Positions 1 to 64,000 of a stretch of DNA of 64,000 nt are shown one piece after another. Under the pieces are notes generated by a model. It did no database searches. It saw only the letters and a list, made by a program, of their open reading frames with translations, and was not told the DNA's origin. The DNA comes from Candidatus Dormiibacterota bacterium. Its GTDB lineage: Bacteria > Chloroflexota > Dormibacteria > Aeolococcales > Aeolococcaceae. The translations under genes were made by a program, and so were the position numbers. The stretch spans positions 1,216,001 to 1,280,000 of the forward strand of contig OY970355.1 of assembly GCA_963718525.1 (NCBI GenBank). Reading direction: 5' to 3'. The number at the start of each line of letters is the position of its first letter. The stretch's first letter is position 1.

Positions 1-270
1 CGGAGGTGGCGCGAGTGGCGTGCCCCGAGGTGTGATGTGCACCTCCTCGTCCTGACGGCGCAGCTTTTCCTCGTACAGGATGCCGGCGATCAGGAACGTC
101 CCAAGACCGCCCGTCGCCACGCCCATCGCAATCAGGATGATGCCGAGCGCGGTGTTGAGGTAATCGTTGTAGACGTGGCCGCCGAGCAGGTCGAGAATCC
201 CCCCGACAATCAGCGCGAGCGCAACCAGGCCGAAGCCCACCGTCTTGCCGACAATCTCCCGGATTGGCAT
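1..270 (-). CDS. Hypothetical membrane protein (3' end runs off the window)
   Basis: Manual translation from ATG at 270: MPIREIVGKTVGFGLVALALIVGGILDLLGGHVYNDYLNTALGIILIAMGVATGGLGTFLIAGILYEEKLRRQ...; two hydrophobic segments; no stop before base 1, so it is absent from the ORF track. Confidence 0.65.
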   Translation of the reverse strand, partial: MPIREIVGKTVGFGLVALALIVGGILDLLGGHVYNDYLNTALGIILIAMGVATGGLGTFLIAGILYEEKLRRQDEEVHITPRGTPLAPPP

Positions 271-348
271 GCCGGGAGTATACCGGCGTGCTGAGTTCGA
301 TTCGCGGCGGGTGTCGTGCCACCGCTCGAACCTAAGATTGGCGGTCGC

Positions 349-420
349 GCCCGCATCGTCTAGCGGTCAGGACACCACCCTTTCAAGGTGGTAACCGGGG
401 TTCGACTCCCCGTGCGGGTA
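349..420 (+). tRNA. tRNA-Glu(TTC); CCA not encoded
   Basis: Cloverleaf: acceptor GCCCGCA/TGCGGGT, anticodon arm CCACC-CTTTCAA-GGTGG, T arm CGGGG-TTCGACT-CCCCG, discriminator A. Confidence 0.97.
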
Positions 421-437
421 CGCTGATCGCGCCAACG

Positions 438-917
438 TCACTCGAGCTCGGTTGTTTCGGGCATCGAGATGTGGGGGCGGATGGCCGCGAGGAGCTCTCG
501 CGCTCGCGCGAGTGCGTCGACGCCGATCACCGCACCGTGCGCATCCGCCCATGCCCTTTGCTTCGAGGCAATCCTCGCCAGCACCGATGTCCCTCGCGAA
601 GTCAACGCTAGCAACTTGGCACGTCGATGATGGGGATTGGCCTGATACGCCGCCAGACCGTCGTCCACGAGCACGTCCGCGATGCGCTGGACCGGCTGAC
701 GTGCCATGCCGCGCCGGCGGGCGATGTCAGAGACCGTTGCAGGCTCGTCCGCGATTGCTTCGAGGATGACCCATCGCGCCAGGGATTGATCGCCTTCCCG
801 GGCAAGTGCCTCGCCGGCGGCGGTGACGAAATGGCCGAAACCGCCGACCTCCACGACGAACGACGTGAAGGCATCGCCGGCAGGCGTCCGCGCTCCGCGT
901 TCCGGGTGAGTTGACAT
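438..917 (-). CDS. MarR family transcriptional regulator
   Basis: wHTH pattern ATVSDIARRRGMARQPVQRIADVLVDDGL...NPHHRRAKLLALT; divergent from the epoxide hydrolase. Confidence 0.9.
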   Translation of the reverse strand: MSTHPERGARTPAGDAFTSFVVEVGGFGHFVTAAGEALAREGDQSLARWVILEAIADEPATVSDIARRRGMARQPVQRIADVLVDDGLAAYQANPHHRRAKLLALTSRGTSVLARIASKQRAWADAHGAVIGVDALARARELLAAIRPHISMPETTELE

Positions 918-961
918 CACAGTGTCAATCGCCTAGAATTCAGCATGACATCATGATGTCA
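911..961 (+). promoter_or_regulatory. Sigma70-type promoter of the epoxide hydrolase with two palindromic (MarR) operators
   Basis: TTGACA(911-916)-N17-TAGAAT(934-939); palindromes TTGACATCACAGTGTCAA (911-928) and TGACATCATGATGTCA (946-961). Confidence 0.8.
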
Positions 962-1011
962 AACCTGGAGCGAGTTCGCAAGACAACAGGGGTTGTGCAG
1001 GAGGTTTCGCG

Positions 1012-2196
1012 ATGACTGACGAGGCTGTTGCCGGCGCCACCAACCCCGATCCGATCGAGTCGTTCCACATCGACGTGCCGGACTCGGAGCTCGAGGATCT
1101 GCGCTTGCGCCTCGAGCAAACTCGGTGGCCCGACGAGCTTCCCGGAACCGGCTGGGACTACGGTGTGCCGCTCGACTACGTCCGCGAGCTTGTCGACTAC
1201 TGGCGCAGCGGCTACGACTGGCGTGCCCAGGAGGCCGGCCTCAATGCCTTCGAGCAGGGGCGCACGAGCATCGACGGCCAGCAGTTGCACTTCCTGCACG
1301 TCCGCTCGCCCGAGACCAATGCGCTCCCGCTGCTCATGATCCATGGATGGCCCGGTTCCATCGCCGAGTTCCTCGAAGTCATCGGCCCGCTCACCGACCC
1401 CGTGGCGCACGGCGGCAACCCGTCCGACGCCTTTCACCTCGTGGTGCCCTCGCTGCCGGGGTTCGGCTTCTCCGGTCCCACAATGGACCGCGGGTGGAAC
1501 AGCGGCCGCACCGCCGCCGCCTTCGCCGAGCTGATGCGCCGCCTCGGGTACGACCGCTACGGGGCGCAGGGTGGCGATCTCGGCGCGCTCGTCGCGCCCG
1601 AGCTCGGTCATGTCGACGCCGATCATGTGGTCGGAATCCACGTCAATGCCGCGACCGTCGGTTTCATTCCCTTCGGCGACCTCGATGCGAGCGAACTCGC
1701 GACGCTGACGGAGGTCGAACGGGAACGTGTCGAGCAGATCAAGCAATTTCTCTCGCCGGCCGGGAGCGCGTACTTTCAGGTTCAGGGGACCAGGCCACAG
1801 GTGATCGGCTTCGCGCTCACGGACTCGCCAGTCGGGCAGCTGACCTGGGCGCTCGACCGGATGGCCGCATGGACACAGGGACCGATCGCTGAGGCGCTGA
1901 CGCGCGACCAGATTCTCACCAACGTGATGGTGTACTGGACGACGAGAACAGCGACGTCTGCGGCGCGCATGTACTACGAGAACATGCACGCACCCATGTC
2001 GTGGGGGCGCGCGCCGTCACCGACACCGGTCGGCGTCGCGGCATTCGCCGAAGATGTCTCGATCCGGCGATACGCGGAGCGTGGCCACAACATCACGCAC
2101 TGGAGTGACTTCGAGCGCGGCGGGCATTTCGCCGCGATGGAGGCACCGGATCTGCTCATCGGCGACGTCCGTGAGTTCTTTCGTGGGCTGCGGTGA
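1012..2196 (+). CDS. Epoxide hydrolase (microsomal/EHN type, alpha/beta hydrolase)
   Basis: EHN N-terminus (FHIDVPDSELEDLRLRL..TRWPD), HGWPGS, nucleophile QGGDLG, catalytic His GGHFAAME; RBS AGGAGG. Confidence 0.95.
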   Translation: MTDEAVAGATNPDPIESFHIDVPDSELEDLRLRLEQTRWPDELPGTGWDYGVPLDYVRELVDYWRSGYDWRAQEAGLNAFEQGRTSIDGQQLHFLHVRSPETNALPLLMIHGWPGSIAEFLEVIGPLTDPVAHGGNPSDAFHLVVPSLPGFGFSGPTMDRGWNSGRTAAAFAELMRRLGYDRYGAQGGDLGALVAPELGHVDADHVVGIHVNAATVGFIPFGDLDASELATLTEVERERVEQIKQFLSPAGSAYFQVQGTRPQVIGFALTDSPVGQLTWALDRMAAWTQGPIAEALTRDQILTNVMVYWTTRTATSAARMYYENMHAPMSWGRAPSPTPVGVAAFAEDVSIRRYAERGHNITHWSDFERGGHFAAMEAPDLLIGDVREFFRGLR

Positions 2197-2217
2197 GCGG
2201 CCACGGCTCGGATGCCG

Positions 2218-3744
2218 CTAGCTGCCGGCGGCGTCGGTGCCAGTCCGCAGCGGCGGCCCATCGACCGCGCAGTGGAAGGGTTCCTCCACCGATCGCCGCT
2301 TCGCTCCCGGGCGCTGGGCGTTCCGGATGGTGGCGGCGGCGAGCAGGCCGCCCGCCGCGCAGATCACCGACGCGATGAACGCCGCGTGCTGAAAGCCGGT
2401 CTCGAACACCGCAGGGTGGAGGTAGCTGTCGCCGGTGATGCCGGCGACAGCAGGGAGCAGCGCGACCGCGAGCAGGCTGCCCGTGCGGGCCACGGTGTTG
2501 TTGACCGCGGACGCGAGACCGCTTCGTTCCGCTGGCGCGGAGGACATCGCGGTTGCGGTGAGCGGCGCGACCGTGATCGCGAGCCCGAGACCGAACACCA
2601 GCACGGCCGGCAGCACCTCCACGAGGTAGTTGCCACCGGCGTTGATCCGTGCAAAGAGGGCGAGCCCCGCGGCGACGACGAGCGGTCCGGCCGACATCTG
2701 CAGGCGCGGTCCGATCCGTGCGGAGAGTGCGCCCGACCGCGATGAGAGCGCGAACATCATGAACGTGATCGGCAGCAGTGACGCGCCTGCGGCGGTGGGC
2801 CCGTAGTGCGATACCTGCTGGAGTTCGATGGGCAACAGGAAGAACATTCCCCCGAGCATCCCGTAGATCAGCAGCGTGACCGCGTTGGTGGCGCTGAACT
2901 GGCGGGACTTGAAGATGTCAAGCGGAACAATCGGCGCGCGCACGCGCAACTCGACGACCACGAACGCGACGGCGGCGACGGCTCCGATGAGGAGAGCACC
3001 GAGAACAACGTTGGACCCCCAGTTGCCGCTTGACCCCTGGATGAGCCCGTACGAGATGCCGACGAGCGCCAGCACGGTGAGCACGCTCCCGGCGAAGTCG
3101 ATGTCGCCGGTGGCGTTCGGATCCCGCGACTCTGGGACATGGCGCATCGCGATGAAGATCACGGCGACGGCTATCGGCAGGTTGATCAGGAAGATCAGGC
3201 GCCACGACACCGCGGTGATCAAAAACCCGCCGACGAACGGTCCCAGTGCGGTGGCAACACCGCCGAGCCCGGACCAGGCGCCGATGGCGCGGCCGCGGTC
3301 CTCCTTCACAAACGACGCCTCGAGGATGGCGAGGCTTCCCGGCGTGAGCAGCGCGCCGCCGATACCCTGCAGGCCTCGTGCCGCGATCAGCAGGCCGATG
3401 TTGGGTGCGATCGCGCAGATCAGCGAAGCGATCGCGAACCACGTCACCCCGATGACGAAGATGCGCCTGCGCCCGTAGCGATCGGTCAGCGCGCCGGCGA
3501 GCAGGATGAGGCCGGCGACCGTGAGCAGGTATCCGGCAGACACCCACTGCAAGCCGGAGATCTGAGCGTGGAATTCCTTGCCGATCGCCGGCTGCGCGAT
3601 GCCGACGACGGTGGCGTCGAGCTGCGCCATCGCGCTGCCGAGCACCGTCGCGGTGAGCACCCACCGCCCGCGGGCCGTGGCCAGATGGAGGCCGTCGGAG
3701 ACTGGTGCGGTCCCGGCTCCCGGTGAGGGTCCCGCTTTAGTCAC
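2218..3744 (-). CDS. MFS transporter, DHA2 (EmrB/QacA) family
   Basis: LDATVV, motif A GALTDRYGRRR, ARGLQGIGGALLTPGSLAIL, WRLIFLINLP; start placed at GTG 3744 overlapping the upstream stop. Confidence 0.9.
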   Translation of the reverse strand: MTKAGPSPGAGTAPVSDGLHLATARGRWVLTATVLGSAMAQLDATVVGIAQPAIGKEFHAQISGLQWVSAGYLLTVAGLILLAGALTDRYGRRRIFVIGVTWFAIASLICAIAPNIGLLIAARGLQGIGGALLTPGSLAILEASFVKEDRGRAIGAWSGLGGVATALGPFVGGFLITAVSWRLIFLINLPIAVAVIFIAMRHVPESRDPNATGDIDFAGSVLTVLALVGISYGLIQGSSGNWGSNVVLGALLIGAVAAVAFVVVELRVRAPIVPLDIFKSRQFSATNAVTLLIYGMLGGMFFLLPIELQQVSHYGPTAAGASLLPITFMMFALSSRSGALSARIGPRLQMSAGPLVVAAGLALFARINAGGNYLVEVLPAVLVFGLGLAITVAPLTATAMSSAPAERSGLASAVNNTVARTGSLLAVALLPAVAGITGDSYLHPAVFETGFQHAAFIASVICAAGGLLAAATIRNAQRPGAKRRSVEEPFHCAVDGPPLRTGTDAAGS

Positions 3745-4393
3745 CCCATTCGACGTCGCCGAAGAAGCCCGCGGGTTTAGGGTGACGCTGATACGCGGCG
3801 ACACCGCTCCGACTGGCGGCGATCGTGGTGGTCGTCCCGTGGCCCGGGAGCACGACCGTTTCCGCCGGCAATGGCAGCAACTTGGAAGTGATGCTCGCCA
3901 TGATGGTTTCGAGGTCGCCGCGCGCGCTGGTCTTGCCCGGGCCACCGGCAAAGAGCGTGTCGCCGGAGATCACGGCCCTGCCGATGCGCAGCGAGATGCT
4001 GCCCGGCGTGTGCCCCGGAGTGTGGATTACGGCGATCCGAACGTTGCCGACGGGAACCTCTGCGCCGTCGTCGAGGCGACCGTCGATGCGCTCCTCTGGA
4101 ATCCTGATCTCGCTGCTCCCGACCAGGACCGGCGCCCCCGTTGCGGCGCGGACGGCGTCGTACGTCATCCAGTGATCTGGGTGCCAGTGGGTGGCGATGA
4201 CTGTCTGCACGCCGCCCTCGGCGGCAACGGCTTCGAGCAACGGCCCCTCATCCAGGGGCATGTCGACGAGCGCCGCCGCCCCGGCGCTGACGTCGCGCAC
4301 CACGTACGCGTTGTTCCCGTACGGGCCCATCGGCCCGATCTTGACGATGCGGATATCACCGTCCTCGAAGGTGGTGATCTCAGCGCCGGCCAC
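3737..4393 (-). CDS. MBL-fold metallo-hydrolase (glyoxalase II-like)
   Basis: THWHPDH, HTPGHTPGS, SGDTLF, LPGHG motifs. Confidence 0.92.
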   Translation of the reverse strand: MAGAEITTFEDGDIRIVKIGPMGPYGNNAYVVRDVSAGAAALVDMPLDEGPLLEAVAAEGGVQTVIATHWHPDHWMTYDAVRAATGAPVLVGSSEIRIPEERIDGRLDDGAEVPVGNVRIAVIHTPGHTPGSISLRIGRAVISGDTLFAGGPGKTSARGDLETIMASITSKLLPLPAETVVLPGHGTTTTIAASRSGVAAYQRHPKPAGFFGDVEWGD

Positions 4394-5030
4394 TCGCCAC
4401 CGTCTTCGCGGGCCGCTTCTTCGCTGCGGGCGATGGCTTGGCGTCGCCTTGCACCGCCGCCTCGGCTCGCAACTTCGCCTTGAAAGCGCGCTTCTGCGCC
4501 TGGTAGTGCTCGCGCTCCGCCACCGTCCGCACGTCTGCGAGGGTCGGCCAATCGGGAGCGACCTTCTCCCATCCCTCGAGCCGCACGCCGAGGTGCTTGG
4601 CGACGACGCCGACCATCACCCGCGCTTTGGCGGTGCCGAATCCGGGCAGCGCCGCGAACCGCCGCAGCAGATCCTTCGCGTCCTTGGCTTCAGTCCAGAT
4701 CCTGGTTGGATCTCCACCGTAGTCCGTGGCGATGATCTGGCAGAGCGTGTACACGCGTCGCGCCATGCTGACGGGAAAGCGATGCAGCGCCGGCGGGGTC
4801 TGGAACGCCTGCTCGACCTTGGAGGGGTCCATGCGCGCGACCTCGGCCGGGTCGATGGTGCCGAGTCGCTCCCGCATGCGCAGTGGACCCTGGAACGCCC
4901 ACTCGATCGGCACCTGCTGATCGAGGCAGAACCCAATAAGGAGCGCGGTGGGATCCTCACTGACAAGTCGATCCGCCGCGGGGTCGCCGGTCCACGCGAG
5001 TCGAAGGGTGGTCGCTGCCGTCTTGGCCAC
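4380..5030 (-). CDS. HhH-GPD-type base excision DNA repair family protein
   Basis: ALLIGFCLDQQVPIEWAFQGP, PALHRFP, ALPGFGTAKAR match the Rv1156-like HhH-GPD family; GTG start inferred. Confidence 0.85.
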   Translation of the reverse strand: MAKTAATTLRLAWTGDPAADRLVSEDPTALLIGFCLDQQVPIEWAFQGPLRMRERLGTIDPAEVARMDPSKVEQAFQTPPALHRFPVSMARRVYTLCQIIATDYGGDPTRIWTEAKDAKDLLRRFAALPGFGTAKARVMVGVVAKHLGVRLEGWEKVAPDWPTLADVRTVAEREHYQAQKRAFKAKLRAEAAVQGDAKPSPAAKKRPAKTVASGRR

Positions 5031-5097
5031 GGCGTGTACGGTAGCGCGCCGCGGTTCGGAACTGAGGGACAAGCGCGCGACTGCGTACACTCGGCGC

Positions 5098-5391
5098 ATG
5101 TCGTGGCTCGGGCGTCTTTTGGGGTCGAAGCCACCGGCTGCGCCGCTGAACAGCGTCGTCGTCGCGAGCGATCTCGTCCAGCCCCTGACCGCAGGTGGCG
5201 CCGGCCTCTCCACCGCGGTGGACACGGCGCTCCGAGCCTATCTGGAGGCGCAGGCCAAGGCGCTCGCCGCCGGCGAGCCTGAGCGCATTCCATTCTGGCT
5301 GCGGCGCGACGTGGATCAGGCCGGTGACCTCGAGGACGAGCTTCGCGATCGTGTCATCCAGCGGCGCGCGGCAGAGGACGAGGCACCCTGA
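5098..5391 (+). CDS. Hypothetical protein (97 aa)
   Basis: ATG 5098, divergent from the HhH-GPD gene, in tandem with the downstream dehydrogenase; no recognised family. Confidence 0.6.
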   Translation: MSWLGRLLGSKPPAAPLNSVVVASDLVQPLTAGGAGLSTAVDTALRAYLEAQAKALAAGEPERIPFWLRRDVDQAGDLEDELRDRVIQRRAAEDEAP

Positions 5392-5416
5392 CCCGCGCTC
5401 GCCGGGGAGGCTGAGG

Positions 5417-6460
5417 GTGCGAGCGCTCGTGTTCACGGACTTCGGCGCCATCGAGATTGCAGACGTGCCGAAACCGGGCCTCGAGGAGCCCGGTGATGCG
5501 TTGGTCCGTGTCACCAGAACCGCAATCTGCGGCAGCGACCTGCACGTGCTGCATGGACGGATTCCCGGAATGACCGCGGGCGGCGTTCTCGGGCATGAGT
5601 TCGTCGGTGTCGTCGAGGCCGTGGACGGCCTCGTGACCCGTGTCAGGGAGGGCGATCGAGTTGTCGGCTCGTTCACGATTCCCTGCGGCAGTTGCTGGTA
5701 CTGCGCGCGGCGGTTGTTCAGCCGGTGCCCGGATCAGCGCGTCTTCGGATACGGCTCGTTCTTCGGCGACGTCGCCGGCGCCCAGGCGGACTACGTTCGG
5801 GTGCCGAATGCCGACCTCGTCCTGCACGGCATTGACAACTCGATGAGCGACGAGCAGGCGCTGTTCGTCGGTGACATCTTCACCACCGGGTACGACTGCG
5901 CGAGTGAAGCGCGAATCGAACCGGGAGACGTCGTCACAGTGGTCGGATGCGGACCCGTCGGCCTCATGGCGATCCTCGGGTCACGTCGCTTCGAGCCCTC
6001 GACGATCTATGCCGTCGACACGGTGTCGCATCGCCTGGAAATGGCACAGACCCTCGGCGCGGTGCCCGTCGACGCGAACGACGTCCACGTCCCGAGCTTC
6101 GTCCAGGATCGCACCGGGGGCCGCGGCGCCGACGCCGTCCTGGAGTGTGTCGGGCTCGTTCCCGCGCTGCTCGACTGCCTCGACATCGCGCGAGCCGGCG
6201 GACGGATCAGCGTGATCGGTGTGCACAGCGACCAGGAGCTAGCGCTGCCACTCAACATCACATTCATCAAAGCCATCGACCTGAAGTTCTGCGGCACCGC
6301 CAACATCATCGGCAGATGGGACGACGCCATGGCGATGGTGACGAGCGGCGTCGCGCACCCTGACGCAATCATCTCGCACCGGCTGCGACTGGAGGACGCG
6401 GTGCTGGGCTACGAGTTGTTCGAGCGGCGCGAGGCGCTGAAGGTCGTGCTCACCCCGTAG
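5417..6460 (+). CDS. Zinc-dependent alcohol dehydrogenase (MDR family, FDH-like)
   Basis: ICGSDLH, GHEFVG, structural Zn CGSCWYC...C, Rossmann VVGCGPVG. Confidence 0.92.
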   Translation: MRALVFTDFGAIEIADVPKPGLEEPGDALVRVTRTAICGSDLHVLHGRIPGMTAGGVLGHEFVGVVEAVDGLVTRVREGDRVVGSFTIPCGSCWYCARRLFSRCPDQRVFGYGSFFGDVAGAQADYVRVPNADLVLHGIDNSMSDEQALFVGDIFTTGYDCASEARIEPGDVVTVVGCGPVGLMAILGSRRFEPSTIYAVDTVSHRLEMAQTLGAVPVDANDVHVPSFVQDRTGGRGADAVLECVGLVPALLDCLDIARAGGRISVIGVHSDQELALPLNITFIKAIDLKFCGTANIIGRWDDAMAMVTSGVAHPDAIISHRLRLEDAVLGYELFERREALKVVLTP

Positions 6461-6480
6461 GGACGGCGTTTCGCGCTTTG

Positions 6481-6542
6481 TGGTGCCATTCTGGCCCAGG
6501 ATGGCTTGACATGGCATCAACTGTGGTGTCATAGTGGCGTCA
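6481..6542 (+). promoter_or_regulatory. Promoter with four TGGYRYCA boxes upstream of the HicB-like gene
   Basis: TTGACA(6506)-N18-CATAGT(6530); boxes TGGTGCCA 6481, TGGCATCA 6512, TGGTGTCA 6524, TGGCGTCA 6535; ATG 6 nt after the -10 (leaderless-like). Confidence 0.65.
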
Positions 6543-7072
6543 TGGATCTACGCCCCTTCGTCGACAGCATTCATCAACAGCTCGCCGATGCGGCCGACGC
6601 CGGCGGAGACGAGGCACGCGCCCTCGCCGAACGCCTTGCGGCGCCGCTCGACGCTGCCATCCGTCTGGCACTACAGGACGCGCTGGCAGCGGCAGCGGCC
6701 GAGATCACCTCCGAGCTCGCACCCGGATCCGTCGAACTCCGTCTCCGGGGACGCAATCCGGAATTCGTCGTCACGCCGCCGCCGGCGGAATCGGCTGCCG
6801 GCGACTTCGCCGGCACGCGCTATGACGGCGCGACATCTCCGGGACCGTTCGGCTCCGAGGACGTCGAGGACGGTGGGATGTCGCGCATCAATCTGCGCAT
6901 GCCCGAGCACCTCAAAGCACGGGTCGAGCGGGCCGCAAGCAGCGAGGGAGTCTCGGTGAACAGCTGGCTGGTTCGAGCCGCAGGTTCGGCGCTTGATCGA
7001 GTCGAATCGGGTCGCCGCCGCGATGGGCGCGCCGCCCCGGGACCAGGACGCTTCACGGGCTGGGTTCGCTAG
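6542..7072 (+). CDS. HicB-like / ribbon-helix-helix regulator
   Basis: MDLRPFVD N-terminus, SVELRLRGRNPEFVV, RHH-like SRINLRMPEHLKARVERAASSEGVSVNSWLVR, C-terminal FTGWVR. Confidence 0.85.
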   Translation: MDLRPFVDSIHQQLADAADAGGDEARALAERLAAPLDAAIRLALQDALAAAAAEITSELAPGSVELRLRGRNPEFVVTPPPAESAAGDFAGTRYDGATSPGPFGSEDVEDGGMSRINLRMPEHLKARVERAASSEGVSVNSWLVRAAGSALDRVESGRRRDGRAAPGPGRFTGWVR

Positions 7073-7098
7073 CCCGTCCATATCAGAGGAGAGACTTC

Positions 7099-7977
7099 AT
7101 GCCCACTTTTGCAACCCCCGCCCCGATCATCGTCACCCTCGACATCGGCGTCGGCGACATCCGGATCACCGCGAGTAATCGGGCCGAGACCACAGTCGAG
7201 GTCCGACCAACCAACCCCGCGAAGCAGGCCGATGTGGCCGCTGCCGGGCAGACCCGAGTCGAGTTCTCCGACGGGCACCTCCAGATCAGGGGACCGAAGG
7301 GCTGGCGGCGCTACTCGCCGATCGGGCCCAAGGAATCGATCGATGTGCAGATCGAGCTTCCCGAGGGCTCGCAGCTTCGCGGGGAGGCCGGTATTGCCGC
7401 GTTGCACGGCGCCGGCACGCTCGGCGAATGCAAGTACACAACGGGCGTCGGCGACATTCAGCTCGATCGGACGGGTCCTGCACACCTCAGCACCGGGGTC
7501 GGCGACGTCTCGCTCGATCGCGCAAGTGGCCGCGCCCAGATCAGCTCCGGATCCGGCACCGTTCGAATCGGCACCGTGGACGGGACCGCGGACGTCAAAG
7601 GCGCCAATGGCGACACCTGGATCGGCGACGTCTCGCAAGACCTCAGGATCGTCTCCGCCAATGGGTCGATCTCCGTCGGCCATGCGCACGCAACCGTCGT
7701 CGCCAAGACCGCGAATGGGGACATTCGCATCGGCGACGTCGAGAGCGGGACAGTCGTCGCCAACACCGCGCTTGGCAAGGTCGAGATCGGGATTGGGCCC
7801 GGCGTCGCCGCATGGCTGGATCTCGACACGCATTTCGGCAAGGTGCACAACGAACTCGACGCGGCGGGGCCACCAAAGCCAGGCGAGCGAGCCGTCGACG
7901 TCCGCGCCCGCACGTCCTTCGGCGACATCACCGTGCACCGCGCCGTGACGGTCGGGACTGAGGCGGGCGTGGGATGA
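7099..7977 (+). CDS. DUF4097 family beta-strand repeat protein
   Basis: MPTFATPAPI start; repeated T/S-x-x-GDI/V beta repeats; ends RARTSFGDITVHR. Confidence 0.88.
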   Translation: MPTFATPAPIIVTLDIGVGDIRITASNRAETTVEVRPTNPAKQADVAAAGQTRVEFSDGHLQIRGPKGWRRYSPIGPKESIDVQIELPEGSQLRGEAGIAALHGAGTLGECKYTTGVGDIQLDRTGPAHLSTGVGDVSLDRASGRAQISSGSGTVRIGTVDGTADVKGANGDTWIGDVSQDLRIVSANGSISVGHAHATVVAKTANGDIRIGDVESGTVVANTALGKVEIGIGPGVAAWLDLDTHFGKVHNELDAAGPPKPGERAVDVRARTSFGDITVHRAVTVGTEAGVG

Positions 7978-8933
7978 ACGCCATCAACCGTGCACCGGCG
8001 GTCCAGGTCGCCGGACTGCGCAAGGCATTCGGGAGCAAGGTGGTCCTTGAAGGCATCGACCTCGAGATCGCCGAAGGGTCGGTGTTCGCGCTGCTCGGCC
8101 CGAACGGCGCCGGCAAGACCACCACCGTCCAGATCCTCTCGACACTCATCCGCGCCGACGCCGGCGTGATGCGCGTCGGAGGCTTCGATGTCAGCGCTGA
8201 TCCCGACAAGGTTCGGCGGGCAATCGGCGTCACCGGGCAGTTCTCTGCCGTGGATTACATGCTGAGCGGCAGGGAAAACCTGCTGCTCATGGCGAACCTG
8301 AATCACCTGGACCGGCAGAGCGGGCGCCGGCAAGTCGACGAGTTGCTCGACCGGTTCGACCTGGTCGAGGCAGCCGGACAGATGGCGCTCAAGTACTCCG
8401 GAGGCATGCGGCGCCGCCTTGATCTCGCCATGACCCTGCTCGGCGATCCGCGGATCATCTTTCTCGACGAGCCGACGACCGGCCTCGATCCGCGGAGCCG
8501 CCACACGATGTGGCAGATCACGCGTGAGCTCGTGGCCGGGGGTGTCACCATCCTGCTCACCACCCAGAACCTGGAGGAGGCGGACCAGCTCGCCGACCGC
8601 ATCGCCGTCCTCGACAAGGGTCATCTGGTTGCCGAAGGCACGCCCGACGAGCTCAAGCAGCGCATCCCGGGTGGCCGGGTGCTGCTGCACTTTCGTGATG
8701 CCGGCGCGCGGACCAGCGCCGCGGCGCTGCTGGGACATGCATCGGTCGCCGACGAAGCGCTCGTCCTCGAGATTCCGACGGACGGCACGCCGGAGTCGCT
8801 CCGAGCCCTCCTTGATCGGCTTGACGGGGCCGCGTTGGAAGTCGAGCGAGTGAGCGTGCAGACACCGGACCTCGACGACGTGTTCTTCGCGCTCACGGGC
8901 GCACCCCATCAATCAGCAGAGGCAACGAGATGA
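7974..8933 (+). CDS. ABC exporter ATP-binding protein (DrrA-like)
   Basis: Walker A GPNGAGKT, YSGGMRRRLDLA, FLDEPTTGLDP; the H-loop reads LTTQNL. Confidence 0.93.
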   Translation: MNAINRAPAVQVAGLRKAFGSKVVLEGIDLEIAEGSVFALLGPNGAGKTTTVQILSTLIRADAGVMRVGGFDVSADPDKVRRAIGVTGQFSAVDYMLSGRENLLLMANLNHLDRQSGRRQVDELLDRFDLVEAAGQMALKYSGGMRRRLDLAMTLLGDPRIIFLDEPTTGLDPRSRHTMWQITRELVAGGVTILLTTQNLEEADQLADRIAVLDKGHLVAEGTPDELKQRIPGGRVLLHFRDAGARTSAAALLGHASVADEALVLEIPTDGTPESLRALLDRLDGAALEVERVSVQTPDLDDVFFALTGAPHQSAEATR

Positions 8934-9721
8934 GCACTCCGGCATATGCGCTGCGCGATTCGACAACCATGCTGCGACGCGACCTGCGTCACGCCGTGCG
9001 GTATCCGCTCCTGTCGGTCAGCGGTTTGCTGGTGCCGGTGTTTCTCCTGCTGCTGTTCGTGGGGGTTTTTGGCAACACGCTGCTGGCAGGGCTCGGCGCG
9101 GCTGCACCTGCCGGAGGCCACTACATCGACTTTCTCGCTCCCGGCATCCTCGTCATGACCGTAGGCGCCAGTGCAGCGGCGACCGCGATCAACGTCTGCA
9201 TCGACATGAACGAGGGAATCGTCGCCCGCTTTCGCACCATGGCCATCAGCCGGACCTCGGTTCTGACCGGCCAGGTGCTCGGAAGCCTGATCAGAACCAT
9301 GATCAGCGGCGTCCTCGTCGTCGCCGTTGCGATCGGCCTCGGTTTCCGGCCGACCGCCGCACCGCTCGAGTGGGTTGGTGCCGCCGCCCTGTTCTCACTC
9401 CTGATCCTCGCGCTCACCTGGCTGGCCATCGCCATCGGCCTACAGGCAAAGACGCCTGCCGGCGCGAACAGCCTGTCCCTGATCCCGCAGTTCCTCCCGT
9501 TCATCAGCAGCGCGTTCGTGCCGACGGCCTCGATGCCCGCGGGAGTGCGGTGGTTCGCCGAGAATCAGCCGTTCACCCCCATCATCAATGCGATTCGAGG
9601 GCTGCTCACCGGCACGCCGATCGGCAACGCCGCTGTCATTGCGGTGGCGTGGTGCGTGGGACTGATGCTCGTCGGCTACGTGGTGTCGCGTGCCCGGTAC
9701 GACCGCTATGTGACGCGGTAG
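8930..9721 (+). CDS. ABC-2 type permease (DrrB-like)
   Basis: Six hydrophobic segments, DMNEGIVARFRTMAISR, FAENQPFTP; ATGA-coupled to the ATPase. Confidence 0.92.
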   Translation: MSTPAYALRDSTTMLRRDLRHAVRYPLLSVSGLLVPVFLLLLFVGVFGNTLLAGLGAAAPAGGHYIDFLAPGILVMTVGASAAATAINVCIDMNEGIVARFRTMAISRTSVLTGQVLGSLIRTMISGVLVVAVAIGLGFRPTAAPLEWVGAAALFSLLILALTWLAIAIGLQAKTPAGANSLSLIPQFLPFISSAFVPTASMPAGVRWFAENQPFTPIINAIRGLLTGTPIGNAAVIAVAWCVGLMLVGYVVSRARYDRYVTR

Positions 9722-9756
9722 CCTGCACCCAATTTCGATATGCAAGGAGAGTGGAC

Positions 9757-10278
9757 GTGGCTGGTGATCAGGCAAGCGAAGCCGACGACGAGATGCTCCG
9801 GGACTTTCTCCGCGGCCAGCGCGAATCGGTGCTGGCGATCGTCGACGGGCTCGACGAGGAGGCGTGGCACCGCTCCGTCGTGCCCACGGGCTGGACGCCG
9901 GCCGGACTGCTCGAGCATCTGGGCGGCGCCGAGTGGCACTGGTTCCAGGGCGTCGTGGCGGGCAAGGAGCCGGAGCTGCCAGGCGACCTCGCCGAGGATC
10001 AGCCGCCGTACGACCCCATGACCGTGGTGTTCACAACCGACGCGCCCTCGGCGGAGGTCGTCACGTTCTACCGCGACCAGTGCGTGCAGTCCGAGGCGGT
10101 GCTGGCGGCAACGCCATTGTCGGCGCGGCCGTTGGGTAAGCACGGGCTTGGCGAATTCGAACCACCGAATGTTCGTTGGGTCGTGTTGCATATGATCGAG
10201 GAGACTTCGCGGCATGCCGGGCATCTGGACATCGCGAGGGAGCTGCTCGACGGCAGGACCCGTCTGGGTGGCCGCTGA
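9757..10278 (+). CDS. DinB/DUF664 family protein
   Basis: LRDFLRGQRESVLAIVDGL, GLLEHL, RWVVLHMIEETSRHAGHLDIARELLDG; RBS AAGGAG then GTG. Confidence 0.88.
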   Translation: MAGDQASEADDEMLRDFLRGQRESVLAIVDGLDEEAWHRSVVPTGWTPAGLLEHLGGAEWHWFQGVVAGKEPELPGDLAEDQPPYDPMTVVFTTDAPSAEVVTFYRDQCVQSEAVLAATPLSARPLGKHGLGEFEPPNVRWVVLHMIEETSRHAGHLDIARELLDGRTRLGGR

Positions 10279-10314
10279 CGTGCCCAACGTCCTTATTTGT
10301 GAATGAATTTGGCG

Positions 10315-10390
10315 TGGTCCCAGGGGATGGAGTCGAACCATCGGTACACGGTTTTACAGACCGCTGCCTTGACCACTTGGCTACCCTGGG
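10315..10390 (-). tRNA. tRNA-Tyr(GTA), atypical: C1:G72, A73, 5-nt variable loop, CCA encoded
   Basis: Minus strand CCCAGGG-TA-GCCAAGTGGTCAAGGC-A-GCGGT-CTGTAAA-ACCGT-GTACC-GATGG-TTCGACT-CCATC-CCCTGGG-A-CCA (76 nt). Confidence 0.93.
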
Positions 10391-10464
10391 ACGTAGGATT
10401 CGGATGAGCGCTGCGCAATACCCCGGTAGACCCCGGCCTGCGCGCTTGGGATCCTGCGCCGGCA

Positions 10465-10494
10465 TTGCCTGCCAATAGTAGCCAGGACTATTGT
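10465..10494 (+). promoter_or_regulatory. Putative promoter and 7-7-7 palindrome upstream of the Mo-hydroxylase large subunit
   Basis: TTGCCT-N18-TATTGT; CAATAGT-AGCCAGG-ACTATTG at 10473-10493. Confidence 0.4.
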
Positions 10495-10501
10495 TCGTGC
10501 G

Positions 10502-12844
10502 ATGCAGCGGACGGCTTTGAGCAGCGGCCCATCGAATTCGGCGATGGAAACCGCCGGCCGGCACGACAAGAGCAAGGCCGTCAGAGCTCTGATGGGCCGC
10601 GGCCGGTTCATCGATGACATCCATCTTCCGGAAGAGCAGCACTGTTGCTTCCTGCGAAGTCCCGTGGCCAGGGGGAGGATTGTTGGTGTTGCACCTCCGC
10701 GGAGCGCGATTTCGGGAGTCACCTTTTTCACTGCCGCCACCTTCGGCGGGGATCTGTGGATGCCGCGCGGTCTGTACCGCTTCCCTGATCAAGTCGAAAT
10801 CCCGTTCCCCGCTCTTGCCGACGAGAGAGTTGCGTTCGTCGGGCAGCCTATCGCCGCGGTGCTCGCCTCCAGCCGTGCGCTGGCAGAAGATGCGATCGAA
10901 CAGGTGACTCTTGATATTGAGGAAGAGCGGCCAACCGTTCGTGCCCCATCTCCGGATGACGTGTTCGGATCAGTCCTTCCCATTGCGACACACGATGGAC
11001 CTGTCCAGGGCGTGCTGACTGCGAACTACGGCATGTTTGTAGCGAGGGAGTTTGGCGTCGGTGTGGTCAATGCGGACATCACCCTGGGCCGCGCCGCCGC
11101 CATGCCCATCGAGACCCGAGGCGTGCTCGCGGTCTTCGACGAACTCGAGGAATGCCTGACCGTGTGGCTGCCGACGCAGCTACCCAGTCTTGCGCGCACG
11201 TGGATCGCCGAGGCGCTGGGGATGCGGACATCCAATGTGCGCGTGATCGTCCCGGACGTGGGGGGATCGTTCGGATCGAAGTGGCATCTGTACCCCGAGG
11301 ACCTGGCTGTTGCGGCGATGGCCCGGGCGACTGGCAAGCCCGTGAGGTGGATCGAAGACCGTTACGAGCATTTCGTATCGACAGTCCATGCCCGCGAGCA
11401 GCGAACCATCATCTCCCTTGACTCCGACGACCAGGGGTGTCTTCGTGGAATCCGAAGCCGCGCGGTCGCTGATCAGGGCGCGTACTTCCATACGGCCGGC
11501 CCCGCGCCGTCTGCCAACTCGGTGTTTCTCGCGTCCGGCCCCTACCGAGTGCCGGTTGTGGACGCCGCTGTTGCGGTGTCCATCACCAACAAGACACCAT
11601 ATGGAGCCTACCGAGGCTTCGGTCAGGAGGCGGCCATCTTCGCGCTGGAACGCGGGATCGACCTTCTCGCTCGGGACCTCGGTGTCGATCCCGTCGCTCT
11701 GCGGCGCCGCAACCTCCTCAGACCCGACGAGCTTCCGTACAAGACTCCGACTCGCCAGGTCCTGGACTCGGGCGACTATGTACGGTGTTTGGACGTGGCA
11801 GCGGAACGAATCGGGTACGAACGCACAAGACCACGACCTCCCTTTCGGGGCGTGGGGATTGCGTTCTACGTCGAGAACACGGGCCTGGCCTCATCCAAGC
11901 AGGCTGCGAAAGCCGGGTGGACGACGCCGACTTTCGAAAGAGTCCGGCTCTGGCTCGAGCCCGATGGAGGCGTCGTGGTCGAATCCTGCCTCGTCGAAAT
12001 GGGTCAAGGCGTCGAGAGAACCCTTGCCCTGATCGCTGCAGCTCCACTGGGCGTCGACCCATCAATGATCGACGTACGGCTTGGAGATACGAGGAGTGGA
12101 GCGTTCAGCGCCTTCGGCACAGCCGCGAGCCGAGGCGTTGTCAGCGGTGGCGCAGCGGTCGAAACAGCCGCAGAACGGCTGCGGGACGAGGTCCTTCGCG
12201 CCGCGTCGATGCTCCTTGACGTGCCTGTGGACGCACTCACTCTCGCCGACGGCAGAGTCGTGGTGGAAGGTGATGCGAGTCGAAGCATCAGCCTATCGGA
12301 GGTCGCGCGCGCCTACTACGGCGTGCGGTCGACTGACCTCAGAGGGGTGGAGCTCGATGTGACGGTGACCTTCGAGTTGAAGGCACCGTCGTTTGGATAC
12401 GGCGCGCATGCTGCAGAAGTCGCCATCGACCCCGACACCGGGTTGGTGTCGATCGAGCGATATGTGGTGGTGCACGACTGCGGCGAGATGGTGGATCCGG
12501 CCGGCGTGGAAGGCCAGATCAGCGGTGGAACGGCACAGGGCATCGGTCAGGCGTTGATGGAGAGCTTGACGTACGACTCGAATGGCCAGCCCGGCGTTGT
12601 CTCTTTCATGGACTATCTGCTTCCCACGAGCGGCGAGTGTCCCAACATCGAGTTCTGCCACTTTTCCACCCCGTCTCCCTTCACGAAATCCGGGCGCCGC
12701 GGCATTGGAGAGTCGGGATGCGTCGGTGCTCCAGCCACGATCGTCGCTGCAGTCCAGGATGCCCTGCCACCGAACGCGCCATTTCTCACCGCGCTGCCAC
12801 TCCACCCCGCGCAGTTGCTCGCCATCATCAAAGAGTTCGGGTAA
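10502..12844 (+). CDS. Xanthine dehydrogenase-family molybdopterin-binding (large) subunit
   Basis: GRGRFIDD, PDVGGSFGSK, AYRGFG, EMGQG, GTAASRG, GQISGGTAQGIG, GIGESG; start may be ATG 10544. Confidence 0.93.
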   Translation: MQRTALSSGPSNSAMETAGRHDKSKAVRALMGRGRFIDDIHLPEEQHCCFLRSPVARGRIVGVAPPRSAISGVTFFTAATFGGDLWMPRGLYRFPDQVEIPFPALADERVAFVGQPIAAVLASSRALAEDAIEQVTLDIEEERPTVRAPSPDDVFGSVLPIATHDGPVQGVLTANYGMFVAREFGVGVVNADITLGRAAAMPIETRGVLAVFDELEECLTVWLPTQLPSLARTWIAEALGMRTSNVRVIVPDVGGSFGSKWHLYPEDLAVAAMARATGKPVRWIEDRYEHFVSTVHAREQRTIISLDSDDQGCLRGIRSRAVADQGAYFHTAGPAPSANSVFLASGPYRVPVVDAAVAVSITNKTPYGAYRGFGQEAAIFALERGIDLLARDLGVDPVALRRRNLLRPDELPYKTPTRQVLDSGDYVRCLDVAAERIGYERTRPRPPFRGVGIAFYVENTGLASSKQAAKAGWTTPTFERVRLWLEPDGGVVVESCLVEMGQGVERTLALIAAAPLGVDPSMIDVRLGDTRSGAFSAFGTAASRGVVSGGAAVETAAERLRDEVLRAASMLLDVPVDALTLADGRVVVEGDASRSISLSEVARAYYGVRSTDLRGVELDVTVTFELKAPSFGYGAHAAEVAIDPDTGLVSIERYVVVHDCGEMVDPAGVEGQISGGTAQGIGQALMESLTYDSNGQPGVVSFMDYLLPTSGECPNIEFCHFSTPSPFTKSGRRGIGESGCVGAPATIVAAVQDALPPNAPFLTALPLHPAQLLAIIKEFG

Positions 12845-12894
12845 TTGGGGCCATATTGAGCGCGGACATCGTGACTTCGGCGACAAAGCCGTCA

Positions 12895-13893
12895 ATGACG
12901 TCGCCGGAAGTGGTCGACAGCCACAGGCACTTGTGGCCGAGCGCCGACGTCCTTCCGCACGCTTTTGGCAGCTCACTCGCCAAGTACTTCGCATCCGCGG
13001 CGCGTGAATTGGGCCATGATGTCCGATGGCCAGCCTTCCGGGACGAGCTCGAGCGCCTCTGGGTCGATCCTGATGGAAGGCGAACCATTGACTCCATGGA
13101 CGACGCGGGCATATCGCGTTCGATACTGCTGGTCGGAGGGTTCCGCTTCGACGTGGATGACCCGACCGATACCTTCCAAGCCACCAACCAGCAGCTCGTC
13201 GAGCTGGCATCGCGATACCGCGGTCGGTTCACCGTGTTTTGCGGCACCCATCCCAGCTGTCGCGACGCTTCGGACAGACTCGCATCATGGCTGGACGCAG
13301 ACGGCGTGGTAGGAGGCGTCAAACTCGATCCGCTGGCCGGTAGGTACGAGATTGATGAGGATCGCATGATGCCGATCTACAGGGTGATCGCAGATCGGGG
13401 GCGACCGATCGTGATGCACTTGGGACCGCGGCCGGAGGATCCTGTCAGTGCATTTGCGAGGCCGGCTCGCCTCGCCAATGTGCTCACAGCGTTCCCGGAC
13501 CTCGCCGTTGTTGCTGCTCACGCGGGATTCGCCTGGTGGCGCGAGCTCGTCGACATGGCCGCGCTGCCGAATCTTCTGTGCGACGTGTCGGGCTTTCAGT
13601 GGACGGCGTCTGTCACTCCGATGAAGTTCGCGGTCATCCTCCGCCGCCTGATCGACGCCTTTGGCGAACGCCGGGTGCTCTTCGGAACGGACAGTCCCAC
13701 ATTCGACTATTTCATGCGGCCGGCGGAGTGGGTTGCGTTCCTGCGAGGTCTGCCGACGCGCGCAGACCTGCCGGTGCAATTCAGCGAAACTGAAGTCGAG
13801 GCGATCCTTCGATCGGGCAGGATCCTGCTCGGCGAGCACAACAACGATGACCATCTGGATGCAACTCCGCAACCACGCGAGAACGCGGAATGA
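12895..13893 (+). CDS. Amidohydrolase family protein (Amidohydro_2)
   Basis: VVDSHRH, VMHLG, AAHAG, RVLFGTDSP metal-binding motifs. Confidence 0.88.
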   Translation: MTSPEVVDSHRHLWPSADVLPHAFGSSLAKYFASAARELGHDVRWPAFRDELERLWVDPDGRRTIDSMDDAGISRSILLVGGFRFDVDDPTDTFQATNQQLVELASRYRGRFTVFCGTHPSCRDASDRLASWLDADGVVGGVKLDPLAGRYEIDEDRMMPIYRVIADRGRPIVMHLGPRPEDPVSAFARPARLANVLTAFPDLAVVAAHAGFAWWRELVDMAALPNLLCDVSGFQWTASVTPMKFAVILRRLIDAFGERRVLFGTDSPTFDYFMRPAEWVAFLRGLPTRADLPVQFSETEVEAILRSGRILLGEHNNDDHLDATPQPRENAE

Positions 13894-14300
13894 CTCGGCG
13901 AGTTGCCAACCCAAGCTGGCCGCGTTTTGAGCGAGTCACATACAGCGCAGCGGTCCTCGCGGGCGAGACGTGGATTCTTTCCGGAATCGGGAGCACGAGT
14001 CCGGATGGCGAGCTGCTGCATCCGTCAGACCTCGTCGAGCAGACGCGTCAGATCTACGCGAATGCCGCCGAGATCCTGCGTGCCGCCGGGACCGCGATGG
14101 AGTTGGTGGTGAAGACCGTCGACTACATCGTGCCCGAGGCGATTGACGACTACCACCTCACTCGGCACGTGCGGCGTGAGTTCTTCTCTCCGCCATATCC
14201 CGCCGCGACGGGAGTCGTCGTACACAGCCTGCTGCGAAAGGGGATGCTCATCGAGGTTGAGTTCTGGGCCACGGCGCAGGAAGGCGAGGCTCATACATAG
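13890..14300 (+). CDS. Rid (YjgF/RidA) family protein
   Basis: LSG..., EQTRQIYAN, VVKTVDY, PYPAATGVVV, LIEVE. Confidence 0.85.
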   Translation: MTRRVANPSWPRFERVTYSAAVLAGETWILSGIGSTSPDGELLHPSDLVEQTRQIYANAAEILRAAGTAMELVVKTVDYIVPEAIDDYHLTRHVRREFFSPPYPAATGVVVHSLLRKGMLIEVEFWATAQEGEAHT

Positions 14301-14333
14301 CCCAACAGCTGAAATCAACGACAGCTTGAGGGG

Positions 14334-15350
14334 TTAGGAGCTGATGCTCTCGGCCAACGTGCGCAGATTCTTTGGCGTGATGCTCTTGCTGAACAGCGGG
14401 CCAACGTACACCCGGTCCGCAAAATGGCCATAACGTTCCTTGATCCGCTCGCCGACTGAATCGTACCGGCCGATGACAGCGAAGGTGTCAAGCATCTCGT
14501 CAGTGATGTGTTCGGCGAGATGATCCCATTGCCCCGATAGCGACAGATCGTGCAGCACGTCCGAGACCTCGCCCCATCCTTCCATCTCGAGAGGCTTCCG
14601 ATAGGTGCGGGTGGACGAGTAGAAGGCGATCCGATATCTGACGAGTTCTCGGATCTGGCGCACTTCGTCATCGGTCTCTCCTACGCCGATGTAAGCGCCC
14701 CCGGTGATCACGATGTCAGAGCGACCTCGATTGCTTTTCGCCAATCCTCTGTCCAAAGCAGGAAGAATCACCTCGTCGGTGAATCGCTTGGTCACGGGTT
14801 CGGCGATGATCAGTCCATCGCTCAACTCTCCGGCCAGCTCACACATACCCTCGTTCAGACCGCCCGTATGAATTCTTGGTCCCGGCACACTCAGAGGTCC
14901 CGGATCAAAGTCCGGGGTCATGAGGTTGACCTTGTAGAACTTGCCGTCGAAGTCGAGGGGTTCACCTGTTTGCCACCGAGCCCACAACGCTCGAAGAACG
15001 CCGATGTACTCCTGCATACGTGGCTTCGGCGGAAACCATTCCATTCCGAAGCGGCGCTCAATGTGTCCTTTCACCTGCGTCCCCAGGCCGAGCTCGAACC
15101 TGCCGCCTGACATGTCCTGCAGATGCCACGCCTCGTAGGCTGCAACCGTTGGACTCCTGGGAAAAGCGATCAGGAGCGAGGTGACAATTCGCGCGTGGGT
15201 TGTCTTCCCGAGGGCCACGCAGGCCGCCAAGTCGGGCGGGCTCTTCATTTCATTGAAGGCGATCCCCGGAAGGTGAGCCTGCTCCACAAGCTCGCACAGT
15301 TCGCCCACTTCCGACAAGTGGTTGGGCCTTGCTTCCAGCCACAACTCCAC
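14334..15350 (-). CDS. LLM-class (probably F420-dependent) oxidoreductase
   Basis: AFPRSP..AY, SGGRFELGLGTQVKGHIERRFG, IAFYSSTRTY, typical of the F420-dependent LLM subfamily. Confidence 0.88.
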   Translation of the reverse strand: MELWLEARPNHLSEVGELCELVEQAHLPGIAFNEMKSPPDLAACVALGKTTHARIVTSLLIAFPRSPTVAAYEAWHLQDMSGGRFELGLGTQVKGHIERRFGMEWFPPKPRMQEYIGVLRALWARWQTGEPLDFDGKFYKVNLMTPDFDPGPLSVPGPRIHTGGLNEGMCELAGELSDGLIIAEPVTKRFTDEVILPALDRGLAKSNRGRSDIVITGGAYIGVGETDDEVRQIRELVRYRIAFYSSTRTYRKPLEMEGWGEVSDVLHDLSLSGQWDHLAEHITDEMLDTFAVIGRYDSVGERIKERYGHFADRVYVGPLFSKSITPKNLRTLAESISS

Positions 15351-15593
15351 CTTGATCAGCCTCCTTGGCCGCCCCGTTCACACAGGACGCACACGATTTC
15401 TCTACCGTTCGCGGCGCGCGCGAACTGCTCCTGCAATAGCTGCCCGTACCCTACAGCCGTGCGCTTGCGTGTGTCAATCGGAGCGGCTCCGTGAGCGCGT
15501 TGTGTGCAATGCAGGTCGACGCTTGTCCACGGGTCGCGCCGAGTGGCACCATGTGAACAGGGTCGACGTGTTAGACGAGTCCAAGGAGACGCC

Positions 15594-15776
15594 ATGCCGC
15601 TGATCACAGCCAAGTTCTACGAGGGAAGACTGAACGCTCAGACCGAGCCCAAGCTGGTGGAGGCGTTGACCGATGCCCTCGTGTCCGTCTTCGGCCCGGA
15701 GATTCGGGAGCAGACGTGGGTCGTCCTGGAAGAGACTCCGCGGCGGCGATGGGGTGTTGGCGGTCGTACATCCTGA
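15594..15776 (+). CDS. 4-oxalocrotonate tautomerase family protein
   Basis: 60 aa, N-terminal Pro (MPLI), C-terminal WGVGG, RBS AAGGAG. Confidence 0.88.
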   Translation: MPLITAKFYEGRLNAQTEPKLVEALTDALVSVFGPEIREQTWVVLEETPRRRWGVGGRTS

Positions 15777-15837
15777 GCACTCGAGTGCGCCGAGGCCCTG
15801 CGCTGGACGACTCAGGGTCATTCCGCGTCCGAATGGT

Positions 15838-17088
15838 TCAGATCTGACCGAGCAGTTCTTTGGGCGCCTCGATGTTCGCCCGAACGAAGCCGAGAAACTC
15901 GGCGGCTTCGCGTCCGTCGCAAACCCGGTGATCGTAGGCCAACGACAGGGTTACCACCGGTCGCGCGACGACTGACCCTGCAACGACCCAGGCGCGGTCC
16001 ATGATGCGACCAATACCGAGGATCGCCGCCTCCGGGTAGTTGATGATCGGCGTGGAGCCGTCGACGTTGAAGTTGCCGTAATTGTTCAGTGTGAAGGTCC
16101 CCCCGGTCAGCTGGCGCACGTTGAGGACACCGGTACGGGCACGCTCGACCGTGTCCGTCAGCTGCGTGCAGAGCTCCTCAGTCGTGAGCAGCTGCGCGTC
16201 GCGGACGACCGGCACGAGAAGGCCGTGCGAGGAGGCGACGGCGACACCGAGGTGAACACTCTCGTGCGGGACAATCGTGCCACTGTCGCCGTCGTAGCGT
16301 GCGTTCAGCAATGGGAACCTGGTAAGGCCGAGCACACAGATCCGGCCCAGTAATCCGAGCAGCGTGATGCTCGGATGAGTCGCGCCGGCGCTGAGTGCTG
16401 TCTTGGCCGCCAGCAATCCCGAGGCATCGACGTCCACCCAAACCGTGACATCCGGGATCTCGCGTCTGGATTGGATGAGCTTCGCAACGGCGGGCTTCGG
16501 TGGCATCGCCCCGCGCGCCGTCGTGTCTGCTGCGGGCAACGGCGGTCTCGTAGTTGCTGCTGCCGCGGCCTCGACGTCGCTGCGAAGGATCAGTCCATTC
16601 GGACCGCTTCCGGCAACGGTCGATAGCTTGATGCCGAGGTCACGCGCCAAGCGCCGGACGACAGGCGAGACGACGGCCGGTCCCGCCCCGCTGACAACCG
16701 CTGCCCCGAGCGGGTCTCGGTCTTTCCTCTCGTCGAATCGGCGCCGAGGGCGGGGGCCGTCGGACGGTGCCGACGCGGGCCCGAAGCCCACCAGTACGTC
16801 GGGGTGCGTTTCGGTTGGCATATCGTCAAGCGCATCTTCCATGGTCGTCACGAAGGACAGAAGCGCCGCGCCGACAGCCACCACGTCGCCGGGCTGCCAG
16901 TGCAGCGTCGCAATGGTGCCGGCGCGCGGACTCGGCAACTCAACGACAGCCTTGCTGGTCTCGACCTCGACGACTGGCTGATCGATTGCCACAGTGTCGC
17001 CCTCGTGAACAAGCCAGCGAACGATTCCCGCCTCAGCGAGCCCCTCGCCGAGGTCGGGGAGCAAGAATGTCTCCATCGCGCCGGTCAC
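15838..17088 (-). CDS. 2-oxoacid dehydrogenase E2 (dihydrolipoamide acyltransferase)
   Basis: Lipoyl domain LPDLGEGL...VETSKAVVELPSP, PSBD SPVVRRLAR..GSGPNGLI, catalytic DHRVCDG. Confidence 0.93.
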   Translation of the reverse strand: MTGAMETFLLPDLGEGLAEAGIVRWLVHEGDTVAIDQPVVEVETSKAVVELPSPRAGTIATLHWQPGDVVAVGAALLSFVTTMEDALDDMPTETHPDVLVGFGPASAPSDGPRPRRRFDERKDRDPLGAAVVSGAGPAVVSPVVRRLARDLGIKLSTVAGSGPNGLILRSDVEAAAAATTRPPLPAADTTARGAMPPKPAVAKLIQSRREIPDVTVWVDVDASGLLAAKTALSAGATHPSITLLGLLGRICVLGLTRFPLLNARYDGDSGTIVPHESVHLGVAVASSHGLLVPVVRDAQLLTTEELCTQLTDTVERARTGVLNVRQLTGGTFTLNNYGNFNVDGSTPIINYPEAAILGIGRIMDRAWVVAGSVVARPVVTLSLAYDHRVCDGREAAEFLGFVRANIEAPKELLGQI

Positions 17089-18071
17089 TGAGTCTCGTCG
17101 GTGAGTGACTCGGCAACGGCGGCGAGAATCCGATCCACGCTGGGTAGGTAATAGTGCTCCATCCGGGCGGGGGGGTACGGGATGTCGAAGCCGGTAACAC
17201 GGACGACGGGTGCGTGAAGGTAATAGAAGCAGTCCCGCTGAATGGCTGCCACCAGTTCAGCGCCGTACCCGCCAGAGACCGGTGCCTCGTGCACGACCAC
17301 CGCCCGCCCGGTGCGCCGCACGCTGGAGACAAGAGTCTCCGTGTCCAGCGGCGAAAGCGTGCGGAGGTCGACGACCTCCAACTGCCAACCCTCCGCCTGC
17401 GCGGCGTCCGCTGCCTCGAGCGCCGTTGCAACGGTTGGCCCGTAAGCGATGACCGTCGCGGTCCCGCCTTCGCGGAGGATGCGAGCCTGGCCGATGTCGT
17501 GCGAAGACCCGCGTTGCAGCTCGACCTCGGCCTTGCTCCAGTACTGTCGCTTCGGCTCGAAGAACACGACCGGGTCGGGATCGTCGATCGCCGCTCGCAG
17601 CAACGCGTACGCGTCTTCGACGGTACCAGGCGTCACGACCTTCAGCCCCGGAGTGTGTACGTAATACGCCTCAGATGACTCTGAATGATGCTCGACCGAG
17701 CCGATACCGCCGCCGTAGGGTACCCGGATAACCATCGGCAGTCCGACCCGACCTCGGGTTCGGTTTCGCATCTTGGCGACATGGGAGATGATCTGCTCGA
17801 GAGCTGGGTACGCGAACGCGTCGAACTGCAGCTCGACGACGGGACGGAATCCGTACATCGCCATGCCGACCGCCGTGCCCACGATTCCAGCCTCCGCAAG
17901 GGGAGTGTCGAAGCAGCGCTCAGAACCGAACTCAGCGGTGAGGCCGTCGGTAATTCGAAAGACGCCACCGAGGGGTCCCACATCCTCGCCGAAGACAAGG
18001 ACGTTCGGGTCCTCACGTAACGCGTCTCGGAGCGCCGCATTGAGGGCGCCGGCCATCGTCATGGTGGTCAT
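17085..18071 (-). CDS. 2-oxoacid dehydrogenase E1 beta subunit (BCKDH/PDH type)
   Basis: GEDVG..GGVFR, FDTPLAE, ELQFDAF, EHHSES, DPVVFFEPK. Confidence 0.94.
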   Translation of the reverse strand: MTTMTMAGALNAALRDALREDPNVLVFGEDVGPLGGVFRITDGLTAEFGSERCFDTPLAEAGIVGTAVGMAMYGFRPVVELQFDAFAYPALEQIISHVAKMRNRTRGRVGLPMVIRVPYGGGIGSVEHHSESSEAYYVHTPGLKVVTPGTVEDAYALLRAAIDDPDPVVFFEPKRQYWSKAEVELQRGSSHDIGQARILREGGTATVIAYGPTVATALEAADAAQAEGWQLEVVDLRTLSPLDTETLVSSVRRTGRAVVVHEAPVSGGYGAELVAAIQRDCFYYLHAPVVRVTGFDIPYPPARMEHYYLPSVDRILAAVAESLTDETQ

Positions 18072-18073
18072 CG

Positions 18074-19150
18074 TCAGTCGCCCGTCGCACGCAGTTCGTC
18101 GAGCAGCTGTGCGCGCTGGCGCAGCAGTGGACGTGTTGGGCTCGCGTAGACGTGCTCGAACAGCTCGGCTGGATCGAGGGACGGCTCCTGCTGCATCCGC
18201 TCGCGCACCTCGCCGGCGAGGGCTTCGGCCTCGACCATCAACTCGTCGTGCAGTCCATCGTTGAGCAGTCCGGCGCCCCGCAGGTACGTTTCGAGTCGCT
18301 TGACCGGGTCCAGGCGTCGCCACGAGTCCACCTCTTCGTCGGACCGATATCGGGAGGCGTCATCAGTATTCGTGTGGGGCTCGATGCGGTAGGTGATCGC
18401 TTCGACGACACTCGGTCCCTGCCCTTGACGGGCGGCAGCCAGCGCGGCCGCCAATACCGCATGCACGGCCGTGATGTCGTTGCCGTCCACCGTGTGCCCA
18501 TCCATGCCGTATCCACGCGCCCGCTCCGAGAGCGACGTCGCATGCGTCTGCCTGGAAACCGGCACGCTGATGGCGTAGCCGTTGTTCTGGATGAAGAACA
18601 CGACCGGAGCCTGAAAGACGCCTGCAAAGTTGAAGGCCTCGTGAGTGTCGCCTTCGCTCGTCGCGCCGTCGCCGAGGAGAACGATCACCGCGAGGGCGTC
18701 GCCCTTGAGCCTGGCCGCATACGCGAGGCCAACCGCGTGGGGGATATGCGTGGCGAGCGGGCTGCACTGCGGGGCGACCCGGGTCGCATAGGGATCGTAT
18801 CCGGTGTGCCAGAAGCCGCGGGTGTAGCTGAGCACCTCGACTGGGTCAACACCGCGCGCAAATACCGCCACAGAATCGCGGTACGTCGGGAACAGCCAGT
18901 CCTCTGCCTGCAACGCCATTGCCGCACCGACCTGGCAGGCTTCCTGGCCGCGTGACGCAGCATAGACGGCGAGGCGTCTCTGCCGCGCGAGGATGGTCGC
19001 CTGCTCGTCGAAGCGGCGCCCCAGAAGCATCTTGCGGTACATCGCCAGCATGAGGTCGCCGGAGGGCAATCGTGCCTCGTTCACTGCGCGCCCGTGCTCG
19101 TCGATCAACTGGATGAGGCTCCGTTCCGGCGCCTGCGCGATCACGACCAT
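18074..19150 (-). CDS. 2-oxoacid dehydrogenase E1 alpha subunit (BCKDH/PDH type)
   Basis: GQEACQVG, PTYRD, ThDP motif GDGATSEGD...QNNGYAIS, YRIEPHTNTDD. Confidence 0.94.
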   Translation of the reverse strand: MVVIAQAPERSLIQLIDEHGRAVNEARLPSGDLMLAMYRKMLLGRRFDEQATILARQRRLAVYAASRGQEACQVGAAMALQAEDWLFPTYRDSVAVFARGVDPVEVLSYTRGFWHTGYDPYATRVAPQCSPLATHIPHAVGLAYAARLKGDALAVIVLLGDGATSEGDTHEAFNFAGVFQAPVVFFIQNNGYAISVPVSRQTHATSLSERARGYGMDGHTVDGNDITAVHAVLAAALAAARQGQGPSVVEAITYRIEPHTNTDDASRYRSDEEVDSWRRLDPVKRLETYLRGAGLLNDGLHDELMVEAEALAGEVRERMQQEPSLDPAELFEHVYASPTRPLLRQRAQLLDELRATGD

Positions 19151-19285
19151 CTTGCGTCCACCCCTACAGGACTTGACGACGACTGTGCTGCACAAGTGTG
19201 TGAGCGTCGAGGGATTTTATCGCGCGGCTCTGTGGCGTCGCAGGTCGACTGTCCATGTCGACGCCTCCCGATACGGAGGGAATCT

Positions 19286-19777
19286 TCACTGCGGACTCGG
19301 AGGAGATGCCGACCAGGCCTCCAAGACAGCAGCGACAATGTTTTGGTACCCGGTACACCGGCAGAGATTGCCCGACAACAGTTCCCGAACAGCCTTCTCG
19401 TCGGGGTAGTTGGACGGGTCAACGCCCTCCAGCGTCATCAGGATTCCGGCTGTACAGAACCCGCACTGAACCGCGCGGTGCTGCTCGAACGATCGCTGCA
19501 TGTGGTTCAGCCCCGTGGCTGGTGTGATGCCTTCGATGGTGGTGATCTCTGCACCGTCGGCCTGGACGGCGAGCATGATGCAGGACCGGACTGACGCACC
19601 ATCCACCAGGATCGTGCACGCTCCACAGACTCCCTGCTCGCATCCCACGTGCGTGCCGGTCAAGCCCAGGTCTTCACGAAGGAAGTCGCTGAGCAGCCGG
19701 CGAGCTGCCACGGCGCATCGGATGCGCTCTCGGTTCACAACGACCTCGATCTCCAGCGTCTCGAGCGGCTCCCTCAC
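19286..19777 (-). CDS. Mo-hydroxylase small (2Fe-2S) subunit, CoxS/CutS-like
   Basis: GCEQGVCGACT..SC, QCGFCTAG, GNLCRCTGY; GTGA-coupled to the FAD subunit. Confidence 0.93.
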   Translation of the reverse strand: MREPLETLEIEVVVNRERIRCAVAARRLLSDFLREDLGLTGTHVGCEQGVCGACTILVDGASVRSCIMLAVQADGAEITTIEGITPATGLNHMQRSFEQHRAVQCGFCTAGILMTLEGVDPSNYPDEKAVRELLSGNLCRCTGYQNIVAAVLEAWSASPPSPQ

Positions 19778-20643
19778 CGATCCCACGGTGCGGCCACCTC
19801 CGACAACGCTCGCGAAACCAAGACCGCGAGCATCTCCTTCCTGTATTCGGCGGTCGCGTGCAGATCGGTGAAGGTCGTGACTTGACGGGCCGCCGCGACA
19901 CCCGCTTCGAGGAACGTCTCCCGCGTGCACGGCGCACCCGTGATCACGACTTCGGCCTCGGACAGCCGCATGGGTTCGCCACTCACGCCGATCGCCGCGA
20001 GGCGGGCCTCGGAAATGGTCCTGGCGTCCGAGCCGACGCGGACCAGCGCAGCCACGCCCGCCAATGCGAAGTCACCGGCGCGCCGGGCCAGTTCAAGAAA
20101 CGTCGTCCGGCTTCCGGCGACATTGTGGAAGCGGATCTCGGTCAGTACCTCGTCCGGGTTCGCCGCTGTGGTGAACGGCCCACGGAAGAAGTCTGAGGCG
20201 TGGACGATGCGGTCAGCTCTGGAGTTGCGAAGGACCATCTCTGCATCCAATATCAGGGCCACAGCCGGCAGTTCGGCGGCCGGAGCCGCGTGGGCGAGGC
20301 TTCCACCGATGGTTCCGCGGTTCCTGATCTGCAGATGCCCGACGTGGCGAAGGGCCTGCACAACCAGTGGTGTCGTTGCCGAGACTTCGTGAGATTGCTT
20401 CGCCGAGGTCTGGCGCACCATCGCTCCAGCGATCAGAGTCCCCCCGTCGACCGTCAGGGAGTCCATGCCGCTCACGGCGCTGAGATCGATCAGCACCGAC
20501 GGTCGAATCAGCCGAAAGTTGAGCATCGGCATGAGGCTCTGGCCGCCCGCGAGCAACTTGGCCTCGTCGCCGTGCTGTGCTAGGAGTGTGAGCACGTCGC
20601 TGAGGTCGTCTGGACGTGCGTACTTGAGGGGCGGTGGTTTCAT
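19774..20643 (-). CDS. Mo-hydroxylase medium (FAD-binding) subunit, CoxM/CutM-like
   Basis: MKPPPLKY, LAGGQSLMPMLNFRL, QIRNRGTIGGSLAH, RRAGDFAL. Confidence 0.93.
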   Translation of the reverse strand: MKPPPLKYARPDDLSDVLTLLAQHGDEAKLLAGGQSLMPMLNFRLIRPSVLIDLSAVSGMDSLTVDGGTLIAGAMVRQTSAKQSHEVSATTPLVVQALRHVGHLQIRNRGTIGGSLAHAAPAAELPAVALILDAEMVLRNSRADRIVHASDFFRGPFTTAANPDEVLTEIRFHNVAGSRTTFLELARRAGDFALAGVAALVRVGSDARTISEARLAAIGVSGEPMRLSEAEVVITGAPCTRETFLEAGVAAARQVTTFTDLHATAEYRKEMLAVLVSRALSEVAAPWDR

Positions 20644-20670
20644 CGTGGTCTCAGCGGCGAACGAGGGGGT

Positions 20671-21069
20671 TCAATCAGCCGCTACAAACTGTATCTCGAT
20701 GAGGAAGTCCGGATCCACCAACTGACTGACGACCACCAGGACGGTCGGAGGAAACTTGCCCTCCGGATAGAGGTCCTTGTATACGGCCGCGCGCACTCGG
20801 TAGTACTCGGCGATGTCCTCCTTCCGAACCAGGTACGTGGTCATGTGGACAATGTTCGAGTACGAGAGACCTTCGCCCTTGAGAGCCTCACCCATCTCGG
20901 CATAGGCTGCAAGCATCTGACGCTCGAGGTCACCTTTCCCGATGACCTTTCCATCCGTGTCCATCGCGGTCACCCCGGCGAAGAAAGCAAGATTGCCGGC
21001 GCGCGCCACGTGGGAGTAAAGACCAATCGGGGTGGGCAGCGTTTCGAGAAGCTTGTACTCGACCGTCAC
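20671..21069 (-). CDS. Rid (YjgF/RidA) family protein
   Basis: PIGLYSHVARAGNLAFFAG, IVHMTTYL, FPPTVLVVVSQL, LIEIQ. Confidence 0.9.
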   Translation of the reverse strand: MTVEYKLLETLPTPIGLYSHVARAGNLAFFAGVTAMDTDGKVIGKGDLERQMLAAYAEMGEALKGEGLSYSNIVHMTTYLVRKEDIAEYYRVRAAVYKDLYPEGKFPPTVLVVVSQLVDPDFLIEIQFVAAD

Positions 21070-21161
21070 CGTTGTCTCCTCAGTGGTGGCTCATCGGCTA
21101 ACAGTGGGCGCCAGTCTAACCAGTGGCCCGGCACGGCTCAGCCTCCACGCCTCAGCAGATC

Positions 21162-22043
21162 TCAGGTCGAGCTGTTTCGTTGCGAACGGAACATGAGTTG
21201 AGCGCCACATGCCGCGCCGGGCGAGACCATCGCACCGCCGTCGCCCGAGCTCAGGGCTCCGGAACGTGCCATGGCGAGCGTCAGGTCCGGCACGTTCAGA
21301 TCAATCTGAAACAACCCCTCACCTTCCCGCTGGAGAGCATGCAGAGCCGACCCGGCACCAGCCGGTTGCAGGAGATCGACATAGAAGTCTCCCAGGCGGA
21401 GTCTCGTGCGCCACGCACCCACAGACGGTTCTTCCACCAATTGCTCCTCGACGGTCAGCCCGAGCCCATGAACGTAGAGCTGCAGCGCTGCAGGAAGATC
21501 TCGAAGCACAACACCAACTCCAGCAACGCCCGAGGCGCCGTTGGGATGATGCGTTGACCCGTCGAGCATGAGACGCTCGGCCGTGGGTGTCTCCCACTCA
21601 ATGAAGAAGGGCCACGGACGTCGCCAGGCGGTGCCAGAGGGCACGAACAGGCGCCAGCTCAGGCGCTGGCCATCGGGCAGCGCGCGCTCCATGGAAAATG
21701 GCCCGAGTCCAGCCGGTAGGGCCGGGCTCCACGTCGAGGCGAGAGCATCGAGATCATCAGCGGCCATCGCGAATCCGACTCCCCCGCCAGAATGTGCGTC
21801 AAGGTACCTGATGAGATCCAGCAAGTTCCCGCCCGCGGCCCTCCCCAGGTCCTCATCATGAACGCTGATCAGTTCCAGGTAGTCAACACCAAATCGAATG
21901 ATCGCGTTCTCAGTGCCTCTTCCCTTGTGGCGGCCGCCGGCGACGCAATGGAACCCGAGACTTCTGTAGGCCTCGACTGCCTCGTTGAGGTCTCGGACAG
22001 CGATCACCGCGTGATCAAATCTGCTGACCCGCGCCTCAATCAT
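21162..22043 (-). CDS. VOC / glyoxalase_3 family protein (two domains)
   Basis: FDHAVIAVRDL, GGRH..GTENAI, YLELI, PFFIEW, HPNGA. Confidence 0.88.
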   Translation of the reverse strand: MIEARVSRFDHAVIAVRDLNEAVEAYRSLGFHCVAGGRHKGRGTENAIIRFGVDYLELISVHDEDLGRAAGGNLLDLIRYLDAHSGGGVGFAMAADDLDALASTWSPALPAGLGPFSMERALPDGQRLSWRLFVPSGTAWRRPWPFFIEWETPTAERLMLDGSTHHPNGASGVAGVGVVLRDLPAALQLYVHGLGLTVEEQLVEEPSVGAWRTRLRLGDFYVDLLQPAGAGSALHALQREGEGLFQIDLNVPDLTLAMARSGALSSGDGGAMVSPGAACGAQLMFRSQRNSST

Positions 22044-22135
22044 TCGACACGTGCGCGCGCCTTCGGTTCGCTGACCGCGACATTGCCGCCGCGCATTTCC
22101 ACACGAGGAGGGGTTGCATTGTCTCGTGCCTCAAC

Positions 22136-22175
22136 TGGTCAACGGTTGACTGTCGACCGCATTCGAGAATACCAT
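22136..22175 (+). promoter_or_regulatory. gntR promoter/operator (site 1)
   Basis: TGGTCAACGG-TTGACT-GTCGACCG; TTGACT-N18-TACCAT; same architecture as the sites at 23020 and 37802. Confidence 0.65.
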
Positions 22176-22314
22176 GCGGTGGTGGTCTGCCTGCCTCACT
22201 CCGGCCTCGGACCGCAATTGGTTCGGTGCTTCCATCTCATGCAACAGCTGAGCATGAGCACTCTCAGGCGACGGTCTCCCTTGCGGGTCGGCCAAATCCT
22301 AACAAACGAACCCT

Positions 22315-23013
22315 GTGATTAAGGTCTCTTCGAGCGGTCCGATTGCGTTCGCCGGTCTGAGCCAGGAGGTTGCGCGTCGCCTCCGCGAGCAAATCCTGTC
22401 GGGGCAACTGGGTGATGGCGCCCGGATCGTCGAGCGCGACGTTGCTCAGGACATGGGTCTCAGCCGAGGGCCGATACGCGACGCGCTTCGTCAGCTGGAG
22501 CATGAGGGACTGATCACCTGGCTCCCTCGACGAGGTGCGCGGGTCGCGTCCATCACACGCGACGACGCCGAGGAGTTCTTCGCCCTTCGGGCTGCTGTGG
22601 AACCCGTGGCGGCCGAGTTCTTTCTCAAGCGCAAGGCTCCGGATATGTTCGTGCCGTTCGACGACTGTCTCGAGCGACTCCAGCGAGCCGCTGATGCGGA
22701 GGACTGGCCCGAGGCTACGCGGGTACATATGGAGTTTCACAGCCTCGTGTACACGCTCTGCGGGCGCCGACGCCTCGAGCGTGTATGGGAGTCGTTGAGC
22801 GTGCCGGTGCTTCAGACTTTCAGGCTCCACCGACCGCTCGTCGACACGATTGGAGACTTGCCGCGAATGCACGCTGTGATCCTGGATGCGATGAAGCAAG
22901 GACCCCTGGCGACGGCCAAGAAAGTGGTCCGGCAACACGCCCTTGAATACGAGGATGACGTTCTGAAGGCCCTTTCGGCGCCCTTTGCGCTCCGGGAATC
23001 CGACGCCGGTTGA
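22315..23013 (+). CDS. GntR family regulator (FadR/FCD subfamily)
   Basis: LREQILSGQL..G.RIVE..VAQDMGLSRGPIRDALRQLEHEGLI; FCD domain with EFHSLV and MH. Confidence 0.93.
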   Translation: MIKVSSSGPIAFAGLSQEVARRLREQILSGQLGDGARIVERDVAQDMGLSRGPIRDALRQLEHEGLITWLPRRGARVASITRDDAEEFFALRAAVEPVAAEFFLKRKAPDMFVPFDDCLERLQRAADAEDWPEATRVHMEFHSLVYTLCGRRRLERVWESLSVPVLQTFRLHRPLVDTIGDLPRMHAVILDAMKQGPLATAKKVVRQHALEYEDDVLKALSAPFALRESDAG

Positions 23014-23059
23014 CCTGTTTGGTCAACCATTGACACTTGACCACCAACATTCATAGAAT
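23008..23059 (+). promoter_or_regulatory. Promoter/operator (site 2) of the dehydrogenase-FAH-Rid operon
   Basis: Palindrome GGTTGACC-TGTTT-GGTCAACC, then TTGACA(23030)-CTTGACCA...; N18; TAGAAT(23054). Confidence 0.75.
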
Positions 23060-23109
23060 GGCGCGGCCCGGCATCATCCAGCCAGGGGCAGGGGAGCCTT
23101 GGAGAGCAA

Positions 23110-24222
23110 ATGCACGTTCTCAAGGAATCGAAGGAGGCAGACCGCACACGAATGACAGGCTCTGAAACCGACGGACACGGATCGCCTCAGGGCGTAACGC
23201 GGCCGACCCGCGTCGTCGTGTGGTCGGACCAGCTTGCGACGCCCGACCTGCTGGGGCCGTTCGCCGGACCCGCACCGGGCCTCCCCGAGGATCGCTCCGG
23301 GGCCAGCTACGTCTTCGCCAACACTGACGAGCAGCTTCAGTCGGCGATCCAAGACGCGGATGTCGTGTTCGGATGGAACTACTTCACCAATCCGAAGATG
23401 CTGCAACGGGCGCTTCCGTTCGCGAACCATCTGGGCTGGGTGCAGGCTGCTGGAGTAGGCATTGAGCGGCTGCTCTTCCCAGAGCTGATCAACAGCGACG
23501 TCATCCTCACCAATGGCGCAGGAGTGTACGAGCAGAATATCGCCGAGTATGCGGTGATGCTCATGCTGCTCTTCGCCAAAGACGTCGTCCAGACTGTTCA
23601 TGATCAGCAGGCACATCGCTGGGAGTTCCGGGGCCCGAAAAACGATACGTTGCAGGGCCGTGAGCTTGTGGTCGTCGGCGTCGGGGGAATCGGCCGTGCG
23701 ATCGCTCGCCAGGGCCGGACGTTCGGAATGAAGACAATCGGCGTCGCACGCAGCGGTCGTGATGGCGATGCGGATTTCGACATCATCCATCCGATATCCG
23801 AACTGCTCCGGGTCTTGCCAACTGCCGATTACGTCGTGCTGATCGTCCCTTCGACGCCGGACACCAACGGCATGATGGGAGAGGAGGCCTTCGGGCTGAT
23901 GAAGCCCTCGGCGCGGCTCATCAATCTCGGTCGCGGTGAGCTCGTGGTTGAGGCCGCGCTGATGGCCGCATTACGCAATGGTGAGATCGCCGGCGCTGCG
24001 CTGGATGTGTTCTGGAAGGAACCTCTGCCCAAGGACCACCCGCTCTGGGACATGCCGAATGTCATCATCTCTCCTCACATCGCCGGAGACGTGGCGACCA
24101 CACCGGAACAGTTCGTCGAGCTCTTTCTCAACAATCTGTCGCGCTGGCAGTCCGGCCGGCAGCTGGTGAACGTCGTCGACAAGCGGCTGGGATTCGCACC
24201 GCTGTCGGCGTCGGCGGTTTGA
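23110..24222 (+). CDS. D-2-hydroxyacid dehydrogenase (NAD(P)-binding)
   Basis: VVGVGGIG, LINLGRG, ALDVFWKEPL, ISPHIAG; start may be ATG 23152. Confidence 0.9.
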   Translation: MHVLKESKEADRTRMTGSETDGHGSPQGVTRPTRVVVWSDQLATPDLLGPFAGPAPGLPEDRSGASYVFANTDEQLQSAIQDADVVFGWNYFTNPKMLQRALPFANHLGWVQAAGVGIERLLFPELINSDVILTNGAGVYEQNIAEYAVMLMLLFAKDVVQTVHDQQAHRWEFRGPKNDTLQGRELVVVGVGGIGRAIARQGRTFGMKTIGVARSGRDGDADFDIIHPISELLRVLPTADYVVLIVPSTPDTNGMMGEEAFGLMKPSARLINLGRGELVVEAALMAALRNGEIAGAALDVFWKEPLPKDHPLWDMPNVIISPHIAGDVATTPEQFVELFLNNLSRWQSGRQLVNVVDKRLGFAPLSASAV

Positions 24223-24230
24223 GAGCAGAT

Positions 24231-25205
24231 ATGGCAGAGCTCAGATTCGTCATGGCGGAGGGGACGGCCCCAAACCTCGACATCGAGAAGGAATTCCTCA
24301 AGGGGCAGGACGTCGACATCCGCATCACCCCTCTCGACACGGCTGACGCGGTCGGTCGTGAAACCGTGGACGCAGACGCTGTCATCGTCGGCACCGAGCC
24401 CATGTCGCGTCCATTTATCGAGCGCTTCGGTCCCAAGGTCAAGATCATCGGTCGTGCAGGCATCGGCCTCGACGCGATAGACATGGATGCGGCACGCGAG
24501 CACGGGGTTGCGGTCTTCCATACACCTGATTACGCCACTGAGGAAGTGGCCACCCATGCCCTTGCGCTGATACTGGCGCTGAATCGAAGGATCGTCGAGG
24601 GTGATGCGGTCGCGCGGTCGAATTGGCCGGCGTATGAAAGTCTGCTTCCGGTCAAGCCCCTCAGCGATCAGGTGGTGGGGATCGTTGGACTCGGCCGCAT
24701 TGGTCGAGCGGTCATCGAGCGACTTGTGCCCTTTCGCCCGACGATTATCGGGTTCGACCCGTTCGTGGACTCGCCGGTGCCCGGTGTCGAGCGAGCAGGC
24801 TCGTTGGACGACGTGCTGACGCGATCTGACATCGTGACGCTCCATCTGCCGGTAACCCCCGAGACGGTGAAGGTGATCGGTCGGCGCGAGATCGGACTGC
24901 TGCGGCCGGGCGCCTTGCTCATCAATGTCTCTCGCGGGCGCCTGATCGATGAAGAGGCCCTTGTCGAGGCGCTCGCCGACGACCGCATCCGCGCAGGACT
25001 GGACGTTGTGACTACGGAGCCACCCCCGCGGGACGCACCGATCCTGACGGCCCCAAACGCCTTGCTCTCCCCGCACTTTGCGTGGTACTCAGATTCGTCT
25101 CAACGGCGCGTGCGCACGGAAACGCTGGCTGGTGTCTTGAACTACCTGCGTGACGAACCTCTTCAGACGGGCCAACTCGTGGTCGACCCACGCGTCTCCG
25201 CGTAG
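24231..25205 (+). CDS. D-2-hydroxyacid dehydrogenase (CtBP/PGDH-like)
   Basis: GRAGIGLDAID, PDYATEEVATHA, GIVGLGRIG, INVSRG, LSPHFAWYS. Confidence 0.9.
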   Translation: MAELRFVMAEGTAPNLDIEKEFLKGQDVDIRITPLDTADAVGRETVDADAVIVGTEPMSRPFIERFGPKVKIIGRAGIGLDAIDMDAAREHGVAVFHTPDYATEEVATHALALILALNRRIVEGDAVARSNWPAYESLLPVKPLSDQVVGIVGLGRIGRAVIERLVPFRPTIIGFDPFVDSPVPGVERAGSLDDVLTRSDIVTLHLPVTPETVKVIGRREIGLLRPGALLINVSRGRLIDEEALVEALADDRIRAGLDVVTTEPPPRDAPILTAPNALLSPHFAWYSDSSQRRVRTETLAGVLNYLRDEPLQTGQLVVDPRVSA

Positions 25206-25273
25206 CGCGCGTCAGTGGTGGGATTGGGCGCGAAGTTGATGTCTGGTATTGATCTGAATATTGGAGACGTTGA

Positions 25274-26155
25274 ATGAGACTTGCGACTGCCTTGGTGAAT
25301 GGCCAGACTCGGTTGTTCCTCGAAACGCCGGCAGGCATGCTTGACGTAGCACAACGTGTGCCTGAAGCCGCCGGCGTGTCTGACGTGGGAGCGCTGTTAC
25401 GAGCCGGAAGCCACGCCATGGCCGCAGTACGATCGCTGGAGGCCGGCAACACGTCCGGAGAAACGCTCAGCGCGGGCGATCTGGAGTGGGCGCCGCCGAT
25501 CACCAATCCTTCGAAGATCATCTGCATTGGTCTGAATTACCGTGCTCATGCTGCCGAGGGCGGCGACCCGCTGCCCACGCGTCCGATCATCTTCGCAAAG
25601 TTCTCAAACACCCTGATCGCTTGCGGCCAGAGCGTTGCTCACCCCCACATCTCTGAGAGTCTCGATTATGAGGGTGAGTTGGGCGTGGTGATAGGCCAGC
25701 GGGTCACCAACGTGGCCGTCGAGAACGCATCATCTGCGGTCGCCGGTTATGTCGTCGCGAATGACGTGACAGCCCGTGACATCCAGTCGGGCGACCCCGC
25801 GTCTCAGTGGGTGCGCGGGAAATCATTGGATACCTTCGCCCCGATGGGACCCTACTTCACCACGGCCGATGCGGTCGCCGATTGGCGATTGTTGCGCCTC
25901 CAGACCTGGGTCAATGGCGAGTCGAGACAGGATGAATTGTGCGGTGACATGATTTTCGGCGTTGAGGAGCTGATCTCGTTCGTCAGCCAGGACCTCACCC
26001 TCGAGCCCGGCGACGTCATTCTGACCGGCACACCCTCGGGCGTCGGAGCTGGTTTCACACCGCCCCGTTGGTTGCATCCGGGGGATACCGTCGAGGTTGA
26101 AATCTCCGGACTGGGAAGATTGACGTCCCCGGTCACAACGGCGCAGGGGGCGTGA
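25274..26155 (+). CDS. Fumarylacetoacetate hydrolase family protein
   Basis: KIICIGLNY..HA.E, DYEGEL, NDVTARD, GKSLDTF, PGDVILTGTP. Confidence 0.93.
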   Translation: MRLATALVNGQTRLFLETPAGMLDVAQRVPEAAGVSDVGALLRAGSHAMAAVRSLEAGNTSGETLSAGDLEWAPPITNPSKIICIGLNYRAHAAEGGDPLPTRPIIFAKFSNTLIACGQSVAHPHISESLDYEGELGVVIGQRVTNVAVENASSAVAGYVVANDVTARDIQSGDPASQWVRGKSLDTFAPMGPYFTTADAVADWRLLRLQTWVNGESRQDELCGDMIFGVEELISFVSQDLTLEPGDVILTGTPSGVGAGFTPPRWLHPGDTVEVEISGLGRLTSPVTTAQGA

Positions 26156-26162
26156 GGCAAGG

Positions 26163-26564
26163 ATGACCGTCACGTACCGGAATCTGTCCACGCTTCCGCC
26201 TCCGATTGGCCTGTACTCGCACGTGGCCCGCGCCGGCAACCTGGCATTCTTCGCCGGCATGGCCGCCATCGACGCGGACGGAACGATCATCGGCAAGGAC
26301 GACCTCGAGACGCAGATGCGCGCGATGTACACGGAGATGGGTGAAGCTCTGAAGGCCGAAGGCTTGACCTACTCGAATGTCGTGCAGATGACCACATATC
26401 TCGTGCGTGAGCAGGACATCGCTGAGTTCTATCGAGTTCGAGAGCTTGTCTATCAGGAGCTCTATCCGGATGGGAAGTTCCCGCCGAATGCCTTGCTGAT
26501 TGTCAGCCGGTTAGTCGATCCAGACCTCCTGATCGAACTGCAGATTACGGCAGCGGGCGACTGA
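26163..26564 (+). CDS. Rid (YjgF/RidA) family protein; close paralog of 20671-21069
   Basis: PPIGLYSHVARAGNLAFFAG, FPPNALLIVSRL, LIELQ. Confidence 0.9.
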   Translation: MTVTYRNLSTLPPPIGLYSHVARAGNLAFFAGMAAIDADGTIIGKDDLETQMRAMYTEMGEALKAEGLTYSNVVQMTTYLVREQDIAEFYRVRELVYQELYPDGKFPPNALLIVSRLVDPDLLIELQITAAGD

Positions 26565-26593
26565 TCGAGCCACGTCGGGCAATATCACGATTG

Positions 26594-27970
26594 TCATATG
26601 TCAGGGTGGCGCCCGCTCCACTCGGTCGACGATTCATACGCGTGTGCTGCCCGCAAGACATCTCGGTCACCGAGCGGAGGACCCGCAAACTGCAGGCCAA
26701 TCGGCAGTTGATGACTCCCGAAACCGCAGGTGATGGAGATGGCCGGCCCGCCGGACAGGTTGAACAGCGATGTGAAGAGTGCTGATGGCGGGACCTTGAG
26801 AACACGGTCGACGGGTCGGGGATGATCAGGTATCCGCTCCGCGACATAGCCGATCGTGGGAAGCATGAGAACATCGACCGATCGGAAACACGCGTCCAAT
26901 CGCCGCGCGATTTCGCGGCGAGCTCGCTGCGCCTGAAGGTAGGTCGTTGCGCTCAGCAGAGCGCCGGCCTTCAGAAGGAGCCTGAATTCGCGACCGTAGA
27001 GTTCGGGTTTGGTGCGAAGGTCATTGAGGTGATATGCGGCGGCTTCGGGTAGCGTGATCAGATAGAACGCGGCGGTTGCCGCCGTCAGGCTCACTCCGAT
27101 GTCCACTCCTGTGACCTCCGCGCTCAGGCTCCGCATATGTGACGCTGCGGCGTCGAATGAGGCCAGTATTTCCGGGTCGCAGCGATCCTGGAAAAATGTC
27201 CACGGAATTCCGATTCGCATGCCCGCAACACCTGGTGGGCTTGTGCCCTCGTCGACGTACGGGCGACCTGAGCACGCTTCGAGCATCATCGACGCATCCT
27301 CGACAGTGCGAGTCAACGGTCCAACGTGATCCAGGCTCCAGGAGAGTGGGAAGACCCCTTGCCGGCTGATCCGACCGTAGGTCGGCTTCAGGCCAACCAC
27401 CCCGCACAGGCTGGCCGGCATCCGGATCGAGCCGCCGGTATCCGTACCTACAGCGCCATACGCCATTCCGGCTGCCACCGCAACTCCGGGTCCAGAGCTG
27501 GAACCACCCGGGGTGAGACTGGGTGACCATGGATTGCGCGGCGGTGGATAGGGTCCTTCGAGACTCGGGCCACCGAGCGCGAACTCGCTGGTGGCCAGTT
27601 TCCCAACGATGATGGCGCCGGCACTCTTCAGCCGGTGCACGACCGCCGCATCATGATCGGCGACGTACTCACGCCGTAGCTCCGACCCCGCCGTTGTCGG
27701 TCCCGAAGCGACGATATCCTTGATGGCGATCGGGACGCCGTGAAGTGGTCCCCGGTAGTCGCCCTTGACCATCTGCTGCTCAGCTTCCGTCGCATCCTTC
27801 ATGGCCTGTGCTTCGAAAATTGCGTAATAGGCGGAGAGACGGGGATTGATGAGTCGCACCCGCTCGAGAATCGCAGCGGTGACCTCAACCGGAGAAACCT
27901 CGGCCGCTCGAATCTTTGCTGCCACCTCGGTGATTGACAGGTAATGCAGCTCTGATCGAACCCCGCTCAC
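26594..27970 (-). CDS. Amidase (amidase-signature family)
   Basis: GPLHGVPIAIKD (Lys), GGSSSG, GTDTGGSIRMPA (Ser nucleophile), GLKPTYG. Confidence 0.94.
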   Translation of the reverse strand: MSGVRSELHYLSITEVAAKIRAAEVSPVEVTAAILERVRLINPRLSAYYAIFEAQAMKDATEAEQQMVKGDYRGPLHGVPIAIKDIVASGPTTAGSELRREYVADHDAAVVHRLKSAGAIIVGKLATSEFALGGPSLEGPYPPPRNPWSPSLTPGGSSSGPGVAVAAGMAYGAVGTDTGGSIRMPASLCGVVGLKPTYGRISRQGVFPLSWSLDHVGPLTRTVEDASMMLEACSGRPYVDEGTSPPGVAGMRIGIPWTFFQDRCDPEILASFDAAASHMRSLSAEVTGVDIGVSLTAATAAFYLITLPEAAAYHLNDLRTKPELYGREFRLLLKAGALLSATTYLQAQRARREIARRLDACFRSVDVLMLPTIGYVAERIPDHPRPVDRVLKVPPSALFTSLFNLSGGPAISITCGFGSHQLPIGLQFAGPPLGDRDVLRAAHAYESSTEWSGRHPDI

Positions 27971-28152
27971 GGCGAGTCCTCTGGTGCGATGAACGCCGGT
28001 TCGGTCGTGTCGGTCAACATCAGCTCGAGGACGCGCTCGAGATCGAGCAGCGTCTCGTACGCTCGGGTCAACTCCGCCAGTTCATCGCTCGGCAGGGGAA
28101 CAGCACGCCCAGTCAGACCTTGGATCACTGCCGCCTCGAGCGCATTTCGCAT
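27967..28152 (-). CDS. Small AtzG/GatC-like amidase partner protein (61 aa)
   Basis: MRNALEAAVIQGLTGRAVPLPSDELAELTRAYETLLDLERVLELMLTDTTEPAFIAPEDSP; helical, C-terminal EPA-F motif; GTGA-coupled to the amidase. Confidence 0.65.
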   Translation of the reverse strand: MRNALEAAVIQGLTGRAVPLPSDELAELTRAYETLLDLERVLELMLTDTTEPAFIAPEDSP

Positions 28153-28393
28153 TTGTCCCAAGTATGTGCACAACCGGAGCGGGTCAGCACAGAGTGATTG
28201 ACAGGCCGTCCGCTCGGTGGGACACTTGTCACCGCCCCCGTGCGATGACTTATATTGCATATCTGCCCTTGCGCGCCGACGGCATCTCGTGTCCCCTGGG
28301 GTGCGGATTGCGTCAATTCCACGAAGGATTTCCAACCCAAGTAGCACCGCTGTCGCTCTCGGAACCGATGGATTTGGCTCGCACGGACGCCCG

Positions 28394-29587
28394 GTGAGCG
28401 CGGAGCGAAGCCAGGGGCGTGAGGGGTTCGGATCTGAAGAGATCTTCGCGACTGCAGTGACCTATCTTCCCGGTGGAAATACGAGGTCGACGCTGGCTGT
28501 TTCGCCGCATCCGCCGTATGCGTCTCGCGGGCACGGTTACCTGGTCGTCGACGCCGACGGGCGCGAGGTCATCGATCTCCAAGCAAATATGTCGGCACTG
28601 GTGCATGGTCACGCCCACCCTGCGATCGTCGGCACGATCAAGGCAGCGGTTGAGGACGGTGCGTCATTCGGGTTGCCCACAGCGACGGAGGTCGAGCTGG
28701 CGCGCCACCTTGTCGACCGGATACAGGCCCTTGAGCTCGTTCGGTTCACCAACTCGGGAACGGAAGCTGTGATGACAGTGCTGCGCGTGGCTCGAGCCCA
28801 CACTGGACGCGATTCGATACTGAGGTTCGCCGGCTGCTACCACGGGACGTATGACGCGGTGCTCGCCGACGGCTCTGCGGGCGTGCCCGCAGCAGTGCGG
28901 GACACGGTGATCACCGTCCCTTACGGCGACATTGTTGGATTTGAGAAGGCGATCCGAAAGCATGCGTCGCGTCTTGCCGCGGTGATCATCGATCTCATGC
29001 CGAATCGCTTGGGTTTGAAGCCCGTCTCGATGGAGTTCGCGCGAGCGGTGCGCGCTCTCACTCGCGAACTCGATGTGCTCTTGATCGTCGACGAGGTGAT
29101 CACCTTCCGCTTGGAATATGGCGGTCTCCATGTGAGCTATGACCTGGACCCCGATCTCATAACCCTCGGCAAGGTGATCGGAGGTGGACTTCCGATCGGG
29201 GCCTTTGGAGGGCGGCGCGCGATCATGGAGATGTTCGACCCTCGAATGCTTCATCCCCTCGAGCAGGGCGGAACCTTCACCGCGAACCCGCTCGTCATGC
29301 GGGCCGGTCTCACGACGCTCGAGCTCCTCACGAGGAACGAGATCGATAGGATCAACCGACTTGGTGACATGCTCCGGATGCGTCTCACCGAACTCGGGTA
29401 CGAGGTTAACGGCCGAGGGTCGCTCTCGTGTGTGATGAGCGATGACCCGACCGGGCTGTGGTGGAAGTTGTACCGAGCCGGGATCCTCATCGGACGAAGT
29501 GGAATGATGTGCATGGCCACGGTGATGACCGAGGCGACAGTGGATGAGATTGCTCGGCGCTTCGAAAGCGTTGCCGAGCAGGGCTAG
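28394..29587 (+). CDS. Class III aminotransferase (GSA aminomutase-like)
   Basis: LPGGNTRS, RFTNSGTEA, GCYHG, LIVDEVITFR, PLP Lys TLGKVIGGGLPIGAFGG; start uncertain. Confidence 0.9.
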   Translation: MSAERSQGREGFGSEEIFATAVTYLPGGNTRSTLAVSPHPPYASRGHGYLVVDADGREVIDLQANMSALVHGHAHPAIVGTIKAAVEDGASFGLPTATEVELARHLVDRIQALELVRFTNSGTEAVMTVLRVARAHTGRDSILRFAGCYHGTYDAVLADGSAGVPAAVRDTVITVPYGDIVGFEKAIRKHASRLAAVIIDLMPNRLGLKPVSMEFARAVRALTRELDVLLIVDEVITFRLEYGGLHVSYDLDPDLITLGKVIGGGLPIGAFGGRRAIMEMFDPRMLHPLEQGGTFTANPLVMRAGLTTLELLTRNEIDRINRLGDMLRMRLTELGYEVNGRGSLSCVMSDDPTGLWWKLYRAGILIGRSGMMCMATVMTEATVDEIARRFESVAEQG

Positions 29588-29588
29588 C

Positions 29589-30569
29589 GTGGGTCCTCTG
29601 GTCGCTGTGGCACGGGTGGACACGCCGCCACCGGGCCTCCCTGAACACACGTCTGGCGCCCGTTACCAATTTGCACGCAATGAAGAGGAGCTGCGTGAAG
29701 CCCTCAAGGAAGCCGAGATCATGTTTGCCTGGAACTTTGCAACGGGTTTCGGGGACCCGGCGATCTTCAGGAACACGTTTGCCGACGCGACCAACCTGCG
29801 CTGGATCCACACCGCGGGGGTCGGCGTCGAACGGTTGCTCTTCCCAGAGCTCGTCGCCAGCTCGGTGATTGTCACGAATAGCGGTGGCGTGTACGAGCAG
29901 AGCATGGCCGAATACGCCGTGATGCTGATGCTGCAGATGGCCAAGGATGCCGTTCGCACCTGGGAAGACCAGCGGGAGCACCGATGGAACTTCAGGCGGG
30001 TCGATACGCTCGAAGGGCGCGTGCTCCTGGTCGTCGGCGCCGGCCCGATCGGCCGGTCGATTGCTCGCCTGGCCCAAGCCCTCAGGATGGAGGTGATTGG
30101 GGTGGCGCGGACCCGACGTGACCACGACCCCGACTTCGGAGTTGTCCATCCATCCAGTGACCTGCTCGATATTGTCGGCATGGCAGACTACGTCCTGCTA
30201 GTAGCGCCGCTGGTCGCGGCAACCACGGGGCTCATCGACCGGAATGTGTTCAACCGGATGAAACGAACGGCGCGGCTCATCAACTTGGGTCGCGGCCCTT
30301 TGATCGATGAAGACGCATTCCTGGAGGCCATGCGCGAGGGACGGATTGCGGGCGCAGCCCTGGATGTCTACTGGGACGAGCCGCTACCGGCGGGGCACCC
30401 CGTTTGGGACTTGTCCAACGTTATCGTGTCTCCGCACATGGCCGGTGATGTGACTGACACACATGAACGGTTCGTTGACGGTTTCATGAAGAATCTGGAG
30501 CGGTGGATGACCGGCTCCTCGCTCCTGCACGTCATCGACAAGTCGCTCGGTTACGTTTCATCGGCTTGA
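29589..30569 (+). CDS. D-2-hydroxyacid dehydrogenase; paralog of 23110-24222
   Basis: AGVGVERLLFPEL, GVYEQSMAEYAVMLML, VVGAGPIG, INLGRG, SPHMAG. Confidence 0.9.
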   Translation: MGPLVAVARVDTPPPGLPEHTSGARYQFARNEEELREALKEAEIMFAWNFATGFGDPAIFRNTFADATNLRWIHTAGVGVERLLFPELVASSVIVTNSGGVYEQSMAEYAVMLMLQMAKDAVRTWEDQREHRWNFRRVDTLEGRVLLVVGAGPIGRSIARLAQALRMEVIGVARTRRDHDPDFGVVHPSSDLLDIVGMADYVLLVAPLVAATTGLIDRNVFNRMKRTARLINLGRGPLIDEDAFLEAMREGRIAGAALDVYWDEPLPAGHPVWDLSNVIVSPHMAGDVTDTHERFVDGFMKNLERWMTGSSLLHVIDKSLGYVSSA

Positions 30570-30741
30570 GCCATGTCAGGTCGACTCGATGAACAGCGCA
30601 ATCCATCGAGCGAGGCTAATCCGTTATGGCGCCGTGGTATTCTTATGGAGCTTGCGGGTCTGATTGTCCGCGGGAGTTTGCAGCCGCACTGATACGCCAA
30701 GACCGATACCCGCTGGGTCTTGCAATCACCGAGGAACAGCA

Positions 30742-31680
30742 TTGAGATTTGTTCGCTACATGTCCGAGGTGGGTCCGAGCTTCGGCGTTCTCGACGACGG
30801 CGAGGCGGTCACACCGCTTTACTCTCTCTTCGAGGAGGCGCTTGCGAGCAGGCCGGCGCTCGGCATCTCGCGAGAGTTCATCCAGTTGGCGCTCGATGAT
30901 GCAAGGGTTTTCCTTGCGTCGCTCGACATCATCCGCGCTGCCATCGACGAGGCGCGTGACGTGGTGGACAGCGTTCCTGTCGAGGCCGACAAGCTCAGTG
31001 ACCTGTCCGTGCTGCCGTTCGTGGATGCTCCCGAGAAGGTCCTCGGGGTCAGTTACAACTACCGCACATTCAAGAAGCAGGAGGGGATCGAAGACACCCC
31101 GATCCCACAGGTCTTTCCGAAAACGCCGAGCAGCATCCTCGGGGCACGCGTGCCTGTTCGCGTGCCGTCCGCCATCACCCATGTGGACTTTGAGGCTGAA
31201 GTAGGGGTGATCATCGGGAGCACGGCGCGTCGGGTCGGTTTGGACCAGGCTGCCAGGTGCATCGCAGGTTACACCGCCCTGAACGAGATGACAGCCAAGA
31301 TCCTTCCGCGACCCAAGATGGACCTTGAGACCATTCAGCTGAGGCTCAAGGGTATTGACAACTTCTGTCCGATGGGTCCCGTGGTCGTAACGGCGGACGA
31401 ATGGGAGGCCATGGGCACAGACATCCATGTCAATTGCAAGGTCAACGACGAAGTACGCCAGCACTATCCCGCGTATGACTGGGTCCATTCGCCAGCCGAG
31501 GTGATCGCATTCCTCTCGGGATTCATGACCCTGCGCCCAGGTGACGTGCTGAGCATGGGCACGTCGTCCGGGGTGGGAATTGCAGACATTCCTCCGCGGC
31601 TCCTGAACGATCGCGACGTGGTCGAGGTGTGGATTGACGGTATCCCAGGAACCAATAACGTCGTCCGGTTCAACCCATGA
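30742..31680 (+). CDS. Fumarylacetoacetate hydrolase family protein
   Basis: KVLGVSYNY, DFEAEVG, LNEMTAK, KGIDNF, PGDVLSMGT; TTG start after GAGGA. Confidence 0.88.
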   Translation: MRFVRYMSEVGPSFGVLDDGEAVTPLYSLFEEALASRPALGISREFIQLALDDARVFLASLDIIRAAIDEARDVVDSVPVEADKLSDLSVLPFVDAPEKVLGVSYNYRTFKKQEGIEDTPIPQVFPKTPSSILGARVPVRVPSAITHVDFEAEVGVIIGSTARRVGLDQAARCIAGYTALNEMTAKILPRPKMDLETIQLRLKGIDNFCPMGPVVVTADEWEAMGTDIHVNCKVNDEVRQHYPAYDWVHSPAEVIAFLSGFMTLRPGDVLSMGTSSGVGIADIPPRLLNDRDVVEVWIDGIPGTNNVVRFNP

Positions 31681-32423
31681 CAGACCCCTCGCAAGCGGAT
31701 CGGAAGTCACCGCCCGTCGGCGTTCTCTTGCTCGAGAGCACGTACATGGACCTGCCCGGTGGCATGGGACGTGCTGACAGCTTCGACTTTCCTGTGGTGC
31801 AGCAACTCGTCCCTGGTGCCCAAACCGAAGTCATCGCGAGCTCTCGGTTCGCCGGACTTGAGGATGGGTATGTGGCCGCGGCTCGGACGCTACGGGACGC
31901 GGGCGTGAGCATGATCACGGCGAATTGCGGGTTCAGCGTGGCATTTCAGGATTCGGTGGCCAGCGCCGTCGAGCTTCCCACGATGCTGTCCAGTCTGATG
32001 CTCGCGCCGCTCTTGAGCCGCGTCTTCAATGGAGAGATTGCGGTACTGACGTTCAGCACCGCCGACATCGATGAGGCTCGGCGTGCGGCGGCCGGCTGGC
32101 CGGCTGACCTGACACCTGCCATCGCCGATGTCTCCGGCAGCGCGGCATGGATGGCTATGCGCTCGCGAACCCGCCCTGAGTTGGACTACAACAGAATGGA
32201 GGACGACCTGCGCGACGTCGCCTTGACGCTGTGCCGGGAGCATAAGCCGAAAGCCATTCTCGTCGAATGCACAGCAATGCTCCCGTTCGAATCAGCGCTG
32301 CACATGTGGACCAACCTGCCGGTGTTCGGAATCACGACGTTTGTCCATTACCTGGTCGAGCGAATCAACGGGGTTCGTAGCGCGGACGAAATCGCCGCGG
32401 CTGTTGGAGCAACCCGAGGCTAG
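31677..32423 (+). CDS. Asp/Glu/hydantoin racemase family protein
   Basis: Two catalytic-Cys motifs, TANCGF and LVECTAM; PGGMG...SFDFPV. Confidence 0.8.
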   Translation: MTDPSQADRKSPPVGVLLLESTYMDLPGGMGRADSFDFPVVQQLVPGAQTEVIASSRFAGLEDGYVAAARTLRDAGVSMITANCGFSVAFQDSVASAVELPTMLSSLMLAPLLSRVFNGEIAVLTFSTADIDEARRAAAGWPADLTPAIADVSGSAAWMAMRSRTRPELDYNRMEDDLRDVALTLCREHKPKAILVECTAMLPFESALHMWTNLPVFGITTFVHYLVERINGVRSADEIAAAVGATRG

Positions 32424-32429
32424 TCGGCC

Positions 32430-32846
32430 TCAGTCGACCGCGATCGCGTCAAGCTCGAACAGCAGATCCGGCGGTCGAAGTCGATCCACCACGAGCAGCG
32501 TTGTGGGCGGGTACTGGTCGTCGGGGTAGATCTCCCGGTAGATCTCTTGACGCGCAAGAGTGAACGCCGGGATGTCATCCGCGTTCACCAAGTACGCCGT
32601 GAACTTGACGACATTCTTGAAGGTCATCCCGCAATCGGCAAGGACTGCCTTCATATTCTTGAACACCTGGCGAATCTGGGCGTCGGCGTCGCCTTTACCT
32701 ACGAAGACGCCGTCCGCGTCCGTTGCGCCCTGACCGGCGGTGAACACCATCCGCTGCGGATTTGTGACTTCGGCGCCGTTGCTCCAATGATAGGAGGGCT
32801 TCGGCAAAGTCCTCGGGTTGAACATTCTGATGTTCGCGCTCGGCAT
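32430..32846 (-). CDS. Rid (YjgF/RidA) family protein
   Basis: MVFTAGQ, AQIRQVFKN, VVKFTAYL, YPPTTLLVVDRL, FELDAIAV. Confidence 0.9.
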   Translation of the reverse strand: MPSANIRMFNPRTLPKPSYHWSNGAEVTNPQRMVFTAGQGATDADGVFVGKGDADAQIRQVFKNMKAVLADCGMTFKNVVKFTAYLVNADDIPAFTLARQEIYREIYPDDQYPPTTLLVVDRLRPPDLLFELDAIAVD

Positions 32847-32858
32847 ATTCGTCTCCCT

Positions 32859-33653
32859 TTATGGTCTCTCGCTTGCCGGCTCGGTCTCGTCCACGACACT
32901 TGCGACCACCTGACCAAGAAACATCTCTCGAAGGCCAGGACGCGTTGCCAGATCGCGTGCTCGTCCTGAGAGCTGCACTTTCCCAGCGACAAGCAAATAG
33001 CCCCAATCAGAGATCTCCAGAGCCTCCAACGCCTTCTGCTCAACCAGCAGCACCGCCACGCCTGACTCCGCGAGCCTTGGCACCTGCTCTCGGAGAACCA
33101 TTCGAGCAAGTTTCGGTGAGAGATTGGCGGTGGGTTCATCAAGGACAAGCAGGCTCGGGTCCGGCATGAGCACGCGTCCGACGGCGAGCATCTTTCTCTC
33201 CCCTCCACTCAACGTTCCAGCGCGCTTGGAGAGATGGGCGGCAAGATCCGGGAAGATCGAGAGCACCTTTTCCACCGCGGCTGGAATGCGCGAACTCGAA
33301 AGTGAGTAGCCACCCATCTCCAGATTCTCGCGAACGGTGAGCGTCTCGAAGATGTCCCGCGTTTGAGGAACGTAGCCGATCCCGAGCCGGCTCAACTCGT
33401 GAGCGCGCATGCGGGTGATCGGTGTACCCCCGAGCTCAATTGACCCGGCCATAACTTTGACCCGGCCCATCACTGCGCCGAGCATCGTCGACTTGCCGGC
33501 TCCGTTTGGGCCGATGACGGTGACGATCTCCTTGCCCCCGACGGTCAGATCGACATCCGAAATCACCGCGGACCCACCGTAGCCCGCGGTCAATCCGTGG
33601 ATCACGAGCAGCTGCTCGGGTCGACCGTTTGATTCAGCCGATGAGGTAGGCAT
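32859..33653 (-). CDS. Branched-chain amino acid-type ABC ATPase (LivF-like)
   Basis: GPNGAGKS, LSGGERKML, LDEPTANL, LVEQ. Confidence 0.92.
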   Translation of the reverse strand: MPTSSAESNGRPEQLLVIHGLTAGYGGSAVISDVDLTVGGKEIVTVIGPNGAGKSTMLGAVMGRVKVMAGSIELGGTPITRMRAHELSRLGIGYVPQTRDIFETLTVRENLEMGGYSLSSSRIPAAVEKVLSIFPDLAAHLSKRAGTLSGGERKMLAVGRVLMPDPSLLVLDEPTANLSPKLARMVLREQVPRLAESGVAVLLVEQKALEALEISDWGYLLVAGKVQLSGRARDLATRPGLREMFLGQVVASVVDETEPASERP

Positions 33654-34413
33654 CGAGCACCTCTTGGTTCCGTCGCAACTCCACCATGGTGCCCTGCGCC
33701 AGCACGCGCCCCTGCGCCATCACGATGGTCTGATCACACAAGCGCTCGACGACGCCCAATTCGTGCTCGATCATGAGGATCGTCAAGCCCTCGGCACGCA
33801 ACTCCAGCAAGTGATGCTCCAGCCGTCGGCTCAGCGAAGGGTTGACGCCCGCCATCGGCTCGTCGAGCAGCAACAGGGCGGGTTCCGCCATCAGTCCGCG
33901 AGCTATCTGGAGGAGACGCTTCTGACCGCCGCTCAGGTTACCGGCGTACTCGTCCTCCTTGTCGGCGAGCTCGAATCGCGCGAGCAACTCTCGAGCTCGT
34001 ACGAGAAGGCGAGCCTCCTGCGCCTTCCATGTCCACTTGCCGAGCACCACTCTCGCGAGGGAATCGCCTCGTTGGTTGGGCGCCGTGACGAGCAGGTTCT
34101 CCAGCACCGTGAGGCGCGGAAACTCCCCGGATATCTGGAATGTGCGGACCAGGCCCTGACGGGCGCGTTGATGCGGAGGAGTCGCGGTGATGTCGGTTCC
34201 ACGAAAAATGACGGAGCCCGAGGTCGGCTTGAGTGCACCCGCAACCAGCGCCAGCGCCGTCGATTTGCCCGCACCGTTAGGCCCGATCAGCCCGGTGATG
34301 GCTCCTGCCTCGACCCCGAACGTGGCTCCATCCACTGCGTGAAGGCCGCCGAAATCCTTGTGCAGATCGACAACCGAGAGCATCGGCTGCGGCACGAGTT
34401 GCGCTTGAGCCAT
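33634..34413 (-). CDS. Branched-chain amino acid-type ABC ATPase (LivG-like)
   Basis: FGGLHAVDG, GPNGAGKS, LSGGQKRLL, LDEPMAG, IEH, ends AYLIG. Confidence 0.92.
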   Translation of the reverse strand: MAQAQLVPQPMLSVVDLHKDFGGLHAVDGATFGVEAGAITGLIGPNGAGKSTALALVAGALKPTSGSVIFRGTDITATPPHQRARQGLVRTFQISGEFPRLTVLENLLVTAPNQRGDSLARVVLGKWTWKAQEARLLVRARELLARFELADKEDEYAGNLSGGQKRLLQIARGLMAEPALLLLDEPMAGVNPSLSRRLEHHLLELRAEGLTILMIEHELGVVERLCDQTIVMAQGRVLAQGTMVELRRNQEVLDAYLIG

Positions 34414-34418
34414 CCGGG

Positions 34419-35435
34419 TCAGCCGCTGGGCAGGACGGGTTCGGACTGTGGCGTTTGCGCTCCATCCCCGGCCGGACGTGGTTTCGCGTAGCGGCGACGT
34501 CGCTCGGGGAAGATGCCGGCCGGTCGCACCCAGAGGAACACCGCTATCAGGAGACCGATCACTATCCATTGCACCGACTCGATCAGGCCTGGACGCCCGA
34601 AGGCTGGGATGTATTGGCTCGCCTCGATGAATGCCACTGGAACCAGAGCCGCACCGACGATCGCTCCGAGGTTGTTCCCAGCACCTCCTACGATGACCGC
34701 CGCGAAGTACACGAAGGTCTCGGCGGGCAACCATGACGAGGGAGACCACGCGGTGATGAATTCAACCAGGAGCGCGCCGCTGACGGCGGCGATCGCGCCA
34801 CCAAGCACATACGCCGTGAGCTTGAGTCGAATCACGTTCTTCCCAACTGAGGCTGCAACGGCTTCGCTCTCGCGCACGCTTCGAAGCGTCCGTCCCAGGG
34901 GCGAGCTTGTGATCCTGTGAACGATCAACCACGTCAGCAGGAAGAACACCATGGTGATGGCGACATAGACCCAGGCGTAACTGATGGGGTCGAGGTTGAG
35001 CACATCAGAGAGAGGATGGGGTACCAGGCTCAAGCCGCTGGCGCCGTTGAACAGCCCGACCTGATTCGTGGCGATCGTCGCACCGATGAGGGACACCGCC
35101 AACAGCACGATCGCCTGGTAGTCGGTCCGAAGCCGCCGTAACCCGACCAGTCCAACCAGGAGCGACAGCAGGGCGCCCACGATCGCGGCAGCCAGGATGG
35201 GAAGGGGGAAGGGAAGTGAGGCCCCCCCGATGTACTCCTGGTACCCGCCGTTGGCGGATGACGGCCCCAACGTCAGCACGGCGGCCGTGTACGCACCCGC
35301 AGCTTGAAACAGAATGAATCCGAAGTTGACCAATCCGGTGACCCCGAATTGAAGATTCAGCGCCAAGCACGCCATGGCATCCACGCCGAGGTAGATCAGC
35401 AGGATGGTCACGTAGAACTGAACAGCCGAGCTCAC
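34419..35435 (-). CDS. Branched-chain amino acid-type ABC permease (LivM-like)
   Basis: LNLQFGVTGLVNFG, RLRTDYQAI, SPLGRTLRSVRE, RPAGIFPE. Confidence 0.92.
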   Translation of the reverse strand: MSSAVQFYVTILLIYLGVDAMACLALNLQFGVTGLVNFGFILFQAAGAYTAAVLTLGPSSANGGYQEYIGGASLPFPLPILAAAIVGALLSLLVGLVGLRRLRTDYQAIVLLAVSLIGATIATNQVGLFNGASGLSLVPHPLSDVLNLDPISYAWVYVAITMVFFLLTWLIVHRITSSPLGRTLRSVRESEAVAASVGKNVIRLKLTAYVLGGAIAAVSGALLVEFITAWSPSSWLPAETFVYFAAVIVGGAGNNLGAIVGAALVPVAFIEASQYIPAFGRPGLIESVQWIVIGLLIAVFLWVRPAGIFPERRRRYAKPRPAGDGAQTPQSEPVLPSG

Positions 35436-36319
35436 GCCGCCAACTCCTTCTGAGTTGCGACTTCGGACAAGATGCCCTGAGGCCGGAACAGCAGGACCAG
35501 AACCAGGATTACGAACGCGACCACCGTCTTGTACCCGGGACTGATCACAGCCCCCGCGACCTCACTGGCAATTCCGATGACTAGAGCGCCGAGCATCGCG
35601 CCACGAGCTTGGCCGATCCCGCCGAGGATCGCCACCGCCAGGATTGGGATCAAAAAACCGTTCCCGGTTGTCACGTCGAAGCCGGTGACGTTCATCACGA
35701 GCACCACCCCCGCCAGACCGCAGAGCGCCCCCGACACCAACCAGACGAGGTCGATGACCCGATCGGTGTTGATGCCGCAGTCGCGGGCGAGATCGGGATC
35801 GTTGGCCGTCGCGCGCATTGCCTTGCCGAGCTTTGTATATGTGAGGAGAAGATGGACTGCGAGCATCGCGACGACGGCGATCACGATGATCGCTATCTGG
35901 ATTGCCGTGAAGATGAACGGACCGATCTTGAACGAGGACCCAGATGAGCTCTGGAGGTTGTAGAAGTCAGAACCATAAATCGCCATGAGCCCGAACTGAA
36001 TGATGATGCTCACCGCGATGGTGAGGATCACCATGCCGAAAAGCTTCGTACCTCTCCGGACGTACGGGACATACACGAAGCGGTTGAGAGCGAAGGACGC
36101 CACCGCCCCGAATACGGTTCCCGCGATCAGGGCTACCCAGATGCTGAGGCCCGCGTGCGTGACCATGTAGGCGATGAACGCGGCCGCTGTCATCGTGTCC
36201 GCGTAAGCCAGATTCAGCACGTTGGTCGCGCCGAACTGCAGCGTGAACCCGACCGCGGCGATCGCGAGAATCGAGGCCGTGATCAGCCCAAAGCCGATTG
36301 CCGGAAGGACGATGCTCAT
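35432..36319 (-). CDS. Branched-chain amino acid-type ABC permease (LivH-like)
   Basis: AVGFTLQFG..NVLNLA, TKLGKAMRATA, AILGGIG, FRPQGI. Confidence 0.92.
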   Translation of the reverse strand: MSIVLPAIGFGLITASILAIAAVGFTLQFGATNVLNLAYADTMTAAAFIAYMVTHAGLSIWVALIAGTVFGAVASFALNRFVYVPYVRRGTKLFGMVILTIAVSIIIQFGLMAIYGSDFYNLQSSSGSSFKIGPFIFTAIQIAIIVIAVVAMLAVHLLLTYTKLGKAMRATANDPDLARDCGINTDRVIDLVWLVSGALCGLAGVVLVMNVTGFDVTTGNGFLIPILAVAILGGIGQARGAMLGALVIGIASEVAGAVISPGYKTVVAFVILVLVLLFRPQGILSEVATQKELAA

Positions 36320-36390
36320 CCTTCAGCTACTCGACAACCGGTCTGTCCATCGCAACTGCCGGGGCGGATTCCTCTTGCAACCCGGCAGGC

Positions 36391-37725
36391 TCAGGTCGGA
36401 AGTGCGGCGATCTGCGACGAGGTGATCATGCCGGTCACCAGTCGATTACCCGCGACGTCATACGTTGCGATTGCAAAGGTGCCGGCAGAGTCGTGGTATT
36501 TGTTGAATGTGATCGGCCCGACAGTGCCCACGTACTGAATCTGATGGCCCGCCTTCAACGCCGTAACTCCGTCCGCGTAGGACGAAACGACAACCTTGCC
36601 GGCGCCGGGGTTGACGACGGCATTGATGAAGTTGTTGTAGTTCGTCGTGCTGTTCGCGGCCACCATTGCGAGAGCCATGATGTTGACGCTGTCAAACACG
36701 TTGGCTGGGAATGGGTCCGAGGAGTACGAGGCAATGTTGCTGGCCGACAGGCCGGGTACCTGCTTCAGCGAATTGGCGAACAGCTTGAATGGCGTTGAAG
36801 TTGGATCGACGAAGTTCTGGATACCGCTGAAGTTGGGCGCCAGGACGGCGGCTCCGACGGCGTTCGAGATAGCCTGTCGATAGGTTGAGTCGAGGGTGGT
36901 CTCGTCGCCGATGATCGGAATCAACCCTCCGGTCAACTCCTTCCACTCGGCGAAGAATGTGGCGCTCGTCTGCGGGTCTGTCTCCGTGAAGATCACCTGA
37001 GGCTTCGGATTCGCGGCGAGTATCTGTTCGATCTCGGTGCGATACGAAGTCTGATCGAAGGTCAGCTGGACGTCTTTGACGATCGTTCCGCCGAGCGCAG
37101 TGAACGTTGCCTTCACAGGAGTATCAACAGCTTGACCGCCTGGGTCGCCTCCGAAGACGGTCGTCGCATATCGATAGCCCTTCTGGTATGCCAGAAATGC
37201 CATGGCCTTGGCCTGCAGATCGTCCGCTTGGGATAGTCTCCAGAAGTACGGGTAGGTCGAATGATCGAACTGAACCTGGCCGGTGTCTCCGAACATCGGG
37301 ATGTGCGACTGATTGAAGACGGGGACGGTGGCCAGTGCCTCATCAGAGCTCGGTCCAACCACACCATCCAGGTGGCTGGTGGTGGCGATGGCGCGATTGG
37401 CCGCCACCACCGCGTCCGCAGGATCGCCATGCGTGTCAACGGAAACGCAGCTGACTTTCCCCCCGAGAATTCCCCCCGCTTGATTGATCACCTGCACGGC
37501 GGCGTCGCACCCGCTGATCATCAGTGCTCCGAAGACTGCATCGGCGCCGGTGAATGGGTTGAAAGCGGCAAACGTTACGGGGACTTTCGTCGTTGCCGAG
37601 GATCCGGAGCCGGACCCGCACGCCGCAACGACCATTGCCGGCAGTGCAGCCAGCGCGAGCACCCGAAGCCGTGATGGGATTGCCCGCTGTCGGGGTTGGA
37701 ATCTATCGGCCGTCATGTGTCGCAC
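36391..37725 (-). CDS. ABC substrate-binding lipoprotein (Liv/PBP1 type)
   Basis: Lipobox VVAAC-G; PFTGADA, INQAGGILG, PYFWRL. Confidence 0.88.
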   Translation of the reverse strand: MRHMTADRFQPRQRAIPSRLRVLALAALPAMVVAACGSGSGSSATTKVPVTFAAFNPFTGADAVFGALMISGCDAAVQVINQAGGILGGKVSCVSVDTHGDPADAVVAANRAIATTSHLDGVVGPSSDEALATVPVFNQSHIPMFGDTGQVQFDHSTYPYFWRLSQADDLQAKAMAFLAYQKGYRYATTVFGGDPGGQAVDTPVKATFTALGGTIVKDVQLTFDQTSYRTEIEQILAANPKPQVIFTETDPQTSATFFAEWKELTGGLIPIIGDETTLDSTYRQAISNAVGAAVLAPNFSGIQNFVDPTSTPFKLFANSLKQVPGLSASNIASYSSDPFPANVFDSVNIMALAMVAANSTTNYNNFINAVVNPGAGKVVVSSYADGVTALKAGHQIQYVGTVGPITFNKYHDSAGTFAIATYDVAGNRLVTGMITSSQIAALPT

Positions 37726-37801
37726 CTCGTCACCGTCTGAATCTCAACCCACTGAGACACTTCGCAGCCTTGACGCACGCCTTTCCGCATCAGGCGACCG
37801 A

Positions 37802-37838
37802 AGTCTATCGACCCATCTGGTCAACTGTCAACCGGTTC
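37802..37838 (-). promoter_or_regulatory. Promoter/operator (site 3) of the ABC importer operon
   Basis: Minus strand AACCGG-TTGACA-GTTGACCAGATGGGTCGA-TAGACT (N18); near-identical core to site 2. Confidence 0.7.
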
Positions 37839-37928
37839 TGGAGCCGCGAAGACGTTGACGGGTGACCTCGTCGTCGCCAGACAACTGAATACGACAACGA
37901 TCGTGGGCTCGTGGTCGTGCGCCAGGGG

Positions 37929-39215
37929 CTAACGACGATCGACAGCGGTCGCCAGACGTTGCCTGGCAACGGCATCGATGCTGTCACTCAGCACCTCCGC
38001 AAGATCGTAGAGTTCGGCAGGGGTGGTGATCAATGGAGGGGAGATGTGCAGTGCCTTGCCGACCAGCCCACGCGTCAGTACGCCACGCTCGTGGGCGGCC
38101 CGGACCACTCGATCGATGATCCCGGGATCATCGATCAGGGCGTCGGAAGTGAGCTCAACGGCACCCGTGAGGCCGGCGGTCCTCACCTCTGCCACCAGCG
38201 GGTGACCTGAGAGTGCCGAGAGCGCGGAGGCCAACGTTCCTTCCAGAGAACGCACACGCACCAGCAGGCCCTCCGCTTCGATCACGTCCAGGTTTGCCAG
38301 CGCCACCGCAGCCCCGGTGGCGTGACCGGAATACGTGTAGCCGTGTCGGAGCAAGCCAGCGCTGCCTCGCCAGAAGGGCTCCTGGATTCGCGGTCCGCAA
38401 ATGACCACTCCAACGGGAAAGTATCCCGACGTGATGCCCTTGGCGCCCAGGATGACGTCGGCCTGGATGCCATAGCGCTCGCTCGCGAACCAGTGGGCGA
38501 GGCGACCAAACCCAGTGACCACCTCGTCGACAACAAGCAGGACGTCGTGGGCGCCGCAGAGCTCTTGGACGCGAGCCCAGTAACCGTCCACGGGTGGGTA
38601 GACGCCGCCGGCACCGATCATCGGCTCGGCAAAGAATGCTGCCACCCGGCCGGAATGCTCCTGAAGGATTCGCTCCAGATCCGCAGTGTCATCACGTGCA
38701 ACCCGGACGACCCCGGGAACCAGCTCACCGTAGCCCGCCGCGTTGGCTGGTATCCCGGCAAGGCTGGTGCCATAAGTATTCATGCCGTGATACGCCCCAT
38801 CACGGACCACGAACAGCTGCCGCTCAGGGTGCCCGACCGCATCCCAGTAGCGGCGGACCAGCTTTGCAGCGGTGTCGACAGCATCCGATCCGCCGGTGGT
38901 GAAAAAGGCCACCGCCTCTGGGATCGGAGCCAGGGAACAGACCCGTTCTGCAAGTTCTATAACCGGCTCATTCGCATAGCTGCCGAAGGTGGAATACGAA
39001 TCGAGCCGTCGCATCTGTCTGGCTGCGGCATCCGCCAGCTCGGCGCGGCCGTGTCCGACGTTGCAGTACCAGAGGCTGGCGGTGGCATCGTAGTAGCGGC
39101 GCCCGGCACGATCCCACACCCATGCTCCCTCGCCGCGATCGAGGATGACCTCGTTGCCGGCAACGTTGCTCATGTCCGAGAAGGGATGCCAAAAACGCGT
39201 GGAACCCGTGGTCAT
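37929..39215 (-). CDS. Class III aminotransferase (omega-amino acid/BioA-like)
   Basis: FWHPF, SLWYCNVGHGR, GGSDAVDTA, AYHG, EPMIGAGG, DEVVTGFGR, AKGITSGY. Confidence 0.93.
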   Translation of the reverse strand: MTTGSTRFWHPFSDMSNVAGNEVILDRGEGAWVWDRAGRRYYDATASLWYCNVGHGRAELADAAARQMRRLDSYSTFGSYANEPVIELAERVCSLAPIPEAVAFFTTGGSDAVDTAAKLVRRYWDAVGHPERQLFVVRDGAYHGMNTYGTSLAGIPANAAGYGELVPGVVRVARDDTADLERILQEHSGRVAAFFAEPMIGAGGVYPPVDGYWARVQELCGAHDVLLVVDEVVTGFGRLAHWFASERYGIQADVILGAKGITSGYFPVGVVICGPRIQEPFWRGSAGLLRHGYTYSGHATGAAVALANLDVIEAEGLLVRVRSLEGTLASALSALSGHPLVAEVRTAGLTGAVELTSDALIDDPGIIDRVVRAAHERGVLTRGLVGKALHISPPLITTPAELYDLAEVLSDSIDAVARQRLATAVDRR

Positions 39216-39304
39216 GGACGTCTCCCCACTTTCGACATACCGACGAGGCGGCTGACCGTACTCCACCGGAACGTCACTCTGGCCGCGTCGGCGTCTGCGG
39301 CGGT

Positions 39305-39868
39305 TCAACGCCGCGTAACGGGGAGCACCTCGCGAAGGGCCGGGTCTTTCAGGTAGCGGCTCACGACCGCAATCGCCTCGTCGGGTCCTCCGGCGAGGGA
39401 ATCCGCGAACCACCCGCCGTCATAGGGCGCGTTGACGGCCCGGAGCAAGTCCGCGGCGGGTTGGTGCCGAGGTGGGGGCACATCGGGGACGAGCTTGTAG
39501 GCGAGGATCGTGCGATTACCCGCCCTCGCGATGCCGACCGAATCGATCACGTCCCAGCGGGTGAGACTGCTGTAGGGGTACTGCCGAAGGATCAATCCAT
39601 CGCGCGTGAGTTCCAGGGACGGGCGGACGACCACGGCCGTGGTCGCGAGGCCGATCAGCGGAGCGGCCATGATGAACCAGCCGATGGTGGCGCCCACCAG
39701 CAGGCAGATGACCCCGGCGATTTCGGTGACCGCCAGGAGGGGTAGCACCAGCGCAACCGGTCGTCGAGCGCGGAACACGATCCTGCCTCGTCGAACCATG
39801 AGCGCCGCGGGGAGCTCTGCGGGGTTGGGCACCTCGGTCATCGGTTCGATCGTAGCCGTGCCTGCCAT
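39305..39868 (-). CDS. Hypothetical membrane protein with a PH-like domain
   Basis: Two TM segments followed by LELTRDGLILR...TRWDVI; start uncertain. Confidence 0.65.
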   Translation of the reverse strand: MAGTATIEPMTEVPNPAELPAALMVRRGRIVFRARRPVALVLPLLAVTEIAGVICLLVGATIGWFIMAAPLIGLATTAVVVRPSLELTRDGLILRQYPYSSLTRWDVIDSVGIARAGNRTILAYKLVPDVPPPRHQPAADLLRAVNAPYDGGWFADSLAGGPDEAIAVVSRYLKDPALREVLPVTRR

Positions 39869-39892
39869 CCTTCCCGGGTGCTTCTCGCCCTG

Positions 39893-40123
39893 ATGCTCCT
39901 CGACATCGGATCGGTGCTCGTCGGCATCGGCCTGGCGGTGGTTGCCTTCATCGTGGTGATCGCCGTTTGTGTGCTGATCCTTCGGCTGCTGGCTGTCATC
40001 CTTCCGTCATACGAGCAGGCGGACCCACCAGTGGACGCCTCCGACGAGCCGGTCGCCGGAGAACCCGCCACCGCTGAACCGCCATCGGCGGGACCTCAGG
40101 CGGACGATGCTCCCGAGGCATGA
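39893..40123 (+). CDS. Small hypothetical membrane protein
   Basis: Long hydrophobic N-terminus and acidic Pro-rich tail. Confidence 0.55.
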   Translation: MLLDIGSVLVGIGLAVVAFIVVIAVCVLILRLLAVILPSYEQADPPVDASDEPVAGEPATAEPPSAGPQADDAPEA

Positions 40124-40162
40124 CCTCCGGGGGTTGCGCTCCATGCCCTGGACGGGCTAACA

Positions 40163-40198
40163 TTCATAAGCGATCCTTTATGAAAGATTCCTTTATGA
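40163..40198 (+). promoter_or_regulatory. Putative ArsR operator
   Basis: AT-rich inverted repeat TTCATAA-GCGATCCT-TTATGAA and a second CCTTTATGA copy, overlapping the arsR start. Confidence 0.5.
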
Positions 40199-40577
40199 GT
40201 TCCGAAGCCCCAGCGCGCCCCCCGCGGCGTGCGCTCCCGGGAAGCATCGCCATCGGCGCGAGTGACCTGTCCGTCTATTTCGAGGGACTCGCCAATCCGA
40301 CGAGACTGCTGATTGTCGAGCGGCTCGCGGCGACCCCCGAGATGCGCGTGTCAGAACTTGCAGATTTCTGTCAGGTCAGTCAGCCACGGATGAGCTGGCA
40401 CCTGCGCATTCTTCGCAAGGCGGAGGTGATCCGCACCCGTCGCGAGGGGCGAGAGGTGTTCTGCCGGCTCGATCGGGACGCCATTGCCACCCATTTCAAG
40501 AGCTTCGCTCGGCTGATCTCCTCAGCAGGGATGCCCGCCGAGATCACATCAACAGCACCGATACACGAGGGCGCGTC

Positions 40578-40581
<4 letters not shown>
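40180..40581 (+). CDS. ArsR/SmtB family regulator
   Basis: [40 protein letters not shown]; GTGA-coupled to ino1; start may be 40195. Confidence 0.88.
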
Positions 40582-41735
<1,154 letters not shown>

Positions 41736-41765
41736 CCCGCCGAGCGATCGGAGGAGCCGACAGCG

Positions 41766-42740
41766 TTGATGCAGGCCGGCGACGTGGTGATCAAGGCGGG
41801 CGCGCGCAAGCGCGCTGCGCGGGATCCGATGCTGCCGTACTACGCGTATCGCGGCGCCGAGGCTCTGGTAGGCGCGCTGCCACAGTCAGTCTCGTACTGG
41901 CTCGGTGACCGCGCCGCCGACGCACTTCTGGCCACCGTGCCAAACCGGTTCGATGGTCTTCGCGACAACCTCCGCCACGTCGTTCCGGGCATCGGCGACC
42001 GGTCGCTCAACCACCTGGTCCGTCGCAACCTACGCAACCTCACGCACTGCTGGGTCGATGTGATGGAGATGTCCTCGCGACGGACCGACCTGCCGTCGCG
42101 GATCGACATCAAGGAGCTCTACCACTTCGAGGACGCAATCGCGCGGGGCAACGGCGTGGTGGTCGCGTCGATGCACTTCGGGTCGTGGGAGGTCGGCCTG
42201 GCCGGCTGGAACAAGATGGGCGGCAAGATGGCGCTCCTCGCCGAGGTGCTCCGTCCGAAAGAGCTCTTCGATCGAGTGGTCGGGGCACGGCGAGCGCAGG
42301 GCGTCCATATCATTCCGATCGATACCCAGGCGATGCGTGAGGGGGACCCCCAGGCCGCTCGACGCCTCGGCGCCGCGTCGATGCGCGAGGTGTTCAAGGT
42401 GCTGCGCTCCGGCGGAGTCGTGGCCATGGCCCTCGACCGGGATCTCATCGGCAACGGCGAGCCGCTCGAGTTCTTCGGGCGGCCGGCGCCGATCCCCATC
42501 GGCGCGGTGGAGATCGCCATCCGAGCCGGGGCGGCGATCGTCCCCATCGTGCTCTTCCGAGATCGATATCGGGTCAATGCCGTGGTGCATCCTGAGATCT
42601 CCTACTCGCCAGACGCCCCCAGGGATGCCGAGGTGCGCAAGACTGCGCAGATGCTGCTGCGAATCTTCGAAGGGGCGATCCGCGAGCATCCCGAGCAATG
42701 GCACGTCCTCGATCCAATCTGGCCGGCGGCCGGGACGTGA
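41766..42740 (+). CDS. Phosphatidylinositol mannoside acyltransferase-like (PatA/LpxL family)
   Basis: Hx4E motif HFGSWE, ALDRDL, HPEQWH; located between ino1 and the pimA-like gene. Confidence 0.85.
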   Translation: MMQAGDVVIKAGARKRAARDPMLPYYAYRGAEALVGALPQSVSYWLGDRAADALLATVPNRFDGLRDNLRHVVPGIGDRSLNHLVRRNLRNLTHCWVDVMEMSSRRTDLPSRIDIKELYHFEDAIARGNGVVVASMHFGSWEVGLAGWNKMGGKMALLAEVLRPKELFDRVVGARRAQGVHIIPIDTQAMREGDPQAARRLGAASMREVFKVLRSGGVVAMALDRDLIGNGEPLEFFGRPAPIPIGAVEIAIRAGAAIVPIVLFRDRYRVNAVVHPEISYSPDAPRDAEVRKTAQMLLRIFEGAIREHPEQWHVLDPIWPAAGT

Positions 42741-43909
42741 TGAAGATCTGTCTGGTCTCCCCATACGACTTCATGCACCCCGGGGGAGTCACGGAGCACG
42801 TACGCCACCTCTCGGCAAAGCTTCGGGCACGCGGGCACGACGTCACTGTGCTCGCGCCGTCGAGCCGCGTCGGCGACGACCATGGCATCCCCGGGTACGT
42901 GCGCATCGGCCGCAGCGTCCCGGTGCGGACCAATGGGTCGGTGGCGCGCATCGCCCTCTCATTCCACCTGGTGCGTCGGGTTCGCGCGCTTCTCGACGAG
43001 AACCACTTCGACGTCGTTCACTATCACGAGCCGCTGGTGCCCTCACTACCGATCACCGTGCTCCGCTTCCACAGTGGAGCGAACGTCGGGACGTTCCATG
43101 CGATGGCGCGGCGAAACCTCGGCTACTACTACGGCAGGCCGTTTCTCAAGCGCTATTTCAACCGTCTTCACGTGCACGTGGCGGTGAGCGTCCCCGCGCG
43201 AGACTTCATCGCGAGGTATTTCGAGGGAGAGTATCGGGTCGTCCCGAACGGCATCGACTGCTCGCGTTTCAATCCCAAGCATCCGAAGCTCGAGGAGCTG
43301 CGTACCCCGGGCAAGGCAACGATCCTGTTTGTTGGGCGTCTCGAGTCGCGCAAGGGCCTGCCGACGCTGCTCGAAGCGTACGGCCAGCTGCGTCGCAGTC
43401 GTGACGATGCGCGACTTGTCGTCGTAGGAGACGGCCCGATGCGCTGGGGATACGAGAGTCAGGTGGCGGCGATGGGCATCCCCGACGTGGAATTCGCAGG
43501 CAGAGTATCCGCGGAACTGCTACCGCGGTACTACGCCTCGGCAGACATCTTCTGCGCACCCGCGACCGGCGGTGAGAGCTTCGGGATCGTGCTGTTGGAG
43601 GCGATGGCCAGCGGCGTTCCGGTGATCGCGTCGTCGATACCCGGCTTCAGCAGCGTGATCCTCCACGACGTCGACGGTGTACTGGTGCCCCCGCGCCACC
43701 CGAAGGACTGGGCGGCGGCGCTCGACGCACTGATCGATGACCCGTCGCGGCGCATCGAGATGAGCGAGCGCGGGCTCGCCAAAGCGCAGCTGTATGACTG
43801 GGAACATGTCGTCGACGAGGTTCTCGACGTGTATCGCGTGGCACGTGAACGTGCGGGAGCGAGCACGGTGGTATCCGGTGTTCACGTCCAGGCTCCAGGA
43901 CTGGGTTAG
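42740..43909 (+). CDS. pimA: Phosphatidyl-myo-inositol alpha-mannosyltransferase (GT4, PimA-like)
   Basis: MKICLVSPYDF..PGGV..HV, NGSVARI, HYHEP, GTFH, GESFGIVLLEAMA. Confidence 0.8.
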   Translation: MKICLVSPYDFMHPGGVTEHVRHLSAKLRARGHDVTVLAPSSRVGDDHGIPGYVRIGRSVPVRTNGSVARIALSFHLVRRVRALLDENHFDVVHYHEPLVPSLPITVLRFHSGANVGTFHAMARRNLGYYYGRPFLKRYFNRLHVHVAVSVPARDFIARYFEGEYRVVPNGIDCSRFNPKHPKLEELRTPGKATILFVGRLESRKGLPTLLEAYGQLRRSRDDARLVVVGDGPMRWGYESQVAAMGIPDVEFAGRVSAELLPRYYASADIFCAPATGGESFGIVLLEAMASGVPVIASSIPGFSSVILHDVDGVLVPPRHPKDWAAALDALIDDPSRRIEMSERGLAKAQLYDWEHVVDEVLDVYRVARERAGASTVVSGVHVQAPGLG

Positions 43910-44505
43910 GTCCGGCGCTCGCCGCGTCGTTCCTGCCCTTCGCGCACTGCACCTGACGCCGAACATCATCACCATGCTCGGGCTGGGCATCTGTGCCGGC
44001 TCCGCCGTGCTCATCGCGCTGGGATTTCTTCTGCCTGGCGGACTTCTGTTGCTGATCGCCAGCGGCTTCGACATCCTTGACGGCGCCCTGGCGCGAAGTC
44101 AGCGGCCGCGAGCAGCGCTATGGAGCGTTCCTCGACTCGACGGTGGATCGCTACGCGGAGGCGATGACATCCATCGCGCTGCTTGCGTACTTCCTCTTTC
44201 ACGGCCATCACACCCTTGAGCCCATGCTCGTGGTGTTTGCGTTGACGGGCTCGCTGTTGGTGTCGTACGTGCGCGCCCGCGCACAGTCGCTGGGATTCAA
44301 CGGCGACGGCGGGCTGCTCGCCCGTCCGGAGCGCGTGGTGATCACCGTGATCGGCCTCGTGATCGCGCCGCTGCTCATCTGGGCGCTGTGGATCCTGGCC
44401 ATCCTCACCAACGTGACCGCGGTGCAGCGGATCTGGGTTGTGTGGCAGCAGGCACGACGCATCGCAGCCGAGACACGCAGCGCCCCCGGAGTCAGCACCG
44501 GATAG
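43878..44505 (+). pseudogene. pgsA: Phosphatidylinositol phosphate synthase (CDP-alcohol phosphatidyltransferase) split by a +1 frameshift at 44096-44097 (possibly a sequencing error)
   Basis: Frame 1 gives LTPNIIT...FDILDGALAR and frame 2 gives VSGREQRYGAFLDSTVDR...SYVRARA..RPER; removing one A restores the exact DxxDGxxAR-x8-GxxxDxxxD motif. Confidence 0.85.
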
Positions 44506-44510
44506 GTCGC

Positions 44511-45020
44511 TCACGGGAGTGCGACGTCCTGACGCGGATCCTCAGCGATGCCATCGCGCCGGATCTCGAAGTGCAGGTGCGGGCCGGTGGCGTTGCCACT
44601 TGACCCCATGGTGCCGATGACCTGACCCGACACAACGTACGTGCCGTTCGCGACGATGACCGTGTCGAGGTGTCCGTAGAGGCTGCTGAGCCCGCCGCCA
44701 TGATCGATGATCACGTGAAGTCCGTACCCCGTCGCCGAGACGATGACGGTGACGGTGCCGGGGAGCGTTGCCATCACCGGTGTGCCCCGCGCCGCGGCCA
44801 GGTCGATGCCGGAATGCCAGTGGCGGCCGGGACAAGCGAGGTCCACCGGCTCGAAGGCGTAGCTCGTGCACCCGAACCCCTGGGAGATCCACGAATGCGT
44901 CACGGGTTTGACGAACGCAGCACCTGTCGCAGTGCCTCCAACCGCAGCGCTCGCAAGCGCCGTGCCGCCGACGAGGCCGAGGGACAACAGCCCAACGAGC
45001 AACGCGAAAGCGCGAATCAC
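44511..45020 (-). CDS. M23 family metallopeptidase with a signal peptide
   Basis: HSGIDLA, SLYGHL, GNATGPHLHFEIR; GTG start overlapping the upstream stop. Confidence 0.92.
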   Translation of the reverse strand: MIRAFALLVGLLSLGLVGGTALASAAVGGTATGAAFVKPVTHSWISQGFGCTSYAFEPVDLACPGRHWHSGIDLAAARGTPVMATLPGTVTVIVSATGYGLHVIIDHGGGLSSLYGHLDTVIVANGTYVVSGQVIGTMGSSGNATGPHLHFEIRRDGIAEDPRQDVALP

Positions 45021-45961
45021 AGCGCGGCCCGATGACGCACGACATGGTGTGCCGGCGCCAGCGCCTTGTGCATCGAACGCTGGACGTGGCGCATCGCGGT
45101 GTGCGCGTGGGTCTCGACGTGGGTTGCCGCATGGAGGGTCCCGGGGACCTTGAGCACGATCCAGAGGATCGCCAGCGCGAACAGGCTCTCTGCGATACCG
45201 CTCCCGGCGCCGAATCCGACGGCGGTCGCGACCCGAAGGATGATCAGCTGGACGGCCTGCATGAACACGGCGACCATGAACAGGCGAAGCCACGTGGACG
45301 CATAACGGCGCGTTTCAGGAAGCACCGAGCACAACGCGGCAAGCGGGGCGAGCACGACGAGGATGTCAAGCAGCGCCGTGCGAATGACATATGTGAGCAC
45401 GAGAATCACGACCGCTACGACGACGCCCAGCGCGAACAACGCGTGGAAGAGATCCTGTGAACCCTGGATGATCGAGACGGTCACTGCGCTCATCGAGCCT
45501 GACCACGGAAGGGAGTCGATGGTCAAGGTGCCGCCAAGGGACTGTGTGACGCCGCCGATCGCGTTGTTGAGATCGATGGCCATCTGGATGAAGTAGATCG
45601 ACCCATGGACCATCACGAGTGCCGCCATGACACGTGGGATCACCAGATGCAGCGCGTAGCGCGCGTGGATCGAGTGCTCGAAGATGCTCCGCAGCGAGGC
45701 GTACAGCAGCAAAGCGCCGACCAGGACGTCCGCGACCAGCGCGAGCGACCCGTTCAAGCGCGCGATCGCCGGGTTCGCTGTCAACGCACGGACGCCGGCG
45801 GCAGTCGGATCGACTGTGGTGAACAGGTAGCGGCTCAGCTCGGAGTCAAGGTCGGCGCGAGCGGTTCCGATGAAATGTGAGAGCACGCCGGTCAGCAGTT
45901 GGAGGATCGTGCCGAGGGGATCGCGGATCCCCTGCACGATTCCAGGAATCGATTGCATCAA
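45017..45961 (-). CDS. VirB6/TrbL-like polytopic membrane protein
   Basis: Several TM helices; YVIRTALLDILVVLAPLAALCSVLPETRRYASTW...VFMQAVQ resembles Gram-positive TrbL-like proteins. Confidence 0.75.
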   Translation of the reverse strand: MMQSIPGIVQGIRDPLGTILQLLTGVLSHFIGTARADLDSELSRYLFTTVDPTAAGVRALTANPAIARLNGSLALVADVLVGALLLYASLRSIFEHSIHARYALHLVIPRVMAALVMVHGSIYFIQMAIDLNNAIGGVTQSLGGTLTIDSLPWSGSMSAVTVSIIQGSQDLFHALFALGVVVAVVILVLTYVIRTALLDILVVLAPLAALCSVLPETRRYASTWLRLFMVAVFMQAVQLIILRVATAVGFGAGSGIAESLFALAILWIVLKVPGTLHAATHVETHAHTAMRHVQRSMHKALAPAHHVVRHRAAL

Positions 45962-45967
45962 GCCGGC

Positions 45968-46207
45968 TCAGTGAATCGTTGCCGGGACGCTGGCGATGAG
46001 CGCGTGGGTGAGCGTGCCCGCGACTTCGACGCCGATGGTGCCGAAGACGATGCGGCCGATCCATTTCTTCGCCTGGGCCACGCTCGCCGGATCGACGGCC
46101 ACGATCTTGTACATGAACGCGATCAGGAATGCGAGTGCGCCGACGCTGGCGAGCAGTCCCTGGGCGATGAGGATCCAGTTGTCGATGAGCGCCTTGAGTT
46201 GAATCAC
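45968..46207 (-). CDS. Small TrbC/VirB2-like pilin (79 aa)
   Basis: Two hydrophobic helices split by DPASVAQAKKWI; RBS GGAGG; first gene ahead of the VirB6-like gene. Confidence 0.6.
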   Translation of the reverse strand: MIQLKALIDNWILIAQGLLASVGALAFLIAFMYKIVAVDPASVAQAKKWIGRIVFGTIGVEVAGTLTHALIASVPATIH

Positions 46208-46283
46208 GACGAGCGACCTCCGTACATGTGCGGTGTCGGTCGCCCCTCCGGCCGGTCCAGGCGAGCGCCCGGACAATCAGCAG

Positions 46284-46311
46284 ACTATACGGATTTGTGT
46301 ATGTCTGTCAA
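46284..46311 (-). promoter_or_regulatory. Promoter with a TACACAAATCCGTATA box
   Basis: Minus strand TTGACA-GACATACACAAATCCG-TATAGT; the box recurs at 50291-50306. Confidence 0.7.
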
Positions 46312-46485
46312 GTGCGGGATCGCCGCACTTGGATGTGGCCGCACTGGGATAACTTGGTCACGTCGCTGGCGTGCACCTGCCGGCCCTCAACAGTTATCGC
46401 TAACCGTTCGGGATCGCGCCCACGCGCGGTGGCATGGAGGCATGCCGGGCGATAAACTCGCGCCGTTCTACTCTGCTGGAGGCTC

Positions 46486-47493
46486 ATGAAACTCGCTGCA
46501 TACGCCCGCCAGCCGCTGCTGTTCGGACCCTCGCCTGTGCATCGCCTTGAGCGGCTCACCACATCGCTGGGCGGCGCCGAGGTGTGGGCGAAGCGCGAGG
46601 ACTGCAACAGCGGTCTCGCCTTCGGAGGCAACAAGACGAGGAAGCTCGAGTACCTGGTTGCGGACGCCCTGGCCCAGGGCTGCGACACGCTGGTCTCCAT
46701 CGGGGGTGTGCAGTCCAACCATACCCGTCAGGTTGCCGCAGCGGCGGCATGCATGGGCATGCGATGCGTGCTCGTCCAGGAGAGCTGGGTCGACTGGCCT
46801 GATCCTGTCTATGACAAGGTTGGCAACATCCTGCTCAGCCGCATCCTCGGCGCGGACATCAGGATGGTGAAGGAGGGGTTCGGCATCGGCTTCAAAGCAA
46901 GCTGGGAACAGGCACTTGCAGATGTTCGGAATGCGGGTCGCAAACCGTATGCCATCCCGGCCGGCGCATCGGATCACCCGTTGGGGGGTCTTGGATTTGC
47001 CCGGTGGGCTCAGGAGGTCGAAGCTCAGGAGCGGGCGTTGGGGATTTTTTTCGACACGATCATCGTCTGCTCGGTTACGGGAAGCACCCAGGCGGGCATG
47101 ATCGCCGGTTTCGCCGCGCAGGACCGACCGCGGCGTGTCATCGGTATCGATGCATCGGCCAAGCCTGAGGAAACGCTTGAACAGGTCACCCGAATCGCTC
47201 GACAGACAGCCGGGCTGATCGACATCGGCCGTGAGCTGCGCAGCGACGAGATCATCCTGGACGCCCGCTACCACGCGGGCACGTACGGGCTTGCCGACCG
47301 GCAAACCGTCGAAGCGATCAAGCTGGGTGCGCGGCTCGAGGGAATGATCACTGACCCCGTCTACGAGGGCAAATCACTTGCGGGCTTGATCGACATGATC
47401 TCCACCAAGGAGATCCCCAGCAGTTCGACGGTCCTCTATGCCCACCTCGGCGGGCAGCCGGCAATCAACGGATACAGCTCGCTCTTTTCCTGA
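46486..47493 (+). CDS. acdS: 1-aminocyclopropane-1-carboxylate deaminase
   Basis: [21 protein letters not shown] (PLP Lys), [20 protein letters not shown] (E295 equivalent), YAHLGG (L322 equivalent). Confidence 0.95.
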
Positions 47494-47598
47494 TAGGAAG
47501 AGTTGGGACTGCCCAACCCGTCCGGGACTCACCAACGCATCACGGTGACGCTGCGATGGCCGGACGATTCGGGCCGGCATCCTTGATCACTCCCATGA

Positions 47599-47628
47599 GA
47601 GGCCCCTGGCACGCGTGCCAGGGGCCTC
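47599..47628. repeat. Perfect 30-bp palindrome (possible terminator hairpin)
   Basis: GAGGCCCCTGGCACGCGTGCCAGGGGCCTC is its own reverse complement. Confidence 0.85.
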
Positions 47629-47644
47629 CTTCAGGAAGGGAATG

Positions 47645-47771
47645 AGTTTCGGGGCCACGAGAGACCTGGTCGATCCGGGCCGCGGCGACGCACCTTATCC
47701 CGCCGGCCGGGGGCGTGTCGGTGATCCGGATCACAGGCCCACGGCCACGTACTCGCCCCGCACCCAAAACT
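47645..47771 (-). ncRNA. Candidate structured non-coding RNA (unassigned)
   Basis: Nested helices on the minus strand: AGTTTTGGG/CCCGAAACT, GGGCCTG/CAGGTCT, TGATCCGG/CCGGATCG, CGACACGCC/GGTGCGTCG, CCCG/CGGG; G-U pairs favour the minus strand. Confidence 0.4.
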
Positions 47772-47819
47772 TGTACTAATCTCAGTAGCCACTGATAAAC
47801 ACCGTCGAGGAGAAGAAGC

Positions 47820-47945
47820 GTGGCTGGAGAGAAATCGCGAGGAGCACCCAAGCGGCAGGGGAAGAAGCCGAAGGCTGCCGCAATTGCCAAGGCGGCAAAG
47901 AAGGCAGCCGCTCAGACGGCGGCGCAGTCCCCGAACCAGAGCTGA
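47820..47945 (+). CDS. Small basic Lys/Ala-rich protein (41 aa)
   Basis: GAGGAG RBS, GTG start, MAGEKSRGAPKRQGKKPKAAAIAKAAKKAAAQTAAQSPNQS; below the ORF-track cutoff. Confidence 0.6.
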   Translation: MAGEKSRGAPKRQGKKPKAAAIAKAAKKAAAQTAAQSPNQS

Positions 47946-47969
47946 CGCCAGCGCCGGGGCGTTCCGGGT

Positions 47970-49832
<1,863 letters not shown>

Positions 49833-49856
49833 CTCTCGATTCTGACCGCCCGGCGT

Positions 49857-50219
49857 TTATCGGCCGCCCGTGACCCAATGCAGGAACTGCTGAATGTGTT
49901 CCGCCAGAGCCTGTTCGAGGTTCTGGAGGACCCCATATTCGCCTGTCGCTGTGGCGGCAGTATTGGTATTCAGCTGCTTGAAGAGGCCCGACAGCGGTGA
50001 CGTGAGCCCACCAAACGGCCCGGCGTTCGCAACCGGGGAAGCGCTTGCGACCGGCAGCGCCGGACCCGGGCCCGGTGTTGCCGTTGCCACCGCGGGCGGC
50101 GCCCAACTGATGTACCGGCCGGGTGCTGGAGCCTGTGCGCCGGCGTGGACCGCGAACGCAACCAGAGCGGCGGCCGCAGCCCCGCCAACCAGCAGATGGA
50201 ATCGATGACGACCGAGCAT
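49857..50219 (-). CDS. Hypothetical secreted protein (120 aa)
   Basis: RBS GGAGG; signal peptide ending AGA-Q; Pro-rich linker; amphipathic C-terminal helix. Confidence 0.65.
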   Translation of the reverse strand: MLGRHRFHLLVGGAAAAALVAFAVHAGAQAPAPGRYISWAPPAVATATPGPGPALPVASASPVANAGPFGGLTSPLSGLFKQLNTNTAATATGEYGVLQNLEQALAEHIQQFLHWVTGGR

Positions 50220-50288
50220 GGGCTTCCTCCAAAGTCTTCGCTTTGACGGTCGCCCCTCCGGCCGCACCGGACGATCCCGGTCGCCGAA

Positions 50289-50316
50289 AGTATACAGATT
50301 TGTGTAGGTAGGTCGG
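50289..50316 (-). promoter_or_regulatory. Promoter with a TACACAAATCTGTATA box
   Basis: Minus strand CCGACC-TACCTACACAAATCTG-TATACT; 15/16 match to the box at 46286. Confidence 0.65.
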
Positions 50317-50396
50317 ACCCGCGCGCGCGGGTCGCCGTCTCCAGGTCAGACGCGCTCCACCCTGCAGAGGGGCGGCGGACTCCTATATTCACATCC

Positions 50397-50681
50397 GTGA
50401 ACGAGGCCCGAACCGTCCTGCTGTACACCGTCGGCGGGATCGTCGGCATCCTGCTCGGCCTGGCGACAGCGCAGGTGACGACCTCGTGCAGCGGGGCGTG
50501 CGCCGGCGCCCCACAGGCGTTTGCGACCTGGCAGAGCGGCCTCATCGGCCTCGGATGCGCCGTCATCGTGCTCATCGCCTGTGCTGTTCTGGACGAGGAG
50601 TTCATTCCCGTCACGCGGCAATGGCTCAGAGCCGCGCGGCGCCGGCTGTCCGGCCAACCTCACAAGCCGCAGGCCGGGTAG
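50397..50681 (+). CDS. Small two-TM hypothetical protein
   Basis: Two hydrophobic segments around a CSGAC loop. Confidence 0.55.
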   Translation: MNEARTVLLYTVGGIVGILLGLATAQVTTSCSGACAGAPQAFATWQSGLIGLGCAVIVLIACAVLDEEFIPVTRQWLRAARRRLSGQPHKPQAG

Positions 50682-50718
50682 GCGCCACGCCGGTGCCTCC
50701 CACATAGACTGGCCGCGA

Positions 50719-51264
50719 ATGAGGAGAGTTGTTCGCCGGCTGGCTCTGATCCAGGCAGCTGCGCTGGTCGTGCTCGGGGTGAGCCTCGCCTCCTGTGGCT
50801 ATCCGACGGCACCGGAATGCGGGATGCCGAACCCTGCGCACACGGCCGCCATCTCGGCCGATCCGGCCGTCGCCTGCTTCGTCGCGGCGGCCAAACACTG
50901 CAAGAGCATGGAGCTCGACGTCCTCGGCGACGGCTTCTCGAACTCGGTCGACGAGCATTTCATCGTTACGCCGAGTGACCACTGCCGGGTCGACGACTAC
51001 GTGGTCTACGACTACAACAGCGTCCAGACCACAGCGCTCGACTGGCGGTGCACGAGCTTCGCCCAGTTACCCGACTGGGGGCTGGTGCTGACGGGGTGCT
51101 CCCCGCAGGTCCAGTGTTACTCCGCGCTCGGTGCCCCGCTGATCGATCCCCCGGCGGTGGCGCCGTCGCTGCCTCCCAACGCCACTCCGACGCCGGTGCC
51201 CTCAACGATCGCCACACCAGCGCCGGCAGGGTCGCCTGTGATCGACGGCCGTCCGCACTGCTGA
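50719..51264 (+). CDS. Cys-rich putative lipoprotein
   Basis: MRRVVRR..LASC lipobox, 8 further Cys, Pro/Thr-rich tail. Confidence 0.65.
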   Translation: MRRVVRRLALIQAAALVVLGVSLASCGYPTAPECGMPNPAHTAAISADPAVACFVAAAKHCKSMELDVLGDGFSNSVDEHFIVTPSDHCRVDDYVVYDYNSVQTTALDWRCTSFAQLPDWGLVLTGCSPQVQCYSALGAPLIDPPAVAPSLPPNATPTPVPSTIATPAPAGSPVIDGRPHC

Positions 51265-51289
51265 AGAGCGAAGGTGAGACGATTCAAGA

Positions 51290-54200
51290 GTGGCTGACCC
51301 TGTTTCGCTGACCCTCCCGGCGATGGGTGAGTCCGTATCCGAAGGCATCGTGTCCCGCTGGCTCAAGGTCGTCGGGGACAACGTCGACGAGGGCGAGCCG
51401 CTCGTCGAGGTGACGACCGACAAGGTCGACGTCGAGGTGCCGGCGCCTGCGACCGGCCGGCTCACCGAGATCGTGGCCGCCGAAGGCGAAACCGTCGCGG
51501 TCGGTGCGACCCTGGCGGTGATCGCCCCAGGCGCCCCGGCTCCGGAGGTCGCTTCCCACCCCGGCCCGTCGCAACCAGAGGAGGCCGCCTCCGACTCCCG
51601 CCTATCACAGCAGAGAGCTGAAGCTCCGGCAGGCGGCGTGGTGGAGTCCGCCACCCCGGCGGCAGCGGCGCAATCACAGCCGGCAGCAGCAGCCCAAGCT
51701 TCTGTACCGCCGCCGGCAGCACCCCCGGTTACGCCGCTGCCGCAACCCGTGTCCGCTTCGGACGGAACTGACGTGAGCGCGGCGCCACTCGCGCGACGCG
51801 CGGCCGCAAGGTATGGAGTGGACCTCCACAACATCCATGGTTCGGGGCCGGGCGGCATCGTGACCAAAGGCGACGTGCTCGCAGCTAAAGCAGGAGGCGG
51901 AACCCGAATCGACACGACGGTGCGCGTGGCTGACGGCGAGCATGCTGAGCCGATCAAGGGTCCGGCGGCAGCTCTTGTCGACTACATGGAGCGCAGCCGC
52001 GACATCCCCACGGCGACGTCCTTCCGTACTGTTGCGGTGGACGTCCTCGAGAGCCGGCGTCGCCAGCTGAACAGCGCGCTGGCGACGAGTGGCAACGCCG
52101 GCAAGGTGTCGTTCACCCACCTCATCGGATACGCGATCGCGCGCGCCGCGGCGGCAAGCCCTGCGATGACAACGCACTTCGCCCGCACCCAGGACGGCAA
52201 GCCGGCGCGAGTCCCGGGACCGGTGAACCTCGGGCTGGCGGTCGACAGCGTTCGCAGGGACGGGTCGAGGTCGCTCGTCGTCCCGGTCATCCGCAACGCG
52301 GCGGACCTTTCCTTCACGGACTTCCGCGCACAGTACGAGCGTCTCATTGAACGTGCTCGCGGCAACGCGCTGTCGGCGGACGAGTTGCAGGGCGCGACGC
52401 TGACGCTCACCAATCCCGGCGGCATCGGGACCGTGGCGTCGGTACCAAGGCTCATGCCCGGTCAGGGAACGATCGTGGCCGTCGGCGCAATCGGCTACCC
52501 CGCCGAGTGGCGCACCGTCGCCGACGCGACCATCCGAGACCTCGGCGTCGGCAAGGTCATGACCATGACAAGCACCTACGACCACCGGGTCATTCAAGGC
52601 GCTGAGTTGGGCGAGTTCCTCGGTCGCGTCGAGGCCTTGCTCGATGGCGCCGACGGCTTCTATGACGCGGTTTTCTCCAGTCTTGGCCAGATCATGCCGG
52701 AGCTGGAAGCTGGGCCGGTCCGCAGCGCTTCCCCTGCGGCACCTGCGCCCGCCCCAGGACCGACCCCAGGCACGGCACCGGATCGCGTGCTGCTCGCCGC
52801 GATGCAGGCAGCCACATCGCTGGTGAAAGCGCATCGCACCCATGGCCATCTGGGAGCCCACCTCGACCCGCTCGGCTCACCGCCGATCGGCGACCCCGCC
52901 ATGGATCCGTCCACCTATGGGCTGACCCAGGACCTGATGGAGCAGATCCCCGCCGATCTGCTCCGCGTGTACGTTCCGGGTCGCAATCTCGCCGAGGTAC
53001 TCCCCAACCTCCGCCGCACCTACTGCAGCACGATCGCGTTCGAGATCGAGCACATCTCGAGCCACGAGCAGCGCGTCTGGTTGCGCGAGCACATCGAGTC
53101 CGGCAAGTACCGCCCGTCGCTCACGGTGGAGGACCGGCTGCGCATCCTCGAGCGCCTGACCAAGGTGGACGCGATGGAGCGCTATCAGCGCGCTGCCTTC
53201 CTCGGTCAGCACACGTTCTCGCTCGAAGGCCTCGACGCGCTGGTGCCGATGCTCGAGACCCTCCTCACCCTGGTCGCCGACGATGGCATCGGGGAAGTGG
53301 TCATGGGCATGCCCCACCGCGGACGCCTCGCCGTGGTGGCCCACGTCGCCAATCACTCGTACGAATCGATCCTCAACGCCTTCGAACTGGCGTCGGCACG
53401 CCGGGCGATCAGGCGCTTCCAGTCGACGGGCGACGTGAAGTACCACATGGGCGCCACCGGCACGTATCACACCGAGAACGGCAAGGTGATCCTGGTGCGC
53501 CTGCTGCCCAATCCCAGCCACCTCGAGGCCATCGACCCGGTGGTGGAAGGCTGGTCCCGGGCGGCACAGACGCAGCGTCGAGCAACCACGCTGCACCTCG
53601 ATCCCATGGCTGCGCTGCCCGTGCTGATCCACGGCGACGCCGCGTTCGCCGGGCAGGGCATCGTCCAGGAGGTGCTCAACCTCCAGTCGCTCCCCGGGTA
53701 CACGACCGGGGGCACCGTGCACTTCATCGCCGACAACCAGGTCGGCTTCACCACCGACCCGCAGGAGGGGAGGTCGACGCGCTACGCCTCCGACCTTGCC
53801 AAGGGCTTCGACATCCCGATCGTCCATGTGAATGCCGACGACGTCGAGGCGTGCCTGGCCGCAATCACCTTCGCGTACGACTACCGCCGCGCCTACCGCC
53901 GCGACGTCATGGTGCACCTCATCGGCTACCGGCGATTCGGACACAACGAGGGCGACGAACCCGCATACACACAACCGCTCATGTACCTGAAGATCCGTCA
54001 GCACCCGACGGTGCGGGAGATCTTCGCCGCGAAGCTCGTTGCCGACGGACTGATCAGGCCCGAGGAGGCCGAGGCGCAGTCCAAGGCGATGTACCAGCGC
54101 CTTGCCGACGCGCACAAGAAGGTGAAGGAAAACCTCGCCGCCGAGCTCGACGATCTGACTCACGAGCAGGTCATCGAGGAGGCGGACGACCCCATGCTGC

Positions 54201-55415
54201 GCACCGCTGTCCCGGGACGCCTGCTCGCCTCACTCAACGACCAGCTGCTCACCTTCCCCAAGCACTTCACGCCGAACACCAAGCTGCTGCGGCAGATGGA
54301 TCGTCGCAAGACGGCAATGCTCGAGGGAGTCATCGACTGGGGCACCGCCGAAGCGCTCGCGTTCGCGTCACTGATCACACAGGGTCATCCCATCCGGCTG
54401 ACCGGGCAGGACACCGTGCGCGGCACGTTCAGCCATCGTCACCTTGCGTTTCACGATGAGCGCACCGGGGAAATATTCATACCGATGCAGCACCTCACCG
54501 ATGCGCAGGCCACGTTCGAGGTCCTCAACAGTCCGCTCAGCGAGGTTGGCTGTCTCGGATTCGAGTACGGCTACAGCGCGGCGGACCCTGAGACCCTGGT
54601 CATCTGGGAAGCGCAGTACGGCGATTTCTTCAACAACGCCGAGATGATCGTCGACCAGTTCGTCTCGTCGGCTCGTGCCAAATGGGGTCAGCACTCGCGC
54701 TTGACCATGCTGCTGCCGCACGGCTATGAGGGCAGCGGTCCCGAGCATTCGAGCGCGCGGATCGAGCGTTTCCTGCAACTCTGCGCGAACGACAACATGC
54801 GCCTCGTCAACTGCACAACCAGTGCGCAGTATTTCCATCTGATGCGCAGCCAAGGACTGCTCAACGACCCCCGGCCGTTGATCGTGTTCACGCCGAAGAG
54901 CCTGCTGCGCTTGAAGGAGGCAACCTCGAAGCTTTCGGAGCTCAGCACCGGCAGGTTCCAGCCGGTGATCGACGATCCGACGGGCTCGGAGCGACGCGAC
55001 GAGGTGCGCTCGCTGCTGCTCTGCTCGGGACGCATCTATTACGAGCTCAGCCTTGCGCCGCAACGAGTAGAGTCCCGCGACGTCGCGATCGCGCGAGTTC
55101 GAGCAACTCTATCCGCTGCCGATCGAGGCAATCCTCGAGCTGGTCGCCTCCTACCCGAAGCTCGAGCGTCTGTACTGGGTCCAGGAGGAGCCGCAGAACA
55201 TGGGCGCATGGGGGAGCCTCGAGCGCGCTCTCGGCCTGGCTCGACCGTCGTCCATCCAGTGGGACTACATCGGCAGACCGCGCCGCGCGAGTCCGTCAGA
55301 GGGCTACGCGGGCTCACATCAGCTCGAGCAGGAACGTATCGTCACCGAGGCGTTCTCCACCTCGCGGCGCGATCGGAACGCATCGCTGGCCGCCGTCCCC
55401 GCCACCAGCGCATGA
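51290..55415 (+). CDS. kgd: 2-oxoglutarate dehydrogenase E2o-E1o fusion (lipoyl-PSBD-succinyltransferase-E1), with a +1 frameshift at 55098-55099
   Basis: Lipoyl VTTDKVDVEVP, PSBD APLARRAA..GSGPGG, TYDHRVIQG, GMPHRGRL, HGDAAFAGQG, PEHSSAR; removing one T restores ARVEQLYP...WVQEEPQNMGAW...SPSEG, ending at TGA 55415. Confidence 0.9.
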
Positions 55416-56779
55416 CTCAGCGCGTCGTGGTGCTCGGCGGAGGTCCCGCCGGAGATGTCGCCGCGCTTCGCGCCGCACAGCTCGGCGCCGAGGTGACGCT
55501 TATCGAACGGGCCGAACTGGGTGGGACGTGCCTCAACTGGGGCTGCATCCCGACCAAGTCGCTGCTGGCCGGAGCCGATCTGCTGCGCAAGATTCGCGCC
55601 GCCGCGTCGTTCGGCATCCGCGTTCCCGAACCAGAGATCGACTTCCCGCGCATGATGGAACGCAAGGAAGAGATCGTGCTGACCATGCGCAAGGGCGTCG
55701 AGGCCGCGTGCAAGCGCAAGGGGGTCAAGGTCGTTCGCGCCCAGGGCGTGGTCGACGGCGACGCGGTCGTCACCGGCGACGAACGCCACGAGTTCGATCA
55801 CCTCATCGTCTGCGTGGGCACCGAGGCTTCTGGCCTTCCCGGCATCGACATGGACCATCCGCGTGTGGTGACCTCAGACGGCATCCTCCGCCTGGAGCGA
55901 ATCCCCGACCACATGCTCGTGATCGGGGGCGGCGTCGTTGGATGCGAATTCGCGAGCCTCTTCGCAGCGCTCGGATCGAAGGTCACCGTCGTCGAGGTGC
56001 TCCCCCAGGTCCTGGCCGGTGTGGATGCGCGCATCGTCCAGCAGTGGCGCCGCATCGTCGAGAAGCAGGAAATCACCTTTCTCCCGGGACGCCGTGTCGC
56101 ATCGGTCGAGTACGCCACGGATTCGGTGAAGGCTCACCTCGACGACGGCACTGCCATCGACGCCGACCTGCTGCTCATCTCGGTCGGACGTCGTTCACAG
56201 ACCCGCGGCATCGGCCTCGAAGACGCGGGCGTCATCATCAGCGACCGCGACCACATCGAGGTGGACGCGTTCCTGCGAACCGCCAACCCGAAGATCTGGG
56301 GCGCCGGTGATTGCATCGGCGGCCTCCAGCTGGCCCATCTCGGCAGCGCGGAAGGCGGGCGCGCGGTCGAGAACGCGCTCGGCCATGAGGTGATGCCGAT
56401 GGACCGTACCGTAGTGCCCTCGTGCATCTACACCCACCCTGAAATTGCCATGGTTGGCCTGAACCCGGAAGCGGCGAAGGCCGCCGGTATCGAGCTCAAG
56501 CTCGGCCAGGCGCGTTACCTCGGCAACGGTAAAGCCCTCGGCGAAGGTGAGCCCGACGGCCTCGCTCAGCTGTACGCCGACGCGGCAACCGACCAACTCG
56601 TCGGCGCCACCGTCATGGGTGTCCACGCGGTCGAGATCATCCACGAAGTCGGCGTCGCCATCAGCGACGGCCTGTCGATGGACGACCTGGGCTCGATCAT
56701 CCACGCGCATCCCACTGTCAGCGAACTGATCATGGACGCGGCCGAACAAGGCGAAGGCGTCGCTCCATATCTGAGCTGA
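55412..56779 (+). CDS. lpdA: Dihydrolipoamide dehydrogenase (E3)
   Basis: ATG overlapping the kgd stop (ATGA); VVLGGGPAG, GGTCLNWGCIP, GGGVVGCE, HAHPTVSE. Confidence 0.95.
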   Translation: MTQRVVVLGGGPAGDVAALRAAQLGAEVTLIERAELGGTCLNWGCIPTKSLLAGADLLRKIRAAASFGIRVPEPEIDFPRMMERKEEIVLTMRKGVEAACKRKGVKVVRAQGVVDGDAVVTGDERHEFDHLIVCVGTEASGLPGIDMDHPRVVTSDGILRLERIPDHMLVIGGGVVGCEFASLFAALGSKVTVVEVLPQVLAGVDARIVQQWRRIVEKQEITFLPGRRVASVEYATDSVKAHLDDGTAIDADLLLISVGRRSQTRGIGLEDAGVIISDRDHIEVDAFLRTANPKIWGAGDCIGGLQLAHLGSAEGGRAVENALGHEVMPMDRTVVPSCIYTHPEIAMVGLNPEAAKAAGIELKLGQARYLGNGKALGEGEPDGLAQLYADAATDQLVGATVMGVHAVEIIHEVGVAISDGLSMDDLGSIIHAHPTVSELIMDAAEQGEGVAPYLS

Positions 56780-56793
56780 ACGCGCTGCTCCGC

Positions 56794-56916
56794 GGGGCGG
56801 GAGGGGTCACCCGCGCCACTGCTCAGCTTGTCAGCGCCCTCGTTCGCGCAAGCAGATTGTCGCGCTCGCTCGGGCGCTGCCAAATTCGCGGTGGCGCGGG
56901 TGACCCCTCCCGCCCC
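56794..56916. repeat. 123-bp palindromic element with perfect 26-bp inverted arms (REP/MITE-like)
   Basis: GGGGCGGGAGGGGTCACCCGCGCCAC (56794-56819) is the reverse complement of 56891-56916; inner stem CAGCGCCC/GGGCGCTG; lies between convergent genes. Confidence 0.85.
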
Positions 56917-56931
56917 AGACGCACGCTCAGT

Positions 56932-57342
56932 TCAGGACGTCGCTGTTTTGCGGAGACGCTCGTCGCGGCGCCTGCGGTTTCGCATCCGCAGCGCGATGAC
57001 TAGGACACGCCCCTCGAACCAAGTCCCCCACCCAGTCGCGAGCGCAGCGGCGAGCAGGAGGGCACCGAGCCAGCGCGGCGTCAGGACGACGATCGTGACG
57101 CCTGCGACCAGGAGGACCGTGGTGGCGGTCAGGAGCGCGACGGTCAGCAACGCGCGCCACGTGAGCAGGATGGAGTTCCTGACCGCAATGACCGCCGCCT
57201 CCGCGTCGATGCGAGCTTTTGGCGCGGCGCCGGGCACCGGTTGACCACCCGCAAAGGCCCGCCTCCGGCTGGTGGCGATTCGCCAGAAAAAGAGGCTCGC
57301 CGCAAGCCGGGCGAGGAGCCTGATCACGATGGCCCACGGCAT
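56932..57342 (-). CDS. Hypothetical membrane protein
   Basis: 136 aa, two TM segments, basic termini. Confidence 0.6.
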   Translation of the reverse strand: MPWAIVIRLLARLAASLFFWRIATSRRRAFAGGQPVPGAAPKARIDAEAAVIAVRNSILLTWRALLTVALLTATTVLLVAGVTIVVLTPRWLGALLLAAALATGWGTWFEGRVLVIALRMRNRRRRDERLRKTATS

Positions 57343-57389
57343 GTCCTCATGCTACAGTCGCCGGGCGTTTCAACCGTGGGAGCAACGAG

Positions 57390-57617
57390 ATGATTCGTGC
57401 GTACGTGCTCGTGACCGCGAGCGCCGGCAAGGCACAACACGTGGCTGATGCCCTGAGAGGCACTGACGGCATCGTCCTGGTCGACGCGATCACCGGCGAA
57501 TATGACGTCATCGCCCAGGTCGAGGCAAAGGATGTCCCAGGCATCGGGCGCGTCATCCTTGATCGGATCCAGTCTGCGGACGGCGTGGTCAAGACGATCA
57601 CGTGCCTCGCGGTCTGA
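57390..57617 (+). CDS. Lrp/AsnC ligand-binding-domain-only protein
   Basis: AYVLV, ITGEYDVIA, I..IQSADGVVKTIT; no HTH. Confidence 0.88.
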   Translation: MIRAYVLVTASAGKAQHVADALRGTDGIVLVDAITGEYDVIAQVEAKDVPGIGRVILDRIQSADGVVKTITCLAV

Positions 57618-58464
57618 CCCGGACGCGGCCACAGACGTCGGGAACCCTGGCCTGGGCGGACTGACCACCCTCTACGGGGCAGCGCTCGGGCGCATCCGCG
57701 CCAGCGCGCGTCTTCGCCGGTCGCTGGTGTCGTGGTCGATGCTTGGGCTCATCCTGGGCGAAGCCCTGTCGGGTGACGTGGCGCTCGTGCACGACCATGG
57801 GACGCTGATCCTGGCGCTCGTCGCCACCGCCATCTGGTGGGTCCTGGTGACGATCGGTGTCATCGGCGGTGCCGCGCTGCTACGAACACCGGACGGAACG
57901 CCAGTCGATCGCTACGGGATCCCCAACGGGCTGACGGCGCTCCGCGGATACGCGTGCGTTCCGGTGCTGCTGATGGGGACGCTCTCGCTGCCGGGGCGTC
58001 TCGGGCTGGCGCTCTGGGGCAGCATCGGCGGGTCGGTGGGGCTGCTGGATGCGGTCGACGGGTTCATCGCCCGCCGCTACGGTCCGGTGACGGTGCTCGG
58101 CAAGGCGATGGACCCATTCGGTGATGCCCTGTACTTCGTCGTCGGGGCGATCGGGTCCTGGGCGCTCGGGATCGTCCCACTCTGGCTCGCCGTCCTGATC
58201 GTGGCCCGGTATCTTGGACCGGTCCTGCTGACCCCGATCGTGCTGATGACCGGACGCCGCCCGGAACTGGTTTACACGGTCTGGGGACGGCGCAACACGA
58301 TCCTCACCGGCATCGTGCTCTTCATCCTGTACTGGGTCCGGCTCTTCGGCGGACCCGTCGACATCCTGGCGCTGATCCTCGCGCTCCCAACCCTCGTGCC
58401 CACGGCGCTGCTGCACTTTGCGGCGCTCTTCCAGCGGGTCGCGGCCTCGCCGCGGGCACGATGA
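57502..58464 (+). CDS. CDP-alcohol phosphatidyltransferase family protein (start uncertain)
   Basis: IPNGLTALR, DAVDGFIARRYGPVTVLGKAMDPFGD motif. Confidence 0.85.
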   Translation: MTSSPRSRQRMSQASGASSLIGSSLRTAWSRRSRASRSDPDAATDVGNPGLGGLTTLYGAALGRIRASARLRRSLVSWSMLGLILGEALSGDVALVHDHGTLILALVATAIWWVLVTIGVIGGAALLRTPDGTPVDRYGIPNGLTALRGYACVPVLLMGTLSLPGRLGLALWGSIGGSVGLLDAVDGFIARRYGPVTVLGKAMDPFGDALYFVVGAIGSWALGIVPLWLAVLIVARYLGPVLLTPIVLMTGRRPELVYTVWGRRNTILTGIVLFILYWVRLFGGPVDILALILALPTLVPTALLHFAALFQRVAASPRAR

Positions 58465-58473
58465 CGAATCGGG

Positions 58474-58815
58474 TCAGGATGCGGCGGGGCGGAGCGTGTC
58501 TCGCAGGTGCATCAGCCAGCCGGCCGGGGTGACCCCGCTCGCACCAGGGACGTAATTGCAATCGAACCCGTCGGCGAGGACGCGCGTGAGTCCGTCGTCG
58601 TCGAATCCCGCGCCGAGCAACCGGTCGATGTCGCTCGCGGCGTCGGCAACGGTGTCGGGGGACGCGTCGTCCGCGAACGCATGCACGGCGGCGTCCGGGG
58701 TCGCGTGATCCTGCCGCCAATCCTGGTGGTAGTAGCCGGCGAGGAGCTGGGCGAGCGCGGGGTAGTCGGTGGCCGCGCTGTCGATCGCGTTGTCGATATC
58801 GATGGTGCCGTTCAT
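58474..58815 (-). CDS. CdiI-type immunity protein
   Basis: YPALAQLLAGYYHQDW signature, acidic, C-terminal WL..L; directly after the toxin domain. Confidence 0.82.
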   Translation of the reverse strand: MNGTIDIDNAIDSAATDYPALAQLLAGYYHQDWRQDHATPDAAVHAFADDASPDTVADAASDIDRLLGAGFDDDGLTRVLADGFDCNYVPGASGVTPAGWLMHLRDTLRPAAS

Positions 58816-58817
58816 TG

Positions 58818-59297
58818 TCAGCGCTCCTTGTGTCTCTTGTCCCGATAGGGGGACCGGGTCGGATAGGCGGTCACGAGCGTGAACCCGCCAGGCAGCTCGT
58901 CGTTGCGGCGCAGGACCAGGCGAACAGCCGTCACCTGCGTGGGGACCACCACGCCACGGCTGACCTCCGCGTAGGTGAGCACGTGACCGACCACCTCGCC
59001 CATGTCCTCGACGAACGTGAACGGTGCGCCCTTGTCCCTGCCCCCGAGCCACGCGGCGATGTCGTTGCTGCGCCGTGTGACCGCGATGTCGACGCAGCGT
59101 TGCGCGGTTGCCCGGCTCACGAACCGGCCCGCAGCTGCCACGCCCTCGCGGAGGATGCGGCGCATCTCGTCGCCCGGCCGGGTATCGACGTGACGTCTCA
59201 GCGTATGCCCACCTCGACCCTCGTAGACGCTGAGGTCCTCGACCGGGATCCGGCGAGGGCGAGGCCCTGGAACCGGCCGGTCAATGCCATCGAGCAT
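58818..59297 (-). CDS. Bacterial RNase A-like (CdiA-CT) toxin domain protein, stand-alone
   Basis: DLSVYEGRGGHTLRRHV N-terminal motif, IAAWL, VRLVL, C-terminal LVTAYP; own RBS GGAGG and ATG. Confidence 0.82.
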   Translation of the reverse strand: MLDGIDRPVPGPRPRRIPVEDLSVYEGRGGHTLRRHVDTRPGDEMRRILREGVAAAGRFVSRATAQRCVDIAVTRRSNDIAAWLGGRDKGAPFTFVEDMGEVVGHVLTYAEVSRGVVVPTQVTAVRLVLRRNDELPGGFTLVTAYPTRSPYRDKRHKER

Positions 59298-59425
59298 GCG
59301 TATGTCCTCCCGCGCCTGTCGCTGAGCGGCGTGTGATCGCCGCGATAGGCCGCAGTCTCCCCGGGCTCGGCGGACACGGCGCAGACGTTTGAGCGGACCA
59401 CGCACGAACGCATAATCACCGCGCA

Positions 59426-60454
59426 GTGCTCGCAATCCTCAAGCCGGCGCCTGCGCCGGGGTTCGTCGTCGGCGACGTCCCGATGCCCGCACCGGCGGCC
59501 GGTCAGGTGCTGCTCCGTGTCGCCGCGGCGTCAGTGTGCGGCACCGACGTGCATCTCTATGACTGGAATCCCTGGGCTGCTGCGCGCGTCCACCCTCCAC
59601 GGGTCGTCGGACACGAGGTCTGCGGCGAAGTGGTGGCGTGGGGCGAGAACGTCCACGGTCCAGCACTCGGGAGTCGCGTCGCGGTCGAGTCGCACATCGT
59701 CTGCGGCTACTGCGACGAGTGCCGTCGTGGCGACTTTCACGTGTGCGAGAACACCCGCATCCTCGGCGTCGATGTCGACGGAGCCTTCGCGACCCATCTC
59801 GCGCTGCCGGTCGCGAACGTGTGGCCCGTCGGCGACGCGGTATCGCCGGATGTCGCGGCTGCGATGGAGCCGTTCGGCAACGCGGTGCACGCGTGCTCGT
59901 ACGGCGACCTCAACGGACGGACGGTGGTGGTGTTCGGTTGCGGTCCGATCGGGTGCGCGGCGATTGCGGTGGCCCGAGTCCGAGGGGCAGCGCGCGTCGT
60001 CGGCGTCGACCGCAACACGTATCGACTCAACCTGGCGGAGCGCATGGGGGCCAATGCCATCGTCCAGGCCGGCGATGAGGCCGTTGACGAGGCGGTGCGT
60101 CGAGCGGCCGGAGGCGCCATCGACTGCGTGCTCGAGATGAGCGGATCCCCTGTCGCGGTCGCGTCGGCGACGCGGCTCGTCCGCCCGGGGGGCTGGATCA
60201 GCCTGCTCGGCATCGGCGACGGGCCGGATGTCGTCGATCTCTCCAGCGACGTGGTCATGAAGGGCTTGAGCATCTACGGCGTCGCCGGGCGGCGCATTCC
60301 CGAAACCTGGGAGCAGGTGACCGCATACGTCCAGGACGGCGCGGTCGACGTGCGCGCGCTGATCACGCACCGCTTCGCGCTCCATGACATCGATGGCGCC
60401 ATCGAACTGATGAAGTCGGGGCAGTGCGGCAAGGTGACCCTCACGCCCGAATAG
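59426..60454 (+). CDS. tdh: L-threonine 3-dehydrogenase
   Basis: VCGTDVHLYDW, GHE, ESHIVCGYCDEC, MEPFGNAVH, LEMSG, ends SGQCGKV; adjacent to kbl. Confidence 0.92.
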   Translation: MLAILKPAPAPGFVVGDVPMPAPAAGQVLLRVAAASVCGTDVHLYDWNPWAAARVHPPRVVGHEVCGEVVAWGENVHGPALGSRVAVESHIVCGYCDECRRGDFHVCENTRILGVDVDGAFATHLALPVANVWPVGDAVSPDVAAAMEPFGNAVHACSYGDLNGRTVVVFGCGPIGCAAIAVARVRGAARVVGVDRNTYRLNLAERMGANAIVQAGDEAVDEAVRRAAGGAIDCVLEMSGSPVAVASATRLVRPGGWISLLGIGDGPDVVDLSSDVVMKGLSIYGVAGRRIPETWEQVTAYVQDGAVDVRALITHRFALHDIDGAIELMKSGQCGKVTLTPE

Positions 60455-60479
60455 CGGCACGGAGGGTATCGTTGGTTTC

Positions 60480-61712
60480 ATGGTCATGAGTACGAGTGCG
60501 TCCCAGGCCGTCCGGGCGCTCGACGCGTCGCTGAACGAGGATCTCGAGGCCCTGCGTCGCGAGGGGTTGATGCGTCCGTTGCGTGTGCTCGAATCGGCGC
60601 AGGGACCCGAGGTGGATATCGCCGGCAAGGCCGTGATCAGCCTTTCCAGCAACAACTATCTCGGTCTCAACACGCATCCGCAACTCGTGGAGGCGGCCTC
60701 GCGCGCGGCGCTGGAATGGGGTGCGGGCACTGGAGCGGTGCGCACCATCGCGGGGACCCAGACGCTCCACGAAGAGTTGGAGCGCCGGTTGGCAGCCTTC
60801 AAGCGCACCGATGCGTCGCTCACCTTCCAGAGCGGGTATGCGGTGAACGTCGGCGTCATCGGGTCCATGCTCGATGCGGGGGACTGTGTCGTCAGCGACA
60901 AGCTCAACCACGCGAGCATCATCGACGGGATCCGGTTGACCAAAGCCGAACGAATCCTCTACGAGCACGCCGATCCGGAGGATGCCGAGCGCGCGCTCAG
61001 TGAGGCTCGGGGTAAGGGATATCGCCGCATCCTGCTGGTGACGGACGGTGTCTTCAGCATGGACGGCGACATCGCACCGCTTCCCGATCTGGTGGAACGA
61101 GCGGAGCAGTACGGCGCTGCGGTGATGGTCGACGACGCGCATGCCACCGGCGTGCTCGGTACCAACGGGCGGGGCACCACCGACCACTTCGGCCTCCACG
61201 GCAGGGTCGCCTTGAACATCGGCACCTTGAGCAAGGCGATCGGCGTGGTGGGTGGCTACGTCGCGGCGTCGCAGGTTGTCCGCGATCACCTGATCCACAA
61301 GTCGCGGCCGTTCCTGTTCTCGTCCTCGCATCCGCCGGCGGTGGTTGCCGCATGCATCGCCGCCATCGACGTGCTCGAGCAGGAGCCGGAGCTCATCGAA
61401 CAGCTCTGGAGCAACACGCGTCACTTCAAGAGCGGACTCCGCGAGCTCGGCTTCGATATCGGCGAGAGCGAAACGCCGATCACACCGGTGATGTGCGGCG
61501 AGGCCCCGGTCGCGATGGAGCTGTCGGACCGGCTCCTCGAGCGGGGAGTCTTCGCCCAGGGCATCGGTTTTCCGACCGTTGCGCGTGGCCGGGCGCGGGT
61601 GCGCACGATCGTCTGCGCGACCCACACCCACGCGCAACTCGACCGTGCGCTGCTCGCGTTCGAGGAGGTCGGCACCCGCCTCGGACTGATCGGAGCGCGC
61701 CGTCAGGCGTAA
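60480..61712 (+). CDS. kbl: Glycine C-acetyltransferase (2-amino-3-ketobutyrate CoA ligase)
   Basis: SSNNYLGL, LNHASIIDG, TDGVFSMDGD, DDAH, GTLSKA. Confidence 0.9.
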   Translation: MVMSTSASQAVRALDASLNEDLEALRREGLMRPLRVLESAQGPEVDIAGKAVISLSSNNYLGLNTHPQLVEAASRAALEWGAGTGAVRTIAGTQTLHEELERRLAAFKRTDASLTFQSGYAVNVGVIGSMLDAGDCVVSDKLNHASIIDGIRLTKAERILYEHADPEDAERALSEARGKGYRRILLVTDGVFSMDGDIAPLPDLVERAEQYGAAVMVDDAHATGVLGTNGRGTTDHFGLHGRVALNIGTLSKAIGVVGGYVAASQVVRDHLIHKSRPFLFSSSHPPAVVAACIAAIDVLEQEPELIEQLWSNTRHFKSGLRELGFDIGESETPITPVMCGEAPVAMELSDRLLERGVFAQGIGFPTVARGRARVRTIVCATHTHAQLDRALLAFEEVGTRLGLIGARRQA

Positions 61713-61772
61713 CGCGATGGTCCCAACACGCTTCTGCGAGTTGCGTTCTTCGCGGGGAATGCGGCGCTAGCG

Positions 61773-62354
61773 ATGGCTCATCGCTCCGCTGCCGAGCTCG
61801 AGGAGGAGCGGCTGGAGATCCTGGCCGCGCAGCGTGACCGGGCGGCGTTCGCGACGCTCTATGAACGCTACGTCGACCAGATCCACGCCTACGTCTACAC
61901 ACTCACACACGACATGGAGCAGGCCGACGACGTGACCGCAGCGACTTTCGCAAAGGCTCTCGAAGAGCTCCCGCGCTTCCAGTGGCGCGGGGTTCCATAC
62001 TCCGCATGGCTGTATCGGGTGGCGGCCAACCTGGTCTCGAGGGAGCGCCGGCGCCCGGGCTGGATCGAGCTCGAGCCCCGAATGCTTCCCGACGCCGCGG
62101 CGGATCCCGCGGTGCACGCGGAGGAGGACGATCGGGCCGACGAAGTCCGGGCGGCCGTCGCCCGCCTGCCCCACGACCAGCGGCAGGTGATCCTGCTGCG
62201 CTTCGGCGGCGACCTGCGCAACCGGGAGATCGCCGACCTCATGGGGAGGAGCGAGGGGGCAGTGAAGCTGCTGACCTTCCGAGCCCTGACCGCGCTCCGG
62301 CGCCGCCTCGGCGCCCCGACGCCGGCCGAACGCCTCTCGAGATCCGGATCGTGA
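61773..62354 (+). CDS. ECF RNA polymerase sigma factor
   Basis: AAFATLYERY, ADDVTAATF, SAWLYRVAAN, region 4 LPHDQRQVILLRF...REIA..MGRSEGAVK. Confidence 0.93.
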   Translation: MAHRSAAELEEERLEILAAQRDRAAFATLYERYVDQIHAYVYTLTHDMEQADDVTAATFAKALEELPRFQWRGVPYSAWLYRVAANLVSRERRRPGWIELEPRMLPDAAADPAVHAEEDDRADEVRAAVARLPHDQRQVILLRFGGDLRNREIADLMGRSEGAVKLLTFRALTALRRRLGAPTPAERLSRSGS

Positions 62355-62686
62355 GCGTCGAGGATCGTCTTGATGCGGCGCTCGGCGGTGACATCCTCGC
62401 CTTCGCCGCAGCGCCAGAGGTTCCGGGTCTGGTCGACACCAGCGACGAAGTCGAGATGGCACTCGCCACCTGGCGGATCGACCCCGAACGGCGAGCGCAG
62501 ATCTACGCCACCGCAATGGCGATCGTCGACGCATCCGGCTTGGGACTGCGCATCCGGGCACTGGGGCTCGACCGCAGGTTCCAGGCGCTGGCCGGCGGTG
62601 CGGTGGTCACGCTCGCTGCGGCGACGGCCGTCAGCGTCGCGATCGCACGAGGGAGGCGCCATAGCCCCGCCGAGCTGAGCGCCTGA
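62351..62686 (+). CDS. Hypothetical protein, putative membrane anti-sigma factor
   Basis: GTGA-coupled to the sigma gene; 111 aa with a single C-terminal TM. Confidence 0.65.
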   Translation: MSVEDRLDAALGGDILAFAAAPEVPGLVDTSDEVEMALATWRIDPERRAQIYATAMAIVDASGLGLRIRALGLDRRFQALAGGAVVTLAAATAVSVAIARGRRHSPAELSA

Positions 62687-62694
62687 TCGCACCG

Positions 62695-62868
62695 ATGGAG
62701 CCAGACCCGCAGGTGCCTGATGCGGAGCGAGAGCGCATCCGTCAGCGCGATCGCAAGCGCGAGCGTCGCATGGTGGTCGACAACGCCGGTGTCAAGCGCG
62801 TGCTCCCCGCAGTTGCCGAGAAACGCCGCAAGGCGGCGCTGCCGCCGTCTCACGACTCGACGAGCTGA
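62695..62868 (+). CDS. Small charged hypothetical protein (57 aa)
   Basis: MEPDPQVPDAERERIRQRDRKRERRMVVDNAGVKRVLPAVAEKRRKAALPPSHDSTS; fills the gap after the anti-sigma-like gene. Confidence 0.45.
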   Translation: MEPDPQVPDAERERIRQRDRKRERRMVVDNAGVKRVLPAVAEKRRKAALPPSHDSTS

Positions 62869-63554
62869 CCGCTCAACACCTCGGTGTTGGAGGGGGTCGC
62901 GCTCCCTCCGGCAGGCTCGACCGTCGCCGCGATGCTCTTGTATCCGGCGAGACTGCCCGGTACGACGGCTGTCCACGCACCACCGGCAACTCCGGGGCTG
63001 AGGAAGCCGACAGGCTTCGGTGACCCCTGGCTCGGGATCAACCAGACCTCGTACACCTTCGAAGGGGGGAGTGGCTGGAGGCCCCTGACCGTCAGCACCG
63101 CCTGCGCGGGCTGTGTGTCGACGGCGAGAGTCCCCGTAGCCGTCGTGCCCGAGACGCTGTACGCGACCGGTGCCGGAGCGGCGTTCCTTCCGGCCGCGCC
63201 CCAGATGCCGAGCGCGATCGCTGCCAGCACCGCGGCAGCGCCGATCACGGTGAACGCCCGATTCGCAGGGATCGCGGCGACCATGCGTCGCCACCAGGAA
63301 AGCTGCGGCGAGGCGGTCGCCTCGGCATAGACCTGCGCCATCAGCGAGCGACGCAGGCGAGCCGGCGGCGGAACGAGCTTGAGTGCGGCCGGGAGCAGCG
63401 AGGCGAGATCCGCATACCGCGCTGCGGCCTGCCGGCATTGTCCACAGATCGCAAGGTGGCGCTCCATCAGCTGACGGTCCGCCGCCTCGAGCGCGCCGAC
63501 GGCGTCGAGCGCAAGGAGGTCGGCCACCTCGTCGTGGGTCATTGCGTCTGCCAC
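62850..63554 (-). CDS. Anti-sigma factor RskA-like (ZAS + TM + RskA domain)
   Basis: HLAICGQC (HxxxCxxC), PPARLRRSLM, TM, KVYEVWLI, ATVEPAGGSATPS. Confidence 0.9.
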   Translation of the reverse strand: MADAMTHDEVADLLALDAVGALEAADRQLMERHLAICGQCRQAAARYADLASLLPAALKLVPPPARLRRSLMAQVYAEATASPQLSWWRRMVAAIPANRAFTVIGAAAVLAAIALGIWGAAGRNAAPAPVAYSVSGTTATGTLAVDTQPAQAVLTVRGLQPLPPSKVYEVWLIPSQGSPKPVGFLSPGVAGGAWTAVVPGSLAGYKSIAATVEPAGGSATPSNTEVLSGQLVES

Positions 63555-64000
63555 GGTGTCTCCATGCGGTCGGCGAGGGTCGTTCGCAACTTGTCGAGGG
63601 CGATACGGACCCGCCCCTTCACGGTGCCGAGCGGCACCTCCATCGCCTTGGCGATCTCGGACTGGGAGTAGCCGCCGTAGTAGGCGAGCTCGATGGTCTG
63701 ACGCTGTTCGGCAGGCAGCTCTGCAAGCGCTTTGCGGACTTCCTCGCCACTCAGCTCGATGGCGACCGCCACCCAGGGATCGGTCACCGCGGGCTCGATC
63801 AACTCGTCCTCGATCGGCGTGTCGAGCCGGGTCCGGTGTCGATCACCTCGCAAACGGTCGATGGCGCGGTTCCGGACGATGGTGCAGACCCATGAACGAA
63901 GGGATCCCCGACCCGGTTGGAACGTCGAACCTCGCCGCCACACCGTGAGGAAGGACTCCTGGACGACGTCCTCCGCCGCGCCTCGGTCACTGAGAATGCG
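63539..64000 (-). CDS. ECF sigma factor, SigK-like (5' end beyond the window)
   Basis: AEDVVQESFLTVWR, IVRNRAIDRLR, LPAEQRQTIELAYYGGYSQSEIA...PLGTVKGR. Confidence 0.92.
   Translation of the reverse strand, partial: RILSDRGAAEDVVQESFLTVWRRGSTFQPGRGSLRSWVCTIVRNRAIDRLRGDRHRTRLDTPIEDELIEPAVTDPWVAVAIELSGEEVRKALAELPAEQRQTIELAYYGGYSQSEIAKAMEVPLGTVKGRVRIALDKLRTTLADRMETPWQTQ

What the first reader, a model, noticed from the sequence alone, without database searches (positions are those of the whole stretch)
10315..10390. Bacterial tRNA-Tyr(GTA) with archaeal/eukaryal identity: C1:G72, A73 and no variable arm
Seen: a clean 76-nt cloverleaf with a GTA anticodon, acceptor stem CCCAGGG/CCCTGGG (C1:G72), A73, encoded CCA and only a 5-nt variable loop. 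Established: canonical bacterial tRNA-Tyr has G1:C72 and a long type II variable arm. C1:G72 with a short loop is the archaeal/eukaryal identity set and the reason the M. jannaschii TyrRS/tRNA pair is orthogonal in E. coli. From memory, C1:G72 tRNA-Tyr has been reported mainly in Candidate Phyla Radiation bacteria; this genome is metabolically rich and not CPR-like. The D-arm and anticodon arm (GCCAAGTGGTCAAGGC...CTGTAAA) look bacterial (Tyr/Cys-like), so this seems a remodelled bacterial tRNA rather than an archaeal import. Inference: either the lineage has a TyrRS with switched specificity (a natural orthogonal pair), or this is a second tRNA charged by another synthetase and recodes UAY codons. 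G72 and A73 are also bacterial ProRS determinants.
Basis: partly seen in the sequence, partly recalled or inferred. Interest (0 to 1): 0.85.

Follow-up and report, generated by a model that had tools for sequence, protein, structure and literature searches.

The report
Archaeal-style tyrosine tRNA in a soil bacterium
This soil bacterium (Dormibacteria) has swapped the normal bacterial tyrosine tRNA and its charging enzyme for an archaeal-style pair, a swap so far described only in tiny candidate-phyla-radiation (CPR) bacteria, and in related bacteria the two genes sit together as a small cassette.

Summary
Window 10315-10390 (minus strand) is a clean 76-nt tRNA-Tyr(GUA) with C1:G72, A73, a 5-nt variable loop and encoded CCA.

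It is the only tRNA-Tyr in a single-contig 3.34-Mb genome. The genome's only TyrRS is archaeal-type: NF006330 scores 395 bits, and the best solved relative is 2cyc at E 1e-119. It does not reach the bacterial tyrS cut-off and has no room for the bacterial C-terminal arm-binding domain. So this is a matched archaeal-type tyrosine pair, not a recoding tRNA and not a bacterial TyrRS with switched specificity.

The genome is a Dormibacteria bacterium. In its GTDB family, 44 of 50 sampled genomes carry the archaeal-type enzyme, against 0 of 150 in the class's four other families. The family genera that lack it carry bacterial tyrS, and 3 of 5 genomes of them searched showed an 84-nt G1:C72 long-arm tRNA-Tyr.

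In 28 of 96 bacterial-titled loci, and 0 of 29 archaeal-titled loci, a C1-type tRNA-Tyr lies just upstream of the TyrRS gene.

The phenomenon was published for CPR bacteria (Mukai et al. 2017). I found no report for Dormibacteria or Chloroflexota. Verdict: new member of a known kind, moderate interest.

The parts
10315..10390 (-). tRNA-Tyr(GUA), 76 nt, C1:G72, A73, 5-nt variable loop, encoded CCA; the only tRNA-Tyr of the genome
   Evidence: ARAGORN; Rfam RF00005 at 67.2 bits; sequence; whole-genome ARAGORN found 47 tRNAs with one Tyr; a relaxed cloverleaf regex hit only this locus
9370..10278 (+). Flanking gene (context only): DinB/mycothiol-S-transferase family, convergent with the tRNA; terminator-like hairpin at 10277-10291
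   Evidence: Pfam PF04978 at 126 bits and PF12867; terminator scan
10502..12844 (+). Flanking gene (context only): molybdopterin-binding dehydrogenase large subunit, divergent from the tRNA. The partner TyrRS is NOT in the window; it lies at G000:C1:1980771-1981898 (minus), tail to tail with TrpRS at 1979751-1980767 (plus)
   Evidence: Pfam PF20256, PF02738, PF01315; TyrRS and TrpRS

Best explanation
The gene encodes the cell's single, working tyrosine tRNA. It is charged by the genome's single TyrRS, an archaeal-type enzyme that reads C1:G72 and A73 at the acceptor end plus the GUA anticodon, and needs no long variable arm because it lacks the bacterial C-terminal arm-binding domain. Together they form a complete replacement of the bacterial TyrRS/tRNA-Tyr pair. 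UAY codons still mean tyrosine.

Shown here: the anatomy of the tRNA; that tRNA and enzyme are each unique in the genome; the enzyme type; and that the archaeal-type and bacterial TyrRS exclude each other across the family (the matching tRNA type was seen wherever it was looked for and found).

Inferred: the pair entered an ancestor within this Dormibacteria family by horizontal transfer, most likely as a tRNA-then-TyrRS cassette from another bacterium. The enzyme ultimately came from archaea of the DPANN (small-genome archaea) kind. The native pair was then lost. In the window's genus the cassette was later split: the tRNA is at 1.226 Mb, and the TyrRS sits next to TrpRS at 1.981 Mb.

The confidence given (0.85) is for the first paragraph, the matched working pair. 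The cassette-transfer history I rate at about 0.4-0.6.
For: The tRNA.

Sole tRNA-Tyr: 1 of 47 tRNAs, and one locus only by regex.

Enzyme uniqueness: only two PF00579 genes in the genome, one a bacterial-type TrpRS (TIGR00233, 302.7 bits).

Enzyme type: the other gene is a 375-aa TyrRS scoring 395.1 bits on NF006330 (cut-off 220) and 88 bits on bacterial tyrS TIGR00234 (cut-off 113.8). Its best solved relative is 2cyc_A at E 1.2e-119 over residues 5-360, with the GMDQRKAH motif identical. PF00579 covers residues 33-351 of 375, leaving no room for an extra domain.

Recognition residues: in M. jannaschii TyrRS, Arg174 reads C1 and Lys175 reads G72 (PMC1934993, passages). The window enzyme has R191-K192 where the sister genus's bacterial enzyme has L-F.

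Distribution: NF006330 is over cut-off in 5 of 151 genomes of the phylum sample, all in family f1. In the class sample it is 44 of 50 in f1 and 0 of 150 in the four other families. Bacterial tyrS is over cut-off in 9 of 61 family genomes, all in genera g3, g101, g107 and g110. The six f1 genomes that lacked the archaeal type all have it.

tRNA types: a short-loop GUA tRNA pattern hit 47 of 61 family genomes and 0 of 10 genomes of those four genera. Three of 5 genomes searched from those genera yielded an 84-nt G1:C72, A73, long-arm tRNA-Tyr next to tRNA-Thr.

Linkage: a C1-type tRNA-Tyr lies on the same strand upstream of the TyrRS gene in 28 of 96 bacterial-titled loci and 0 of 29 archaeal-titled loci.

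TyrRS tree (82 rows, quick search): all Dormibacteria and Chloroflexota rows, plus one WWE3 row (L224) and L077, sit in one clade (29 rows, 96). That clade is nested in a long-form clade whose basal rows are DPANN archaea.

RpoB tree: 16 archaeal-type genera form one clade (95), and well-supported branches force only one switch.
Against: Nothing biochemical was tested; charging with tyrosine is inferred from gene content.

The RNA-library contig with the tRNA does not prove transcription.

Cassette transfer is not proven. Linkage is present in only 28 of 96 bacterial loci. In the window's own clade the genes are unlinked. No archaeal locus shows the linkage, so the tRNA's origin is open.

The trees are quick searches with SH-aLRT support only. 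The TyrRS tree holds no Thermococcales or other non-DPANN archaea. The best RpoB tree needs 2 switches: g4 (archaeal type, long branch) falls at the base with support 87, and g3 and g100 are unresolved.

One family genome (G341) also carries a bacterial-type long-arm tRNA-Tyr on a contig of 60% GC. I read it as bin contamination but did not prove that.

The bacterial tRNA-Tyr was not recovered in 2 of 5 bacterial-type genomes searched (G083, G288).
Confidence: 0.85

Rival explanations
1. The TyrRS gene came alone from archaea into the Dormibacteria ancestor, and the resident bacterial tRNA-Tyr (or another resident tRNA) was then remodelled in place by flipping 1:72 and losing the long arm.
For: The D arm of the window tRNA scores highest against the genome's own tRNA-Cys (16 of 19) and tRNA-Gln (14), higher than against the one DPANN tRNA-Tyr recovered (10). 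C1:G72 tRNA-Tyr genes that still have a long arm exist next to archaeal-type TyrRS in L077 and in a WWE3 genome (L249). Mukai et al. read such genes as remodelled bacterial tRNAs (PMC5370408, main text). None of 29 archaeal-titled loci has an adjacent tRNA-Tyr.
Against: The window tRNA is unlike the bacterial tRNA-Tyr of sister genera (D-arm score 9 of 19). Other Chloroflexota-titled genomes carry an identical acceptor stem and anticodon arm (L136, L138), whose T arm is identical to that of family relatives of the window, not of the window itself. Linkage to TyrRS recurs in Anaerolineae, Aggregatilineales, CPR and Dormibacteria. The bacterial TyrRS sequences form one clade. Remodelling may have happened, but more likely once, in an earlier bacterial host.
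Confidence: 0.15
2. The tRNA is an extra tRNA charged by another synthetase (for example ProRS, which in E. coli reads G72 and A73), so that UAY codons are recoded or mistranslated.
For: The three tRNA-Pro of the genome share C1:G72 and A73 with this tRNA.
Against: It is the only GUA tRNA and a matching archaeal-type TyrRS is present. The anticodon lacks the G35/G36 that ProRS needs (established knowledge, Table 1 of PMC9976931 as seen). The only ProRS is the family I type (TIGR00408, 549.6 bits, cut-off 437), and nothing reaches the TIGR00409 cut-off. No second ProRS-like gene was found.
Confidence: 0.02
3. A bacterial TyrRS evolved switched 1:72 specificity together with its tRNA (convergence, no gene transfer).
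For: None found here beyond the tRNA's bacterial-looking D arm.
Against: The enzyme is a full-length relative of archaeal TyrRS (2cyc at E 1e-119; NF006330 at 395 bits). It is 22% identical over 198 residues to the sister genus's bacterial TyrRS.
Confidence: 0.01
4. Artefact: archaeal contamination or an assembly error.
For: Many relatives are metagenome bins with unreliable labels.
Against: The tRNA and the TyrRS lie on one 3.34-Mb contig. The same state is seen in 44 of 50 family genomes. Independent contigs match exactly.
Confidence: 0.01

Closest known systems
Archaeal tRNA-Tyr identity in CPR bacteria (Mukai, Reynolds, Crnkovic, Soll 2017, Life 7:8, PMC5370408; whole main text read, figures and supplements not seen)
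   Same: Bacteria with a C1:G72 tRNA-Tyr and an archaea/eukarya-type TyrRS, thought to derive from DPANN archaea. In my tree some CPR sequences sit in or beside the clade that holds the window's enzyme.
   Different: That paper names only Parcubacteria, Microgenomates, WS6 and WWE3. 'Chloroflex', 'Dormibacter', 'AD3', 'Anaerolin' and 'Dehalococc' occur 0 times in its text. Many CPR tRNAs there keep the long arm, whereas here the loop is 5 nt. The host here is a free-living 3.3-Mb soil bacterium, the replacement holds across most of a family, and tRNA-TyrRS linkage (reported there for tRNA-Trp/TrpRS-A, not for Tyr) is frequent.
Archaeal TyrRS of the long form, solved structure 2cyc (by my recall Pyrococcus horikoshii; the PDB table gives only 'tyrosyl-tRNA synthetase')
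   Same: 375 aa in both; aligned over residues 5-360 at E 1.2e-119; HIGH-region, GMDQRKAH and KMSKS motifs shared.
   Different: Encoded in a bacterium. The closest genomic relatives are bacterial (57-96% identity) and DPANN (52-56%).
Engineered E. coli whose TyrRS/tRNA-Tyr pair was replaced by an archaeal pair (Iraha et al. 2010, PMC2887954; search listing and abstract only)
   Same: Full functional replacement of the bacterial tyrosine pair by an archaeal-type pair in a bacterium.
   Different: That is a laboratory construct; this is a natural, inherited state.
Canonical bacterial tRNA-Tyr/TyrRS, as kept by sister genera g101 and g107
   Same: GUA anticodon, A73, same codons read.
   Different: G1:C72, a 13-14-nt variable arm, 84 nt, next to tRNA-Thr(GGT). 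The TyrRS is 426 aa and matches TIGR00234 over positions 17-402 of 406.

Membership tests
Archaeal/eukaryal tyrosine identity set (class I tRNA-Tyr) | GUA anticodon | tested here: met
   ARAGORN, anticodon gta at position 34
Archaeal/eukaryal tyrosine identity set (class I tRNA-Tyr) | C1:G72 first pair | tested here: met
   Sequence and Rfam alignment. The first pair is C:G in all 33 distinct short-loop relatives
Archaeal/eukaryal tyrosine identity set (class I tRNA-Tyr) | A73 discriminator | tested here: met
Archaeal/eukaryal tyrosine identity set (class I tRNA-Tyr) | Short variable loop, no long arm | tested here: met
   5-nt loop GTACC
Archaeal/eukaryal tyrosine identity set (class I tRNA-Tyr) | Cognate archaeal-type TyrRS in the same genome, without the bacterial C-terminal arm-binding domain | tested here: met
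   NF006330 at 395.1 bits (cut-off 220), 375 aa, PF00579 covers 33-351; 2cyc at E 1.2e-119
Archaeal/eukaryal tyrosine identity set (class I tRNA-Tyr) | Tyrosylation depends on C1:G72 and A73 | not testable with these tools
   Needs an aminoacylation assay
Canonical bacterial tRNA-Tyr (class II) | G1:C72, a long variable arm, and a bacterial TyrRS (TIGR00234) | tested here: not met
   C1:G72 and a 5-nt loop. Best TIGR00234 score is 88 bits against a cut-off of 113.8; nothing is over the cut-off in the genome
Mistranslating or ProRS-charged tRNA (tRNA-ProX-like; comparison recalled from memory, not from a call) | ProRS anticodon determinants G35/G36, or a dedicated extra ProRS | tested here: not met
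   Anticodon is GUA. There is one ProRS, of family I type, and no match over the TIGR00409 cut-off

The most novel reading that the evidence does not exclude
The C1:G72 tRNA-Tyr gene and the archaeal-type TyrRS gene form a portable two-gene 'identity cassette'. It moves between bacterial phyla (CPR, Anaerolineae, Aggregatilineales, Dehalococcoidia-like lineages, Dormibacteria). Because it is insulated from the resident tyrosine pair, it can establish beside that pair and then displace it. That would be a natural route by which a core piece of the translation machinery is exchanged as a unit. A bolder, untested extension: the swap is favoured because it frees the cell from inhibitors or nucleases aimed at the bacterial TyrRS or the long-arm tRNA-Tyr.
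Probability: 0.4. Interest if true: 0.7.

Novelty: new member of a known kind. Interest (0 to 1): 0.5.

Why it matters
The tyrosine pair is the textbook case of a domain-specific tRNA identity rule, and it underlies most genetic-code-expansion work in E. coli.

Until 2017 archaeal-type TyrRS was held to be absent from bacteria, and the published exceptions are reduced, probably symbiotic CPR bacteria. Finding the complete swap fixed in most of a family of free-living, high-GC soil bacteria, and scattered through Chloroflexota-titled genomes, shows that the rule is broken in ordinary bacteria as well.

Three things follow:
- Sister genera with the old and the new pair give a natural before-and-after comparison.
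- The tRNA-TyrRS linkage points to a transfer mechanism that could be tested.
- These genomes offer new pairs, already adapted to bacterial ribosomes, EF-Tu and processing, as candidate orthogonal pairs.

For annotation, a C1:G72 short-loop tRNA-Tyr in these lineages is genuine and not an error.

Tried and rejected
Searches that found little:
- Looked for the DPANN donors' tRNA-Tyr to compare. Pattern CTGTAAA...GTTC found 0 of 5 genomes. BLAST with the window tRNA found only tRNA-Cys and tRNA-His. A looser pattern gave one intron-less (L145) and one intron-bearing (L148) tRNA-Tyr. That is too few to decide the tRNA's origin.
- BLAST with a bacterial-type tRNA-Tyr found the gene in 3 of 5 bacterial-type family genomes and not in G083 or G288.

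Errors corrected:
- My first RpoB tree was wrong. In three loci the longest frame was an antisense frame, which gave a branch of length 10. It was redone with frames chosen by BLAST.

Limits of what was obtained:
- The promoter scan found no sigma-70-like site near the tRNA.
- Sequencing runs are held as contigs only, so they show no ends, strand or expression. The RNA-library contig (X15) is not evidence of transcription. Runs with small shares that I did not lay say nothing.
- The Pfam scan did not name the C-terminal domain of the sister genus's bacterial TyrRS. Its presence rests on the TIGR00234 match over positions 17-402 of 406.

Not in print, as far as searched:
- 'tyrosyl-tRNA synthetase' + 'archaeal-type' + 'Chloroflexi': 1 paper, off topic.
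- 'TyrRS' + 'Chloroflex': 4 papers, of which the 3 listed are off topic.
- Six-term search: of the 20 listed of 68, only PMC5370408 bore on the Tyr pair in bacteria (PMC6337575, on engineered tRNAs, also held Tyr terms), and none joined Tyr terms with Dormibacter or Chloroflexota.
- Ten papers hold the title of Mukai 2017; of the two I checked, PMC5424206 holds it only as a reference (no TyrRS text) and in PMC9437257 the passages shown had nothing on bacterial archaeal-type TyrRS.
- 'tyrosyl-tRNA synthetase' + 'horizontal gene transfer' + 'archaea' + 'Anaerolineae': 0 papers.
- One search listed 15 of 744 papers; none holds 'Dormibacter'.
- The 2023 identity review states the plain bacterial versus archaeal rule (passages).
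- Subscription journals, figures and supplements were not searchable, and supplements are closed. Figure 2 and any supplement of Mukai 2017 could list non-CPR bacteria that I could not see.

Not run: tRNAscan-SE isotype models were not available. Structure prediction, complex prediction, the search of protein representatives, the search for homologous proteins and the protein-atlas search were not used, because the sequence matches were already decisive.

Full report
OBSERVATION.
Window 10315-10390 holds, on the minus strand, a tRNA that ARAGORN calls tRNA-Tyr(gta). Rfam's tRNA model matches it at 67.2 bits (gathering score 29, E 3.1e-14). Read 5' to 3' it has:
- acceptor stem CCCAGGG/CCCTGGG, hence C1:G72;
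- a three-pair D stem;
- anticodon loop CUGUAAA;
- a five-base variable loop;
- a standard T arm;
- A73 and an encoded CCA.

Contigs from other public studies carry the same 77-78 bases without a difference but in other flanks (X6 record 18; X15 record 3, from an RNA library). A contig of a further study (X5 record 7) spans 9900-10382 with two differences. These are contigs, not raw reads. They confirm the sequence but say nothing about expression.

THE GENOME AND THE PARTNER ENZYME.
The window lies in a single contig of 3,336,189 bases with 66% G+C. ARAGORN finds 47 tRNA genes covering all twenty amino acids and selenocysteine, with one tRNA-Tyr. A relaxed cloverleaf search for any GUA tRNA, allowing a variable region of 3-24 bases, hits only this locus.

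The genome has two genes of the Trp/Tyr synthetase family, lying tail to tail at 1.980 Mb.
- One is a bacterial-type TrpRS (TIGR00233, 302.7 bits).
- The other is a 375-residue TyrRS. It scores 395.1 bits on NF006330 (cut-off 220) but 88 bits on the bacterial tyrS model TIGR00234 (cut-off 113.8), and it matches only the first half of that model.

Among solved structures its best relative is 2cyc (E 1.2e-119, residues 5-360 of 375). This is followed by other tyrosyl-tRNA synthetase entries that I recall, or judge by their lengths, to be archaeal and eukaryotic (the table gives no organisms). The M. jannaschii enzyme family (1j1u) comes at E 1e-45. That 2cyc is the Pyrococcus horikoshii enzyme is my recollection, not something a call showed.

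The catalytic family domain fills residues 33-351, so there is no room for the bacterial C-terminal domain that holds the long arm.

A structural paper (PMC1934993, passages read) states that in the M. jannaschii enzyme Arg174 reads C1 and Lys175 reads G72. The window enzyme has R191-K192 in a GMDQRKAH motif identical to 2cyc. The bacterial TyrRS of a sister genus has Leu-Phe at those positions. That this motif is the one holding Arg174/Lys175 is my recollection and was not aligned here.

The tRNA-Trp of the genome keeps the bacterial A1:U72, G73 form, so only the tyrosine system is changed.

WHO HAS IT.
The closest records are titled Candidatus Dormibacterota or Dormibacteria, at up to 96% identity.

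In a sample of 151 genomes of the GTDB phylum, the archaeal-type enzyme passes its cut-off in 5, all in the window's family f1. In a sample of the class it is present in 44 of 50 other f1 genomes and in 0 of 150 genomes of the four other families.

In a family sample of 61, bacterial tyrS passes its cut-off in 9 genomes, all in genera g3, g101, g107 and g110. The six f1 genomes that lacked the archaeal type all have bacterial tyrS. No genome has both.

A pattern for a GUA tRNA matched 47 of 61 family genomes and none of the 10 genomes of those four genera. Of its 52 matches, 51 are the short-loop kind.

Three of the five bacterial-type genomes I searched gave an 84-base tRNA-Tyr with G1:C72, A73 and a long arm, next to tRNA-Thr(GGT). 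In the other two (G083, G288) I did not find the gene.

The one long-arm match (G341, contig 38) lies on DNA of 60% G+C, against 69% for that genome's TyrRS locus, with no frame resembling anything in the window's genome. G341 has only the archaeal-type TyrRS. I take that contig for bin contamination, without proof.

Across all loci I collected there are 33 distinct C1:G72, A73, five-base-loop tRNA-Tyr sequences. They show paired changes in the acceptor, anticodon and T stems (for example CCCAGGG to CCTGGGG with the matching 3' change). That is what a working tRNA under selection looks like.

BEYOND THE FAMILY.
The same enzyme type, at 57-68% identity, occurs in records titled Chloroflexota, Anaerolineae, Aggregatilineales and Dehalococcoidia, and in several CPR groups. 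DPANN archaea follow at 52-56%.

Some records with the Dormibacteria-like sequences are titled Actinomycetes, Binatia, Saccharimonadales or Angelobacter. They nest inside the Dormibacteria clade, so I suspect mislabelled bins.

Five of five further Chloroflexota-titled genomes with the enzyme have a C1:G72 short-loop tRNA-Tyr elsewhere in the genome.

LINKAGE.
Among 125 distinct TyrRS loci, a tRNA-Tyr beginning with C1 lies on the same strand upstream of the enzyme gene in 28 of 96 bacterial-titled loci:
- 9 of 43 titled Dormibacteria;
- 7 of 36 titled Chloroflexota;
- 9 of 12 with other bacterial titles;
- 3 of 5 CPR.
The gap is 13-360 bases in 26 loci and 1.2-1.5 kb in two. The same holds in 0 of 29 archaeal-titled loci, 28 of which had at least 400 bases of upstream flank.

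Within the family the linked form is seen in genera g102, g2, g104, g105, g100 and g99. In the window's genus the tRNA sits at 1.226 Mb between a DinB/mycothiol-transferase-like gene and a molybdopterin dehydrogenase gene, and the enzyme sits beside TrpRS.

TREES.
The TyrRS tree has 82 rows and was built with a quick IQ-TREE search with SH-aLRT support only. It was rooted on other TyrRS forms of a DPANN phylum sample. It gives:
- a long-form clade (56 rows, support 100) whose basal rows are DPANN archaea;
- within it, one clade (29 rows, 96) holding every Dormibacteria- and Chloroflexota-titled row plus one WWE3 row and L077;
- the Dormibacteria-like rows together (14 rows, 99);
- a second small bacterial group (L162, L169) nested among archaea.
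In the DPANN phylum sample only 3 of 30 loci had the long form at 50% identity or more. Thermococcales and other archaea are not in the tree, so the donor is not fixed.

The RpoB tree of one genome per genus keeps family f1 together (99) and puts 16 archaeal-type genera in one clade (95). The bacterial-type genera g107 and g101 branch below that clade. g3 (bacterial type) and g100 (archaeal type) are unresolved. g4 (archaeal type, long branch) falls at the base with support 87. The best tree needs two switches; the well-supported branches force only one.

HOW IT MOST LIKELY WORKS.
The tRNA is the cell's tyrosine tRNA, charged by the archaeal-type TyrRS through C1:G72, A73 and the anticodon. 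This is the recognition mode established for archaeal and yeast enzymes (PMC1934993). The genetic code is unchanged.

The rival that another enzyme charges it fails on four counts:
- there is no other tRNA-Tyr;
- the anticodon lacks the G35/G36 needed by ProRS (identity table of PMC9976931 as shown);
- the only ProRS is the family I type (TIGR00408, 549.6 bits), and nothing reaches the family II cut-off;
- no second ProRS-like gene was found.
It is worth noting that the three tRNA-Pro here share C1:G72 and A73 with tRNA-Tyr. The two systems must therefore be kept apart by the anticodon.

ORIGIN OF THE tRNA.
This is undecided. Its D arm is most like the genome's own tRNA-Cys and tRNA-Gln, and CPR relatives with C1:G72 still carry a long arm (L077, L249). 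Both fit a bacterial ancestry.

But it is unlike the sister genera's tRNA-Tyr. Distant Chloroflexota-titled genomes share its acceptor stem and anticodon arm, and share their T arm with family relatives of the window, not with the window itself (L136, L138). It is also often linked to the enzyme gene.

I therefore think any remodelling happened in an earlier bacterial host and that the pair then travelled together. I rate that at about 0.4-0.6.

WHAT IS KNOWN.
Mukai et al. 2017 (PMC5370408, main text read) reported C1:G72 tRNA-Tyr with archaea/eukarya-type TyrRS in CPR phyla and proposed DPANN donors. Their text does not mention Chloroflexi or Dormibacteria. My other literature searches found no such report. 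Those searches cover open-access full text only, without figures or supplements.

VERDICT.
This is a new member of a known kind. The new points are a non-CPR host lineage, near-fixation across a family with old-type sister genera, and a recurrent tRNA-TyrRS cassette.

Noticed in passing
G000:C1:3022667-3025285 and family loci L282-L308: RpoB is 1129-1130 aa with one unbroken model match in genera g1, g106 and g108 (g103 and g143, cut at contig ends, show the same unbroken match). It is about 1173-1176 aa with a break near model position 550 in nearly all the other family genera with a full-length frame and about 1170-1185 aa in the outgroups. A roughly 45-residue stretch seems to have been lost in the window's subclade.
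   Followed up: partly
L099 (G341:C38:39602-42640), tRNA at 1469-1553: One family genome with the archaeal-type pair also holds a canonical 85-nt G1:C72 long-arm tRNA-Tyr. It lies on a contig of 60% GC with no frame similar to the window's genome. This is probably bin contamination, but a retained second tRNA-Tyr is not excluded.
   Followed up: partly
L249 and L251 (G371, titled candidate division WWE3): This CPR genome has two long-arm tRNA-Tyr(GUA) genes. One has C1:G72 and lies about 1.5 kb upstream of the archaeal-type TyrRS; the other has G1:C72 and lies elsewhere. This may be a coexistence stage. Whether a bacterial TyrRS is also present was not checked.
   Followed up: no
G000:C1:2522324-2523742 and the three tRNA-Pro genes: The ProRS is the family I (archaeal/eukaryote-like) type. 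tRNA-Pro and tRNA-Tyr share C1:G72 and A73 in this genome.
   Followed up: partly
G000:C1:206148-206246: ARAGORN calls a 99-nt tRNA-Ser(cga) whose ends (TCAGGTG ... GATCGCCCGGG) do not look like a normal acceptor stem. A normal tRNA-Ser(cga) exists at 2053417-2053505. This may be a false call or an odd tRNA-like gene.
   Followed up: no
L252-L281 (sample of a DPANN phylum): TyrRS is heterogeneous inside one DPANN phylum. Only 3 of 30 loci have the ~375-aa form at about 50% identity or more to the window enzyme; the rest are 26-40% identical and 315-365 aa. Several matches there contain single in-frame TAA or TGA codons.
   Followed up: no
G332:C1:1041009-1041960 and G341:C58:24047-24884: In two family genomes the TyrRS (G332) or the TrpRS (G341) match is split over two frames. 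These are likely assembly frameshifts.
   Followed up: no
window 349-421 (+); G000:C1:2729774-2729868: A second tRNA in the window, tRNA-Glu(ttc), looks ordinary. The genome also has a tRNA-Sec.
   Followed up: no
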